Shown: positions 1 to 38,448 of the stretch, piece by piece | Position numbering within the stretch: position 1 is the stretch's first letter | Layout: each line of letters begins with the position of its first letter | From: a virus | Lineage: Duplodnaviria > Caudoviricetes | IMG/VR virus record: IMGVR_UViG_3300025267_000042 | Location: 1 to 38,448 of that record | Direction: 5' to 3' (one strand) | DNA: 38,448 bases | Position numbers and translations under genes: made by a program | Notes under the pieces: model-generated | Seen by the model: the letters and a program-made list of their open reading frames with translations, nothing else | What the model was told of the DNA's origin: nothing | Databases searched by the model: none

Positions 1-777
1 AGAGGTATCTACTCTGCTGAAAGCCTACCAGCTACATTGACGATCACTCTGGGGGACGGTGGTGCAGGTGGGTCAGGGAGTAACAATGGTTCCGCTGGAA
101 ATAATGGAACAGCTGGAGGCACATCATCTGCATCCAGTGGCACTTTTAGTATCTCCGCTTATGGCGGAGGATTTGGTGCAGGGGGCCACAGCACTACAGG
201 CGATAATGGCGGCGGAGGCGGAGGCGGTGGTGGAACTGCCGTAGTTGGATCTAATGGGTCTAACCCGACAGGTGGTAATGGGGGATCTCCTTCTATTCAA
301 GGGTCTACCGAAGGCGATAGTTTAGGAGGTCGTGGAGGCAAGGGTGGTAATTGTGAATTAGTCGGGGGCAACGCAGAATATGGGGGCGGTGGAGGTGCTG
401 GTGGCGGAGATGACTTATCGGCTACCGCTGGAGCAGGTGGATCGTCCATATTCGGTGCAGGCGGTGGGGGTAGCGGAGGTAGCACCGCAGGGACTTCTAA
501 TGGTTCCGCTGGTGGAGCATGGGGATCTTACACTGTTGGCGGTGGTGGAGCAGGTGGATTGGACGCAGGTGGCGGTCATGTAGGGGCCGATGGTGGAGCT
601 AATGCTTTTGGTTGTGGGGATGGAGGCGGTGGAGGATCAAGTCAGGTTAGAGCAGGTGGAGCAGGTGGGTTACCCGGTGGGGGCGGAGGCGGAGGTGGTG
701 GCTGGAATGGTGGCTCTACCCACGGCGGAGCAGGCGGAGCTGGTGCTGATGGTCAGATAAGAATTTATAGTTGGTAA
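1..777 (+). CDS. Glycine-rich virion fibre/adhesin protein, 5'-truncated
   Basis: Frame 1 is open from base 1 (RGIYSAESLPATLTITLGDGG...), so the start lies upstream and the TTG at 37 is internal. It has GGxGG tracts throughout and ends GGAGADGQIRIYSW, typical of glycine-rich phage structural domains. Confidence 0.7.
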   Translation, partial: RGIYSAESLPATLTITLGDGGAGGSGSNNGSAGNNGTAGGTSSASSGTFSISAYGGGFGAGGHSTTGDNGGGGGGGGGTAVVGSNGSNPTGGNGGSPSIQGSTEGDSLGGRGGKGGNCELVGGNAEYGGGGGAGGGDDLSATAGAGGSSIFGAGGGGSGGSTAGTSNGSAGGAWGSYTVGGGGAGGLDAGGGHVGADGGANAFGCGDGGGGGSSQVRAGGAGGLPGGGGGGGGGWNGGSTHGGAGGAGADGQIRIYSW

Positions 778-798
778 GTATAATAATATGGTGAACCT

Positions 799-2544
799 AT
801 GACATTAACTAAAATTGGAGCTAATTTATCAGGTAGTGCTAATGTTATTAGTGTTACTCAATCTAGTCACGGATTTACAGTAGGTAAAGTACTTAAATCC
901 AGTGGTTCGAATGGTACATTTGCTACAGCTCAAGCAGATAGTGCTGCAAATGCTGAAGTTGTCGGTATTGTTACTGATAGTATAGATACTAATAACTTTT
1001 TAATGACTATTGCTGGACGTATTACAGTAGATGGTGTTGTTCCAGATGTTACCGCTGGTACAGTACTCTTCTTATCTGCTACTAGTGCAGGAGATTTAAC
1101 TAGTACTGAACCTTCTACTACAGGACAGATCTCAAAACCTGTAGCAGTAGTCACTACTGCTGATTCTGAGATGATAATGGTTAACTTCCGTGGTGAAGTT
1201 ATTGCATCTTCAACAGAATCTTGGGATGTTAACGGTTCAGAGTTGATTTTAGACGTAGATGGAGATACTTCTCTACATGCGAACACTGATGATCAGATAG
1301 ATGTACAGATTTCGGGTGCTGATGACTTTAGATTTACTGCAAATTCATTTAATGCTCTTAGTGGATCAACATTATCTATAGATTCTGGTGCAACTATATC
1401 AAATAGTGGTACTTTAGTAGGTTTTAATCACAATTCTTTTACTGTTACTCAAGCTAGTCATGGTCTTACAGTCGGAAAAGTTGTTAAATCTAGTGGTTCT
1501 AATGGTGCATTCGCTACTGCACAGGCTAATTCCGCTGCAAATGCCGAAGTAGTGGGTATTGTTACGGTAGTAAGTGGAAATGATATCACTATTGTTACGT
1601 CTGGAGAGGTAGATATTGCTGGTGCGGTTCCTGATGTGGCTGCAAGTACCGTAGTCTTCTTAGATCCTTCTAATGCTGGTGATTTAACTGCTACAGAACC
1701 TTCTACTGATGGTCAAATCTCTAAACCAATAGGAATAGTTACCACACAGAACTCTAAAATGGTGTTATTACCATTTCGTGGAGAAATACTCGGTTCTGGT
1801 GTTAATAACTGGGATGTTAATGGGTTAGAGCTTGTTTTAGACGTAGATGGAGACACTACATTACATGCCGATACTGATGACCAGATAGATGTAAAGATAT
1901 CTGGAGCAGATGATTTCAGATTTAGTGCTAATGCTTTTAATGTGCTTAGTGGGTCTACCCTAACTATTGATAGTGGAGCTACTATTGCTAATAGTGGAAC
2001 TGCAACTGGTTTTGCTAGTAATTCCTTTACTAATGATGTAACTATTACGAGTGGTAATCTTGTAATAGGAACGGCTGGTGGAGGAATAGATTTTTCTGCT
2101 CAGTCTAGTCCAGCAGCAGGAATGGCTAGTGAACTACTAGATCATTATGAAGAAGGTACATTTACACCTACTCTTATTGATAATTCTAATACTGGTGGTA
2201 CATATAACGGACAAGTGGGTAGATATCAGCGAATTGGAAATCGTTGTTTTTTTCAATTATTTTTGAGAACAAGTAATACTAGTGGTCTGACAGGTGGTGA
2301 TCAAGCATATATTACAGGATTACCTTTTACTTCTGTAAATGTTAGTTATGCTCATGCAGCTATAGTTGCTGGAAGTTATGGAAGTTTAGGTACAGGTAAT
2401 GCTATGTGTGGAGATATAGTTGCCAATTCTAGTAAAATTAGATTGCATAGAGTGACAGGGAGTGCTGGAGCTTTGCAAATGACTATAAATGAATGGAGTA
2501 GTGATGGTGAAGCTATAATATCTGGTCACTATGAAGTAGCTTAG
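799..2544 (+). CDS. Fibre protein with a 197-aa internal duplication and C-terminal tip domain
   Basis: S/T/G/A-rich 581 aa. C-terminal LDHYEEGTFTP...YQRIGNRC...ITGLPFT resembles phage fibre tip domains. GGTGA RBS upstream. Confidence 0.75.
   Translation: MTLTKIGANLSGSANVISVTQSSHGFTVGKVLKSSGSNGTFATAQADSAANAEVVGIVTDSIDTNNFLMTIAGRITVDGVVPDVTAGTVLFLSATSAGDLTSTEPSTTGQISKPVAVVTTADSEMIMVNFRGEVIASSTESWDVNGSELILDVDGDTSLHANTDDQIDVQISGADDFRFTANSFNALSGSTLSIDSGATISNSGTLVGFNHNSFTVTQASHGLTVGKVVKSSGSNGAFATAQANSAANAEVVGIVTVVSGNDITIVTSGEVDIAGAVPDVAASTVVFLDPSNAGDLTATEPSTDGQISKPIGIVTTQNSKMVLLPFRGEILGSGVNNWDVNGLELVLDVDGDTTLHADTDDQIDVKISGADDFRFSANAFNVLSGSTLTIDSGATIANSGTATGFASNSFTNDVTITSGNLVIGTAGGGIDFSAQSSPAAGMASELLDHYEEGTFTPTLIDNSNTGGTYNGQVGRYQRIGNRCFFQLFLRTSNTSGLTGGDQAYITGLPFTSVNVSYAHAAIVAGSYGSLGTGNAMCGDIVANSSKIRLHRVTGSAGALQMTINEWSSDGEAIISGHYEVA
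853..2001 (+). repeat. Two-copy intragenic repeat (853-1413 and 1444-2001)
   Basis: Both units run VTQ[S/A]SHG.TVGKV.KSSGSNG.FATAQA.SAANAEVVGIV ... WDVNG.EL.LDVDGDT.LHA.TDDQIDV.ISGADDFRF ... IDSGATI.NSGT. Unit starts are 591 nt apart. Confidence 0.95.
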
Positions 2545-2556
2545 GGAGCTTTCTAT

Positions 2557-2793
2557 ATGGCATTAACTGAACGAACTGAAATTAGTTCTTGTGATGTATT
2601 AGTTGATGGTCAAATACAAGTTAGAACTGACTCAATAATTGAACGTGATGGAGTTGAAATTAGTCGTATACATCATCGTCATGTAATAGTACCGGGTGAT
2701 GATGTTTCTATTGAGGATGCTAAGATAAGAACTATTGCTGGAGTTGTACATACGGCAGATGTAATTGCTGCTTATAAAGCTTCTCTTTTGTAA
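2557..2793 (+). CDS. Small fibre-associated (chaperone-like) protein; paralogue of 7813..8049
   Basis: MALTE...QIQVRT..I.RDG.EISR..HRHVIVPG.D.S.EDAK...IA.V.HTA.VIAAY matches the second copy. It follows a YEEG-type fibre. GGGAG RBS. Confidence 0.75.
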   Translation: MALTERTEISSCDVLVDGQIQVRTDSIIERDGVEISRIHHRHVIVPGDDVSIEDAKIRTIAGVVHTADVIAAYKASLL

Positions 2794-2826
2794 TAGTATA
2801 AATTTAATTATAAATAGGAAAATAAT

Positions 2827-3873
2827 ATGCCGTCAGCTTTTAATCATGATCCATCAATAACAGTTCCGGGAAGTAGCACGGATAATGCTATAGCAATTTT
2901 CGATGGTACTGGTGGTTCTGGATTTGGAAATTCTACAATTCTTGTAGATTCTGGTGGAAATGGAAGGATAGGGATAGCTGGTGATACTGATGTAATCATT
3001 GTTACAGCTAACACTGTAACAGTTGCAGGTACAGTAGCAGCGACTACTCTTACTGGTGCTGGTGCAGGAATAACTGCATTAACTGCTGCTAATATAACTG
3101 CCAGCGGTACTCTCCCTGCTCTTAATGGTGCTGCATTAACTGCTTTAACTGCTGCGAATATAACAGCCAGTGGAACCTTACCAGCTTTGAATGGGGCAGC
3201 TTTAACTGCCCTTAATGGAACGCAAGTTACATCTGGAACCCTCCCTGCTGCTAGAATTGGTGATGATTCTATTGTGGAAGCAAAACTAGATGTCAGTAAT
3301 GCTCCTACTAACGGTGAGTTTTTACAAGCTCAATCAGGAGAAGGGGGAGGATTAACTTGGGCTGCTGCTGGTGGTAGTGGAAAAATTTTACAAGCTCAGA
3401 CAGCAATATTTAGCGGAATTCAAACAATTACCTCAGAGGATAACAGTTTTACTGATATTACTAGCTTAACGGTTAATATCACTCCTGCTGCTAATACGTC
3501 TAAAATTTTAATATTAGTATGTATTGGGAAACATGATACTAATAGTGATGCTAATACTACACAATTTATAGTTTATAGAGGTTCTAATAGGTTAAATACT
3601 GGAAATGGTGCTGAGTCAACCGATACTACTATAAGCAATAGAATAGCTGCTTCATTTACTGGGGGTGTTTCTGGACATTCTAATGGTAATGGTAATCAAC
3701 ATTTTTCTTGTCTTGATTCACCAGCTACTGCTAGTCAGATTACGTATGTAGTGGCAGCATCTTGTCATGACCAAGATGTTTATATAAACCGATGGCGAAC
3801 TGACAGTGATAATACTGATGGGCCTAGTGCAAGAACAGCTTCATCCATTACTGTTTTAGAGGTAGGTGCATAA
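2827..3873 (+). CDS. Fibre protein (shared N-terminal anchor, 22-aa repeats, GKILQ...TVLEVGA C-terminal domain)
   Basis: N-terminus AFNHDPSITVPGSSTDNAI is shared with 4198 and 7013. The C-terminal beta-rich domain is of a type common in phage fibres. Confidence 0.75.
   Translation: MPSAFNHDPSITVPGSSTDNAIAIFDGTGGSGFGNSTILVDSGGNGRIGIAGDTDVIIVTANTVTVAGTVAATTLTGAGAGITALTAANITASGTLPALNGAALTALTAANITASGTLPALNGAALTALNGTQVTSGTLPAARIGDDSIVEAKLDVSNAPTNGEFLQAQSGEGGGLTWAAAGGSGKILQAQTAIFSGIQTITSEDNSFTDITSLTVNITPAANTSKILILVCIGKHDTNSDANTTQFIVYRGSNRLNTGNGAESTDTTISNRIAASFTGGVSGHSNGNGNQHFSCLDSPATASQITYVVAASCHDQDVYINRWRTDSDNTDGPSARTASSITVLEVGA
3073..3255 (+). repeat. 66-nt (22-aa) tandem coding repeat, about 2.7 copies
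   Basis: TALTAANITASGTLPALNGAAL x2, then TALNGTQVTSGTLPAAR. Confidence 0.9.
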
Positions 3874-4192
3874 AATGGCAGATAGGTTACAAGCAATCTT
3901 AAATGTACATACTAATGCTGTTTCGATTTCTGAAACTAATGAGGGTGATTATATAGCATTCGATAGAGATGGCAATTCTATTACTATTGATACATCCGCA
4001 GTAGATACAGAAGAGGCACGTTTACAAGTTATAGTTGATAGTATGGCATATGCTAGGAATCGTGAGCCACTGTATCCATCGTTAGCAGATTTTGCTGATG
4101 CCTATTATTGGGTACAGAAAGGTGACGATAGTTTAATGACTGCTTATATTGCAGCTTGTGATAAAGTTAAATCCGATCATCCGAAGGAGTAA
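3866..4192 (+). CDS. Fibre assembly chaperone-like protein
   Basis: C-terminal YARNREPLYPSLADFADAYY...ACDKVKSDHPKE pattern is typical of small proteins following phage fibres. The start may be the ATG at 3876. Confidence 0.6.
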   Translation: MHKMADRLQAILNVHTNAVSISETNEGDYIAFDRDGNSITIDTSAVDTEEARLQVIVDSMAYARNREPLYPSLADFADAYYWVQKGDDSLMTAYIAACDKVKSDHPKE

Positions 4193-4197
4193 TATAA

Positions 4198-5265
4198 GTG
4201 GCTAATACAGCTTTTGGACATGATGCTACATTAACTACGCCGGGAAGTACTACTAATACGGCGTTAGTTCGATGGGCTAATACTTCTGGCAGTTCTTTAA
4301 ATAATACTGCTAATATTTTATCTGACGGCAGTCATATTACTTTAAATGCTAGAGGTGAAGTTAGATTTGCTGATGCAGATTCTAGTCATTATATAGCTTT
4401 AGAGGCTCCAGCTACTGTAGGTACTACATATACTATGGCTTTGCCAGCAGCTGTACCATCAGCTAATGATTATTTAAAAGTTACTTCATATAGTGGTGGA
4501 GCAGGTGTTTTAGAATGGGCTACTGCTGGCGGTGCAGCATTAACTGGTTCTACAGATAATACATTAGTTACCGTTACAGGGGCTAATGCTATTGCTGGGG
4601 AAGCTGGATTAATTTTTGATGCTTCTGCTCCTACATTAAAAATTAGGGGAGAATCTGGAGCACCAGCTACTTCTAGTACAACAGAATTAGCTGTATTAAG
4701 ATTAAATCCTACTGGCGTAACTGGTACATTAGATATGGGATTCCATGCAGATGCTACTGGAAGAGCGTGGATTCAAGCGACTGATACTGGTAATTTAGCT
4801 ACCAATTATAATTTACATTTAAATCCTAATGGTGGAAATGTAGGAATTGGTATGGGTACTGAGGGTGCTGATGCCACATTGCACATAGCTGGAGAGATAA
4901 AAGTAAAGGGGGCATCACCATCTGGAGGTGGGGAAGGGATTAATGCCGATAACTTTGTTCATCAGAGAGTAACTAACACTAGAAATGTCCCTTCTAATTC
5001 TTCATCTAATATTCATCTAGGTGAAGATACTGGTAATATGGTATTTGTTTGGGGCATGTCAGAAAGCCCAGATGCAAATAGATTTGTTGATATAGTTGCT
5101 TATGGTGCTAGTCAAACTCCAGTAGTAATAAATAGTACGACTGTTAGAGGTAGCCCAGCAAGTAGGACATATGGAATTAATGGATATAATCTCACTCTAC
5201 AAATGTCTAGTGGAATATATAATATTATGTGTATGGGATGGGGAGTACCACCAACTATAATATAG
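4198..5265 (+). CDS. Fibre protein (shared N-terminal anchor)
   Basis: GTG start. N-terminus AFGHDATLTTPGSTTNTALVRW; shaft motifs such as LNPNGGNVGIG. Confidence 0.75.
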   Translation: MANTAFGHDATLTTPGSTTNTALVRWANTSGSSLNNTANILSDGSHITLNARGEVRFADADSSHYIALEAPATVGTTYTMALPAAVPSANDYLKVTSYSGGAGVLEWATAGGAALTGSTDNTLVTVTGANAIAGEAGLIFDASAPTLKIRGESGAPATSSTTELAVLRLNPTGVTGTLDMGFHADATGRAWIQATDTGNLATNYNLHLNPNGGNVGIGMGTEGADATLHIAGEIKVKGASPSGGGEGINADNFVHQRVTNTRNVPSNSSSNIHLGEDTGNMVFVWGMSESPDANRFVDIVAYGASQTPVVINSTTVRGSPASRTYGINGYNLTLQMSSGIYNIMCMGWGVPPTII

Positions 5266-5311
5266 TGTGATAGGAATTAAACACTAAAGTAGATGCGTTA
5301 GGGAGTTAAAT

Positions 5312-6976
5312 ATGCCATATATAGGTAGAGGCCCAAGTAAATCCGGGTCTTTTAGAATAATTGACGATATTTCTTCCAGTTTTAATGGAAGTACTGTTGC
5401 GTTTACTCTACAAGTTAACAGTAGTAATTTAACAGTAGGCCAAGAGCAAACATTATTTATTGCTCTTGATGGAGTAATACAAGAACCTAAGAGTGCTTAT
5501 ACTATTGCTGGTTCTACTATTACTTTTGCATCTGCTCCTGCTACTGGAGTTAGTTTTTGGGGTGTAGAGCTTGGTGATGTTGGCGGTATAGCAGATGCTG
5601 TTACTAGTAATGCTTTTACAGGTCAAACAGATCTAGGAGAAGCACCTGCAACTGGGGACACTCTTCTTGTTTATGATACTTCAGCTTCTTCTTTAAAAGA
5701 GATGACTATAGCTAACTTGTTTACCTCTCCAGCAATTGCTGGCGGTACATTTAGTGGTTCTTTTACTGGAACAATGGATATTACTGGTACAGTATTATCG
5801 GGAGCTAGTCCATTAGTATTCGAAGGGGCTACTGCTGATGCTCATGAAACTACTTTAGCTTTTACTGATCCGACAGCAGATAGGACTATAACATTTCCTA
5901 ATGATACAGGTACGGTTTCTTTAACAGGAGCTACTGAAACTCTTGCAGCTAAAACACTGACTACTCCTACCATTGCTAGTACTGGATGGACTAATGCTAC
6001 TCATGCTCATGCAGCTAATAATAGTGGCGGAACTTTAGATGCTGCAGCCATAGGAGCAGGTACGGTAGCTACTGCCAGATTAGGAAGTGGCACTGCTAAT
6101 AATACCGTATTTCTTAGGGGCGATGGAACATGGGCTGCTCCTGCTAGTGGTGCATCCGCTGCTGGTAATAGCGGTTCTGTTCAATTTAGTGATGGTAGTT
6201 CTGGACTTTTAGCAGATAATGGACAATTACATTGGGACGCTTCAAATAATAGATTAGGCATTGGTACAGCTAGTCCTGCCAAACCTTTACATATATCTCT
6301 GGGTTCATCTGGAGGATCAGCAAGGGCAACATCTTTTATAGTTCTTGAAGATGATACTACGGATGAAATCGGTATACAATTTCTTATGCCCGGAACTAGT
6401 GGTACACCTCAACAATCAATATTCTTTGGTGATGCTGCTGATGGGACAAGAGGAAGCATTATTTATGACCATATAGATGATGCTTTTAGGATTCAAGCTG
6501 GTGGTTCTGGTTCTCAAATGACTATTACTGGTGGTAGCACTGGCTATGTATCTTCAAAAGGGTTAGCTGTTTTACTTAAACGGGGAAGTACTCAAACTAT
6601 TTCTGATAATACTAATACATCCGTTGAGTGGGATGGGACATTATACGATGATTTTAGTATGCATAATCCAAGTGCAAATAATGGAGAACGAATCGTCATG
6701 CCCGTAGCTGGATACTATTTAGTTGGGGCGATGATAGGTTGGCAAAGCACATCTAATTCTACTGGGCTTAGGCGTATAATAATAACAAAAAATGGAGCTA
6801 CTGTTGCTACTAACAGGTATAACCCAGCATCTGGTGAAGACCCTAGACATGAATGTACTATAATGGAATATTTTAGTGCTAATCAATATGCTACAGTTCA
6901 AGTGTTTCAGAATTGTGGTACTGGATTAACCATAGATGCAAATGTGTCTAGATTTTGGGCTGTAAAAGTAGGATAA
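5312..6976 (+). CDS. Fibre protein with C-terminal C1q/TNF-like domain
   Basis: N-terminal MPYIG...DDISSSFNGST..FTL...DGVIQEP..AYTI.GSTITF.SAP, internal FEGATADAHETTL.FTDPTADRTITFP and NRLGIGTASP, C-terminal V.WD...YDD...RI..PVAGYYLV...VQVFQ. GGGAG RBS. Confidence 0.7.
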   Translation: MPYIGRGPSKSGSFRIIDDISSSFNGSTVAFTLQVNSSNLTVGQEQTLFIALDGVIQEPKSAYTIAGSTITFASAPATGVSFWGVELGDVGGIADAVTSNAFTGQTDLGEAPATGDTLLVYDTSASSLKEMTIANLFTSPAIAGGTFSGSFTGTMDITGTVLSGASPLVFEGATADAHETTLAFTDPTADRTITFPNDTGTVSLTGATETLAAKTLTTPTIASTGWTNATHAHAANNSGGTLDAAAIGAGTVATARLGSGTANNTVFLRGDGTWAAPASGASAAGNSGSVQFSDGSSGLLADNGQLHWDASNNRLGIGTASPAKPLHISLGSSGGSARATSFIVLEDDTTDEIGIQFLMPGTSGTPQQSIFFGDAADGTRGSIIYDHIDDAFRIQAGGSGSQMTITGGSTGYVSSKGLAVLLKRGSTQTISDNTNTSVEWDGTLYDDFSMHNPSANNGERIVMPVAGYYLVGAMIGWQSTSNSTGLRRIIITKNGATVATNRYNPASGEDPRHECTIMEYFSANQYATVQVFQNCGTGLTIDANVSRFWAVKVG

Positions 6977-7012
6977 CTATGAGACACTTAAACCTTGATT
7001 TAGGATAATACT

Positions 7013-7801
7013 ATGCCAACAGCAATAACACATGACCCAGTAGTTACATTTCCTGCTAGTAGCACTAATACTGCTTTAGTTAGATGGAGTGGTACTGGAG
7101 GTAATACTTTATTAGATTCTACTATTATTGTCGGTGCTACTACGATGGGATTAGCTGCAGATACTGATTTAGTTACATTTGGTAATGGCACTCTTACTGT
7201 GGCTGGTACTGTTTCTGCTACATTAATAGCAGGGGCTGCTGTCAAAGATGAAGACAACATGGCTTCTGATAGTGCGACACATTTATCCTCTCAACAGTCT
7301 ATCAAGGCTTATGTGGATGCAAATGCTGGTTTTAATGGGAATTTAACTGGAGGTCAATTAACTTTTCCTGCATCTCAAAATGCTGCTGGTGGTGCTAATG
7401 TTTTAGATGATTATGAAGAAGGTAGTTGGACACCTAATGTTACTTTTGGTGGAGGAAGTACTGGTGTAACATATGCTTGGACTAGATATGGATATTATAC
7501 AAAAATTGGGAATTTAGTAGCTATTTGGGCAAGGCTGGAGCTAAGTAGTAAAGGTTCTTCTACAGGCCATCTTCAGATTACCGGACTTCCATTTACACCA
7601 ACAGCTACTATTTCTGTAATACCTTCTGGGTATCTTAGCAATATAACTTTTTCTGGGCCACTTCATGCAATTGTTGATCAAGGGACGCAAATTATAGATT
7701 TTTACGAAATGAACAGCGGAAGCGGTTCTAGTACTGTTACCAATGGGGATTTAACTAATACGTCAGCAATTGGACTTCAAGGAATTTACGCTATAGTTTA
7801 G
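7013..7801 (+). CDS. Fibre protein (shared anchor, YEEG-type tip domain)
   Basis: N-terminus AITHDPVVTFPASSTNTALVRW. C-terminal LDDYEEGSWTP...YTKIGNLV...ITGLPFT is paralogous to the tip of 799..2544. Confidence 0.75.
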   Translation: MPTAITHDPVVTFPASSTNTALVRWSGTGGNTLLDSTIIVGATTMGLAADTDLVTFGNGTLTVAGTVSATLIAGAAVKDEDNMASDSATHLSSQQSIKAYVDANAGFNGNLTGGQLTFPASQNAAGGANVLDDYEEGSWTPNVTFGGGSTGVTYAWTRYGYYTKIGNLVAIWARLELSSKGSSTGHLQITGLPFTPTATISVIPSGYLSNITFSGPLHAIVDQGTQIIDFYEMNSGSGSSTVTNGDLTNTSAIGLQGIYAIV

Positions 7802-7812
7802 AAGAGGAATTT

Positions 7813-8049
7813 ATGGCATTAACAGAAGAATCAGTTATAGATCAAATAGAAGTTTTAGAAAACAATACTATCCAAGTTAGAACGGCAAATATCGTTAAAA
7901 GAGATGGTACGGAAATTTCAAGAACTTTTCATAGACATGTTATAGTTCCCGGAGAGGATTATTCTGGTGAAGATGCTAAAGTGAAATCTATTGCGGAAGT
8001 ATTGCATACAGCAGAAGTAATTGCTGCTTATGAAGCTTCTATTTCTTAG
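7813..8049 (+). CDS. Small fibre-associated (chaperone-like) protein; paralogue of 2557..2793
   Basis: Same 78-aa length and motif set as 2557..2793. GAGG RBS. Confidence 0.75.
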   Translation: MALTEESVIDQIEVLENNTIQVRTANIVKRDGTEISRTFHRHVIVPGEDYSGEDAKVKSIAEVLHTAEVIAAYEASIS

Positions 8050-8090
8050 CGATAGGTAATTCAAATACTAGCTAGGAATTTTATTAATTA

Positions 8091-8102
8091 TGGTATAATA
8101 TA
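8091..8102 (+). promoter_or_regulatory. Extended -10 promoter candidate TGGTATAATATA
   Basis: TGnTATAAT in an intergenic gap ahead of the neck-tail genes; no clear -35. Confidence 0.5.
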
Positions 8103-8127
8103 ACAATATTTTAGGATGAGGAAAGGT

Positions 8128-8346
8128 ATGGCTGAGATCAATATAGATGGGGATTTGGATCAGGTTCAAAAGCAACAGGAGCAATTAGTAGGTCAATTAA
8201 ATACCGTTAATGCCCAAAAGACTCAATTAGAGCAACAAATACATAATTTGAATGGAATTATTATGTATTTAAGAGGTAAACAGCCTGAAAATGTTGAACC
8301 AGCGGTAATGACTACTATAGATAATAATGAAGAACAGGATGAATAA
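8128..8346 (+). CDS. Small coiled-coil protein
   Basis: Heptad Q/L-rich helix. AGGAAAGG precedes the ATG at 8128, which favours it over 8116. Confidence 0.65.
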   Translation: MAEINIDGDLDQVQKQQEQLVGQLNTVNAQKTQLEQQIHNLNGIIMYLRGKQPENVEPAVMTTIDNNEEQDE

Positions 8347-9441
8347 ATGATTGTTTGGGGTTCTTTTTATCTTTGGGACAATAGTGCCTCTGCATATGTA
8401 GATCATGAGTTTGCTGTTTCCGATATACCGGGAGCAGCTGTTGATTTAATTGCACAGACGACAGATAAGATCTATATGGGATTAGATCGTAAGTTTTATG
8501 CTGCATTTTTTGAATTAGATACTGCTGGAGATTATGGCACTCTATTAGATTGGGAATATTGGAATGGTAGTGCTTGGAAGAATCTTCCAATATCTAGGAA
8601 TTATGTTTTAGATGCAATTTCTGGAGTCATACAGTTCAGAATACCTAATGATTGGACTGCTAATACTCTAACTGGCATTGAAAATACGAATGCTGGGCTT
8701 AAAACTGAAGATACTTCGGCTGGTACAGCTAAATATTGGCTTCGAGTATCTGCTTCAGCTGTAACAATTACTGCTACCATGAAGCGATCATTCCCATTTC
8801 CTAGTTATGGGTATACTACTCCTACACGTATCTCTCAGTTTCTTCAATTACGACAGGATTTTTCTACTACTACCACACCTAGTAAGGAAGATGTAGAAAG
8901 AGTTATAGAAAGAGTAGAAAGTAGGCTTGATAGATACACTACTAATTCATGGAAACCTAATTATCGTCAAGATGAGACTTATGAATTCAGTAGACATGGC
9001 CTTGTTCTTAAAAGACAGCCAGCCATAAAGGTTATTGACCTTTCTATATGGAACGGTAGTGACTTTACTCTGTTAGCTGATGGCCGTTCTCAAGATTATT
9101 TTGTGGATGCGAAGACGGGAATCATTCCAATAACTAGATTATTGAGTATTCCGTTTACATATACTCGTTCTAGTAATGCTTGGGGATTCGGTGAGTTTAA
9201 ACGAGCACTCAACGTTAATTATGTGTGGGGAAGAGATTTTGATGAGGATGTAGCTGCTGGACAAGTTGAAGATATAATTACTAAATTAGCGTCAGCTGAC
9301 ATAATTTCTAATTATGATTACACTAATATAGTTCCTCAAGGCACTGATCGTTTTGCCTTAGAACAAAAAGTTAATTTCTGGCGTGAAAATGCTGATGAAA
9401 GAATGGAAGAACTACGTAGTGTACGGATGTGGGTTCCTTAA
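8347..9441 (+). CDS. Head-tail adaptor/connector with extra N-terminal beta-sandwich domain
   Basis: C-terminal part YTTPTRISQFL...VERVIERVESRLDRYT..W...DYFVD...G...VNYVWG...IITKLASADII resembles adaptor proteins, and the gene heads the neck-tail block. The N-terminal WEYWNG domain is also found three times in 19716..25265. Confidence 0.6.
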   Translation: MIVWGSFYLWDNSASAYVDHEFAVSDIPGAAVDLIAQTTDKIYMGLDRKFYAAFFELDTAGDYGTLLDWEYWNGSAWKNLPISRNYVLDAISGVIQFRIPNDWTANTLTGIENTNAGLKTEDTSAGTAKYWLRVSASAVTITATMKRSFPFPSYGYTTPTRISQFLQLRQDFSTTTTPSKEDVERVIERVESRLDRYTTNSWKPNYRQDETYEFSRHGLVLKRQPAIKVIDLSIWNGSDFTLLADGRSQDYFVDAKTGIIPITRLLSIPFTYTRSSNAWGFGEFKRALNVNYVWGRDFDEDVAAGQVEDIITKLASADIISNYDYTNIVPQGTDRFALEQKVNFWRENADERMEELRSVRMWVP

Positions 9442-10383
9442 ATGACTAGTTTAGCTTATAGTCCGGGTGCTAGACCTACTGAATTATTGCTTAATTTGCT
9501 TGATTCTTATTGGGATACTCGTAGTGGAAGTATTCCTAAGCCTACTATTATTGAAAAACCGTATGCAGATGCACAACGGATAGATTTAAGGAATACAGGT
9601 GATCATGTCATCCTTACTATGGAAGGAACGACAGAGAATTTTATCACTTTAGGATTCCAACATCGTACTTTTGATGTAAATATGGGTATTGAATTACAAA
9701 CATTTACGTCTAGACAAAGAATGTATGATTATATGGAAGAAATTAGACGAATTTTATTCGCTAAACGTCTTTATCCTACTGATTATTTATTAGATGGCTT
9801 TGAAAGTTATGCTGATAGTACTGCTTTAAATGCTGTTTGGGATGATACAACTAATAATTCAACTATTACTTTATTAGATTCTGCTAGAAAATATGGTACT
9901 AATTCTATGAGAGTAGTAATAGGATCTGGAGGAAATGGGGAAGTTTATAGAGGATTTCCTACAACTTTTACATTAAAACCTTATCCAAGACGTTTACAAC
10001 AGATTAAGTTTTTTGCTAATATTGATAGTAGTTCAGATGTTATAGGTGTAACACTTAGAGATGCGTCCAATCGTTCTGGGTTATATCGAACTTGGAATAT
10101 AGATGTAGATTCTACTGCTTTTATTGAGAAAGTAGTAAATATCAATGCATCTGCTAGTAGTTCAGCAGGTACATGGGACGCAAGTTTAATTGATGAAATA
10201 GCTTTTACATCATTAGCAGCCAATAGAACTTTTAATATAGACCATATTGACCTAGCTACTCAAGAGTTTCAATTTTTTCAATATCAATCGTTTAGAGAAA
10301 ATGTAAATACTTTTCAATATTGGTCAGCAAATATGAGAGGTCAGTATAAAACTCATGGTGAACCCGTTCCGGAATTAGAATAA
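9442..10383 (+). CDS. Tail completion/terminator-like protein with inserted carbohydrate-binding-like domain
   Basis: Position between adaptor and tail tube. Core ...IELQTFTSRQRMYDYMEEIRRIL is followed by DGFESY...W...WDASLIDEIAF...FNIDHIDL, a CBM11/galactose-binding-like pattern. Confidence 0.5.
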   Translation: MTSLAYSPGARPTELLLNLLDSYWDTRSGSIPKPTIIEKPYADAQRIDLRNTGDHVILTMEGTTENFITLGFQHRTFDVNMGIELQTFTSRQRMYDYMEEIRRILFAKRLYPTDYLLDGFESYADSTALNAVWDDTTNNSTITLLDSARKYGTNSMRVVIGSGGNGEVYRGFPTTFTLKPYPRRLQQIKFFANIDSSSDVIGVTLRDASNRSGLYRTWNIDVDSTAFIEKVVNINASASSSAGTWDASLIDEIAFTSLAANRTFNIDHIDLATQEFQFFQYQSFRENVNTFQYWSANMRGQYKTHGEPVPELE

Positions 10384-10829
10384 TGCCTAAAAAAACTAAA
10401 GAAACTGTTGCAACAGAGCTTAATCATGCGGTAGCTGAACAATATCTACCAGAGCTATTGGACGAGATGAAAGCTAAAGTACAAGCAGCAATTCAAAAAT
10501 ATATTGGTGATGAATTATTAGGACAAGAGGTAGATTTTGACGTAGTAACTCGATTTGAAATTACTACAGATGCTGCAGGTGGGTATATAGAAGTAGATGT
10601 TGGAACAATTAGAGGAGAACATGAGGTTGAGGTAGCTGATCATCTAAGAAGAGGGACTCAAGTTAGTGGATATAGTAGAACTCTTACGGATAAGAAAGCT
10701 TTTGAATTAAAATCTGGTGAATGGGTTACTTTAGATACCATTCCAGATGAAATAATACAAGAAATAATTACAAAAACTATCACAGATAATTATGAAGTAG
10801 ATTCAGCAGATGTTGAGTTTGAGGAGTAA
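10383..10829 (+). CDS. Hypothetical acidic neck/tail-region protein
   Basis: TAATG stop-start coupling with the upstream gene; 148 aa; contains V.DHLRRGTQVSGYSR. Confidence 0.6.
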   Translation: MPKKTKETVATELNHAVAEQYLPELLDEMKAKVQAAIQKYIGDELLGQEVDFDVVTRFEITTDAAGGYIEVDVGTIRGEHEVEVADHLRRGTQVSGYSRTLTDKKAFELKSGEWVTLDTIPDEIIQEIITKTITDNYEVDSADVEFEE

Positions 10830-10832
10830 AAG

Positions 10833-12542
10833 ATGCCAAATCGTTTTAGAGCAGATTTAGCTGACGTAGCATGGGGTAAAGAACATACATATGGTATTGA
10901 ACCTCCTATATCAGAAATGACTGCACTTCAAGTAGGAAATGTTGATTCTAACTTAGCAACTACTACTGAAGTGGGAATGTTGCGAGGTGGTTGGGGGCTA
11001 GTTACTGGTGGCATTGATTTACCCACACCATCTTTCGATTGGCAACCATTTTATGGTTTAGGTGTTGTGAATCGAAATATGTTATTCCCGATTCAAGGTC
11101 GTGAGACACTGGCGGGAAGGGTTCCACAAGCTCTTCTTTGTCATGATTCTAGTAGATTGTTCCTTGAACAATGTGTTGGTTTGATTTTTAATGGTAAAAA
11201 TGCTGATGCTACTTATTATGCAGCAATAACAGAAGCTGGATATGCTTCTAATGTTACATCAGGAACTTCTGTTATTACTGCTACTACCTTTACTATATCT
11301 GGTGAAAACTTTGCAGCATATAAACCTGCAGATGGTTCTTCACCTCCTACACATATAATTATTGTTAATGATGTGGCTAATACTACTCCAGATCGTACTC
11401 AAGATACGTGGGCATATATTGGATATGATTCCACTGCTACTCAAATTTCTGTGTACATGGATCAAGCTCTAGCAAGAGCGGGTTGGAATGGTATTCGTCC
11501 TCCTGATGGAGCTAACACTAAATTTAGTATTCACGGAATACAGGTTGGCAATAACTCTTTAGGAGTTGGAGCGTCCGGAGTTAACAGTGATTCGGTAAAG
11601 TATGTTTCTAGAGATAATAATATCAATAAGTTAGTTATGATTCGTCCTACATTAGTCCAACCGTCCTTTACGTTAGGGGCTAGATTCCGTGCTGATGATG
11701 GTAGTAACTTCCTTACTAACTATACTGGATGTAAAGTTTCTCGATTCACTTTGAACTTTGAGGAAGGTGCTCCTGTTAACTATGGAGCAGATTTCTTAAC
11801 TAGAGACATGAGACATAATATCGGTGAAGATAGTGGTCTTGATACTACTGGTGTTGAGACTATGAAGTTTAAGGCAGCACATAGTGGAGCTGGAGCAGCT
11901 ACAGGAAAGACAATTCCGCCAAATTATATGAAGAACATTCGAGTAACTGAGCAACCATATTTCTTTAGTGCGGTAAATTTGACTTTCCAAGGTGTAAATA
12001 TTGCTAGGTTCCGACGATTTACTATGACAATAGATAATGCTTTGGATCCTAGATACTATGTAACTCAAAATGATGGTACATCTACTAGAGATAACCGTCA
12101 GATTATTCATGAAATCCTAGAAGGTCGTAGGTCTATCTCATTTGGGGGATCATTAGACTTAGATGATGCTGGTGCGACTGATTATCCAGCAGCTAGCTCT
12201 CCTACTGATGCTCAAATGTTAAGGTATCTCTTGAATCAGTCTATGACTAGTGCTGATATCCGAGATCAAAATACTTTGAAAGGTATTGGAATAGTTATTG
12301 AGCTAGCTAAAGTTAGTAATTTTGGTACAGCTGCTAGTGCTTATGATAAAATTAAGATTAGACTTCCGTCTAATCAAGGTGCAGATGATTATGGAGCAAG
12401 TGGTGCTGAAGTAGGTATGGTTATTCGATCTGCACCTCTTAATATACCTGCTCCACCAAGCATTCATATTCCGATGGATATTGATGGCTTCTGTTCGTCT
12501 TTCCATGTAGAATTATTAGATGGATGTGCTATAACGGATTAG
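10833..12542 (+). CDS. Major tail tube protein (enlarged)
   Basis: Synteny (before chaperone and tape measure). Tube-like motifs VAWGKE.TYG, PSFTL...YTGCKVSRFTLNFEEG, PYFFS, FTMTIDNAL, EGRRSISFGGSL. GAGGAG RBS. Confidence 0.75.
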   Translation: MPNRFRADLADVAWGKEHTYGIEPPISEMTALQVGNVDSNLATTTEVGMLRGGWGLVTGGIDLPTPSFDWQPFYGLGVVNRNMLFPIQGRETLAGRVPQALLCHDSSRLFLEQCVGLIFNGKNADATYYAAITEAGYASNVTSGTSVITATTFTISGENFAAYKPADGSSPPTHIIIVNDVANTTPDRTQDTWAYIGYDSTATQISVYMDQALARAGWNGIRPPDGANTKFSIHGIQVGNNSLGVGASGVNSDSVKYVSRDNNINKLVMIRPTLVQPSFTLGARFRADDGSNFLTNYTGCKVSRFTLNFEEGAPVNYGADFLTRDMRHNIGEDSGLDTTGVETMKFKAAHSGAGAATGKTIPPNYMKNIRVTEQPYFFSAVNLTFQGVNIARFRRFTMTIDNALDPRYYVTQNDGTSTRDNRQIIHEILEGRRSISFGGSLDLDDAGATDYPAASSPTDAQMLRYLLNQSMTSADIRDQNTLKGIGIVIELAKVSNFGTAASAYDKIKIRLPSNQGADDYGASGAEVGMVIRSAPLNIPAPPSIHIPMDIDGFCSSFHVELLDGCAITD

Positions 12543-12557
12543 TAATAGGAGAAGATA

Positions 12558-12851
12558 ATGGTTACTCCCAGTGATGACGTTGCTGAAGTAGTAGATAATT
12601 CTACAGAAATAGAAGAAACTGTATCTGAAACTCCTTCTCGGAGTAGAAGTTCTTCTTCAGAATCATATGATTTTAAATATGATGCTGAGGATTCAGAACC
12701 AATGAAGATTTTTACAGTATGGTCCAAGCCACCTGAAGAAGTGTGGCAACATTTACGAATTGTGGCCCCTTCATATCCAGTAGCTTTGACTATTGCAGGT
12801 TTAAGTGACGATACTACTGTTAGAGAGAAGACAGAAGTATTTGAAGAGTAA
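12558..12851 (+). CDS. Hypothetical acidic protein; paralogue of 25271..25480
   Basis: AGGAG RBS; motif KIFTV...IVAPSYPVALTIAGLSD. Confidence 0.7.
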   Translation: MVTPSDDVAEVVDNSTEIEETVSETPSRSRSSSSESYDFKYDAEDSEPMKIFTVWSKPPEEVWQHLRIVAPSYPVALTIAGLSDDTTVREKTEVFEE

Positions 12852-12913
12852 GGTACAGGATAGTTACAAATACAGGTAGAGGTAGGGTACGAAAAAATAA
12901 AGGTGAGGTTACA

Positions 12914-13318
12914 ATGGTAGAAGATAATCAAGAAGTTAATGAAGAGCAAAGTATAGATATTCCTGCAGATACTGATGTTATGGGTACGGATGTTAATTTA
13001 TTATATGCAGGGAGAGATGAACATACTCTAGAACTTTTTCATGCTGGTCAGAAATGGGTTTTTAAGTATAAGGAGCTAAGTTGGGGCCAGAAAAATGAAT
13101 GTATTGATCAAGCTCAACAATGGGATCAAACAGATGGGTTTAAATTTTCAATTAATAAATATTATGCAGTTGCATTAACAAAAATGTTAACTGATTCTCC
13201 GATTAAACCTGTTACAGAGACTACTCTTAACCGTTTAGATCGGTTGGTTGGAGAGCAATTAATCGCTATAGTTCCTCTTCCTGTAGAACAGAATTTGGAT
13301 GACATAAAAAAAGCGTAG
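12914..13318 (+). CDS. Tail assembly chaperone (lambda gpG-like role)
   Basis: Lies between tail tube and tape measure; AGGTGAGG RBS; ends in slippery ATA AAA AAA GCG TAG. Confidence 0.8.
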   Translation: MVEDNQEVNEEQSIDIPADTDVMGTDVNLLYAGRDEHTLELFHAGQKWVFKYKELSWGQKNECIDQAQQWDQTDGFKFSINKYYAVALTKMLTDSPIKPVTETTLNRLDRLVGEQLIAIVPLPVEQNLDDIKKA

Positions 13319-13671
13319 ATGAAAATACTGATGCCTTAGCAATCCGAATTCGGGCGGAGATTCTTCTTCACTTTTGTGGTTATAAAGTAGAAGAACTTGA
13401 TTTATTGGATGATTTATCCGTATTTCGAAGATTTTTCGTTGCGTCTAGCATGATTGGAGAACTTTTAGGTGGTAGAGGAGGAATTGCTACTCCTACTACG
13501 CAGTCAGGCGATGTTCCTCCTAGTTTAGGTAATACTACTACTCCTATCTCAGGTAGAAAATCTCCCTCTAGGACATCCAACTCTAAGAGGAATACTCCTC
13601 ATTTTACTAAACGGCCTCCAAAACCAGCACCTCCTAGTAAAAACACATCTAGATTTGGTTTTCCTAAGTAA
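12914..13671 (+). CDS. Frameshifted long tail assembly chaperone (gpGT-like, about 252 aa) via -1 slip at 13306-13312
   Basis: The -1 frame is closed by TGA at 13300-13302, then open through 13671 (SVDENTDALAIRIRAEILLHFCGYKVEELDLLDDLSVFRRFF...). This absorbs the listed 13405..13671 ORF. Confidence 0.8.
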
Positions 13672-13685
13672 ATTTACCTAATATT

Positions 13686-13697
13686 TGTTATAATATA
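13686..13697 (+). promoter_or_regulatory. Extended -10 promoter candidate TGTTATAATATA
   Basis: Intergenic, upstream of the tape measure gene; matches the 8091 motif at 11/12 positions. Confidence 0.5.
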
Positions 13698-13727
13698 GTC
13701 CAAATAATTTGTTATAGGTGAAGCAAT

Positions 13728-16334
13728 ATGGCTCCAATTCAAATAGCAGTTGAGTTACTTTTTGAGAATACTGCAAATAAAGTTGCAGAGCTAGCTGGAG
13801 CAGCTGGACAAAGAGCTGGTGGTTTTGCTGGTCGTACCATGCAAGGTGGAGGAGCTTTTGATGCTGTTGCTGGTCCTCAAGGACGAAGACAGGAGCAAAT
13901 GGTCAGAGGTTTGGGTCAAATAGCAAAACAGCTCCCCGGTGCAGGAATGATGGAGTCAATGGCTGGTGCTTTTAAGTCTGGTGGCATTATGGGGGTTATG
14001 GGAGCAGGTATTGCTGGTATTTTAGGCTTCGTTAAACAAATTATGGAGAGCAGTAAGGTATTTCAGACGATAGGAGGATCATTCTTTAAGATATTTGGGG
14101 CAATGGCTGACTTATTCTTGCTTCCTTTCTTGCCTCTAGCAATGAGGGGGATGCAAGCATTGCTTCAGTGGATGCCTGAAGCTCAAAGATGGGGCCAAAA
14201 AGCTGCCGATAAATTGATGGAGTTTGTTGAGTTAGTTAAAACAGAGGGTTTTTGGAGTGCAATAGGTATAGTGTTACAAAAGGTTTGGAATGGTTATATG
14301 AAACCTACTATAGAATGGGCTGCTAAAGAAGCATCGAATAAGATAGCTCAAGCTATACCGGGAAGTAATGTTAAAGAACGTGATTGGTCGCTCTCCCAGA
14401 AAGCTGGTGGTGGATTGCAGGTTTTAGAAGATTCTGAGCAAAAAGTACAGGAGCGGTTAGATACGGAGAGAGCAGCAAAGGACTTAGGAACTGAGTTTAC
14501 TTTCCTTCAAAAGGTTATGGGGGAAGGTACAGGAGCATTTCAAAGTACTTATCGTGCTCTTGGTCGATTTGGGGAAAAATTGCATCAACTTGCTGATCCT
14601 TTTCGTATGCTGGATAAAGAATATGGAGCATCTCGTAAGATGGATTTTCAAGGACCGGGCGAGGGCAGTACTGGATTAGATATTAATGTAGGACGACATG
14701 TGCGGAGGAGACAGGAAAATCTTTCTACATTTCAAGGGGCAAGACCGGGAGCAGAAGCAGGGGCTTATTCCGCCACAGGATCTGCTATGGAAGGAACAGG
14801 ATTTGAAGATAATTGGAGGCAAACTAAACAACATGGAGGTATGGTAAGAGGAGGGCCGGGACAAGGTGTCCCAGCTATGCTACATGGTGGAGAGATGGTT
14901 ATTCCTCGTGGAATGGTTGGTGCTATGCAATCTGCACAGGGTAGCATATTAGGAGGCTTTTTTGGCGGTTTAGGTGAAATGATTTCTGAAGAGGTCCAAG
15001 CTATTCAATCTTTTGTAACACAATTTAGAGCTAAAGAAGCAGGTGCAGGTGGAACACTACAAAGATGGAATGATAGTGTTATTGAAGGGTCAGTACCTGC
15101 TACATGGGACTATTTAGCTTCTGTTTACGGTCACATGGGTGATGAAGCTAACGATCAAATGAAGAATGCTCAATCAGCTTTTGATAGTATGAGTGGTTTA
15201 GAATTTCCTCCAATTCCTATTCCTCAAATTACAGTTCCTGATATTAGTATGTGTTTAGATAGGTTAGGCAATTGTTTAAATCAAAGTTTTGGTAATATTA
15301 CTAGACAAGCTCAGGAAGCGGTAGGTGTTATACAAGCACAAACTAGTCAAAATGTAGATATCAACGTTGATTTACCTACAATACCTTCTGAAATTAATAT
15401 GGATGCAGGAAGCAATGCAGCCCTTGCATCTCAAGGTATGGCTAATCAAGTAAGTAATTTATTCAATTCAGCAGCAGTTGGCATAAAAGCTACTGAACAG
15501 AAGATAAAAGCTGCTGCGGAGAATGTTGCAGCGATCATTACAACTGCGGGAGTGTCTTTTGATGATTCATTATCTAATTTAGGAATAGCAGCTAACCAAT
15601 ATGGTGGTATTATCAAAAATGCAGGAGTATTTTTAGCTCGTAAAGGACAACTAAAACCTATTCCACCTGTACAAAAATGGACTAGTCATAAATCAGAGAA
15701 AGACAAGTGGATTACTGAAGAAGATAATCCTACTGGGGAAGCACTAGCTCCCGGATGGTCTATTGCTGAAGGAGATGCTGCTGCAGGTATTGGTGGACAA
15801 GAAGATTTTATTTTTGATGCAATGGCAAAATATGGCACAAACTCTGTAACTGCGTCAGAACAAGGTATGTCTGATTATAACAAGTATATCAAAGAGTATG
15901 AAGCAGAAATGGCAGCTAAAACAGCAGCTAGACGAGCAGCAGAAAGAGCTTGGGATGAAGCTCATGATGATGATTATGAAGAAGGTGGAGGTTCTGACGA
16001 AGGTTCTAGTGGAAGTTCGGAATCTGCTGATGCTGCAAGTGAGGCTGCTGAATCTGTTGCATCTGATGATTATGATGATTGGTGGGATGATGAAGGGTAT
16101 TATTCTGGTGGCATAGTTAGAGGTCGTACTGGAAAGCCTAGATTAGTTCGTGCTCATGGTGGTGAAAGAATTTTGCCTAATAGTTCTCCTAGTGGAGGTG
16201 GAGGTGCTAGAGTGTCTTCACGTAGAACTATGAATATAACTATTAATTCTAGATCTAGTGTTACAGAGATTTTAGGTGATTTAGAACGTATGGAATCGAT
16301 GGATGAAGCCTCGTTCTTTAATAGTACAATTTAG
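13728..16334 (+). CDS. Tape measure protein
   Basis: Follows the frameshifted chaperone; A/G/M/Q-rich helical sequence with hydrophobic segments; GG.V.G..G......HGGE...P motifs typical of tape measure C-termini. AGGTGA RBS. Confidence 0.8.
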   Translation: MAPIQIAVELLFENTANKVAELAGAAGQRAGGFAGRTMQGGGAFDAVAGPQGRRQEQMVRGLGQIAKQLPGAGMMESMAGAFKSGGIMGVMGAGIAGILGFVKQIMESSKVFQTIGGSFFKIFGAMADLFLLPFLPLAMRGMQALLQWMPEAQRWGQKAADKLMEFVELVKTEGFWSAIGIVLQKVWNGYMKPTIEWAAKEASNKIAQAIPGSNVKERDWSLSQKAGGGLQVLEDSEQKVQERLDTERAAKDLGTEFTFLQKVMGEGTGAFQSTYRALGRFGEKLHQLADPFRMLDKEYGASRKMDFQGPGEGSTGLDINVGRHVRRRQENLSTFQGARPGAEAGAYSATGSAMEGTGFEDNWRQTKQHGGMVRGGPGQGVPAMLHGGEMVIPRGMVGAMQSAQGSILGGFFGGLGEMISEEVQAIQSFVTQFRAKEAGAGGTLQRWNDSVIEGSVPATWDYLASVYGHMGDEANDQMKNAQSAFDSMSGLEFPPIPIPQITVPDISMCLDRLGNCLNQSFGNITRQAQEAVGVIQAQTSQNVDINVDLPTIPSEINMDAGSNAALASQGMANQVSNLFNSAAVGIKATEQKIKAAAENVAAIITTAGVSFDDSLSNLGIAANQYGGIIKNAGVFLARKGQLKPIPPVQKWTSHKSEKDKWITEEDNPTGEALAPGWSIAEGDAAAGIGGQEDFIFDAMAKYGTNSVTASEQGMSDYNKYIKEYEAEMAAKTAARRAAERAWDEAHDDDYEEGGGSDEGSSGSSESADAASEAAESVASDDYDDWWDDEGYYSGGIVRGRTGKPRLVRAHGGERILPNSSPSGGGGARVSSRRTMNITINSRSSVTEILGDLERMESMDEASFFNSTI

Positions 16335-16345
16335 AGGAATTTAGT

Positions 16346-18670
16346 ATGCCAGTTACAATTACATTACAAGCAGCTAGTGATGCTGTTATGACTACTAGCA
16401 ATACTAGTAATGGTCTTCCCTTGGAAGATGATGATTTTCGAAAAGTTTATGGTCTTCCTAATATGTATGTGGCAGACGATGCATCATTAGTCGGAGGTGA
16501 TGAGGCTAACACTAGAGACATTACGAGTAGGGTGTATTTTGTAACAGGAGATGAATCTGATCCCGGAGTACGTTGGGATACAATTTTCACTGCTACTCAG
16601 GCTAGGAAAACTGTTACTATTACGGATACTAGTAATATCACTATTTCCACTATACATGCATATACATATTTGAATCATGGTATTGATGCTGATGAGGGAG
16701 GTTGGGGTGGACTTGCCGTTCCAGTAGAGGTTCAAGGTGCTTTAATTACTACTGCGACAAATCATTTTGTTTTTGATGGTATGTACGTTACTCTTGCTAG
16801 TACTAATTCTACTCCAGTAATGAATGGGTATAGGCAGGTTGTAAGAAAAATTAGTCCAACAAGATTTGTTGTAGCTGCACCTTCTGCAATAACTAGTGAT
16901 GGTTCTGCGGGTACTGTAACTCCTAGTAGAAGGTTTATTAAAGGCAGCCTTAACGGTCAAGATAATGTTATTAATGCTCTTGCTACTGGAAATGTAACTA
17001 ATAGTACTCATTATTTACATGAACCTCCTACTACCACGGCTTTTCAATTACGTTGTGAAAGTATTGAGCATGTTGCGGATGATTTAGCTGCAGTAAATCC
17101 TCTTCCTGCATGGGATGTTTCTAGTAGTCAAAAAGCTAATTCCGGTACTCCCGGCCAGTTGAATAATCTTGTTGTAGCATTAGGTATGCGTACTGAAATG
17201 ATTAGAATGTCAGGAGTGTTGGTAGATGACGGCCCAATTACAGCATCTAATCCTCGTAAGCAAGTTTTAATGAATATTGCTCGTATGCAACATTTTAAAA
17301 CAGGGAGAGGAGGGGATAAAGAGAATTGGGGAGGAGTGAATTCTGGACCTCTTAATCCACGTTCTTATCCATGTTTAACTATTTTTGATAGTAATATAGG
17401 AAATTCTACAATTGCTTATAATACCGCAGCTAATCCTACTGTAGTAGTGACTACTACTGCTCATGGATTAAATACAGGAGATGTTGTAACTATAAGTGGA
17501 AGTAATTCTGTCACTCAGATTAATGGAAATTTTACTATTACTAGAGTTGATGATACTTCCTTTACTGTTGCTGCAAATGTCACTACGGCTGGTTCGTTAG
17601 GATATGTAACTGGTCCTAGTCATTCATATAGTCAGCAAATAGGCTTTCAACCCTCTAATAATAATTTACAATATAGAGGACTTATTAAAAGTTTTAGTTT
17701 TAGGCAAGAAGGTGGCCGTCCAAATCAATGGTTTTGGACTTTAGAATTTCAAATTATTGCTAATGAGCATACTACTCTATGGATGGCTGGAGAAGGTGTT
17801 AAAAAAGGTATGCTTCATTGTAATAGAATTAGATTAGTTAGGAGTACGGACGGTACTAGAACAATTTCAGGCAATACAGTAGCCAATCCGACAGTTGTTA
17901 CTACATCCTCTGAACATGGTTTACGTACTGGTGATTCAGTTTCAATTCATGGATCTAATTCCACTCCTGTCATAAATGGAACTTTTGCTGTAACAGTAAT
18001 CAACGACCATTCATTTTCAATTGTCGTGAATGTTACGTCAGCTGGTACTGCAGGTACAGCAGATGTTAGTGCTGCGTATCTAACGGCGGTAGAAAGTGAT
18101 GATTTTCCAACAAGAGCACTTGTTGAGGTTCGTAGTACTAAAGATTTAGCATTTCCTATTAAGAATAAAGCTGGAGGCTTCCGAAGAGGGGTTGAACTTG
18201 CTATAACAAATGGGCAAGAAGTTATAGTTACAGATAGTAACAGTATTCCTACTATTAATGGTAGGTACACTATTGAAGAAGTTAATACTGCGAATAGAAC
18301 AATGATTCTAAAAAATGTTAATCATAATGAGGATGAGCCTGATTTAGGAGTAGTTTGGACTGAGGAGACTAATCCTTCAGCCTCTACCGATTGGACTGAT
18401 GGTAGTAACTGTTATTTAATTGCAACTCCTTCAGAGGTATTACCAGCTGATCAAGAAGCTGCTAATAAATTACATAATGAGACAGGAATAACTAGGCAAT
18501 TTAGAATGGATGAAATGCCTACTCCTGCAGCTATTGAAGCTGCTTTGGCACAAAAACGAAGAGAGGAAGGGACTACTGTGTGGTTAGATCCAAGTGGGGA
18601 TGAATGGGAAGACAATACAGAACTAGATAAATTACATGATCCACAGTTGCTTAGTTTACCTGACGAATAG
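16346..18670 (+). CDS. Distal tail/baseplate protein with 3-4 inserted repeat modules
   Basis: Immediately after the tape measure. Core is paralogous to 18714..19712. Contains ANPT..TT..HGL.TGD.V.I.GSNS...ING modules. Confidence 0.65.
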   Translation: MPVTITLQAASDAVMTTSNTSNGLPLEDDDFRKVYGLPNMYVADDASLVGGDEANTRDITSRVYFVTGDESDPGVRWDTIFTATQARKTVTITDTSNITISTIHAYTYLNHGIDADEGGWGGLAVPVEVQGALITTATNHFVFDGMYVTLASTNSTPVMNGYRQVVRKISPTRFVVAAPSAITSDGSAGTVTPSRRFIKGSLNGQDNVINALATGNVTNSTHYLHEPPTTTAFQLRCESIEHVADDLAAVNPLPAWDVSSSQKANSGTPGQLNNLVVALGMRTEMIRMSGVLVDDGPITASNPRKQVLMNIARMQHFKTGRGGDKENWGGVNSGPLNPRSYPCLTIFDSNIGNSTIAYNTAANPTVVVTTTAHGLNTGDVVTISGSNSVTQINGNFTITRVDDTSFTVAANVTTAGSLGYVTGPSHSYSQQIGFQPSNNNLQYRGLIKSFSFRQEGGRPNQWFWTLEFQIIANEHTTLWMAGEGVKKGMLHCNRIRLVRSTDGTRTISGNTVANPTVVTTSSEHGLRTGDSVSIHGSNSTPVINGTFAVTVINDHSFSIVVNVTSAGTAGTADVSAAYLTAVESDDFPTRALVEVRSTKDLAFPIKNKAGGFRRGVELAITNGQEVIVTDSNSIPTINGRYTIEEVNTANRTMILKNVNHNEDEPDLGVVWTEETNPSASTDWTDGSNCYLIATPSEVLPADQEAANKLHNETGITRQFRMDEMPTPAAIEAALAQKRREEGTTVWLDPSGDEWEDNTELDKLHDPQLLSLPDE

Positions 18671-18713
18671 GTTAGTCTCCTTTCAAAGTATTTTAAATTA
18701 TATAGGATAAATT

Positions 18714-19712
18714 ATGGTAACTCCTAATCTTTATCAAAATCGGGAACATAATCTAACTGTTCGTATTATATTAAGTGCAGCATTTGATCCTAATCGACCA
18801 GATGTAGCGGATGATTTTATTAATGATTCGTTTATACCTGCTGCTCGATGGAGATCTAAAATTTATACTGCTAGTAGTGTAAGTTCTGGCGGTATGGAAG
18901 AAGCTCCCAATCATTTTCAAGATGAAGTTCCTTATAGTATTAGGCAAAAAACGTTGGGCGGTGCAACACTCTTTAATAAATCGGCTGCTGTTTCATCTAA
19001 GAATACTAGTAACTCTGATGATACTAATGATAAAAGAAATACTAATGAATTAACTGTGGCGAATGAATTTGAATTAGACGCTAGTAATATTACTCATACT
19101 TTTCAGTCTCTTACAGCAGTCGGTCCTTTGCCGGGTATGCCACGAAGGGCTATGGAGGACTATAAAGATACTGCTCAATTAACTGCTATGGCTATTGATC
19201 TTGGTATGATAAGGGAGATTATTTCTGTTCAAGGTGTTCTTATAGATCGACCTAATCACCCTAATAGTGAAAGTGGGCATCATGTACGTCGTCAACATCT
19301 TTTAGATTTACTTCGAACACAGTATGCTTTTGTGCATGGTATTAATAGAACTAGGAAAGATCCTTGGCAAAATATTAATAGATTTCCAGCTTTAACTATA
19401 GGTGCTATGAGTAATCGTGATACGGGAGCTGCTGGAGATCGTTCTTATGAAGGTGATCAGCCTAGTAATGATCCTAGAGGCATAGCTCGTACAGGTGCTA
19501 GAGATATTGCTCAAGTTATGGATGCTAGAAGAAGAAATGTGTCTTATCCTGAGTATTCATGGGTTCCAAAGCCTACATATGCAGGACGTAATAGATATAG
19601 AGGATTAATGCGAAGATTGACAGTAAAAAATGAAGGTGGTAGACCTGATATATGGAATTATTCTTTTGAATTTGTAGTTATTAAAAATGAAATGCAACAG
19701 AGGGTAATATAA
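18714..19712 (+). CDS. Distal tail/baseplate protein, paralogue of the 16346..18670 core
   Basis: Shared blocks AV.PLP, QL......LGM..E.I...GVL.D, R.Q.L, P.LTI, YRGL......EGGRP..W...EF..I.NE. Confidence 0.65.
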   Translation: MVTPNLYQNREHNLTVRIILSAAFDPNRPDVADDFINDSFIPAARWRSKIYTASSVSSGGMEEAPNHFQDEVPYSIRQKTLGGATLFNKSAAVSSKNTSNSDDTNDKRNTNELTVANEFELDASNITHTFQSLTAVGPLPGMPRRAMEDYKDTAQLTAMAIDLGMIREIISVQGVLIDRPNHPNSESGHHVRRQHLLDLLRTQYAFVHGINRTRKDPWQNINRFPALTIGAMSNRDTGAAGDRSYEGDQPSNDPRGIARTGARDIAQVMDARRRNVSYPEYSWVPKPTYAGRNRYRGLMRRLTVKNEGGRPDIWNYSFEFVVIKNEMQQRVI

Positions 19713-19715
19713 TTA

Positions 19716-22700
19716 ATGGCTGAATCTTTAGCTGGTGCATATTTTCAGTTTTCTGAATCTCTTAAATTAGATAGGACTGTTCAAGAACGTTGGATAACTG
19801 ATCCATATTTTTTAAGTTATGCATTAATAGATAGTTTAGGTACTAGAAGTCGAGTATTGCGTGTAACGTTATCTAATCCTAAAAATGCTAGAAGTGACAG
19901 TTGGTATCCTCCTATGGTTCGTGTTCGTCTTATGGAAGATTTCGGAGTAGTAGCATTTTTAGGAAGAGTTGTATCCGTGGAGCCTCAGTATGCAGCTAAT
20001 ACAGTAATACTTACGTGTAGAGATTTTTTGGATGATATTTCTGATCATACTGTTGAAGCAGCGGAAACTGATGGAGTTATAACAGGTGTTACTCGTAATT
20101 ACCTTATTGATACGATATTAAATAATGATACATATAAACCTACTAAAGGTGGAGATACAGAACGTACTCTTGTTCGTAGATTACAAATGGATAATTCTGC
20201 TTATTGTGAACAGATAAGTAGAACTTATGGTCAAAAAGGTAATTTTCAGACTCAATCAGGACAGTCTGGAGCAGATTTTGAGTATAGAGGTGTTAAAACT
20301 GGGTTAGAAGCACTTTCTGAAATTGCTACTGAAGATGCACAACAAGATTTAATGGCTTTTTACTATCATCCAACGCCAACAGATCCAACTACATATGCTC
20401 ATACTAGTAATCCCCAAGGAAAACCTCGTACATATTGGACTGATTTAACTAGAGACATAGTTGATGGTCAATCTCACTTTGTTACACCTCAACTTGCAGA
20501 AGATACTCAATATCCACAAGATGCGGATATCTTATATTTTGGTAGTAATAGTAAATTTGACGGTCTTAGGTATACGTTTGTTACGCATGGAGCAGATATT
20601 GAGAATGGAGCCTATGGAGGTAATTTACAGTGGCAATTTTGGAATGGTAGGGTGTGGACTAATTTTACTCCTACTGCAGATGCTGAATTTGGATTAGATT
20701 CGGGTAAGATTTATGGAACTGTATATTGGACAGTTGCTAATTTAACTGGATGGTCTAAGAGAGATCTTGGTTCTACTCCCGATATGCATACTGCGAATGA
20801 TCCTAATATTGCTATTCCTCCTCCGTGGGCTACTAGCGGTAGTATAACCAGTACTACAGTTAATAGTGATGCTATTTCTATAATGGACCATGCAGACGAG
20901 CTTAGAACGACTAATAGACATTGGGTTAGAGTATATGTTCGTACTGGTAGCATAACTGTTGGTAAGATAAATACTGTTGATTTTTACACAAAACCTAAGT
21001 TATTTCATGATTTTAGATGTGAAGATCCATTATTCTTTAATGAAGTGTGGAGATATCAACACAATGTTACTTCTACCGGATGGCCTGTAGGTAGGGAGGG
21101 TCCGGGAGGAATTTGGGATTCTTTAAATACTATAGATGGTAGAGTAGGGGTCGGGGATCGATTATTATGGGATTCTAATGATAATGTTACGCCATTTTTA
21201 AATCGTAGAAATCAAACAATGTATTTTGGTTTAGATTATCCATTTAATGGTATTCAATTTCATGCAAGGCAAATAAATCCTCCAGATTATTCGAATGTAG
21301 ACATGGTTTGGCAGTGGTTTAGCAATTGGCATTCTTTTTATTATGGTAGGGATGAAGGATGGCAAACTATATCTGGTTTAACAATCTCTGGAAATACTGT
21401 TGCTAATCCTACAGTTATAACTACAGAACGTCATAATCTTGGTACTGGAGATACTGTTACTATTTCTGGTTCTAATAGTACTCCAACTATTAATGGAACT
21501 CATACTATAACGTATATAAGTGCTACAACGTTTTCTATCGCAGTAAATGTAACTACAGCAGGTACTGCAGGACATGTTATCTGTGATGATCGTATTACTC
21601 AATCTTCAAAAATGATGGCTACCGGAGATGCTTCATGGATGCAAGATATTGGATTAAATGATGATTTAGAAGATTATTATCTCGATGTACGGTGGGATAC
21701 TTCCAAACCATTCCTAGATTTAGCTTATGATCTTGATATTGATGAATTAGATAATAGACATATTTTAGAAGATTACCCATTTGATGATAGAGTTTCTCTG
21801 AAGAGTTATGGCACAGCTAAAAGATCAAGTGATTGGGATAGTGGCGTTGCTATGGGGATTAATAATATCTCAGTTGCTAATCCAACGGTAATCACTACTG
21901 CTGCAGGATCTGGAGGATCTACTGCAAACCATAATTTGCGAACTGGAGATCGCATATTTATTAGAGGCTCTGACTCTACTCCATCTATAGATGGTTGGCA
22001 TGTTATAACTAATATTGTTGATGGTGACGGTGTAATTACAAGTTTTAATACTTTTACTATTGATGTAAATGTTACAACAGCAGGAGATGCTGGACAGGTA
22101 TTAGCTACTACTCTTCCTCCTAATGATAAGAATTTATATTGGGTTCGTTGTTACTATAAATTACAGAATGCTGCCGATCTTTATCCTAAGCGTGAGGCAG
22201 AACTTATTGATGTTCAAACTTCACCTGTAGGGTCTTTAAAATATTTTAGTAGGGGTAAAGAACCTTGGAATACTAATTCCAATTTAACAGCTGGGGGAAC
22301 CGTTGCTAGTAGGGATGTAGAGTATTGTTATCGATATGATACGTCAGCTAGTGCTGGTTCTAAATTTACTAATTATAGTGAAGAAATAAAGTCAACTACT
22401 TCGGGTACAAGTCTACAAATAACAGGAAATACTGTAGCAAATCCAACAATTGTGACTACTACAGGAGTAGCTTTAACTATTTCTAGTAATTCAGTAGCAG
22501 ATGAAACTGTTATTACTACAAGTGCTGCACATGGATTAAGTACTGGAGATCTTGTAGTAATTGCAGATACTAATTCTACTCCTACTATTGATGATACTTA
22601 TTCAATTGTAGTTTTAAGCACAACTACTTTTTCAGTTGAGCGTGAAGTCACAAGTGCGGGTAGTGCAGGAACAGCAACCCCTATTGTTTTTCATGATCTT

Positions 22701-25265
22701 ACTACAGGGCATAGCGTTACTATTACAGGGTCTAATTCTACTCCATCTCTAAATGGTACTCATACTGTTACTGTTCTTAGTACTACTACTTTTTCCATTG
22801 CTGTTAATGTAACTGTGGCAGGTACAGCAGGTACAGTAGTTCCCGCAAAAGTTACTGCAATGGACAATGGACAGGTGGGAGATGCTATTTATTTTGGTAT
22901 GACAGAGCCATTTACTGTATTACGTTTGAATGTTAGTGATGCGTTAAGTTCTTCGTCTACGGGATATAGTAATATTACTTGGGAATATTACAGAGGATAT
23001 ACGACTGACAATTGGGCGGAGCTTAACCATACAGATTTTACTGGTGATCTTTCAACTACTGGTACTAATGAGGTTGTGTTTATCAGGCCAGTAGATTGGG
23101 AGCCATGTCAGCCGGGTGTTAAAGAAGCAAATGGAACTGATCAATATTTTGGAAATACTGCTTATTATGTACGAGCTAGAATAAGTAGTAATACCAATAC
23201 TGCAGCTACTTCTACAGCACAGATTGTTCAAGGTTTAACAGGTCCAAAGTTATGGCTTCCAGAGATGGAAGTTGGAACTATTTCTGGAGTTACTTCTAAT
23301 AGATTTTCTACTCCCTTAACCTATGGTCTATCTTTAGTTGAGGGGGAAAATACAACTGATCAAGCTCAACCTGTTGTTAGTTACTCATTAAGAGAAAAAC
23401 CTATAGATTTTGTAAATAAAGTTGTTGTTAGAGGACAAGCAGGGGCTTATGGCACAGTTCAAGATGATGATCTTATAGCAAGTTACGGGATTATTAAAGA
23501 AAAAGTAATAGATGATTCTTCTCTTGTTAACTCTTTACAGTGTGAAACACGAGCAATAGCTCTTTTAGAGCAATATAAACCAGTAGCAGGGGTAGCTGCT
23601 ACTAGTAGTTTTAGAGAATGTCGAATTAGATTGTCTCAGCCTCCTGTTTATTCTTATTTAAAACGACCACAGTTTTTACGAGCTGGAGATAGAGTTAATG
23701 TAACTCTGAATTCTGCTGATATTGTTCAAGAAGATTGGTTAGTTTATACAATACAGTGTACATATAGTGAGGAATCTGCGTGGGTTTGTGAACTTCTTCT
23801 TTTTAGAGATTTAACATCAGTAGCTGAAACAGGCTCTAGTGAAAATAGAATTATTAGAGATTTAGCTAATCGTAGTAGGGAAACAGCTAATGCAGCGTTC
23901 CAACCTATGGATAAAGCTGTTGCATCAGGGTTAGATTTTGTACCAGAAGGTCCGGGTCGCTTTGTAGGAAGGGAGGAATTTGGTGCTGTTGGAACTTCCT
24001 TAAATATCTATCCGCAAGGTGGCAGTACTATAGGTGATTATACTGGTGAATTTTGGTGGACTCGAAAATTATATTCTAATCATAATACTAAAGAAACTAT
24101 TTCTAAAGATCTTATGCGGGTAGATCTCTCTGGTCTTCATCCTGATGAAGCAGGAGTTTCTCTTGGAGGAGCGGGATTAGGATTAATTGCTAGAGATAAA
24201 AATACCAATGGAACTCCAGATTTTCACCCTGCTAATGATGAAGCTACATTATATTTACGTAATTCAGCAACTAATACTGAAGGATCTGGTTTATATCTAG
24301 CACATAGAGATATTTTTAACTCTGGTAATACTTATGATGAGTGGAATACAGATACTCCGAAGATAAATGCTGAAGTTATGACCGGATTCACTGGATTTGT
24401 GGATCATAATACTTTAGGTGATGATGGGTTATTTACTATTACTTTACCTAGTTTAGATTCTATTCCATTGATTTTTACTGCAATTTGCGGTCATGAAGGT
24501 TTATCAGGGACTCCCGGTAATAATGTGAATGCTACTTGCAATGTTAGGCGTTGGACTACTGCATCTGCAGGATCTTGGAGTTATGTAAGTAATTCAGTTA
24601 GTAATCCTACAACTGTATTTATAAATGCTGTTCATAATTTAAGTGCAGGAGATGTTGTTCAAATTTCAGGCGTTACTGGAGGAACACCATCTATTAATGG
24701 TACACATACCATTATTGCAGCTAGTGGCAATAGTTTAACTCTTAATTTAAATGTGACTGTTGCTGGAAGTGGTAGTGGAACGGTTACAGGTATTGGTAAA
24801 TATACTGCTGCTGAGATGCAAGTAGCTGTATACCCCAATAATTTAATGACTTCCTCTACAGATGTACGTGGTATATCTAATATATCAGTTGCTAATCCAA
24901 CCATAATAACTGTTAATGGTTCTATGAATAATAATGAAGGTGTTTGGATTTATGGTAGTAATTCTACTCCAAAAATTGATGGTTTATATACACTAAGTGG
25001 TAAGGCCGATATAGGGGGAGGAAATTATACCTTTGCTCTAAATAGCTTTAATACTTCTGTTTTTCCTGTAAATGTTACTTCATCCGGATCAGCAGGTACT
25101 ATTATACGAGCACTTCATGGGCATGAATTTGATCAGGCTGCCTTTTATGATTATTCTGATAATAGTCCTGCTATCGGTGTTATGTATATGGTAGTATTTA
25201 ATTCAGGTAAAAATACTACAGGACTGAATTCTCACTTTAGTGCAAATCATACGGATCATGGATAG
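19716..25265 (+). CDS. Large baseplate hub/tail tip protein with many inserted domains
   Basis: Hub-like N-terminus (FLGRVVSVEP...VILTCRDFLDDISD) and later hub-like segment (FVNKVVVRG...IASYGIIKEKVIDD...RAIALL...LRAGDRVNV). Three YFG...W[E/Q] domains lie between them. Six ANPT-type modules in total. Confidence 0.7.
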   Translation: MAESLAGAYFQFSESLKLDRTVQERWITDPYFLSYALIDSLGTRSRVLRVTLSNPKNARSDSWYPPMVRVRLMEDFGVVAFLGRVVSVEPQYAANTVILTCRDFLDDISDHTVEAAETDGVITGVTRNYLIDTILNNDTYKPTKGGDTERTLVRRLQMDNSAYCEQISRTYGQKGNFQTQSGQSGADFEYRGVKTGLEALSEIATEDAQQDLMAFYYHPTPTDPTTYAHTSNPQGKPRTYWTDLTRDIVDGQSHFVTPQLAEDTQYPQDADILYFGSNSKFDGLRYTFVTHGADIENGAYGGNLQWQFWNGRVWTNFTPTADAEFGLDSGKIYGTVYWTVANLTGWSKRDLGSTPDMHTANDPNIAIPPPWATSGSITSTTVNSDAISIMDHADELRTTNRHWVRVYVRTGSITVGKINTVDFYTKPKLFHDFRCEDPLFFNEVWRYQHNVTSTGWPVGREGPGGIWDSLNTIDGRVGVGDRLLWDSNDNVTPFLNRRNQTMYFGLDYPFNGIQFHARQINPPDYSNVDMVWQWFSNWHSFYYGRDEGWQTISGLTISGNTVANPTVITTERHNLGTGDTVTISGSNSTPTINGTHTITYISATTFSIAVNVTTAGTAGHVICDDRITQSSKMMATGDASWMQDIGLNDDLEDYYLDVRWDTSKPFLDLAYDLDIDELDNRHILEDYPFDDRVSLKSYGTAKRSSDWDSGVAMGINNISVANPTVITTAAGSGGSTANHNLRTGDRIFIRGSDSTPSIDGWHVITNIVDGDGVITSFNTFTIDVNVTTAGDAGQVLATTLPPNDKNLYWVRCYYKLQNAADLYPKREAELIDVQTSPVGSLKYFSRGKEPWNTNSNLTAGGTVASRDVEYCYRYDTSASAGSKFTNYSEEIKSTTSGTSLQITGNTVANPTIVTTTGVALTISSNSVADETVITTSAAHGLSTGDLVVIADTNSTPTIDDTYSIVVLSTTTFSVEREVTSAGSAGTATPIVFHDLTTGHSVTITGSNSTPSLNGTHTVTVLSTTTFSIAVNVTVAGTAGTVVPAKVTAMDNGQVGDAIYFGMTEPFTVLRLNVSDALSSSSTGYSNITWEYYRGYTTDNWAELNHTDFTGDLSTTGTNEVVFIRPVDWEPCQPGVKEANGTDQYFGNTAYYVRARISSNTNTAATSTAQIVQGLTGPKLWLPEMEVGTISGVTSNRFSTPLTYGLSLVEGENTTDQAQPVVSYSLREKPIDFVNKVVVRGQAGAYGTVQDDDLIASYGIIKEKVIDDSSLVNSLQCETRAIALLEQYKPVAGVAATSSFRECRIRLSQPPVYSYLKRPQFLRAGDRVNVTLNSADIVQEDWLVYTIQCTYSEESAWVCELLLFRDLTSVAETGSSENRIIRDLANRSRETANAAFQPMDKAVASGLDFVPEGPGRFVGREEFGAVGTSLNIYPQGGSTIGDYTGEFWWTRKLYSNHNTKETISKDLMRVDLSGLHPDEAGVSLGGAGLGLIARDKNTNGTPDFHPANDEATLYLRNSATNTEGSGLYLAHRDIFNSGNTYDEWNTDTPKINAEVMTGFTGFVDHNTLGDDGLFTITLPSLDSIPLIFTAICGHEGLSGTPGNNVNATCNVRRWTTASAGSWSYVSNSVSNPTTVFINAVHNLSAGDVVQISGVTGGTPSINGTHTIIAASGNSLTLNLNVTVAGSGSGTVTGIGKYTAAEMQVAVYPNNLMTSSTDVRGISNISVANPTIITVNGSMNNNEGVWIYGSNSTPKIDGLYTLSGKADIGGGNYTFALNSFNTSVFPVNVTSSGSAGTIIRALHGHEFDQAAFYDYSDNSPAIGVMYMVVFNSGKNTTGLNSHFSANHTDHG

Positions 25266-25270
25266 AAATT

Positions 25271-25480
25271 ATGTTAGCAAGTTATCCTTATCTTCAAGAA
25301 CCTTCCGCTGATTTTATAGTTCGTATTGCTAAAGATGCTGATTTATCTAATTTAAAATTATATACAGTTACTAATACTTCTAAGTCATATATTATAGTTG
25401 CTACAAGTTATGAAGAAGCGTTAACAGTAGCAGGTTTTATTGACTCAGAGACTACTAAAATTTCAGAGGAACCTTATTAA
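25271..25480 (+). CDS. Hypothetical protein; paralogue of 12558..12851
   Basis: Motif KLYTV...IVATSYEEALTVAGFID; fills the gap at the end of the tail module. Confidence 0.65.
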   Translation: MLASYPYLQEPSADFIVRIAKDADLSNLKLYTVTNTSKSYIIVATSYEEALTVAGFIDSETTKISEEPY

Positions 25481-25489
25481 AATTCACGC

Positions 25490-25519
25490 TTGACTTAGGA
25501 TTAGGTTTAGTGATATTAT
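25490..25519 (+). promoter_or_regulatory. Sigma70-type promoter for the replication operon
   Basis: TTGACT (25490-25495), 18-nt spacer, TATTAT (25514-25519) with TG at 25511-25512; AAGGAAAGG RBS downstream. Confidence 0.7.
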
Positions 25520-25550
25520 ATCTTTCCACTAAAAAAAAGGAAAGGTATTA

Positions 25551-26822
25551 ATGGAACCAGAAGAAATTGAAAGAACGTTACTAAGTGCATTGCAGACTCC
25601 TGAACATCTCAATACTTTGAGACAGACTTATAAACTAACTCCTCGTCATTTCCCGTATTATCCTGAAGAAGCTGTTTTTATTTGGGATTATATCTCGCAG
25701 TATGGAAAGGCTCCGGATTTTAATCTAATTTCAGCTACATTTCCAGAATTTAGGTATACACCAACTGATTCTTTTGATCATATTGCTGAAGTTTTTAGAA
25801 AAGATTTTGTTCGTCGTGGTATTTATTTGGCAATGAATTCTCATGAATCTTCTATTGAAAAAGACGCAGAAGCTGGTATTGTTGGTCTAATTCATCAATT
25901 ACAGAATTTACAACGTCAAGATGATGTAAGTCGTATAGTAATAGATTCTGATGCAGTTAGTAGATTTGAACAGTATCAAAGAAGAGCTGATGGTATTGCT
26001 AATGAACGATTATGGTGGGGAATTGAACCATTTGATAATTTTCCAGTAATGATGCTTCGTGGACAATTATTAGGTATTATTGCCGATACTAAGGTTGGAA
26101 AGTCTTGGTTAGGGCTAAAGATAGCATTAACTAACTATCTTAATGGTCATAAAGTTGTTATTGTATCTCCAGAATTAACTAGGGACTTTATGGAAGCACG
26201 AATTGACACTATATTGGCTTATGATACTGGATTTCCAATATCTCATGAAAAATTACTTTTAGGACAGCCGGGAATTGAAGAAAATTATCAAAAATATCTT
26301 AGTTTAGGAGATCTTAATAGATCCGATCTAATATTTTATCAGTACTTACCTGCTTCTAGATTTACTGTTTCTGCAATAGCTTCTATGATTAAAACAGATA
26401 AACCGGACGTTGTGCTAATTGATGGTATTTATTTAATGGATGATGAAGAACACGGTTCACAATCTTGGGAACAAATTAGAAATGAATGTAAAGGTTTAAA
26501 AACATTAGCAACGGAAAGTAATGTTGCTATGCTGGTCACAAATCAAACATCTAGGAATAGAGATAATAATGAAAGTCTTAGCACTCCTGCACAAGCGTCC
26601 TCGGTTGCCTATGGGTACGATTTCAACCGATTTGTTGATGTACTGGTGTCGATTGGGGGGTCTAAGGATAGTCCTGATATTAGAGAGGTCGCTATACCTC
26701 TCATCCGTAGTGGTCGCCCAGTTAAGGGATCTTACCCGATTTCTTTTGACTCCGATTCGGGTGATATTGGCCGTACCGTTGGAGAAATCGCTCCAATGTC
26801 TCTGGATACTCTCTCTATTTAG
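25551..26822 (+). CDS. dnaB: Replicative DnaB-like (SF4) helicase
   Basis: Walker A IADTKVGKS, catalytic SPEL, Walker B VVLIDGIYLM, LKTLA...V.NQ.SR, downstream R in LIRSG. Confidence 0.9.
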   Translation: MEPEEIERTLLSALQTPEHLNTLRQTYKLTPRHFPYYPEEAVFIWDYISQYGKAPDFNLISATFPEFRYTPTDSFDHIAEVFRKDFVRRGIYLAMNSHESSIEKDAEAGIVGLIHQLQNLQRQDDVSRIVIDSDAVSRFEQYQRRADGIANERLWWGIEPFDNFPVMMLRGQLLGIIADTKVGKSWLGLKIALTNYLNGHKVVIVSPELTRDFMEARIDTILAYDTGFPISHEKLLLGQPGIEENYQKYLSLGDLNRSDLIFYQYLPASRFTVSAIASMIKTDKPDVVLIDGIYLMDDEEHGSQSWEQIRNECKGLKTLATESNVAMLVTNQTSRNRDNNESLSTPAQASSVAYGYDFNRFVDVLVSIGGSKDSPDIREVAIPLIRSGRPVKGSYPISFDSDSGDIGRTVGEIAPMSLDTLSI

Positions 26823-26982
26823 CCTATATATCTCAGTAGTCTCTGGTTTTGTATATGCTGGTTATAAAATTAGTGAACACTCTATATATTTAGGAGTTTG
26901 GACAGTAAGTATCTTATTTTCGGTGTTTACATCGTTTGTTTTATTTTTAATATTGAGTGTGGTTAAACGAGTACCAAGATGA
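26779..26982 (+). CDS. Small two-transmembrane protein (start uncertain: TTG 26779, GTG 26761 or ATG 26521)
   Basis: Fills the dnaB-primase gap, has two hydrophobic helices and a basic tail (KRVPR), and its stop overlaps the primase start (ATGA). Confidence 0.55.
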   Translation: MEKSLQCLWILSLFSLYISVVSGFVYAGYKISEHSIYLGVWTVSILFSVFTSFVLFLILSVVKRVPR

Positions 26983-27887
26983 CAATAGCAGAATTTTTAC
27001 AGAATTGCGGATTAGTTATCACTAAAAATTATGGTGATGAGATTGTAGCGTATTGTCCGTGGCATACTGATACTAATGCCTCGTTAGCTATTAATGTTAG
27101 AAAACCAGCCTATCATTGTTTTAATGGCTGTATTAAAGGTAGAGGAAGTTTAAAGTATTTATTCCAGAAATTAGATCCAGATAGAAATTTATATCAGTTA
27201 TTCTTAGATACGTTTCCAGAACTCTATATTAAAGAATTCTCTTTTCATACTAAACCAAAGGAAGTAATTGATGCTCTATATGATGTTAAAGAACTTCCAT
27301 CAGCGAAGGATAATCAATATTTGTTACAAAGAGGTATTACTAATCAGGCTATTGAAGATTTTGATATTAAATATCATGTAGCATGGAATTCAATTATTGT
27401 ACCTATTTATCAAGAAGGCGAACTATTAGGTAGTGTACAAAGAAATATAAATAAGAACCCAAAATATGTTAATAGTAAGGGAATGGATCGAGATAGGGCA
27501 GTATTTCCTTTAGATAAAGTACAACCAACAGATAATAAGGTTATGCTAGTTGAAGGTTTATTTGATGCTATTAAAGCACATCAACAGGGGGTGAGGAATG
27601 TAGTATGTACATTTGGTGGCAATGTTTCACACACACAGGCTAAAACATTAGGTGCTTTGGCAAGAACAGTAGTGATTGTTCCTGATAAGGACACTAGTGG
27701 TATAAAAATGGCGTATAAAACTACTGAAACATTGATGAATCTAGGCTTAAAGGTTGAATATTGTTTTGCTCCGGGATCAGCTAAAGATTTTGGAGATGTA
27801 AATGATTTTAGTCAGTTACAATATCATAGTTATTGGAAATTAAAAGCGTTAAAAATAAATTTAAATTGTTTAATGGAGAAATCATAA
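26979..27887 (+). CDS. dnaG: DnaG-type DNA primase
   Basis: CHC2 zinc finger CPWH.D...S..IN....YHCFNGC; YLLQRGI; PKYVNS; TOPRIM LVEGLFDA and PDKDTSG; KDFGD. Confidence 0.92.
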   Translation: MTIAEFLQNCGLVITKNYGDEIVAYCPWHTDTNASLAINVRKPAYHCFNGCIKGRGSLKYLFQKLDPDRNLYQLFLDTFPELYIKEFSFHTKPKEVIDALYDVKELPSAKDNQYLLQRGITNQAIEDFDIKYHVAWNSIIVPIYQEGELLGSVQRNINKNPKYVNSKGMDRDRAVFPLDKVQPTDNKVMLVEGLFDAIKAHQQGVRNVVCTFGGNVSHTQAKTLGALARTVVIVPDKDTSGIKMAYKTTETLMNLGLKVEYCFAPGSAKDFGDVNDFSQLQYHSYWKLKALKINLNCLMEKS

Positions 27888-27888
27888 T

Positions 27889-28698
27889 ATGCCAATTCTT
27901 TCAAAAGGTACTTTTCAACAAAATTATAATTCAGACTCCGGTACAAATGACTTTAGAAATCCTAAATCTATATGGCGTAATACTGTCCGAATTAGGCCGG
28001 GAGAATTTGCCGTAATTAAGTTTGTTACTGATTTTATTAGTGGTGATATGAGTAAATTTCACGGTATTCCGGGTATGACGGCTAAGGGACAGCAGTTTAC
28101 GTCTTATGAATACTGTAATCGGTTAAATGTAAATATGGATGACGGTACTCAAATAGTTAGTGGTACTTGTGAACATTGTGGTTCTGCTGATGAGCGTATT
28201 GCTAAAACAACTAGTCGTTATCTGACATGGGTGCTTCATTATGGATCATTTCATGTAGACCAAAATCCTTTTTATGATGGACAACGAGAGGATCAGGTTG
28301 CGTGGGATCAGGTTAAAAAGGGAAATAAAGTCTTCTTTAAAGAAAATGTTAAAAAGCCCCAATTATTGAATACTAGCTATACTTTATTTAAAAATATTGA
28401 AGAAAAGTATGATAGGTATAGTACATTACTAGATCGAACTTTTGATTATAGTAGTAGCCGTCCCTCTAATATTACTCAATATAATTTGGAATTAAGTGAT
28501 ACTAATATTCAGAATGACTTCTCTCAAGAAATTATAGATATGGCTACTGATCTCCCCGATTTGGAAAAAATAGCTGCAAAATTAATTGTAGAGGTTGATC
28601 TTCCAATACTAGGAGAACCAGCGGAACAGTCAGTTACAGCACAAAAATACGAAGATGCTTTCGCAAATATGGCAAATTTAACAAATGAGGAATTATAA
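27889..28698 (+). CDS. Probable single-stranded DNA-binding protein (gp32-like, Zn-binding)
   Basis: Position in the replication operon; H...C...CEHC metal ligands; aromatic beta core; acidic C-terminal tail. Confidence 0.55.
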   Translation: MPILSKGTFQQNYNSDSGTNDFRNPKSIWRNTVRIRPGEFAVIKFVTDFISGDMSKFHGIPGMTAKGQQFTSYEYCNRLNVNMDDGTQIVSGTCEHCGSADERIAKTTSRYLTWVLHYGSFHVDQNPFYDGQREDQVAWDQVKKGNKVFFKENVKKPQLLNTSYTLFKNIEEKYDRYSTLLDRTFDYSSSRPSNITQYNLELSDTNIQNDFSQEIIDMATDLPDLEKIAAKLIVEVDLPILGEPAEQSVTAQKYEDAFANMANLTNEEL

Positions 28699-28700
28699 AA

Positions 28701-29009
28701 ATGGCTAAGGTTTCAGTTGAATTAGGTTTAACATTAAAAATGAGTACAGGTGGTGGATATAACTTCTTTCGGCCTTCTATAACTATTGCAGATATAGATA
28801 CTGAACAAGAGGTAAAACCTCAAATAGATAGAGCACTTGAAGTTGTGAATGAGGCATGGGCAGAAGTAGAAGAGTCTATGTCTAAGATTATTACTGCTTC
28901 AGATGTTACAGAAAATGAATCTTTACTGGTAGAACTTGGTAGAAGAATGACTTCAATGGAAGAACAATTGTCTACAGTTGCAAAAGGTAAAACAACGGCA
29001 GGATTTTAA
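28701..29009 (+). CDS. Hypothetical protein
   Basis: GAGG RBS, tight operon packing, beta-beta-helix pattern. Confidence 0.7.
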   Translation: MAKVSVELGLTLKMSTGGGYNFFRPSITIADIDTEQEVKPQIDRALEVVNEAWAEVEESMSKIITASDVTENESLLVELGRRMTSMEEQLSTVAKGKTTAGF

Positions 29010-30085
29010 TGGTTACTGTTAAGCGTAGTGAGTTAGAAAAGAAGTTATCTGTGATAACTTCTTCTCTACCCTCAATTTCAACAGCCCCTTTATTAGGGCG
29101 TAATATCAATGGACTATTAACTTTTTGGCAAGATAGTTATATGCCTATTTGGGATTCAGTATCATCAGAAGGTAATGAAGAGTTTGAATTCTCTGTAGAT
29201 CCTTCTCAATTTGGTATGGTAGTTAATAAATTTAAGAGTGCTACTCTTGATCTTAATATAAATTCTAAAAAGGCTATGATTATCTCTTCTGGTAAATCTA
29301 AAGTTACAGTCCCATATCGTGATGGGCCATATGATGAGATACCCGAAGCACCTATAATGGAAATAAGTTGTACTGTGGGTAGAGATTTTCTTAAAGCATT
29401 AGCAAAATCAAAAGATTTTGTTTCTAAAACTTATGAGAATATGGGATTAACATATTCTTATATTGGGCATAGAAATGGAGAATTCTTTATCACTGGTGCA
29501 GGAACTATCTATCAATATGCAACTTTTGTCCCTTTTATTGGAGAAATTTTGCCTGATGTAATAGTTCCTCCACAATATGCATCAATAGCTCCACGATTGT
29601 TTGCTAGTGAGTCAGTACAAATAGGATTATCAGATCGTCAACAAGTGGTAATGTCAGATGGATCTACGATTATTTATACTCGTAGTGCGAATGAAACTTA
29701 TCCTACTACCGCATTTCAATTAGCAGATGCAGAAGGAGAACTTTTATTTACGTCAAATAAAAAGGTTTTATTAGAATCCTTACGTCTTGCATTAACAACT
29801 ACTAAAGAAGATATGGTTGGTCTTAGCGGAAGTGATGGTAAGTTAGAGTTATATATTCCTAATGCTGTTTTAGAAGCAGATTTAATAGTTGAAGATGTTT
29901 CTATTGTTCAGGACTTTTCTCGTAGCTATTTTTCTCTTCCTTTTCTCATTAAATGTATTAATTCATTTGATGAAGATGAAATAAAAGTGGAATTATTACC
30001 TAGATTTAATGGAGCGTTTAGAATTGGTACAAAATCAGATAAAGAAATTACCGTCCTACAGTCTATATCCTACCTCGAACCTTGA
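29009..30085 (+). CDS. dnaN: DNA polymerase sliding clamp (beta subunit-like)
   Basis: 358 aa with three-domain clamp-like pattern (VKRSELEKKL, VIVPPQ, TYP, KKVLLESLRLA, FSLPFLIKCINSFDEDEIKVEL); directly upstream of the polymerase. Confidence 0.7.
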   Translation: MVTVKRSELEKKLSVITSSLPSISTAPLLGRNINGLLTFWQDSYMPIWDSVSSEGNEEFEFSVDPSQFGMVVNKFKSATLDLNINSKKAMIISSGKSKVTVPYRDGPYDEIPEAPIMEISCTVGRDFLKALAKSKDFVSKTYENMGLTYSYIGHRNGEFFITGAGTIYQYATFVPFIGEILPDVIVPPQYASIAPRLFASESVQIGLSDRQQVVMSDGSTIIYTRSANETYPTTAFQLADAEGELLFTSNKKVLLESLRLALTTTKEDMVGLSGSDGKLELYIPNAVLEADLIVEDVSIVQDFSRSYFSLPFLIKCINSFDEDEIKVELLPRFNGAFRIGTKSDKEITVLQSISYLEP

Positions 30086-31775
30086 TGACCTAAGAGATTC
30101 AATTCTAGGAAGTAAGGATCAGTATGTAGCGGTTGATACAGAAACTACAGGATTACATTGGACTTCTGATAAAGCTTTCGGAATGTCTTTAGCATGGGAT
30201 GATAAGGCTACTTTTATTCGTAATACTGATTATGGTGTTGAGAATATGGGTAGGTTTATTAATGATATTTTTGCTTCTACTGTAAAAACTTTTATCTTTC
30301 ATAATGCAGAATTTGATTTGCATATGCTAAGAGAGACATATGGAGCAAAAGTTCCATTAGATATTCTTGATACTCAAAGACTATCTCATTTATATGATCC
30401 TCGTCCTCCACATGGTTTAAAGGAGTTAGGGGAATTATATTTTGGACCTGCTGCTGGAGCAGCAGAGGATACTATTAAAGAATATATGAGACAGTATAGG
30501 TTGAAAGGGTATCATCAAGTTCCAGCAGAGTTTATGGATGAATATGCAGCTTTAGATACTGTAATAACTAAGGCTCTTGCTCATCATTTTATAGATCAAA
30601 TTATGGCTGAATGTAAAACATTATGTAATGTTGAACATAAGTTGATTCCAGTACTTCTTAAAATGGAACAAAATGGTTTAAAGGTTAATACTGAATATGT
30701 AAATCAATTACTTAAAGAATTTAGAGTTGAACAAAGATTTATACAGGATGAAATCTATAATATAGTTGGAAGACCAATTGGTATAAGTTCGACTAAGCAG
30801 TTACAAGAGTATTTTTATGATTGTTTGAAAATAGAGCCTCCAATTGAGACTAATACAGGTCAACGTAGTGTTGATAAAAAGGCTCTAGCTAAAATTAAAC
30901 ATCCTATTGGTACTAAAGTAGCGGAATTAATATTACGTTGGAGAGACTTAGATAAAGATGCTTCTACATATCTAGAACCTTATAAAGATTTAGAAGGTAG
31001 AGTGCATCCACATTGGAATGCTACTGGAACTCGCACTGGAAGATTTTCTAGTAGTAGTCCTAATCTTCAGAATGTCCCTAAAGACGATAAAATTAGAAGA
31101 ATGTTTATTCCTGATGATGAATATTTCGATTTTGATTTCTCTCAGATTGAATTACGTTTAATGGCGGATTTTTCCGGCCAGACTAATATGATTGATGCTT
31201 TTAAGGGTAATAAAGATTTACATGGTATGACAGCTTCCTTAGTGTTTAATAAAACTGAGGATCAAATCTCAAAAGAAGAACGTCAGATTGGTAAGCATCT
31301 GAATTTTAGTGTAATTTATGGTTCTGGTAGTAGGGGTATTCAAGAAAAATTAGGACTTTCAAAGACCCAATCAGATACTATTATTAATCATTATTATAGT
31401 GCTTATCCTCAAATTCGTGCTCAAGCTAATTATTTTAAATTAGAAGGAGAACGAAATGGATTTGTTAGGACAGCTTTCGGAAGAAAGTTGCCTGTTGACC
31501 CAGAAAAGGCTTTTGCAGCTACTAATTATCTAATTCAAGGTACTGCTGCGGATATAATGAAAATTGCTTTGTTAAAAACTGCTCGTTATGTAGATTCTGT
31601 TGGTGGAAAAATTTGTAATATTGTTCATGATCAGATTTTATTTGATGAAGTAGATGAAGTAAAAGGTGAAGAGTTAAGAACTATTATGGAAGATTTTAAT
31701 CTTCCATCAGGAATACCATTAAAAGCTGATCTACAAAGATCAACGGTTTCGTGGGGAGATTTAGTACATGAGTGA
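30009..31775 (+). CDS. polA: Family A DNA polymerase with 3'-5' exonuclease
   Basis: ExoI VAVDTETTGL, ExoII HNAEFDL, ExoIII YAALD, TRTGRFSSSSPNLQN, motif A DFSQIELR, motif B RQIGKHLNFSVIYG, NYLIQGTAADIMK, motif C VHDQ. No 5'-3' exonuclease domain. Confidence 0.95.
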   Translation: MERLELVQNQIKKLPSYSLYPTSNLDDLRDSILGSKDQYVAVDTETTGLHWTSDKAFGMSLAWDDKATFIRNTDYGVENMGRFINDIFASTVKTFIFHNAEFDLHMLRETYGAKVPLDILDTQRLSHLYDPRPPHGLKELGELYFGPAAGAAEDTIKEYMRQYRLKGYHQVPAEFMDEYAALDTVITKALAHHFIDQIMAECKTLCNVEHKLIPVLLKMEQNGLKVNTEYVNQLLKEFRVEQRFIQDEIYNIVGRPIGISSTKQLQEYFYDCLKIEPPIETNTGQRSVDKKALAKIKHPIGTKVAELILRWRDLDKDASTYLEPYKDLEGRVHPHWNATGTRTGRFSSSSPNLQNVPKDDKIRRMFIPDDEYFDFDFSQIELRLMADFSGQTNMIDAFKGNKDLHGMTASLVFNKTEDQISKEERQIGKHLNFSVIYGSGSRGIQEKLGLSKTQSDTIINHYYSAYPQIRAQANYFKLEGERNGFVRTAFGRKLPVDPEKAFAATNYLIQGTAADIMKIALLKTARYVDSVGGKICNIVHDQILFDEVDEVKGEELRTIMEDFNLPSGIPLKADLQRSTVSWGDLVHE

Positions 31776-32730
31776 TGTAAATACTATAGTAACAGCTATT
31801 AATAAAGAGCTTAAAACTAATCTAGTAGTTGGTGACGATGAGGCGTTAGATACAATTAGAATTCCTACAGGGATGCCAGCATTAGACAATATGCTAGGTG
31901 GTGGTGTTCCTAGACAAGCGGTAACAGAATTATTTGGCTATCAATCATCTGGTAAAACATATATATCTCAGAGAATCATTGCTTATGCTCAATCTTTAGG
32001 ATATACATGTGGATTTATTGATGCAGAATTTAGTTATGATCCTGAATGGTCAGCTAATGTGGGTATTAATACCCATGATTTGATAGTTTCTCGCCCAGAT
32101 ACAGGTGAATTAGCGTTAGATGTCCTATTAAAGTTATGTGAGCAGGGTGTAGATATAGTTGTTCTTGACTCTATTGCTGCTTTATTACCAACTGCAGAAG
32201 CTAAAGAATCAATGGATCATCTAAGTATTGGTTTACAGGCTAGATTGATGAATCAATTATTTAGAAAACTAGCACCTGTGAATTCAAAAACTGCTGTGAT
32301 CTTGATTAATCAAATCCGGGCAGGAATTGGTGGATATATTACTAGAGATGCGTTGCCGGGTGGTAAAGGACAAGAGTTCTTTGCACGAATTATGGTACGA
32401 GTTAGAAAAGGGGAGACTATTGGAGATCAAAAGAGTCCTCAAGGGTTCTTTATAGAAATGAAAGCTGAAAAGAATAAGACATATACACCACTTTTAACCG
32501 CATCCGTACCTTTTTACTATACAGGTATGCCAGATCCTATTTATGAAGCATTTATGATGGCTACTGATTTGAATATAGTTGTTAGGAATGGTCCTCAATA
32601 TTCATATCCTGATAAAATAACAGGAGAAGTATTACATAAGGCGTTAGGTCGAGAAAAATTCTTACAATTAATGAAAGATGAAGAAAGTCTTTTTGAATCT
32701 ATAGAAAAGGAAATAAAGAGTGCAGTATGA
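31768..32730 (+). CDS. recA: RecA-family recombinase
   Basis: IPTG..ALD..LGGG.P, Walker A GYQSSGKT, FIDAE, VVLDSIAAL, IGLQARLM, INQIR, PGGK. Confidence 0.95.
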   Translation: MSDVNTIVTAINKELKTNLVVGDDEALDTIRIPTGMPALDNMLGGGVPRQAVTELFGYQSSGKTYISQRIIAYAQSLGYTCGFIDAEFSYDPEWSANVGINTHDLIVSRPDTGELALDVLLKLCEQGVDIVVLDSIAALLPTAEAKESMDHLSIGLQARLMNQLFRKLAPVNSKTAVILINQIRAGIGGYITRDALPGGKGQEFFARIMVRVRKGETIGDQKSPQGFFIEMKAEKNKTYTPLLTASVPFYYTGMPDPIYEAFMMATDLNIVVRNGPQYSYPDKITGEVLHKALGREKFLQLMKDEESLFESIEKEIKSAV

Positions 32731-33188
32731 CAACAGTTCAAGGTTTAGCAGAAGATTTACACGATATTCTAAGTAGTTTTAGTAGTATGTTAGAAGGTGT
32801 TTATCACGTTGATGATGAATTAGCTGCAGTTATAGCAGATAAATTCGCAGATCGTCTTCGTAATGACGTTAGGGCTATTTATGCTGAAATGACCGGAGAG
32901 ATTAGTGAAGGGTTAAAAAAACCTGCTAAGAAAAAGAGAACTCGTAAGGTTAAATTTGAGACTGAATCATTGCAACAATCTGATGTGATGTTGGAGCCAG
33001 ATAGATCTATTGGTCAGGAAGAGCTTCCAGCTCAAGATAGTACGTTACTTCATGCAGAAGATGCAGGTGATGTAGATATGCTAGCAGAACGATTACTACG
33101 TAATACTCGTGTGACTGATCGTTCTGGCGTAAGTAATACGTCTAATTGGGATACTAATAATCCTACTATGAAGCGAATTGGTGAATGA
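32727..33188 (+). CDS. Hypothetical protein
   Basis: ATGA coupling at both ends; helical N-terminus, basic KKPAKKKRTRKVK linker, low-complexity tail. Confidence 0.7.
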   Translation: MTTVQGLAEDLHDILSSFSSMLEGVYHVDDELAAVIADKFADRLRNDVRAIYAEMTGEISEGLKKPAKKKRTRKVKFETESLQQSDVMLEPDRSIGQEELPAQDSTLLHAEDAGDVDMLAERLLRNTRVTDRSGVSNTSNWDTNNPTMKRIGE

Positions 33189-33505
33189 GGCCAGAACCTA
33201 GAAAAAAAGATACGCCAGAGCAGTTTAAGATGGCTGAATGGGTTAAAGAAGCTGGTTTTGGCAGTATATTGGAACAAGATTTTGAACCATATGTGGTAGA
33301 TATCTATATACCTGATTTATTATTAGGATTAGAGATCGATGGCCCATATCATATGAAACGTAGAGATGCTATTAGAGATGAATATATAAAAGATAATTAT
33401 AAAATAGATATATGGAGATTTCCTTTAAAGGAAGTTAAAACATCTTTAAAAGACGAATTTATAAACAGATTAATTTTATATGCACAGGAGCAAATAAATG
33501 CCTAA
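33185..33505 (+). CDS. DUF559/Vsr-like PD-(D/E)XK endonuclease
   Basis: T.EQ...EQDFEPYVVDIYIPDLLLGLEIDGPYH...DAIRDEYI. Confidence 0.8.
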   Translation: MRPEPRKKDTPEQFKMAEWVKEAGFGSILEQDFEPYVVDIYIPDLLLGLEIDGPYHMKRRDAIRDEYIKDNYKIDIWRFPLKEVKTSLKDEFINRLILYAQEQINA

Positions 33506-34190
33506 ATTAAGTCAATTAATACAAGATAGAGAAAAACATTGGATTGAAAGTGCTTTTGATAATTATGATCAAACTACATTAAGAGAGCCTTATGTTAGAA
33601 CTCACTTTAGTCCTTCTCAGGCTCATATGTGTCCACGAGCGTTGTATTACCATATGTTAGGTTATGACCAAGATCCAGTGGCTGCTCAAAGTTTACGAAG
33701 AATGGGAGTTGGTACAGTTTTTCACGAGTTTATTGAAAAAAAGTTAACTGAAACTGGGTTATTAGTATCATCTGAAGAAGAGATAACTTATGATGATCCT
33801 CCAATTAGGGGTTTTTATGATGCTGTTATTAAACGTCCTTCTGATGAAAAAAATATATTACTAGAATTAAAATCAATGGCAGAGCCTAAAAATCCTAAAT
33901 ATGCTCAATATTTACCTCGTCATGATCATCTTATTCAATGGAATCTTTATTCATTAATGACAGGTATAGACGAAGGTATTATTTTCTATATTAATAAGAA
34001 TAATCAACAATATATTATTTGTGAAACTGAACGTAACGAATCTATTATTGAAGCTACTTTAGAAAAATTTAGATTAGTTCAAGATTATATAAAACGTGGG
34101 GAAATGGTTCCGTATCAACCAGAGTGGAAACATGATTGGTGTAATTTTAAGGTTACATGTGAACGAGATCATTTTATAAAAGGTCAATAA
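33498..34190 (+). CDS. Cas4-like (RecB-family) exonuclease
   Basis: FSPS....CPR.LYY, G..FHE, IRGFYDAVI, LELKS, Q...Y, C-terminal HDWCNFKVTC. Confidence 0.85.
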   Translation: MPKLSQLIQDREKHWIESAFDNYDQTTLREPYVRTHFSPSQAHMCPRALYYHMLGYDQDPVAAQSLRRMGVGTVFHEFIEKKLTETGLLVSSEEEITYDDPPIRGFYDAVIKRPSDEKNILLELKSMAEPKNPKYAQYLPRHDHLIQWNLYSLMTGIDEGIIFYINKNNQQYIICETERNESIIEATLEKFRLVQDYIKRGEMVPYQPEWKHDWCNFKVTCERDHFIKGQ

Positions 34191-34669
34191 TGGTTAAAGT
34201 ATCAGAATTCCGTAAACAAGCTACTGATCTACATACAATAGATACTAAGTATCCTGTTCCTGAACGTCCAGAAGGTGATCATAGTTATAAATTTCCTTCT
34301 AATGCTGATATGCTATCAGATGTTCAATTAGATGATTGGCTGTTATTTCTTGGTGGTTGGAGAGGATACTTAGGATGGCAAATATCTCGTGTTGATGGAG
34401 AGATATCTATTTTATCTGAAGGTTTTGATTTGATGTTATCTGCTAAGATTGCTTTTTTAGAGAAAGATTCTGATAAGAAATTACTTAAAGAGTCTTTGAA
34501 AGGTTTGGCATTATCGGATGATGAAGAATTACAAAATCTTAAATTACGAGTTATTGAATTAAATGGATCATTAAAGCTTCTTAAAGGTAGATTTAGCTTA
34601 TATGATACTCAATTTGAGACTATCAGTCGATTAGTAACTAGACGAGGACAAGAACGATTTAAGTCATGA
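34190..34669 (+). CDS. Helical protein, possibly a recombination mediator (UvsY-like role)
   Basis: Long coiled-coil ending ISRLVTRR, within the RecA/nuclease/resolvase block. Function is inferred from context only. Confidence 0.4.
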   Translation: MVKVSEFRKQATDLHTIDTKYPVPERPEGDHSYKFPSNADMLSDVQLDDWLLFLGGWRGYLGWQISRVDGEISILSEGFDLMLSAKIAFLEKDSDKKLLKESLKGLALSDDEELQNLKLRVIELNGSLKLLKGRFSLYDTQFETISRLVTRRGQERFKS

Positions 34670-35130
34670 ACATCTATGGTCTTGATATAAGCACGTCAAA
34701 AATAGCGATAGCTTGTCTATCATCCGACGGTTTCAACGTGGTAGAATTAATTTCAAAATCGAGATCTTGGGAGACTAGGCTTAAAGAGCTATATTACCAA
34801 CTTCTTCCGTGGGTACAAGAACACATAGCTCAAGATGATCTTGTATGTATTGAAGAAATCCCTCTTGTTCAGAATAGACAATCTCTTATTAAGTTAGTTC
34901 ACGTTCTAGCTATGTGTAGAGTTGTATTTATTCACCATAATATGGATATTTTTACTGTTAATGTAAAGACTTGGAAGAAGGATGTAGTAGGTGATGGATC
35001 GGCAGATAAAGATAAGGTTAAGGCTATGGCTATAAAGATTTTAGGACAGGATGTTGGTAAAATTTCTCAAGATGGAATTGATGCACTAATGATAGCTAAG
35101 TGGGGAGAAATTCGTGTTCCAGCCATGTAA
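34666..35130 (+). CDS. ruvC: RuvC-like Holliday junction resolvase
   Basis: IYGLDIST, VCIEE, WKKDVVGDGSADKDKV, DGIDALMIA. Confidence 0.85.
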   Translation: MNIYGLDISTSKIAIACLSSDGFNVVELISKSRSWETRLKELYYQLLPWVQEHIAQDDLVCIEEIPLVQNRQSLIKLVHVLAMCRVVFIHHNMDIFTVNVKTWKKDVVGDGSADKDKVKAMAIKILGQDVGKISQDGIDALMIAKWGEIRVPAM

Positions 35131-35154
35131 TCACCAATTTTATTACTGTTAGGT

Positions 35155-35203
35155 AACGGCTTCTAGCGGTGATCTGAGGCATAGAAGTCGTTTTATATTT
35201 TTT
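35155..35203 (+). terminator. Intrinsic terminator-like hairpin between ruvC and nrdJ
   Basis: AACGGCTTCTA (35155-35165) pairs with TAGAAGTCGTT (35182-35192, one G-U), followed by TTATATTTTTT. Confidence 0.65.
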
Positions 35204-35209
35204 AATGGA

Positions 35210-37495
35210 GTGAATACTGTGAAAGCAGCAACTACAAATATAACGGATAATGCTTTAAAAATTTTAGAGCGTAGGTATTTTCTTAAAGATGAGGATGGAA
35301 ATCCTATTGAAGACGTTGAGGGTATGTTTCGTAGAGTGTCACATACTATGGCTCAAGTTGAATATTTACATGGAGCCTCTGATGAAGAGGTTTTACAGTG
35401 GGAATATAAGTTTTTTGATTTAATGTGGAATTTAGATTTTGTTCCTAATTCTCCTACATTAATGAATGCTGGAACTGGGGAAGGAACTATGTCTGCATGC
35501 TATGTAATGGATATTCCAGATAGTATGAAAGATATTATGCGAGTAGCTAGTGATCAGGCTATGATTGAAAAGTATGGTGGTGGAATTGGTTTTTCATTGT
35601 CTGCTTTGCGACCTAAAGGATATTCAATAACTACTACTCAAGGTAAAGCCTGTGGGCCTATTCATGTCCTTAAAGTATTATCTCAAGTAGGAACTATGAT
35701 TACTCAAGGTGGTAAACGAGATGGTGCTCATATGGCTATTATGGAAGTTTACCACCCAGATATTGAAGAGTTTATACATTGTAAGAATATAGAGGGACAG
35801 ATTACTAACTTTAATATATCTATTGGTGCTGATAGTGGGTTTATGATGGCCGTTAGGCAGAATAGATATATTAGATTAGCATGGCCTCTTGATCATGCCT
35901 CTTATGAAGCTCCGATAGAAAATTTGGATGGTAAGTTTATTAAAGCTTCTGAGCTTTATGAAGCTATTATTAAAGGAGCATGGACTAACGGAGAGCCGGG
36001 GATGGTGTGGCTAGATAGAATAAATAATGATAATACAACTCCTGAATTGGGTGATATTAATGCTACTAATCCCTGTGGGGAACAGCCTTTACTTTCTGGA
36101 GAATCATGTAATTTAGGTAGTATAAATGTTGGAAAATTTATTAAGTATTCAAAATCTAAGGATAAATCTGAATTTGATTTTGAAAGATTTAAAGAAGTAG
36201 TAGCTACTTGTGTTAGATTTTTAGATAACGTAGTTGATGCAAATATTCATCCAACCGAATATACAACAGAAATGAATAAATCAACTCGTAAAATTGGTTT
36301 AGGAATAATGGGGTTTGCTGATCTCTTGGTTCGATTAGATATTCCTTATGCTAGTGATGGTGCTATAAGGTTAGCTAATAAAATAGGTTTAAATTTGCAA
36401 GTTGTAGCAGATCATACTTCTATGGAAATTGGTAAGGTAAAAGGAAGTTTCCCAGCTTTTGAAGGGTCTACATTGAATAAGACTCATGGAGGCGAATGGG
36501 ATACTATGAGAAATGCTTGGCGATTGTCTATTGCTCCTACTGGAACAATATCTATGATTGCTAACTGTTCTTCAGGTATTGAGCCACTTTTTGCATTGGC
36601 ATATAAAAAACATAATATGTCAGCTGCTTTAGAAAACTTAGAACTATTCTATGTTAACGAAGATTTGCAAGATCGTCTTGATCTTACTACTGAAGAAATT
36701 AGTCGGTATATGGAAGATGGTCACGATATTAATGGTCTAATGGCTAAAAATCTTAGAGAAGTTTTTGCAGTTAGTGATGATATTAACTATGAATGGCATG
36801 TTTCTATGCAAGCAGCCTTTCAGAATTATGTAGATAGCGGTATTTCTAAGACTATTAATCTTCCTAATGAAGCTACAGAACATGATATTGCACAGGCGTA
36901 TGAACGTGCATGGGAATTAGGATGTAAAGGTATTACTGTTTATCGTCGTGGTTCACGAGAACGAGAAGTTCTAGTATCTACTAATGCTTCAACAGATGCT
37001 GCTACGGAATTAGAATTAGCTAAGTCTCGTCCTCATACTTTAGTAGGTTCTACTACTGCTGTTTCTACTGGTCACGGTAAAATGTATGTAACTGTTAATT
37101 ATGATCGTGACCAGATTTATGAAGTATTTGCTACTATTGGTAAAACTGGTAAATGTCAGGCAGCTAATACAGAAGCAATCTGTAGATTAACTTCTACTGC
37201 TATCCAATATGGTGTTCCTATTGATATACTAAAACAACAATTGTTGGGAATTACTTGTTGCCCAGTATGGAATGACGGTAAAATGGTGTTATCCCTTGCG
37301 GATGGTATTGGACAGGTACTCTCAGGTTCTACTGGAGTTTCTATCCATGCTAATGGACATGGAGATGCAACTACATTGGAAAACTTTAGCGAAATAGTAG
37401 TGGGTGGCTCTAGGTGTCCCGAATGTGATGGAACATTAACTATGTCTGAAGGATGTGCTAGTTGTTTAGCATGTGGTTTTTCTAAATGTGGGTAA
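35210..37495 (+). CDS. nrdJ: Class II (adenosylcobalamin-dependent) ribonucleotide reductase with C-terminal TSCPD-like and Zn-ribbon region
   Basis: PNSPTLMNAG, SAC, GGGIG, QGGKR.GA, TNPCGE, SCNLGS, R.IGLG.MG, APTGTIS, SKTINLP, KGITVYR, terminal CPEC...EGC..C..CGFSKC. No ATP cone and no nrdB adjacent. GGAG at 35207 favours the GTG at 35219 as the start. Confidence 0.9.
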   Translation: MNTVKAATTNITDNALKILERRYFLKDEDGNPIEDVEGMFRRVSHTMAQVEYLHGASDEEVLQWEYKFFDLMWNLDFVPNSPTLMNAGTGEGTMSACYVMDIPDSMKDIMRVASDQAMIEKYGGGIGFSLSALRPKGYSITTTQGKACGPIHVLKVLSQVGTMITQGGKRDGAHMAIMEVYHPDIEEFIHCKNIEGQITNFNISIGADSGFMMAVRQNRYIRLAWPLDHASYEAPIENLDGKFIKASELYEAIIKGAWTNGEPGMVWLDRINNDNTTPELGDINATNPCGEQPLLSGESCNLGSINVGKFIKYSKSKDKSEFDFERFKEVVATCVRFLDNVVDANIHPTEYTTEMNKSTRKIGLGIMGFADLLVRLDIPYASDGAIRLANKIGLNLQVVADHTSMEIGKVKGSFPAFEGSTLNKTHGGEWDTMRNAWRLSIAPTGTISMIANCSSGIEPLFALAYKKHNMSAALENLELFYVNEDLQDRLDLTTEEISRYMEDGHDINGLMAKNLREVFAVSDDINYEWHVSMQAAFQNYVDSGISKTINLPNEATEHDIAQAYERAWELGCKGITVYRRGSREREVLVSTNASTDAATELELAKSRPHTLVGSTTAVSTGHGKMYVTVNYDRDQIYEVFATIGKTGKCQAANTEAICRLTSTAIQYGVPIDILKQQLLGITCCPVWNDGKMVLSLADGIGQVLSGSTGVSIHANGHGDATTLENFSEIVVGGSRCPECDGTLTMSEGCASCLACGFSKCG

Positions 37496-37500
37496 TTAAT

Positions 37501-37525
37501 TAGCTATAGGTAATACCTATAGCTA
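37501..37525. repeat. Perfect 12-bp inverted repeat with 1-nt spacer
   Basis: TAGCTATAGGTA-A-TACCTATAGCTA in the gap after nrdJ. Confidence 0.9.
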
Positions 37526-37540
37526 TAGCTTAGGACTTAA

Positions 37541-38448
37541 ATGGTTTCACCTTTATCAAAATTACAGGCTCTTGAGCAAATTCTTTTGTATCTTGCATTT
37601 GGAGAATTACAGAAGCAAGGCCAAATGGGTTCAGTTAATCGTGGACAACGAATTGACCAACAGCCCGGAATGGTTCAAGGTCGGAGACAAGGGATGCCTC
37701 CTCCTGTTACTCCTGAAGGGAGAGATTGGCAACCTCATAGAGGAAGTCCTGTTCAGAGCCAATCTAGAGATTATGATCCTAAAGGAAAACATGTTGGAGA
37801 GCATGGAGGACATTATTTCTTGCCGGGGGAAAGGTCAACTGGAGGTGAGCAGGTAGATGTTGTGCAAGCTCCAGAACCTGAGCAAACAGGTATTGATAGG
37901 AATGTAGATATAGGGAGTATCAGTTCTAAGAATTTAACTCCTGTTCAAGCTAAGTTATATGATTCAATTCAAATTGCTGATTATGAATCTGTGACTCGTT
38001 ATAGTGATCAGACGTTAAAGAAATTAGGTAATCAGTTTGCTAGAATTCGCCAGAACTATGTTAGAAATCCTATTAACGATATTATTCAAACTGAAGGACA
38101 GAATCAACAGACTAGTGGTGATTCTACATCTATAGATTATTCTTTCCAAAATTCTATTGATCTGGATTCTGCAAGGACTTTAGCGTTAGCTCTTTTAAGT
38201 TTGCGTCAATCAGGGCATGAAGAAGGGTCAGAGTCTCCTGATACATCTATTAAGCGTCCTGATAAGAATTATGGAAAAGTTGATATTTCTTATAACAGAC
38301 AAGCAGATGGTGCGGATATTATTTCATTTAATAATAGAGTTATTACGGGTAATACAGAAGATACAAGTAAAACTTATGAATTACATCTGTCTAAAACTGG
38401 CGAGAATTTCCTAAGAGTGAAAGATATGTCTAATAATTTATCTAAACT
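37541..38448 (+). CDS. Hypothetical protein, 3'-truncated (>302 aa), absent from the ORF track
   Basis: TAGGA RBS, then ATG 37541; reads MVSPLSKLQALEQILLYLAFGELQKQGQMG...KDMSNNLSK with no stop to the window end. Confidence 0.85.
   Translation, partial: MVSPLSKLQALEQILLYLAFGELQKQGQMGSVNRGQRIDQQPGMVQGRRQGMPPPVTPEGRDWQPHRGSPVQSQSRDYDPKGKHVGEHGGHYFLPGERSTGGEQVDVVQAPEPEQTGIDRNVDIGSISSKNLTPVQAKLYDSIQIADYESVTRYSDQTLKKLGNQFARIRQNYVRNPINDIIQTEGQNQQTSGDSTSIDYSFQNSIDLDSARTLALALLSLRQSGHEEGSESPDTSIKRPDKNYGKVDISYNRQADGADIISFNNRVITGNTEDTSKTYELHLSKTGENFLRVKDMSNNLSK

What the first reader, a model, noticed from the sequence alone, without database searches (positions are those of the whole stretch)
22325..23180. 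Russian-doll nesting: module inside module inside a binding domain inside the hub
Seen: the outer module starts LQITGNTVANPTIVTTTGV (22413-22469). It is interrupted by a complete second copy, ALTISSNSVADETVITTSAAHGLSTGD...EVTSAGSAGTATPIV (22470-22688), and resumes FHDLTTGHSVTITGSNSTPSLNG...AGTAGTVVP (22689-22844). Removing both rejoins YRYDTSASA...STTSG to AKVTAMDNGQVGDAIYFG, matching the uninterrupted adaptor sequence YLWDNSASA...IPGAAVDLIAQTTDKIYMG. That domain itself sits between the two halves of the hub-like fold. The same loop holds a short insert (AAGSGGSTAN) in the 21855 copy. Inference: four-level nested insertion builds a stalk-like branch, a way of extending adhesins that differs from tandem duplication.
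Basis: partly seen in the sequence, partly recalled or inferred. Interest (0 to 1): 0.8.

Follow-up and report, generated by a model that had tools for sequence, protein, structure and literature searches.

The report
Barrel-inside-barrel knob on phage tail tip
A marine phage's likely tail-tip hub protein carries a small domain written inside a second copy of itself, inside a jelly-roll domain; the arrangement is shared by nearly all close relatives and is predicted to fold as a forked pair of beta-barrels that likely helps the virus grip its host, a nested build known from other proteins but not found in print for this domain.

Summary
The nesting is real. In the 1,849-aa gene 19716-25265 an E1-FCCH-like beta-barrel (22470-22688) interrupts a paralogous barrel (22413-22469 + 22689-22844) after its second strand. 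It is not a misassembly: 19 of 20 close orthologues have the same order, and two other runs bridge both junctions without differences. AlphaFold2 models both barrels at pLDDT about 90. The inner one matches FCCH (Z 12.3), and the flanks close into one jelly roll. That jelly roll is the third of three inserted before the hdIII-hdIV half of a gp27/Mu-gp44-type hub (Z 9.6); the N-terminal half is only weakly supported. Relatives show zero, one, two tandem or two nested barrels at this site. Corrections: the inner barrel attaches near the base of the outer one, so a fork is likelier than a stalk; adhesion is untested. Nested domains are published for tail sheaths and cyanobacterial RNA polymerase Si3, and FCCH decoration for tail tubes. 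I found no paper on FCCH self-nesting. This scan noted similar, deeper nests on other DNA. Verdict: new variant of a known kind, moderate interest.

The parts
19716..25265 (+). Tail-tip hub (Tal/gp27-like) gene, 1,849 aa (P0001), with 3 jelly-roll domains and 6 FCCH-like barrels
19716..20348 (+). Likely hub hdI and first part of hdII (aa 1-211)
   Evidence: hhalign to an 8-sequence Mu gp44 profile: aa 34-178 on gp44 19-164, E 0.012, probability 3.6%, against E 0.14-0.5 for 6 control segments; weak
20349..20990 (+). Jelly roll 1 (about aa 212-425), no barrel inserted
   Evidence: similar to the 8347 protein's N-terminus (score 94, 0 of 1000 shuffles); strands in model; borders approximate
21009..22223 (+). 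Jelly roll 2 (about aa 432-836), carrying two single barrels in two other loops
   Evidence: motif order read from the sequence and strands; pairwise similarity to the other jelly rolls is weak; borders approximate
21372..21587 (+). Intact FCCH-like barrel (aa 553-624)
   Evidence: Pfam E1_FCCH best stretch 566-613
21849..22112 (+). Intact FCCH-like barrel with a 10-residue insert (21900-21929) in the beta2-beta3 loop
22311..22412 (+). Jelly roll 3, first two strands (aa 866-899)
   Evidence: jelly-roll match spans model residues 4-322 across the insert
22413..22469 (+). Outer barrel, strands 1-2
   Evidence: HMM 3-19; strands 44-49 and 55-60, pLDDT 90-91
22470..22688 (+). Inner barrel, complete (73 aa)
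   Evidence: 75 bits against the leave-out HMM; model 61-134 on E1 FCCH, Z 12.3, rmsd 1.5, 74 aligned
22689..22844 (+). Outer barrel, strands 3-6
   Evidence: HMM 22-71; same strand pattern as the inner barrel, pLDDT 90-95
22845..23243 (+). Jelly roll 3, remainder (aa 1044-1176)
   Evidence: 9efk_M Z 12.9, rmsd 3.0, 143 aligned; contractile-injection baseplate chains Z 6.9-8.8; CBMs Z 6-7
23244..23810 (+). Hub C half, hdIII-hdIV (aa 1177-1365)
   Evidence: aa 1197-1364 on Mu gp44 177-335, Z 9.6, rmsd 8.1, 137 aligned; many other hubs likewise; Foldseek best hit 3cdd E 6e-5
8365..8775 (+). Uninterrupted paralogous jelly roll at the N-terminus of the 364-aa likely head-tail adaptor (reference empty state)

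Best explanation
A 73-residue FCCH-like module sits in the beta2-beta3 loop of a paralogous module, which sits in a loop of a jelly-roll domain inside a likely Tal/hub protein; the two modules are predicted to fold as two beta-barrels that likely project from the tail tip as a forked knob serving accessory host-surface binding. Shown: the N-N-C-C order, its conservation, and empty, single and nested states in relatives. Predicted: inner barrel contiguous, outer barrel discontinuous, jelly roll closing around them. Inferred: the barrel's N and C ends lie side by side, so an in-frame copy can be dropped into a surface loop, including one of its own kind, without unfolding the host. One such event with a copy of this or a sibling barrel gave the nest in the ancestor of this phage group, and it has been kept since. 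The beta2-beta3 loop is at the same end as the termini, so the pair branches rather than stacks, giving much the same display as a tandem pair. Least certain: that the knob binds glycans or other surface polymers.
For: Sequence order and excision test. Same nest in 19 of 20 close orthologues at 51-67% identity, insert 73 aa in 19 and 74 aa in 1 of the 20 nested proteins including P0001. One barrel in P0023. No barrel in 70 of 124 jelly-roll domain hits that span the site in one piece. AlphaFold2 pLDDT 80.8, pTM 0.74, barrels about 90; the same strand pattern in the 1,200-aa model. Fold matches to FCCH, to the phage endosialidase barrel (Z 9.0) and to tail-tube barrels of T1 and FCWL1 (Z 8.6). 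Hub C half. FCCH faces outward on siphophage tail tubes (PMC13576161, passages). Dits and Tals commonly carry carbohydrate-binding modules (PMC7291167, passages). The inner barrel is more variable among orthologues (64% mean identity) than the outer (77%).
Against: No fold-search row aligned a solved barrel to the outer copy; the inner copy always gave the best alignment, and coordinates could not be read, so the outer fold is inferred from confidence, strand pattern and end-to-end constraints. No binding evidence; the jelly roll has no Pfam CBM hit and its best matches are phage tail and injection-system domains, not CBMs. Higher variability also fits relaxed constraint, and two other copies are as variable (63%, 62%). 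The source of the inner copy is unresolved (60% to outer, 58-59% to two other copies; a 75-column tree does not settle it). The hub N half is weak. The alignments for folding were shallow (19 and 24 rows).
Confidence: 0.62

Rival explanations
1. Same fold, but the barrels are non-binding ornaments or spacers that are tolerated because they fold on their own; the nest is a frozen accident.
For: Barrels come and go: another copy (aa 1619-1693) is present in 3 and absent in 17 of the 20 close proteins that cover the site; P0023 has a single barrel; many jelly-roll relatives have none. The passages read on tail-tube FCCH give no binding function.
Against: The nest is kept at fixed length across proteins only 51-67% identical, which implies purifying selection at least on folding; virion-surface position and a CBM-like host fold favour a contact role (inference).
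Confidence: 0.27
2. The N-N-C-C sequence folds with exchanged partners: first hairpin with the first C part, or completion of a barrel by a neighbouring subunit of the hub trimer.
For: Inner and outer copies are about 60% alike and so could exchange hairpins; only monomers were modelled.
Against: In both models the stretch aa 917-991 alone superposes on FCCH over 74-75 contiguous residues, so the inner N and C parts pair with each other; the linkers are only 2-4 residues.
Confidence: 0.07
3. The barrel gene segment is a self-mobile coding element that inserts into its own copies.
For: At least 8 complete or split copies in two adjacent genes, filled and empty sites, and apparent nesting at other loops in unrelated proteins.
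Against: Copies are old (30-67% identity), the nested site is fixed in one state in 19 of 20 orthologues, and no enzyme domain is in the module. Terminal inverted repeats and target-site duplications were not tested.
Confidence: 0.03
4. Assembly artefact from collapsed repeats.
For: Repeated modules can confuse assemblers; only contigs, no raw reads, were available.
Against: Same order in 19 diverged orthologues and in a deposited protein (ANS04416.1); single contigs in runs X3 (22398-23700) and X7 (22254-22783) bridge both junctions with 0 differences; DNA copies are only 62-75% alike.
Confidence: 0.01

Closest known systems
E1_FCCH (PF16190) decoration domain of siphophage tail tube proteins (NBD2 gp39, MED16 gp13, PF08813; PMC13576161, 4 passages read), also T1/FCWL1 tubes and the endosialidase barrel
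   Same: Same six-stranded barrel fold (Z 8.6-12.3), used as an outward-facing add-on of a virion protein.
   Different: There one copy on the tube protein; here six copies in the hub, one inside another. The passages read describe no self-nesting.
Si3 insertion of cyanobacterial RNA polymerase (PMC10895346, 9 passages read)
   Same: Paralogous small beta domains not in simple tandem, several built from distant parts of the chain.
   Different: Another fold (sandwich-barrel hybrid), eight copies forming a 150 A arm in an enzyme; here only two deep, on a virion.
'Russian doll' tail sheath proteins (PMC6088184, 2 passages read)
   Same: Up to four domains inserted one into another in a phage-type tail protein, outer ones surface-exposed and variable.
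   Different: Different domains are nested there, not copies of one; sheath, not hub.
Evolved Dit/Tal with carbohydrate-binding modules (PMC7291167, 12 passages read) and the hdII insertion of T5 pb3 and GTA hubs (PMC10038345, 7 passages read)
   Same: Tail-tip core proteins decorated by modules inserted into loops; large insertion in hdII of the hub.
   Different: Here three jelly rolls in a row are inserted at about Mu gp44 165-175, apparently later in hdII than T5's and lambda's insertion (their matches to gp44 resume at about 140 in Table 1 of PMC7291167), and they carry barrels in turn. In T5 the insertion closes the tube; its role here is unknown.

Membership tests
E1_FCCH-like barrel (PF16190) | Pfam score above the curated cut-off | tested here: met
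   63.1 bits against 29.5 for the whole protein; best stretch is another copy, aa 566-613
E1_FCCH-like barrel (PF16190) | Six-stranded closed barrel, inner copy | tested here: met
   predicted model: Z 12.3, rmsd 1.5, 74 aligned
E1_FCCH-like barrel (PF16190) | Six-stranded closed barrel, outer (split) copy | tested here: inconclusive
   sequence 86-97 bits after excision, pLDDT 90-95 and same strand pattern, but no fold-search row aligned to it
gp27/Mu gp44/Tal hub | hdIII-hdIV fold | tested here: met
   Z 9.6, rmsd 8.1, 137 aligned to gp44 177-335; MuSo2, Chi, JBD30, pyocin and T5 hubs also listed
gp27/Mu gp44/Tal hub | hdI-hdII in the N-terminal part | tested here: inconclusive
   expected register but E 0.012, probability 3.6%; no hit; aa 1-165 not modelled, aa 166-210 pLDDT under 50
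gp27/Mu gp44/Tal hub | Gene after tape measure and Dit genes | tested here: inconclusive
   tail tube (PF18906) and chaperone (PHROGs) genes lie upstream; tape measure (13728) and Dit-like (16346, 18714) labels are my inference from position, with no family hit for those roles
gp27/Mu gp44/Tal hub | Trimer closing the tail tube | not testable with these tools
   needs a virion structure
Carbohydrate-binding module (evolved Tal) | Jelly-roll beta-sandwich fold | tested here: met
   Z 6-7 to CBM15/27/32/35/51, higher to phage tail and injection-system domains; Z under 8 may be only a common arrangement
Carbohydrate-binding module (evolved Tal) | Glycan binding | not testable with these tools
   no assay; no Pfam CBM family hit
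Si3-type self-nested array | Paralogous domains, some discontinuous in sequence | tested here: met
   works like it
Si3-type self-nested array | Sandwich-barrel hybrid fold | tested here: inconclusive
   top matches are FCCH barrels; no SBHM chain listed; not filed as a member

The most novel reading that the evidence does not exclude
FCCH-like barrels are a general plug-in system of phage particles that nests into itself at three different loops (beta1-beta2, beta2-beta3, beta5-beta6). The loop used sets the geometry, stalk or fork, and exact gain and loss of whole barrels on the hub retunes host recognition: a recursive, reversible way to build receptor-binding surfaces that has not been described for tail tips.
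Probability: 0.25. Interest if true: 0.7.

Novelty: new variant of a known kind. Interest (0 to 1): 0.45.

Why it matters
It gives a small, clean natural series at one site (no barrel, one, two in tandem, two nested) for testing how domains come to be inserted into copies of themselves and how a chain folds a split domain around a twin without mispairing. It also identifies a marine phage protein deposited only as 'mucin-2-like' (ANS04416.1) as a likely decorated tail hub, and shows that repeat and domain scanners, which assume tandem order, misread such proteins.

Tried and rejected
Complex prediction of the two hub halves (aa 1-216 with 1176-1370): no verdict, score 0.51 against a control at 0.49; not used either way. 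Searches for named relatives found none: viral contigs, annotated phages with the hub and with the tube protein, genome index with the hub C half. Two searches among shorter proteins gave only pieces of close orthologues, so no uninterrupted hub of this family was found. Pfam, PHROGs and PDB sequence searches with the N half gave nothing useful. ESM Atlas: jelly roll only 'hypothetical', under 0.9; hub C half leads to baseplate/Tal families at 0.87-0.90, a lead only. Whether P0023's single barrel is a loss or the ancestral state is unsettled: both trees put it inside a starred clade of nested proteins, but the AU test gave p 0.30 (855 columns, two outgroups) and p 0.041 (1,358 columns, P0025 left out, one long outgroup, run afterwards); recombination could give either. 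The module tree (104 rows, 75 columns) recovers the outer copies as one clade with P0023's barrel beside it, but not the source of the inner copy. The joint 22370-22772 in runs X5 and X7 is not a deletion: 401 minus 239 letters is 162, the spacing between inner and outer copies, so a relative's inner copy matched the window's outer copy; a one-barrel form would leave 182. Two other joints have short sides and look like cross-matches between copies. Nesting calls in P0029 are rejected or doubtful (77 and 3 of 300 shuffles), P0051 marginal (6 of 300). Literature: no paper on self-nested FCCH barrels in 10 searches (searches are the ones aimed at it); the library lacks most subscription journals and no supplements were read. 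Sialic-acid binding by the endosialidase barrel is recalled only; one search found no paper for it. PMC12407071 (4 passages) does not describe the matching domain of chain 9efk_M.

Full report
Setting. The window is a 38.4-kb phage contig (the whole held genome) found in marine metagenomes (20 of 22 listed runs hold the stretch or part of it, 18 studies). It has fibre-like genes, a tail tube (PF18906) and chaperone, then a likely tape measure gene, two likely Dit-type genes and the 1,849-aa gene 19716-25265 (P0001), followed by replication genes. The labels tape measure, Dit and adaptor are my inference from position and sequence pattern.

The observation. The repeated module is Pfam E1_FCCH (63 bits, cut-off 29.5). 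A profile from six other copies finds N part, whole copy, C part in that order; after cutting out the inner copy the outer halves score 86 bits over nearly the full profile and are 67% identical to the intact copy at aa 553-624, against 48% to the inner copy. A shuffled N part never scored as high (0 of 300). The order N-N-C-C cannot come from one tandem duplication.

Not a misassembly. Of 65 proteins found with aa 840-1300, 20 are close orthologues (51-67%), 2 distant ones and 43 are further hits that mostly share only the barrel. Nineteen of the 20 have the same nest; P0023 has one intact barrel there. A fragment (P0073) and a deposited protein (ANS04416.1, 'mucin-2-like protein', uncultured Mediterranean phage) also have it. 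Of 8 runs laid (of 22 listed; contigs only, the two possible source runs left out), 2 have one contig bridging both junctions with no difference (X3, X7; both 2017, possibly one campaign). X4 bridges each junction with a separate contig, X5, X8, X12 and X14 one junction each, X6 neither among the pieces shown; no listed joint skips the inner copy.

Structure. AlphaFold2 on aa 857-1185 with 19 rows gave pLDDT 80.8 and pTM 0.74. The outer hairpin (model 44-60) and outer C part (136-187) are at 90-95 and repeat the strand pattern of the inner barrel. Model 61-134 superposes contiguously on E1 FCCH (Z 12.3, rmsd 1.5, 74 residues), on the phi92 endosialidase barrel (Z 9.0-9.1) and on T1 and FCWL1 tail-tube barrels (Z 8.6). 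The flanks, model 4-322, superpose as one jelly roll on chain M of the LME-1 portal-tail complex (Z 12.9, rmsd 3.0, 143 residues), on contractile-injection baseplate chains and, more weakly, on CBMs. No row aligned to the outer barrel itself. Its fold is inferred: its ends must meet to close the jelly roll, its inner break must meet to close the inner barrel, and confidence is high. In 14 of 39 E1-type rows the residue before the barrel is matched to model residue 44 or 45, which puts the start of the outer barrel beside the start of the inner one. The insertion loop is therefore at the attached end, and the pair most likely forms a fork rather than a stalk.

The hub level. A 1,200-aa model (aa 166-1365, pLDDT 70.1, pTM 0.55) repeats the barrel result. 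Its last part (aa 1197-1364) matches the second half of Mu gp44 (177-335; Z 9.6, rmsd 8.1), MuSo2, Chi, JBD30, pyocin and T5 hubs. The N part was not folded with confidence. Profile alignment places aa 34-178 on gp44 19-164 in the expected register, weakly (E 0.012; six control segments 0.14-0.5), and the joined halves run collinear over gp44 19-333. What lies between is not one domain but about 965 residues: three jelly rolls in a row, the second with two single barrels in other loops, the third with the nested pair. T5 and GTA hubs also have a large hdII insertion (PMC10038345, passages), apparently at an earlier point.

States in relatives. Among the 83 further jelly-roll carriers plus P0001 and P0003, 70 of 124 domain hits span the insertion site in one piece, that is with no barrel. 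P0023 has one barrel; P0025 appears to have two in tandem and P0024 one barrel after a different insert (weak scores, read by eye). Whether P0023 lost the inner copy is open (AU p 0.30 and 0.041). Of 178 complete barrels in 72 of 161 proteins, 28 left a full barrel when cut out: 21 are this family's nest, and 7 lie in six other proteins at two other loops. Four of those 7 (P0028, P0037, P0045, P0064) beat all 300 shuffles, three did not; they rest on 5-10 residues and optimised cut points. Self-nesting thus seems to recur in this barrel family.

How it likely works. The barrel's ends lie together, so a copy fits in frame into surface loops, also of its own kind; the same loop takes a 10-residue insert in the 21855 copy. 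One insertion in the group's ancestor explains the fixed 73-74-residue length. By eye the inner copy's flanks resemble the outer copy's own flanks, which hints at a local copy, but identities (58-61% to four candidates) and the module tree do not settle it. On the particle the hub is expected to be a trimer (established for this family), so three forked knobs would ring the tail tip. Accessory binding to host surface polymers is my best reading, from position, the CBM-like host fold and the use of this barrel on virion surfaces; a non-binding ornament is the main rival.

Known versus new. FCCH domains on siphophage tubes (PMC13576161), CBM-decorated Dit and Tal proteins (PMC7291167), Russian-doll sheaths (PMC6088184) and discontinuous paralogous domains in Si3 (PMC10895346) are published; I read search passages of each, not whole texts or supplements. 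PMC13612043 (12 passages) reports a weak FCCH likeness in the Avs-1 hub and dismisses it as local. I found no paper on FCCH barrels nested in themselves. This scan's earlier notes list nine findings of self-nested barrels in other phage genomes, eight shown, several much deeper; none matches this sequence and I did not check them. This case is shallow, but well controlled and in a likely siphophage hub. Verdict: real, new variant of a known kind, interest 0.45.

Noticed in passing
window:24570-24794: Another barrel in the C-terminal domain of P0001 is a clean filled/empty site: present in P0001, P0005 and P0013, absent in 17 of the 20 close proteins that cover it. P0013 is not sister to the other two in the trees, which suggests exchange or repeated loss.
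   Followed up: partly
window:16346-18670: The likely Dit-type gene carries two intact and two degenerate FCCH-like barrels (aa 133-192, 352-423, 503-574, 620-655), an 'evolved Dit' with barrels in place of CBMs.
   Followed up: no
window:8347-8800 and 20349-23243: An unnamed jelly-roll family (no Pfam or PHROG hit) occurs on the likely head-tail adaptor and three times in the hub, and in 87 library representatives, many with 2-5 copies; closest solved domain is 9efk_M 489-637.
   Followed up: partly
P0028 1517-1653; P0037, P0045, P0064; P0051: Unrelated large proteins appear to nest the same barrel at the beta1-beta2 turn or the beta5-beta6 loop; P0029 resembles P0028 with the beta1-beta2 site empty.
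   Followed up: partly
window:9442-10383: The likely tail-terminator gene has a central stretch of about 150 residues with a weak Cip1-like/polysaccharide-lyase core hit (E 0.047), perhaps another inserted beta-sandwich.
   Followed up: no
window:1-7801: Six consecutive fibre-like or Gly/Ser/Thr-rich genes, some sharing C-terminal modules (phrog_17970 in 799-2544 and 7013-7801).
   Followed up: no
runs X3, X4, X5, X7 on window:22321-22370: Several diverged relatives at higher depth than this phage share the jelly-roll strands next to the nest, so the group is diverse within single samples.
   Followed up: no
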